A stretch of 20,000 nt of DNA from Catajapyx aquilonaris. Its lineage: Eukaryota. Shown piece by piece: positions 1 to 20,000 of the stretch (its first letter is position 1; every line of letters starts with the position of its first letter). Below the pieces are notes generated by a model. That model was not told where the DNA came from and made no database searches. It worked only from the letters and a program-made list of their open reading frames with translations. The position numbers were made by a program, and so were the translations under genes. The stretch spans positions 44,490 through 64,489 of the forward strand of contig JYFJ02002012.1 in assembly GCA_000934665.2 (NCBI GenBank). The letters are read 5' to 3'.

Positions 1-182
1 TACCACTAACATTCACACAATAGAGAACGTGCTGTAATCAAGGCCTCTGAGTATGTACAATTCTGCGTAGTCTTGCATAATACTGGATCCGTATCGCTCA
101 CTGATTGCAGTTGTGTTAAATTATGCCGGAAGGTTATCAATGGGGGTCTAATAAAATGCCTTCTATAAAATGTGTCAACAGA

Positions 183-3100
183 ATGAATGATGATGGCTCT
201 TTTGAGGGCCTCCTAGCGACCACAGTGGGTGAATTTGGCCGCTATCAGAAATGTTTGCTGGTGGCCTGCTTAGCTGTGACGATGCTCCTGGGAATCAACC
301 ACGATGGATATGTGGTGCATTCAGCCTCGCCCAAACATTGGTGCAAAGTGGAAGAGCTCAGCCGCACCAACTGGACCAGAGATGAGATCATGCAAATGAG
401 CATCCCCAAGGAGGAGGATGAAAAATGGAGCAGCTGTTCTTTCTACGACCGAAACTACACCCATTTAAGTGATCTCGGCTATTACGAAGCTTCGTCACTT
501 GTGGCTAACGACACATCGACTGTTCCATGCTCTTCCTGGAATTACGACAAGTCTCTGTTCATGTCCACAACTGCAACTGAGGTAAATTACACCTTGCAGT
601 TTGGAAATGTTGGAATTACAGTAATTGTTGTGAATTTCAGTGGAATTTGGTGTGCTCCAGTGCTGCGCTGCGACCTACCATCCAAGGGGTGTATATGGCA
701 GGAGTACTCAGCGGAAATTTTATTATGGCTCCGATATCTGACAGGTAATGCTTCATTGTGGGTTTAGCATCTCACTTTTTATTGAACACCATGAATTTTC
801 AGCAACGCTGGTTCACTCAGTTTCAAAAACGTGCATCTGAGGACAGAAACATGATTGTACGTAATGTGTATCACCTGTCGTAATGAATGATGCGTGACTC
901 ACTTACCAGAAACCGACCATGAGCATCAGTCATAGTATGTAGGGTTTTGACCAGTGTGAGGGTGGTCTTCACAGCGTCTAGAGTTTCTTTTACAAGCGCT
1001 TTCCTGACGTAGTTGGCTCTTTCCCAGTGCCAATTTCGCAGCTCCTTGTAATGCATCCAAAACATTTCGTGCAATTTGGAGGTATCTGCTGACTCCACCA
1101 ATTTCAAATCGTCAGGTCGAGAGCAGTAGGCTATGCTGTAGTCTTCCTTTAGCATGCTCTCCGAAGCTCGCATCAGCATGTACCCAAGGTTTCTGCAGCG
1201 TTTCAAGTCGCTCTCAAAGCGCTAATTAATAATAATAATATATATTACATTTAACAAAAATTAATACGATGTCACAACTCATCAGGAACTATTGAACACA
1301 AGATGCTGATGATTTAAAAACATTTATATCACCTCATCGTAGTCGTTTGGGTTCCTTCGACTGATTGTCATTGCGAGGTACCCTATTACTGAGGCCAGTT
1401 CGGCGACAAATGCCTTTTGGATTTTGTGAACTTGTTCTTCAATTACCACATCTCGAACAATGTGGCAGGTTTTCATTCCAAATGTGTGCTTCAATTCCTG
1501 TGAAAAGGATAGCGTGTTTTATTGCCCCAGGCTCGCACACCAATTTGCATATTTGGATAAGAGTCACGATGCTTTACCGAAAGGTAGTTGTCGGAGTCTC
1601 TCTGAACCTTGCGGTTATTGAGCTTCTCTGTCTTGGTATGTCCTAATATGTTCGTCAGATCCAGGGCCAGCGAGTCAGTGAATTTAACGTAGCTTTCAAC
1701 TTTCTAAATGATCATTAAAATGCACGTTATAAGAATTTAAATGGAGATTAAGAAAATTTTTGGGATATTCAAGTGCTGGGAATTTAATGCCATTTCTCCT
1801 CACAATTACTAAGTAATCAGTGAGAGAAAACTTAACTTGATCGATTTTAAATATTTGCTATTCATTGTTACAAATATTGTTACCATACTGAAACCGATGT
1901 TCTGGATATACTACGGCATGACAATTTTTCTTCACGACTGAATTATTCCGCATGTTCAAGGGCCTATTAGTTCATACCTCTGCCGACAGTGCCTTGGGTT
2001 TCTTTGCAAGGCTCTTCAACTGGAAATTCACGCACACTTCCAATCGTATCAAAATATCAGAATGATTGGTGAGGATTGACTGCACCTGGAGGTCTTCTCG
2101 AATGTCATCAAAAGGAGCCACTTCTTTGTTTTCCTTTATTAACTCATTCAACAACTCCTGAAGTGAAAAAAGCAGCACATTTTGAACATTGCATGTATAC
2201 AGTGTATACATGTCGGCCTATCGTAATATTACTGAGGTCTTACCGTCATCTCTGGCAAAAGGTCGCTGGCACTCTTGAGCAGAGTCCAACAATCGATTGA
2301 GTCCTCATCCATCTTGAACTTGAAAAAACTGTTTTACTTATCTGGGTGTAAAATCAGAACCCGAATTCTGACCAACTATACTGATATAGCCGACAATAAT
2401 AGAGGAATGACACTCAATAGTGTAACCCTAGAGTTGCTAATAAATAAGCAAGTGTAGCCAAAATTTCTGAGGCTGATGTACTAAATAAATTCCTGGCAAC
2501 TTATGGATGTAATTGGCGGTATGTTTCTAAATGTGAGAGTTTATAATTCAGAAGCCATTTTCATTTTTTCAGGCTAGGTCGTCGAGTAGCTGTGATGATT
2601 TCGTTGGTGCTTCTGATATTTGCCAGCTTTGCTTCAGCCCTGGTGCCTTCATATGCAGCTTTCGTGGCCATGCGTTTCTTTGCTGGTGTCGGAGTCATGG
2701 GTTCTTATGCAAACACCTACATTATTTGTGAGTAAAGTGCTGATAAATGGAATCTCCTCAAGTTACATATTATTGAGATTCGAACTTATATTCCGTATAC
2801 AGTATTGGAGATGGTTGGATTACCTCAGCGAGTTAAGATCGTCTTCTTCTACGATGTTGGAGTGGCATTTGGAATAATGGTGCTCTCGGGGTTGTCGTAT
2901 CTTCTGCGGGACTGGAGGACATTGATGCTTACCATTGCTTCTGGGTGCTCTCCCCTCCTCCTATACTACTGGTACGTAACAGCATGTGTGCATCTGAGGT
3001 CCCAAACTTAACCGAATTTTATTCAGGGTCATACCAGAGTCTCCTCGTTGGCTGCTGCTTCATAATCGACAAAAAGACGCGGAGAAAATCCTCAGAAAAG

Positions 3101-4162
3101 CCATCAAATGGAATAAGATGGACGTGACTGACGAGGAGCTTTCCTCCAAGATATCTTCTCTATCACTTGATAAAGTAATAACACCTGCTGATGCATGACT
3201 TTGTGGTATTACAATGTGCATTTCTTAACTTCAGGCCGGATCTTCAGTGTGTTGCAACGGGCTTTTGGGAGTGGTGTCGCTTTGGCGTACCCCTGAAATG
3301 AGAAGTCGAAGTTTCAAGATACATATGGCTTGGTTGGGAATAGGAGCAGCAGCTTTTGGATCAACTTACCTGGTCACTGGACTGCCCATCAGCCCTCACT
3401 TAGCAATGTTTGCATACAGCTTTGAAGCTATGATTGTTCGCATCCTTTTCTTCAAGCCTGTCTCTAAATTGCCAAGAAGGAAGGTGTTTGCAGCAACTTT
3501 TATTGGACTGTCTCTGTCACTTGTTAGCTCATTGTTTGTACCTTCAGGTAACATCTTGTACATTACACTTACGTGAGCTGGCCACTAATGTAGAATAATA
3601 TTCATTTCAACAGATTTGCCTTGGTTGGGATTTGCAGTACTTCTGCTATCCAAGATGTTCATAGCTGTCATTTTCAGCACAATTTACCTGTACACTGGAG
3701 AGCTATTTCCGACTTCTATAAGAAGCTCAGCCATTGGCGTTGGATCAGTGTTTGCTCGCATAGGTGCCATTCTTGCGCCATATATTGTGGCTCTCCTGGT
3801 AGGTTTGTGTAATTTATAGGCAAAAAAAAGTATTGCTTACTATAAGGGCAATTTCATTTCAGTCGCCGTATCATAGCGCAATTCCAGGAGGGATATTTGC
3901 AGCTTTGACTACATGTGCAGTTATCATGGCCCTTCTCCTTCCTGAGACAAGAGAAGAGAATCTTCCAGACACGATTGCAGATGTTGAGAATTGGCGTCAG
4001 CGTAAGAGAGGGTTAGTTGAACAAATGCCTTGGTTATCAATGTGTAGCTAATTATGCGTTGATAACGTTGCATAAATTCATATAAGATTACGAGAAAGCT
4101 AATGTAATTGCATGATCCTTTGCAGGATAGCCGGTGCTGGAAGTGGAGACGATGCTTTGTAA
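183..4162 (+). CDS. SLC22-family (organic cation/anion transporter-like, MFS) paralog 1, ~552 aa, 9 coding exons
   Basis: Hand-spliced GT-AG exons 183-581, 641-744, 2573-2727, 2803-2971, 3027-3174, 3235-3547, 3614-3798, 3863-4011 and 4126-4162 total 1659 nt in one frame. SLC22 hallmarks: GEFGRYQ; large Cys/N-glycan loop (HWC...C...C..W.YD...TEWNLVC); SDRLGRR; RFFAG; IPESPRWL; ELFPTSIRS; LLPETR; 12 hydrophobic segments. The start is uncertain (ATG 183, ATG 123, or an upstream phase-2 exon onto the acceptor at 181). The short last exon is inferred from the same donor position and phase in paralog 2. Confidence 0.92.
778..783 (-). terminator. Polyadenylation signal AATAAA of the nested antisense gene
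   Basis: TTTATT at 778-783 on + reads AATAAA on -, about 30 nt downstream of the TGA at 815-813 and just inside the host intron (host donor at 745). Confidence 0.6.
813..2312 (-). CDS. Nested antisense 6-exon gene, 292-aa uncharacterised, probably helical soluble protein
   Basis: Minus-strand exons 2312-2244, 2157-1978, 1703-1578, 1497-1333, 1221-907 and 836-813 (69+180+126+165+315+24 nt). All five introns are GT-AG (donors gtaaga, gtatga, gtaaag, gtgata, gtaagt) and phase 0. The spliced ORF is stop-free from MDEDSIDCW to MHVFETE*. There is an in-frame stop upstream of the ATG and an AATAAA about 30 nt after the stop. This model accounts for ORF-track hits 871-1206 and 1972-2211. Confidence 0.8.
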
Positions 4163-5939
4163 ATCTCAGGGATGATTGCTGCCTACAAGAGGAACCAGTA
4201 CAAGAAGATATTTTTGTGGCCATACATTATAATTTTTTAATTTGACAATGATGTTATTACGCTTATGAGCCTTCAAAGGCAATCATGAATATTTCTAAGA
4301 CATTTTATAAACGAGGACAACTATTTTTATTTTGTTGCATGATGTTGTACAAGTATGTAGTACACATGTACACGTAAAATGCTGCATTTTTGATATATTT
4401 TTATTGGTTACAATCGTAATATGACCTTTTAAACGTTAAGAGCATGTTCTCATTACTACTTTTTATAGCAAGTTACTACAGTGAAACACGACTAAATAAA
4501 ATACCCGGGATGCAATCGAAAATGATTAGTTATGGTATACATTTGCATAACCCAATCGCTTGTGTATTTCTTCCATATAAAGCTGAAGCCTGTTCATGTG
4601 GAAAATTTTTGTGAACAGGACCTTATCCTTTTAGAACAAAAAATAAATAAATCTACACAATATGATCAGTCATCTGATAATGAACAAGATATTGGAATAC
4701 GGTATACTCTGCATATTATTTTTCTGGAAGCTGGCAGTAATTTGCCTCGTTTCAAAATGTAGTAAATATATCGTATAGAACTACAAATATACGATATCTT
4801 ACATTTTTCATAGGACCTTAGTTAACTTTAACCTTAAGCTTAAACTTATGTTAAGTTGGAGTAACCTAATAGCTTCAAATTGTTTTCGGAAGAACCTTTG
4901 ACGTCATGCTCATGTATGAAGTAATTGAAGAAATCATAAACGTATACAGTATGGGACATGCAATCATTCAATTGATTCGGTGCTCCGAATCTGCTGGTTT
5001 AACTGGCGATGCCGTAAGTCATCCAGCACAGTAGATCACCAGTGCAGGGAGGTAATATGGCTATCACTAGCACTAGTGATCCAGATGATCCTCCGGAGTC
5101 AAAAAGGTAAGAAAATACTCGTCTGATACAGGTTATCAGTATCAATATGAAAATGTAAAGTAGTATACTTGTCTGTAGGATATTACACAAATGTGTAATA
5201 CTCGTGCGAATTTGAACGATAATCAAGATGAGAAACAAGTCTGAAAAAATATCTGAAAGAAAGTGTAGCACTTGTTATGTCTGCGGTTTCATGGTGACGC
5301 ATTATAATTACCTGTCCATGTCAATCATTTTGCTCGTAATTGGTATATTTCTGATGGTCTTCATGGAGAACATTTTATGACCAGTAAAAGTAGGCTTACT
5401 AATATGGCTCACTTAGCACTTATATCACATGTTGGTCTTCACTATTAAGACGCTGGTGATAAGAATGTCAATATTATCCAGACATCAAAATCCCAAATGT
5501 TATCTCGAGACCATAGACCTCCAATATCACTTGTTTTCAGGCTATCGTGGCCCAAGTGAGGGGTATAGTGTTTTGACTTAAGGCTGGTTGTACCAAAGCA
5601 GGTAATACTGGGAATGATTGATGTTTTACTGATTACTGTTTGGCACATAATAATTACTACATACTAGGCATATTTAACAAGAGAGGGGTTCGAATATTTC
5701 AGAGTATGGTGCAACCTGGAATACCAAAGTGATTTACTGTAAGAAATCATCATCAAACATTACTCCGTATTATAAATATTTCAGACGAAACGCTTTTCTC
5801 GAAGTCACGTTTCATTGATTACATAACTGAATTAGAAAGGGTAAATTGGTAAATGTAACCAATCAATTCATTTGTGGACATATTGGCCCAGAAATCCTTG
5901 CGTTCAACACCTCTAGCAGATTCGTAAAGAATATATCAA

Positions 5940-8741
5940 ATGTCTGCAAGAATAATCCGGGACGGATCACGTCCTTATTCAGAAAGGTAAGGTAATAAGT
6001 ATATGAATATAAAATGACACATAAATCTGCAATTATAAAATGAGATAAAACTCACTATGTATGTTTATGGAGTCCCAAAATGTTGCTTTTTATTTAAGCC
6101 CAGGTGATGGTTGCTCTTTTGAAGAAGTCCTGTCATCGACTGTGGGCGAATTTGGTCTGTATCAGAAAGTGCTTCTTGCGGCATCATGGGCTGTGACAAT
6201 TACTCTGGGAATCAACCACTACGGATATGTGGTGCACTCTGCCTTGCCCAATCACTGGTGTCAAGTGGATGAGCTCAGAGACACCAGCTGGACGCAAGAT
6301 CAGATCATGGAAATCAGCATCCCAAAAGAAGGAGACAAATGGAGCCGGTGCTTTTTCTACCAGAGAAACTACACCCATCTGAAGCAGTTCAGTTTCCTCG
6401 AAGCTGTGACAATGGTCGAAAATGTCACAGCCCCAACTACCTCTTGCTCTTCTTGGCACTATGATAATACATTCTACTCCTCTACTACCACAACTGAAGT
6501 AAGGGACCTATATTGTACACCATACCGGTACATTAATTAGTCAGTAATTATTAATAATAAACATCATTAGAAAAATCATAAAAACACATTGATACAACAT
6601 ATAAAGAGAACTTCTATTTGAATTGTCACATTGAAAATTTATTCCATCGTGACTCTGGTTATTCTGAAATAAGTCAAGATCTTATTTAATTTTGACATCA
6701 AACACATACCTTTTTTGATAGCTTTTATTGAATAACGTTACGTATTCATTCCAATATTTCAGTGGAATTTGGTTTGCTCCCATGAGGCGTTACGGCCTAC
6801 AATTCAAGCAGTGTACTTATCCGGCGTACTCGTGGGAAATTTAATAATGGCTCCTATTTCTGACAGGTTTGTAATAATTTTTAATTTAACTTTAAAAAGG
6901 TATCATGTCACTTCATTTCACTCGAATTAAAAATAGCAGCATTTTATTCTCACTCCGCTGTAAATAGGCCTGCACATTATATTTCTTGAAGGTTGGGACG
7001 TCGTGTAGCAGTATTGTTGTCATTGTTCCTGATAATAATAGGCAGCTTTGCCTCAGCATTGATTCCATCCTATGGATTATTTTTACCTCTTCGTTTCCTG
7101 GCTGGCATTGGTGTTATGGGATCGTACGCAAACACTTACATTCTATGTACGTATGTCTTTGTTAGTTGTTATTATTTCCAGTTGTGTCTAATGTCCCATG
7201 TGCCTGGTTTGGTTTTAGTGTTGGAGTTTGTGGGGTTCTCTCAGAGGATAGCAGTTACCTGCTTTTATGATATGGGAGTATCAGCAGGAGTCATCATGCT
7301 CGCTGGAGCATCATATCTTATGACAGACTGGAGGACGTTGTTGTTGGCCACAGCCATTGGGACCCTTCCACTGATTCTGTATTATTGGTAGGTCACAAAC
7401 ACAACACGTCTCCAGCAATTGCAGTGCATTCAATATTGCAGGATTATACCAGAATCTCCACGTTGGTTGCTTCTGAAGAGAAGGCAAAAAGAAGCAGAGG
7501 TCATCCTGCAGAAAGCCATCAAATGGAACAAACGCGACGTGTCAGACGCACAGTTGTCTTCTGTGCTGACAATCCCCGTCGAAAATGTAAGCATTTGTCG
7601 CCAATCAACTTCTTCATGACGCAAGTGGGTGATGTAACCACTGCGTTATCTCAGCTTCCTACAACATCGCTAGATGGCAAACACTAGTCAGATTCATGCC
7701 TAAATGCAGTGCTAATGTGATTGAATGGACCTGTGACCCTTGACCAGTTTGAATTTTTGGCACAGACAAAGAAGCCCAGATGTGGGATGGGACTTTTTAC
7801 CTTATGGCTCACACCTGAGATGAGAAGTCGTAGCCTAAAGGTGCACGTAACATGGTTGGCCATAGGAGCAGCCTCCTTCGGGTCAACATACTTGATCGTC
7901 GGATTGCCCATCAGCCCTCATTTTACCATGTTGCTCTACAGTGTTCAAGCGATCATCATACGGCTGCTTCTTTACAGACCTATTTCCAAGCTGTCAAGGA
8001 GGAAGGTGTTTGCAGCGTCATTCATTGGATTGTCGCTCTCACTTGCCTGCTCATTATTCATACCTGAAGGTCAGCACCATTGCTTTGATTGCTGTTCTGG
8101 GTTTACCATCTCAATGTATCCTCAGAGTTACCATGGGTTGGGCTGGCAACTCTGATGGTGTCCAAGATGAACATATCTATCAATTTCACCGTGATTTACC
8201 TCTTCACCGGCGAACTGTTCCCGACCTCAGTGAGAAGTGGGGCTATTGGAATAGGATCTGTGCATGCACGTATTGGCGGTATCTTTGCACCGTACATTGT
8301 GGCGCTTCTGGTATGTCTTACATTCCATACCAACTGCTCATGATGATGGGAAACATTTATAAGCCTGTCATGATGCTGGGGTGTATTTCTTCAGGTGCCG
8401 TATCATCGCGCAATTCCAGCAGCCATATTTTCTGCACTTAGTGCTTGTGCAGCTGTTATGGCTCTCCTTTTGCCAGAAACCAGAAGTGAGAATCTTCCGG
8501 ATACGGTTGCAGATATCGAAATGTGGCGTCAACGTAAGCATAAGTAAGAGAGGAATTCAGAGTTATTATGATTGGTTCTATTAGTTATTTAGGTCAGTAA
8601 TATATAACTACCATAATTTCCTATTAATGTCACTACCCTCTAAAATATGCCAATTATTTTTATATACTGTATTATGCTTGTTTTATTTCCAGAGCAGAAA
8701 AAGAAGAGCCAGAAGAGTTGGCACTTTCTCCTCAAAAATAG
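5940..8741 (+). CDS. SLC22-family transporter paralog 2, ~568 aa, 10 coding exons
   Basis: Exons 5940-5986 (tentative), 6099-6498, 6763-6866, 6992-7146, 7219-7387, 7442-7586, 7766-8069, 8126-8310, 8395-8543 and 8693-8741 total 1707 nt in frame. It has the same motifs as paralog 1 (GEFGLYQ, WNLVC, SDRLGRR, IPESPRWL, ELFPTSVRS, LPETR) and identical internal exon sizes of 104/155/169/185/149 nt. AATAAA follows at 8752. Confidence 0.92.
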
Positions 8742-9947
8742 ATGGTCATGCAATAAAAACCTGTTTAGTTTAAACTTTTGCCCAAGAGAAAGCACAAGAA
8801 AGATGTGCCACCAAATTTTATCAAACAACACTGTGTGATGTATTAGATGGCACATTAATTGAAAATAAATAAAACGCAAGTGGTTCGCAAAATGAAGATA
8901 TTATCAATTTATATGCATATAAAGATTCTCTGCACCATAAACTTTTCAGGTGAGCTAGAAACATTGCTAGGAACAATTTCCTTTTACGTGTTTAAGTAAC
9001 ACTTTGTAAACATCGAAGCAGTTTATGAAAGGTGCATTGTGCTCACTAATGAATGAAATGGCCACCGAATTGCTGAGAAAATCAGGTTATTATGAATCAT
9101 CGCGCTACGTAAGACATTTTCCTGTTCATGATAAGTCTGCATGAAATGTCTAGAAAGCGTCATTTATTTTAGGTGTCCCTTGCTACAAATCGCCCGCTTA
9201 TCGAATATTTGCTGAGTGATAACCTCGAATTCTTTCCTTGAGATAACCATGCAGGTAAGTTTGATTGTGAGCTTCAACAGGCTACGTATGAGTGTATTAA
9301 GAACTGTTTTATGACTAATCAGGACTCCAACACTACACTATTCAGTTGCAAAGAACTGATTGTAATTCAGACTTTCAAATGGCCCATACTTTATCCATAG
9401 ATATCAGTGATAGTTCCGGAATGAGTCAGTCGGAAAAACTACTCCACAGGTGTGACTAGTCCAGTTGGCATGAATGCGGAGGAGTCTAAAATGTATGTGA
9501 TAAGTTATCAACCGTGGAGTCACCTTCTTATCTACCTATTCGAGGCTACATGAGCAACAGACAGGAACTGAAACTATTGTCAACGCAATATTCTTCCCAA
9601 TAAAAATCGTTTCACAACTTGTCGCAAGATCAGTTTCATGCTAAAAGCATGCTTTAGTCATGATTAATTGATATAACCCTGTAGTTCTGAGCAGATTTTT
9701 GCCTAAGAAATACCAAAGATAAGATGAATATTTTGTCTACAATACAGCTCTTTTTCACATAATATATCTCTACATTAATATTGTCAAAAATTGACGCTGA
9801 AAAATGTAATCTGCGGATGGTCATCTGTAAACTGTAATACTAATTGCTGATGCTATACTAAACTGCACAAAATGTTAATGGTTGTATTAGTGGTCCAGCT
9901 TACAAGTTAGTGTAGACTACTAGCCATAAATATATAACGACAAACTT

Positions 9948-10045
9948 GTGTCATGTAGTCGCCTTAGAACAGATGGATGGATGGATGTGACAATATTGTG
10001 CATCCGCAATATTCATGCATCCGTTCCAAGGCGACTACATAACAC
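9948..10045. repeat. Inverted repeat / hairpin (28-bp arms, 3 mismatches); MITE remnant or structured RNA
   Basis: GTGTCATGTAGTCGCCTTAGAACAGATG (9948-9975) pairs with CATCCGTTCCAAGGCGACTACATAACAC (10018-10045). The interior has a GATG run and an ACAATATTGT palindrome. Confidence 0.75.
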
Positions 10046-10421
10046 TATGTACTCATACTAGTGCGGAAATAACCAAGTGGCACTACATAAATAGTATCAA
10101 ACACGCCAGAAGCATAACGTATCTCATAGTATCAGGATAACATCAAGGTAAGCTTATCAAAAGCGACGTTGCCAGCCATTGGCACCGACGCCCACCTGTA
10201 TCACGTGACTGTGGACTATGCACCTTCTGAAGAGGTTGGTTCAGCCCCAGCTATAGCCAGAAGGCCACAAACCTCGGTGAGATTGAAGCAGTAGGATTTC
10301 CACTCTCGGTGCAGCTTTACAAAGTATCTGCAGGCAAGAAAGCAACTCATACCCGAAAGTGAATAGTGGTTTGTCAAAGACTGTATAGGTGGACCGACAA
10401 GTGTCGGCAGCATCCACCATC

Positions 10422-13400
10422 ATGAAGCTGTTGTGCCTAGGACTGCTCTTTTGGGCGGGTCTGCACTCGGCCATCGCCAAGACAGGCAAGTGTTTCCATT
10501 GCATGTTTTTCGCAAACGTATACTATTTCAACTTTACCATCGAAACTTAGAACTTATGCTATACAATGAAGCTTGATTGATACTGAAAGAAATTATGACA
10601 AGCATTTTAATGAGTACAAGTAGGTGCTGGTATTTGAAAACCCAATTAATTATCCTGCTAAATACACACAGAAATTTGTATCTTTATTTGCACTTTGTCT
10701 TAGTGTCTTAATATTGTATAGTTATGGTTGGGGGATTGAATTTTAATTTTCAAATTTGGTCATCTTTTTTGGGCGGACAAAAGCAGATTTTCAAGTTGGG
10801 TAATGGAGTGCAAATACGGATCCAGTGGTGCCTTATTGGTGTACCTGAATGTGGCAACAATTTAACGAACTATCCGCTATCGGCGCCTAAAAAAGCGTTT
10901 GTCAAACACTGACTCACTGATAGTGACTTGGCAACTGTAATCACCAAGATTGTGCGTCTGTTTGCATTCGCTTTCTACGAGGAGACAAAAAACGGTTACA
11001 AGCCCAAAATACAACATTGGTGTCCCTCAACTTATTTGTTATGGAATGTATTACTTTATGAACATAACTGTATCAATACGTATGATATGCGCATGTATGC
11101 AAACATTATTGCAATGTACCAGTTTGTGCAAAAAGATTCAGACAAGTGGTTCGAGGTTTTACTGTTTCATCCTTCATTGGATGAGTAATATTTTCCAAAC
11201 CATTTTCGTGAACCTAGCCAGCTCTAAATCGAAAAGTCAACCTATCATTATTTATCTGCCTTTGTGCGATTATTCGTGAACTTCTTACAGATAAACCAAA
11301 AGTCAATTATCACTTACCTTGAGTAAAATTCTGGTCTGGCTATTCAACTGTGAATCTGACTAATACTGAATTCTCCATCAGACTATATGTCGGCAGCAGC
11401 CAGAGATGACACCCCCTATGTTCTGACCCCTCAAGAACTGGCCAGAATTAGGGCCGAATTCATGTACCCCTTCTCGGACCAAGGTCCTCCAGAAGGTCAC
11501 GGAGACTGGATGAACAACATAAAAGACACAAACCCACAGATCAACCAACAACTCAATTTCCTCTTCCCATTCTACGGATTTGGATACAACTACACCTGGG
11601 TACGGAAAAGTACTCCAACTTTATAGTACATGAACATAATCCTGTGGTTGTCTATTGGCAGGTGTCTCTCAATGGATTCTTAGCATTCAGTGACTCTCCA
11701 GACATATTCACGTACCCTCTTAACTTTCCGATGAAAGATTGGCCTTCAGTGAACGACCCATCCTTCATAGGACCGTGGTTCAGCAGGTGTAGCATTGGAA
11801 AACAAAAAGGTGTTGAGGCAGACAGACGACGACCTGGAGTGTACTTCCGGTAAGTAATGAGGGTAATGAGACACACACCACAAATATTTTTAACATATAT
11901 ATTTTCGCAGTTTGGAGCGTGATTTGCCTAAACGAGTGGACAAGTTTGGTGTCCAGCTTAGGGAACGTCTTAAGTGGGACTTGAGAGAATCGATGATCGG
12001 AACTGAGGCTTTTGAACCTCGACATTCCTTCATTACCACCTGGAAAAATGTCACGTTTGCTGGAGGTTACCGATCTCAAGAGGTGGTAAGTATCGTCTTA
12101 GCACTGCTGTTGCGGTATGACTCTTGAGTGTTTTTGTCGTTTTTCAGACCAACACCTTTCAGTCCGTACTCACTACGGATGAGATCCGTACTTATGTCAT
12201 TTTCAACTATCAGTTCATTGAATGGACAACTGCCACTGAAGCTGGAGGAGATATCAACAAGGGTTTGGGAGGCACCCCCGCTTTCGTGAGTGTCTAGTAT
12301 TTTTCAACTCATTTTAACACAAAAAATAGTACCAACAAAATACTCGTTTATTTTTGTGGCACAGATCGGATTTAATGCTGGAAATGGAACTAGATCCTAC
12401 GAATACAAACCATTTTCACAAACGGCCAAGATCATGGACGTACTCACCACTGGAAATGCGAACGGATTCCCTGGTCGACATGTGTTCAGAATTGACGAAA
12501 ACATCTTATCTGGAGTTTGCCGTCCTGACTACTGTAAGTGACACGTAATATTTTTTGACTATGAGTGTCATTCAGCTGTCCATGAATTTTTCCCATTATT
12601 TTCATTATTTGGTTGATTGCTTCATACTACTTTCTGTCACAGATCTTACGAATCTGCCCTTGACCTTCGCCCCAGAGAATGGCAACATGCTGGGTGGAAC
12701 ATTGGTCAACATATCTGGGCCTTGCTTCAAGCCAAACATGAGGGTCAATTGCAGGTAGGTAACACTTTGTATGACATACCCTCTACTTCAACTAACATGC
12801 AACATCCTCTCAGGTTCTACACGACGGAGGTGACTGGATGGGTTTTTGATCAGAACAGAGCTGCATGCATCATGCCACGAGTCTACACTAATGGGTACAT
12901 CGACTTCGCTGTTGCTATCGACGGAGGCCCATACTACTGGAAAGGACGTTTTCTAGTTGGTAAGTCCCGATTAATAACAGTACAAAGATCCAGATTCATG
13001 CTGTTTATGTTTGTGCAGAAACTCCACTGACAACCCATGACATGATATGGTTCCAAACTGACGACGTACAGTTAAAAAATCCGACATCATTTCAAATCAA
13101 CTGGGACATTGGGAACTTGACGCAGAATACAAACGCGCGGGTGCAAATATCGCTATGGGGCTATCGAGAAAAGACGATCAGACCAGAAATCGTCTATATT
13201 GACACCCTAGTACCTGGTACTGCCAATATTGGTAAATATACCTTGACAATGTCAGACTACGACACCAAGTACAACACGGACCTGCTGGACCTCGATTTCG
13301 GTTTCATCCAGATCAACATCACAAATCCTCAGTCAGAGTTGAAAACATCCATATCTCCGTGAGTATACCGGTACATCTCTCGATTGGAATCATGCATGAT

Positions 13401-16186
13401 GGGTTCGATGTTCCGCAGGCAAATCTGGAGCAAGCCCATACCACTGGCCTGGTATTTCCGAAGACAGTGGGAGAGGCAGCTGGGGTACGACTGGGTGGTG
13501 ACCAAGTGTTTCAACTGGATCTACAGGGATCGTAGCTACCGAAACTTCGCAGGTGCACTGCCAATGTGTCCATGTCTTTTGCGTCAGGCTGTGGCTGACA
13601 AAGGACGGTATGCACCTGACTTCTCCTGTGACAAGGACGGGAACAGCAATTGCTACTACCATCAAGGAGCCAGACATTGCGTCAGGACAGGGCTGCCAAA
13701 GTACGTTGATAACAATAAATAACTATAAGCACTACTACAACTAAGTGACCATTTTCAGCACTGACGGTGCCGGACAGCAATGTTGCTACGACAAAGACAA
13801 TTACCTGATGATGACTTCGGACAATATGTGGGGAGGTAACCCTCAGAGAGTGCATAATATCGGTATCCTCCCATGGAATGAAGTCGGAAAGGTGCCTTCT
13901 CTGTCATACTGGTACCAAGATATGATTGCCTTCTACATGTGCTGCATGTGGCAGTCGGAGCAGTCTGACTCTTGCATCAGGTACCGGTTCGAGCGACGTG
14001 CATCTCAGGACTGCAGAGGGTACCAACCACCCGCTGTCGGTAAGGCATTGTTAAACCCCAACGACAACGATGTCCGTGTGTACACAGCTTTAACACAGTC
14101 AATGTCTTTCAAGCCGCTGTCTTCGGAGATCCCCACTTCTACACCTTCGACAACCTGCAGTACACGTTCAACGGCAAAGGAGAATTCGTACTGACTCGTG
14201 TCAACACTGCCTCGATGCGTTTGGATGTGCAGGCAAGATTCGAACAAGTGCCACGAAATTTCTACGGGCCTGTGGGTGGTACGACTCTCACAGCCGTTGT
14301 CGGTACGTGCCATCATATATCCGTACTGTTCACTGTACTAATCAAATTTTTTTAAAAAAATTGAACAGCTAAGGACAACTCTTCGACCCAAGTGGAGGTT
14401 CGACTTCGACCTCTGGTAGCTCGCTGGAGGTACAATCTTGATGTTATTGTCGATGGACAGCGCACGTACTTTGACCGACCACCGCAGAAGATCCAGTACT
14501 TCAGAGGTTTGTGATCTGATATTTTTTTTCGAATTTGAGACATAAGATGTTGTTTTTGGGTCTCAGGAGTGACTGTGTACACTCCAAGCAACATCCTGAA
14601 CCAGAGTCAAGTGGTCATTATGTTCCCGACTGGAGCAGGAGTTGAAGTAGTCGAGAACATGGGACATATGACAGCCCGTGTGTACTTGCCAATGGAATTT
14701 GTGGTGAGTTGAACTCTAAAGTTAGGTTCACACGGACATTGTTGTCATTATTTGAGTCGTTTTGTGTAAATTAACATTGAGTCTGTTCGTTTCAGAACAA
14801 AACGTTAGGATTGCTCGGAAATTGGAGTTATGACGTTACAGACGACTTTACGTTACCGGATGGGACAAGAGCATCGACTAGCAATCCGCAGGATAGTTTA
14901 CAGACTGTCCATGACAACTTTGGAATGAAATGTAAGTCGACTCATGAGCTGAATATACTCGTACTCTAAAAGAAAAGGGTGAAGAATTTAAAAAAATTGT
15001 ACATGGTACATATTATTGTTTTTTCATTGCATACATTTTTCAGGGGTACTGGACGATAAGGAGGATCCGCAGAAAGGAAAGTCTCTATTCTACCACGACG
15101 CAAATCGTCCATCCACATTCTATTACGACAAGGACTTCAGGCCAGAGTTTAGAACACGACCTGAAGATATTCTACCTAAGAATGTGTACGTATTATAATT
15201 CTATGCTTATACCCAGTTGGACACACCAATATAATAATTTTGCTCAAAATACTCAGAACCGTGACTGCATCTGACGTCCGAGATTTTTGCGGAGATTCGT
15301 ACCAGTGCCAGTACGACTTCTCGGTCACTTTGGACAAAGATCGTGCCTTCTACTGCAAGTACTACCAGGACAATTACGTCAACATCAGGTTCCTCAACTT
15401 GGCTTATGGTATTAAAATTGATAAAAAGATTTTCTAAAAAATATAGAGCGGGATTTTTTAAAACAATAAACCTAAATGGTGTCTGGTGTATTGATGACCT
15501 TTTTCCTGCAGTGGTGTCGTGCGGGTCACTGACGACCCCCAAGCATGGTCGAAAGAGTACCTACGCCTTCATCCCCAACACCATGGTGAAGTTTGATTGC
15601 GACCCCGGATATCTTCTGGTTGGAGACAGACGACGCTGGTGCTACGCCACTGGAGAGTGGAACATACCCGATAACGGTCCAGCTCGATGCATCTGTAAGT
15701 ATTTTCGTAGCAATGTAAAGTTCTGTACATTTTCGTGGTGTCATCAATGTTTGACTTCCCTCATGACATCCTATCCAACCCCAACCTCCATTAGCCTCGG
15801 CCGACTACCAGGCCCAACAAGCAGGTATCGCCACCGGAATAGTGATGGCCGTGTTGATCCCAGTGATCCTCCTGGGTCTGGCCATCTACATAGTGTTACA
15901 ACGTCGTCGATCCGAGGACACATTCATCAATCCTTCCCGACAGACCCCTCGAACCTCAACCCCTCGTCCTGCATACCCCATGAAGGAAGTAGACAGCAGC
16001 ACAGCCAGCGTTGACCCATCCCGGTCACTCAACACCAGCAGGACCAGCCTCGATTCCAATTGCTCAGGAAAAAAGAAACGCAACTACGATCGTGTCTACT
16101 ACACACACGAACCTCTGCCTGGAAAGGACAATACAGACGGGTTCGAAGGCAAGGACTGGGATATCGGAGAGGAAACTACGGCTTAA
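10422..16186 (+). CDS. mesh: Protein mesh (SUSD2/MUC4-like smooth septate junction membrane protein), isoform A, ~1193 aa
   Basis: Signal-peptide exon 10422-10485 ([21 protein letters not shown]), then exons 11382-11599, 11662-11849, 11911-12085, 12148-12285, 12365-12533, 12643-12754, 12814-12959, 13019-13358, 13419-13700, 13759-14039, 14114-14302, 14369-14506, 14567-14703, 14796-14931, 15044-15185, 15257-15408, 15512-15694 and 15795-16186 (3582 nt, in frame). Domain signatures: NIDO (FPFYGF, VSLNGF, TWKNV, TNTFQ, GFNAGNG); IPT ([14 protein letters not shown]); AMOP (CPC...QQCCYD); VWD ([25 protein letters not shown]); Sushi (SCG...FDCDPGY..C..GEW...C); one TM helix; tail ending ETTA. Confidence 0.93.
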
Positions 16187-16765
16187 TAGCTGGAAATATA
16201 TACACATTTTTATTCTTGATAACACAATATAAATTACATTGTATGGATAGCTTGTAACTGCCTAGGTCGACATGACCCATTCATTTAGATTGGCTGCTGT
16301 AGGACGGAAGAGCAATACCTGTTCGTTAAGGATGATTTGAAACGGAGAGGTATTACGCACCTGACCAGTGACTAGTTTTGTGACTGTTTTTTTTTTAAAA
16401 AAACTGATTGTGTACAGACCTCCAGGAATTAATAAAAAGGAGGAAATCAAAAGAAAGGTTTCCGTTCCACAGCGGCGTTAAAAGGGTCAGTTTTAAATAT
16501 TTATAGTCCTTCCCAGGCAAGGTACCTTACACATATTGCGTTTATAACGAACCAAAAATAGGCGATTGGAAATAGAGGCTTGTCTTGCCGGTGTGGAATA
16601 GAAATCTTTCCACGATTGTTCCTTCCAATGAAAACTATATGGAAAGCTTTCATTTCGAGTCATCACTTCCTCTTTCCCGCACTCATGACATCAATCCAGC
16701 AGTGGCCTCGTGGCTTGCATTGACTTCAGAATATGATAGGATAATGCTCTAATATTCCTACACAG

Positions 16766-17294
16766 CGAGTGCTGACTATGCGGCTCAACAGGCTGGAATA
16801 TCTACTGGAATAGTGATGGCCGTGGTAATCCCAGTGATTATTATCGGCGTTTTGGTGTACATCAGGTGCCGCCAAATACAACTTGAGCGATCCGGTAGCC
16901 ACTACATAGAAAACCCAAGGTGAGCAATACATTTTGCCTTATAAAAATTAATGTAAAGCGAATAACCAAGTTCAAGCTGAAGAACGTCAAATTATATCCA
17001 GTTGTAATGACACAAATCAGGATAAATATCCGATTAATTTGTCAAGCAATATTTACACAAAATTAACTTATGTTATTTTTTTTTTGCCTTGCGTTTACAC
17101 ATCTGTCAATTAGAACAGGCTGGGTTTCTATTGAAAATAATTACAATATGTCACATATTTAACGTGTTTTGTACGACAGATACCGTCCACCACCTGTGCA
17201 AGAGATTAGCAAGACAGGCATCGAATTGGAGCCAACCGTCGAGAAGAAGAGCTCTCCCAAGGAGATGAACATTAGGAAAGAAACGGAAGCGTAA
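16766..17294 (+). CDS. mesh: mesh alternative C-terminus (isoform B, ~1152 aa total): duplicated TM exon 16766-16919 plus terminal exon 17180-17294
   Basis: The acceptor cacag|16766 is phase 1, compatible with the Sushi-exon donor at 15694. It translates SSADYAAQQAGISTGIVMAVVIPVIIIGVLVYIRCR, versus [39 protein letters not shown] in isoform A. A phase-2 donor (gtgagc) joins gacag|17180 to give RYRPPPVQ...RKETEA*. Confidence 0.85.
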
Positions 17295-18621
17295 AAAGTG
17301 TTTAGCAACACTCAATTTTTTTAGAGACATGCAAGTGCGTCATAAATTCACCTCTTTAGTGAAGCAGTGATTAACTGCCCGGTGAATGCTCACATCATTC
17401 AGTTACGTATTTTTAGCAACAATAGATATCATTTAGGTAGAGTCTGAATTTTTGACCGCAATGTATAACTTTCACTACGATTTTCTGTTGTTACATTATT
17501 ACTCCCTTTTTTAAGCTACAGTGATTACATGAATAAGTTCAAAGGTACCCGTTGGTAAAAGTTGTCATTATGTATTGTATTGGAATTGAATATAAATAAA
17601 TGATTTGTGAATGAGTGTTTTATGTAAACAAAATTACAGGATGGGTACGAAATGATTACAGACATTGGATTGGCAAGAATAATACTGTATTTAAATACAG
17701 TACCGTCTGAATCCTTGACGCCTGTAAGGTATGCCACCCGTGATACAAGTGTGCTGTTGCATATCATTCAGGATGAGAAACAGATTTGCTTCCGCTGCCA
17801 TTAGCGTTGACTTTTCGAGAACAAATCGACACTTCAAGTAAGCATACCTCAAGCCAAGACGAACGAAGTTGTTTATAGGTACGTATATTTAGTTTTGATT
17901 TTCCCCCTGGATCCTTTTTTTTTTGTTTTTGTTTTTTGTTTTTTAAATACTAGTATGATTTGTTGCATGGAACTTACAATTAGTTTAATGCATGTGTGAT
18001 GAGGCCCAAAGTAATGCCTTACAACCTACTCATTAGAATACCGGTACTATAAAAGGACGCCATTTAATTGTAAGAGTTGTGAAGAAAAGGTATTTAATTA
18101 CACTTGATACTCTGACACACCATTGCATTGTGTTTATCCTAGTCTTGATCTTTGCAACAAATCACTTAACATTCCAAATGGCATGTGACTACAGAGAATG
18201 TAGCAGAATGTACCGTAGTTTGCTTTCCAGAAGTCATTTCAACTGTGTGTGTCAGTTGAATAAAAATAGTGATAATTTATGTTTGGAGCATGCCAAACAA
18301 AGGTTTCATAAAAATTATCACTTTTAATCATTAATTCAGGGAAAATGTTATGCATTTGAATATCAAACATTCAGGATGACATTTCCAGATTTCTTCCTGC
18401 TTGGCTTCCATAGTGGACTCACTTTGTTTGGGGCAAGATGACTGACATTTGGCTCTTTACTGATGCTATTTTAACTCGAAGGTCAAACCTCTTTTGATAA
18501 GAGCTACTGTACATTATATAAATCACCACGATATCTGGATGTCCACATTATCAAAGAACCTTGGCTTTGTAGACTCAACCATGCCATTTTATTTGCATGA
18601 ACACTACACCTGCATCATAAG

Positions 18622-19308
18622 TAGAGGGTGGATAGTTATGTTTTTACACATATTTTTCCTCTGTATGCACGAGGGCGTGATTTGTACGAAAATCCTAATC
18701 ATGACATCTGGAGTCCAAAAAAGTGGGTTTTATTTTGCATATAAAAGAATATTTCAAGCTTAACGAGATATTTTGGCTCTAGCAACATATTTGGAATATT
18801 TCACACTTTTTCCTTCATTAATCTTGTTATCTACGTATTTCTATTCAAATTATGTCAGGTCCTGCAAAAAAATCATGGCTGGAATATCGTAAACAATATG
18901 GCTGAGATCCTGCGCAGGCACTCTGCAACTGCGGTGCCTGAGATATACACTCACCAGCATGTCTCCATGGTTAAGTTCGCACCAATAACCACATGCGATG
19001 TGGAGAGGTCATTTTCCACTCTCAAGGCCACTCTCAGTGAGAGAAGGCAGCAATTGACTGCATCAGATTTGGAACAAATAATTGTCTCGCATTGCCAATT
19101 CAATGAAAGTAGTGAAATTGAAGACTATTGATGAAGTTGTGATTAAGTTGTGATGTTACTACTGTAAGAAATAAACCTCTTGTGTGAGATAAAGTCTAAA
19201 GTCCATGGCACATAATTTGTATGTATTTATTTTTCAGGGTAATGCAAGAATAAATCGCGAATTGTACACTGGTTTTAGAGAATATTTGAGAGAATATTGT
19301 GCCCTCTA
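18622..19308 (+). mobile_element. Non-autonomous (internally deleted) hAT-superfamily DNA transposon, 687 bp
   Basis: Terminal inverted ends TAGAGGG...CCCTCTA are flanked by an exact 8-bp direct repeat, ATCATAAG (18614-18621 and 19309-19316). An 8-bp TSD is characteristic of hAT. The element contains a transposase C-terminal fragment. Confidence 0.85.
18859..19131 (+). pseudogene. hAT-like transposase C-terminal (dimerization-region) fragment
   Basis: Open frame VLQKNHGW...FAPITTCDVERSFSTLKATLSERRQQLTASDLEQI matches the hATC-type P.T...ERSFS.......R..L motif. No upstream catalytic-domain coding sequence lies inside the element. Confidence 0.75.
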
Positions 19309-19510
19309 ATCATAAGCAAGGTTCTGCTGACAAGATTTATGGAGATGGATGGATATACAAGGCAGAGCTATAGCAAGAATCTTGTGGTATCACACATACA
19401 CATGGATTTTGCCGCAAGCTCATTTTTTCCCCATTGTCACCACTATTAGTCCAGGTCTCATACATACATCCATTAATTGTACCAAAGATTATGCACTAAT
19501 TTCACATATA

Positions 19511-20000
19511 CAGGGTGGTCAGTAAATAATGGCACACAAGCTTCATGTAAAGAGATTCCTTGCGAAAAACCAGTATGTGGAAGTGAAGGTCCGAATGCTC
19601 TGCGATGCGTGGTTATTGCTCACGAGGTCTCCGAAGGTTGTGCCAGCACCATTACTGATACCAGTACCACCACAGCCAGTGTGAATTTTCCATCAGTGGA
19701 AATGAATGGAACCAAAGGTAGTGGTTCTTATAGTCCTAGCGGTTCGCTAAAAAAAACTGCATTTTATGATAGAAGCAAGCCGCTTGGCACAGCGATGCTT
19801 TAGACGATTTAGAAAATATTTGCCCGTAGCAGTCACATTTACATGCCTTAGGGGGGGCAGGGGGGGCCAATTCCCAAAAAAGGGGGGGCAATTTTTTAAC
19901 AAATTAAATATCAGCCGATTTTTAAAATTTAGGTGTCCATTTCATACGTCTTGACGTCCCAAAGATGATTGCCGAAGGACACGAAATTTCGTCTCAGAGG
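19511..20000. mobile_element. Probable Tc1/mariner-type DNA element or MITE, left end (truncated by window)
   Basis: TA|CAGGGTGGTC at 19509-19520 is a typical Tc1/mariner terminus with a TA target site. G-run/A-run low-complexity blocks lie at 19850-19896. The partner TIR is not visible in the window. Confidence 0.4.

Follow-up and report, generated by a model that had tools for sequence, protein, structure and literature searches.

A candidate multi-exon gene nested antisense within an intron of an SLC22-like transporter gene of Catajapyx aquilonaris

The transporter locus and the nested gene model

The stretch of Catajapyx aquilonaris DNA analysed here (20 kb, hereafter the window) exhibits two tandem copies of a transporter gene, with 61-66% identity over the two regions that were compared. 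The second intron of copy 1 (position 745 to 2572, plus strand, phase 2, 1828 nt) is flanked by exon 2 (641 to 744; WNLVC...APISD-R), assigned from its reading frame and splice sites and paralogous to the copy 2 exon ending at 6866, and by exon 3 (2573 to at least 2732; LGRRVAVMISL...YANTYIICE), assigned from Pfam and tblastn matches, both on the plus strand. The intron begins with GT (745-746) and ends with AG (2571-2572). Joining exon 2 to the sequence from 2573 onward restores the host reading frame (...APISDR|LGRRVAV...). The tandem paralogue carries an intron at the equivalent codon and phase (6867 to 6991, plus strand), which is 125 nt long and has no nested gene. By sequence criteria the host intron is genuine, since the frame is restored at ISDR|LGRR and the paralogous intron interrupts the same codon in the same phase.

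Several matches bear on the identity of the host. The ORF 2547-2732 matches the Pfam families MFS_1 (E-value = 3.9e-4) and Sugar_tr (E-value = 1.3e-3), the ORF 2998-3195 matches Sugar_tr at 25.6 bits (cutoff 22.3), and MFS_1 matches are found on other host exons. A 640-aa MFS protein from an ant aligns along both transporter copies in tblastn, host exon 3 included. These matches, together with a long hydrophilic loop that follows membrane segment 1, identify the host as a predicted MFS-type transporter. The more specific name SLC22-like, with the family motif assigned to the sequence after the loop, is tentative.

Six exons on the minus strand, joined through five GT..AG introns, form within this intron a CDS of 879 nt encoding 292 amino acids. 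Exon 1 (2244 to 2312, 23 codons) begins with the ATG at 2312-2310 and ends at a GTAAGA donor. It is followed by exon 2 (1978 to 2157, 60 codons), exon 3 (1578 to 1703, 42 codons), exon 4 (1333 to 1497, 55 codons), exon 5 (907 to 1221, 105 codons) and exon 6 (813 to 836, seven codons and the TGA at 815-813). The start context is good, with A and G at positions -3 and +4, respectively, and an in-frame stop occurs seven codons upstream of the ATG. The introns measure 86, 274, 80, 111 and 70 nt. All five donors match GTRA/GTRNG, and four of the five acceptors are YAG with at least six pyrimidines out of ten; the acceptor of intron 2, before exon 3, is the weakest (5/10). Retention of any intron would disrupt the ORF, through in-frame stops in four cases and through a frameshift in the case of the 80-nt intron. 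The exon coordinates, the translation and the five junctions of the original prediction all reproduce exactly. All five introns are in phase 0, which is unusual and could stem in part from the assembly of the model out of ORFs.

As had also been claimed, the unit has an AATAAA of its own (783-778, minus strand), 30 nt after the TGA; some 33 nt separate this signal from the 5' splice site of the host intron. A second AATAAA (724-719) lies within host exon 2. The nested CDS (813-2312) and its AATAAA (778-783) are located wholly within the intron 745-2572, on the strand opposite to the host, and the segment from ATG to stop occupies 1500 of the 1828 intron bases (82%).

The least certain part of the nested gene is exon 6. 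Its codon score in frame is -0.938 by the model described below, and its 24 nt are too short to judge. The splice sites of intron 5 are strong, with a GTAAGT donor and an acceptor ending in ...TGTCCTCAG. Were intron 5 left unspliced, the ORF (871-1221) would stop 11 codons further (stop at 873-871). The gene has six exons in our model, possibly five.

The 260-nt flank upstream of the ATG (2313 to 2572, minus strand, 34% GC) should contain the putative 5' UTR and promoter of the nested gene. Consensus matches in this flank are an Inr-like TCATTC (A at 2408), a TCAGT at 2384 and a TATAAA at 2545; the DPE consensus has no match there. The 5' UTR may overlap host exon 3.

Coding character of the nested exons

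The nested exons differ in base composition from the nested introns (45.6% against 33.3% GC). The GC contents of the nested CDS at codon positions 1, 2 and 3 are 49.8, 31.4 and 55.6%. For reference, GC averages about 46.6% over the three codon positions of neighbouring known exons, and amounts to 29-32% in known introns and 35-38% in intergenic sequences. When the exon mask was shifted circularly, only 15 of 1827 shifts matched the real contrast between exon and non-exon GC, all of them within 60 nt of the proposed position, and none of the 1707 shifts beyond did so. This optimum at the proposed boundaries counts against a chance ORF.

A codon model trained on 1428 codons from neighbouring genes gives the nested CDS a score of +0.140 bits per codon in frame, with negative scores for the five other frames and for the introns; none of 1000 shuffles attained this score. 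The proposed frame is the best one in all five large exons. Exon 2 scores +0.239 in frame against -0.605 and -0.517 in the other two, and the in-frame scores of exons 3, 4 and 5 are +0.137, +0.092 and +0.170, respectively. The specificity of these scores is limited, some antisense ORFs over known exons scoring equally high (e.g. 248-442, minus strand, +0.204; 13322-13510, minus strand, +0.243).

The original prediction held that five compatible junctions in a row are unlikely by chance, an argument that turns out to be weaker than claimed. With any GT-AG pair admitted and up to five introns, the best spliced ORF on the strand of the nested gene is 1017 nt long. Dinucleotide shuffles under the same permissive rule give 771 ± 96 nt, with one of 200 attaining 1017 nt. 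In 12 natural non-coding strand-windows of equal length, the best ORF ranges from 558 to 1140 nt and is above 1017 nt in one. Since unrestricted GT-AG sites often yield spliced ORFs of about this length by chance, a series of compatible junctions is by itself weak support. When the splice-site rules are tightened, the spliced ORF measures 804 nt, against 393 ± 114 nt for shuffles (0/200 attaining it) and 342-711 nt for the natural controls (0/12). The evidence from composition is stronger than the junction argument. Coding on the plus strand of the host intron was also considered and dropped: its ORFs score at most 0.055 bits per codon and its strict spliced ORF (396 nt) is close to the shuffle mean.

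The nested unit thus appears to have coding character, within the limited specificity of the codon score. The GC contrast and the codon score bear out the earlier description of a complete, canonically spliced antisense gene inside a single host intron. We consider it likely that the minus strand carries here a genuine protein-coding gene with a transcript of its own, lying whole within intron 2 of the SLC22-like (MFS) transporter gene.

Predicted protein and searches for relatives

The putative product is a protein of 292 aa, 34 kDa and pI 5.9, presumably soluble. Neither a signal peptide nor a membrane segment was found in it; the maximum KD(19) hydropathy is 1.34, and the first 30 residues include eight acidic residues and one basic residue. 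Proline and glycine are scarce (1.7% each). The helical hydrophobic moment averages 0.281, compared with 0.219 ± 0.021 (maximum 0.267) in 200 shuffles. Single-sequence AlphaFold2 models, made for isolated exons folded without alignments, consist only of helices: residues 2-10 and 17-52 for exon 2 (pLDDT 84), and residues 2-27, 36-43 and 47-104 for exon 5 (pLDDT 67, pTM 0.36). The exon 5 model is of moderate confidence, with residues 21-44 below pLDDT 50. Submitted as four separate chains to a complex prediction, exons 2-5 scored 0.02 against a mark of 0.34, a value that we count neither for nor against the model. Self-comparison of the protein revealed no internal repeats. The protein is thus predicted to be largely made of amphipathic α-helices; hydropathy, hydrophobic moment and the single-exon models all agree with the initial characterization of a helical, amphipathic product devoid of a signal peptide or membrane segment. 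Given these features and the lack of repeats, the product is most likely a helical-bundle or coiled protein that resides inside the cell and would act by binding other proteins and not as an enzyme.

Homology searches were performed with single exons of 42-105 aa, not with the joined 292-aa protein, which limits their sensitivity. Exons 2-5 exhibited no match above the cutoff in Pfam (searched at E-value≤10). The sole weak lead, V-ATPase subunit C (PF03223; 13.3 bits against a cutoff of 23.1, E-value = 0.054, 76 residues of a 371-position model), was taken as a chance match. The best PDB sequence match for the four exons has an E-value of 0.25. A search for homologues of exon 5 among longer proteins returned 70 candidates, none with E-value≤0.01. 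A phmmer search with the 105-aa exon 5 against 1.84 billion representative sequences gave a single match, a 1836-aa repeat protein. We judged it spurious, since one short motif, matched in 12 stretches of that protein, sums to the score. In the ESM Atlas, the top feature matches of exon 5 are unnamed bacterial and viral clusters (score 0.91), with a recognition value of 1828, below the mark of 2300; exon 2 had no usable match. Scans of metagenomes yielded 446 pattern matches for exon 5 and 595 for exon 2, none of which was confirmed, and none of the 68 pattern matches in IMG/VR was confirmed as a viral relative. Foldseek found no PDB match (E-value≤10) to the exon 5 model, a result of little weight because the model is a partial set of helices of moderate confidence. 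Rfam gave no match at gathering scores over the whole window, and Tandem Repeats Finder no array at positions 1-6000. The statement that no known family is matched thus holds in the Pfam, PDB, phmmer and Atlas searches with single exons. The further claim that the gene is lineage-specific is unproven, given that the proteomes of the species and of its close relatives are absent from the databases and that the searches were made exon by exon. The results are consistent with a nested gene that is either fast-evolving or restricted to a poorly sampled clade. The genes next to it, "mesh" in particular, have a crustacean appearance.

The nested unit might be a real gene and still not an orphan: it could be a highly diverged orthologue from a known, fast-evolving helical family, for instance one that supplies a small subunit to a conserved complex inside the cell, recognizable only by full-length profile-profile or structure comparison. 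We regard this as possible but doubtful. The shortness of the single-exon queries favours it, as does the poor sampling of the clade: the closest database match of a neighbouring conserved "mesh" exon is only 68% identical, and the host first exon has a single match, at 33% identity. With five introns and an ordinary codon usage the gene looks old, the nested genes of Drosophila are reported to evolve fast (PMC3814207), and, according to a preprint, the homologues of many claimed orphans have gone unrecognized (10.1101/2023.05.28.542624). Against such an origin, 1.84 billion representatives offered exon 5 nothing beyond the spurious match, and the four exons gave neither a Pfam match above cutoff, nor a PDB match below an E-value of 0.25, nor a usable Atlas lead. 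The presence of five introns in the CDS and a codon usage similar to that of its neighbours argue against a very recent de novo birth.

Origin of the nested gene and comparison with known systems

A non-functional unit, whether a spliced ORF that arose by chance in a long intron or the relic of a gene, still open but no longer expressed or translated, is in our view improbable. The lack of a detected homologue, the 558-1140 nt reached in control windows under permissive splice rules, the false positives of the codon score and the uniform phase 0 of the introns would all fit such a unit. However, the GC contrast coincides with the exon boundaries of the model, the proposed frame is the best in 5/5 large exons with a codon score attained in 0/1000 shuffles, and none of the 212 controls reaches the length of the strict-site ORF. 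Start context and stop are intact, as is an AATAAA at a suitable position. Finally, the host intron exceeds its counterpart at the shared site of the paralogue about 14-fold in length (1828 nt against 125 nt), an expansion expected if a maintained insert was carried there.

The comparison of the two transporters suggests that a real nested gene would have entered, or been retained in, only one of two old tandem paralogues. No sequence similar to it was found elsewhere in the 20-kb window, the paralogous intron included. Its expression may be narrow and unlike that of the host, by analogy with Drosophila nested genes, and an effect on the host, if any, would be exerted through transcriptional interference. 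A more specific scenario, in which a clade-restricted gene arose in or moved into the intron after the transporter duplication and its antisense transcription tunes or silences this paralogue alone, seems to us very unlikely. If it were true, the new gene would have brought both a new helical protein and an expression divergence of the two tandem SLC22-like transporters.

A relic of a hAT dimerization domain (18745-19128) points to past transposon activity in the window. No terminal inverted or direct repeats flank the nested unit, and Pfam revealed no transposase, reverse transcriptase or viral domain in exons 2-5. As far as the window shows, the product bears no sign of being a high-copy transposon protein. 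That a transposable element or virus inserted into the intron and brought the gene with it, or gave rise to it by domestication, is highly unlikely: the enlarged intron, the hAT relic and the weak bacterial/viral Atlas clusters of exon 5 (recognition below the mark) are outweighed by the lack of bracketing repeats, of a second copy in the window, of a mobile-element domain and of a confirmed IMG/VR relative, and by five spliceosomal introns and a host-like codon usage, both atypical of a recent mobile insert.

A separately transcribed protein-coding gene within the transporter intron, as we prefer to read the locus, is probably a real yet fairly ordinary find, since genes lying backwards in introns are common in arthropods, where fast-evolving nested genes with introns of their own on the opposite strand are a frequent and well-documented class (PMC3814207). 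The arrangement is common and bears no sign of a new mechanism. Its confirmation would add an unannotated gene without recognizable family in a poorly studied lineage; annotation based on ORFs or homology would overlook it, since no open stretch in it exceeds 116 codons. It would also offer a clean natural comparison, within an old tandem transporter pair, between a copy with and a copy without a nested antisense gene. Such a pair could serve to test nesting as a driver of expression divergence, as proposed for Drosophila (PMC5174743).

Titles and abstracts in the literature provided nothing relevant on genes nested in SLC22 genes. Nested genes of other hosts have been described. In D. melanogaster, 9.5% of genes are reported to take part in nested structures; the nested genes evolve faster and have narrow expression, and those bearing introns favour the strand opposite to the host (PMC3814207). 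Their typical origin is reported to be the insertion of short young duplicates (PMC5174743). The present case resembles the opposite-strand nested genes of these two studies (Lee & Chang 2013; Assis 2016) in that a whole intron-bearing gene lies in one intron on the opposite strand. The unusual length of the host intron is a further shared trait, and the lack of detectable relatives fits the reported fast protein evolution. In contrast to the Drosophila genes, the window shows no parent copy, the genome is not that of a Drosophila, and the gene is known from sequence alone.

An individual example is 2mit, which lies within intron 11 of Drosophila timeless2 and is transcribed in the opposite direction (PMC3786989). 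Both are protein-coding genes inside a host intron in opposite orientation, and 2mit has a function of its own. The two are unrelated in sequence, and 2mit has been characterized experimentally, whereas the gene described here is a prediction. Taxonomically restricted or putative de novo genes of Drosophila, such as the gene atlas (PMC8445463), form a further class for comparison. Like them, the nested gene lacks recognizable homologues or domains, is of modest size and is presumably non-enzymatic; unlike them, it has five introns, 292 codons and a codon usage similar to that of its neighbours, which suggests an older gene.

The host intron and the nested gene model

Joined together, the plus-strand segments 120-581, 641-744 and 2573-2732 give an unbroken reading frame (...STTATEWNLVC...APISDR|LGRRVAVMISL...). 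Thus, the host interval 745-2572 is a true phase-2 intron. The host exons exhibit a Pfam Sugar_tr match of 25.6 bits (cutoff 22.3) together with MFS_1 signals, and P0006, a 640-aa ant MFS transporter, maps along both the host gene and a second copy. The window thus carries two tandem SLC22-like MFS transporter genes, at 120-4050 and ~6049-8544 (plus strand). With 61% (80/132) and 66% (63/96) identity in the two regions compared, the copies stem from a tandem duplication of considerable age. At the codon and phase of the host intron, copy 2 carries an intron of only 125 nt (...ISDR|LGRR..., 6867-6991). Given this counterpart and the 59 nt of host intron 1, the 1828-nt host intron is a size outlier, about 14 times as long as its equivalent in copy 2.

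A reading of the minus strand over 600-2800 and a rebuild of the model from coordinates reproduced exactly the six exons of the original prediction (2312-2244, 2157-1978, 1703-1578, 1497-1333, 1221-907 and 836-813). The coding sequence is 879 nt long (292 codons plus TGA), and its ATG-to-stop span occupies 1500 of the 1828 bases of the host intron. The introns of 86, 274, 80, 111 and 70 nt are all bounded by GT..AG. All five donors fit GTRA/GTRNG; four of the five acceptors show YAG with at least six pyrimidines in ten positions, the acceptor of intron 2 having five. Retention of any intron destroys the ORF, by in-frame stops in four cases and by a frame shift in the fifth. The start codon is flanked by A at -3 and G at +4 and preceded, seven codons upstream, by an in-frame stop. 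All five introns are in phase 0, and such a run (813-2312, minus strand) is unusual; every exon length is divisible by three, so any internal exon could be skipped with the frame kept.

The AATAAA attributed to the nested gene is present at 783-778 (minus strand), 30 nt past the stop. Just ~33 nt separate this signal from the 5' splice site of the host, so the nested 3' end must come within a few bases of host exon 2 or overlap it slightly. A second AATAAA occurs at 724-719, within host exon 2. The weakest part of the model is the 24-nt last exon; if intron 5 were not spliced, the protein would stop at 873-871, 11 residues past exon 5.

Chance, composition and codon usage

The original prediction regarded five compatible junctions as unlikely by chance, an argument that holds poorly. 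We searched by dynamic programming for the longest ATG-to-stop path with at most five GT..AG introns, in this locus, in 200 dinucleotide shuffles and in 12 natural non-coding strand-windows. With any GT-AG allowed, the locus yields 1017 nt on the minus strand and 945 nt on the plus strand; shuffles yield 771 ± 96 nt (maximum 1050), one of the 200 reaching the real value, and the natural windows 558-1140 nt, one of the 12 exceeding it. With stricter sites the locus yields 804 nt (minus) and 396 nt (plus), and the real value is reached neither by shuffles (393 ± 114 nt, maximum 765; 0/200) nor by natural windows (342-711 nt; 0/12).

Composition provides better evidence than the junctions. The GC content of the nested exons is 45.6% against 33.3% in the nested introns, with 49.8, 31.4 and 55.6% at codon positions 1, 2 and 3. 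Elsewhere, neighbouring known exons average ~46.6%, known introns 29-32% and intergenic DNA 35-38%. When the exon mask was slid around the host intron, the real GC contrast (0.117) was reached by 15 of 1827 shifts, all within 60 nt; further away none of 1707 did so (maximum 0.080).

Scored with a table of 1428 codons from neighbouring genes, the nested coding sequence obtains +0.140 bits/codon in frame, -0.42 and -0.30 in the other sense frames, and -0.10 to -0.19 in the antisense frames. Its introns score -0.39 to -0.67, and plus-strand ORFs in the host intron at most 0.055. Shuffled versions score -0.35 ± 0.08, none of 1000 reaching the real value. The proposed frame is the best for all five large exons, though not for the 24-nt last one. 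This codon score is supportive rather than decisive, since certain ORFs that lie antisense to known exons likewise obtain positive values, among them 248-442 (+0.204) and 13322-13510 (+0.243), both on the minus strand and probably shadows. Minus-strand ORFs with coding-like scores (63-67 codons) include these two and one at 10219-10419, which is intergenic, ahead of a mesh-type gene. All evidence combined, we consider it very probable that the nested gene is a genuine coding gene.

The predicted protein and its relatives

The predicted product (34.1 kDa, pI 5.9, GRAVY -0.43) is poor in Pro and Gly (1.7% each) and abundant in Leu, Glu and Lys. As originally predicted, there is neither a membrane segment, given a maximum 19-residue hydropathy of 1.34, nor a signal peptide, given eight acidic residues and one basic among the first 30; a transit peptide is absent on the same grounds. 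Self-comparison detected no internal repeat. The proposed helical, amphipathic character fits both the helical hydrophobic moment, whose mean of 0.281 exceeds that of every one of 200 shuffles (0.219 ± 0.021, maximum 0.267), and models of separate, unjoined exon stretches. Exon 2 alone folds into helices 2-10 and 17-52 (pLDDT 84), and exon 5 into helices 2-27, 36-43 and 47-104 (pLDDT 67, below 50 for residues 21-44).

Consistent with the claimed lack of a known motif, no Pfam match for exons 2-5 is above cutoff; the best, V-ATPase_C, was rejected (13.3 bits against 23.1). PDB sequence searches with four exons gave a best E-value of 0.25, a word-indexed search for longer proteins found no relative among 70 candidates, and ESM Atlas searches with exons 5 and 2 yielded nothing usable. 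No pattern match was confirmed in the JGI metagenomes (0/446 for exon 5, 0/595 for exon 2) or IMG/VR (0/68), and Foldseek returned no PDB match to the exon 5 model at E≤10. A full phmmer run with exon 5 on 1.84 billion representatives returned a single match, which we judged spurious: an 1836-aa repeat protein whose 12 aligned stretches all come from one short motif.

These searches used single exons against libraries lacking the source lineage (the window's own ORFs were not returned). Thus, "no homologue" here means without easily detectable conservation across sampled arthropods, and does not equal lineage-specific. In the same window, the first exon of the host transporter obtained a single match (33% identity). 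The conserved AMOP exon of the mesh-type gene obtained 76 at E≤1e-10, the named ones being "protein mesh", with crustaceans (62-68% identity) as the best named species. Judging by these matches, the window may derive from a crustacean lineage that the protein libraries do not cover. Protein mesh is a septate-junction protein; the gene (~11360-16200, plus strand) is multi-exonic with NIDO, AMOP, VWD and Sushi domains.

Origin and class of the nested gene

A transposon or viral origin is unlikely, as the 20-kb window contains no second copy or similar DNA of the nested gene, no repeats bracket it, and exons 2-5 contain no mobile-element domain in Pfam. The nearby repeats are only short and probably due to chance. 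Elsewhere in the window, a 128-codon open frame (18745-19128, plus strand), whose hAT-family C-terminal dimerisation motif (PF05699) scores 21.0 bits and narrowly misses the 21.4 cutoff, is probably a transposase relic. Five introns and neighbour-like codon usage point to a gene that is already established and speak against a recent de novo origin. Since the paralogous intron lacks it, the nested gene either was gained by copy 1 once the duplication had occurred or was lost from copy 2.

The nested mRNA would be transcribed independently, starting within the 260-nt flank 2313-2572, where Inr- and TATA-like matches are at consensus level only, and ending just inside the host intron. Its product may be an intracellular all-alpha protein working through protein-protein contacts.

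Overall, the observation behind the original prediction stands and its interpretation does so only in part: the locus is probably an opposite-strand nested gene for an unrecognised helical protein, of a class already known. It would not surprise a specialist, but would help in annotating the source lineage and could serve as a test case with paired paralogues. In published work, nested structures include 9.5% of D. melanogaster genes, nested genes show faster evolution and narrow expression, and those with introns tend to lie on the opposite strand (PMC3814207); nested pairs diverge in expression, which is ascribed to transcriptional interference (PMC5174743). The present locus agrees with the D. 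melanogaster nested-gene class in every testable respect; by this analogy, its expression would be expected to be narrow and to differ from that of its host.
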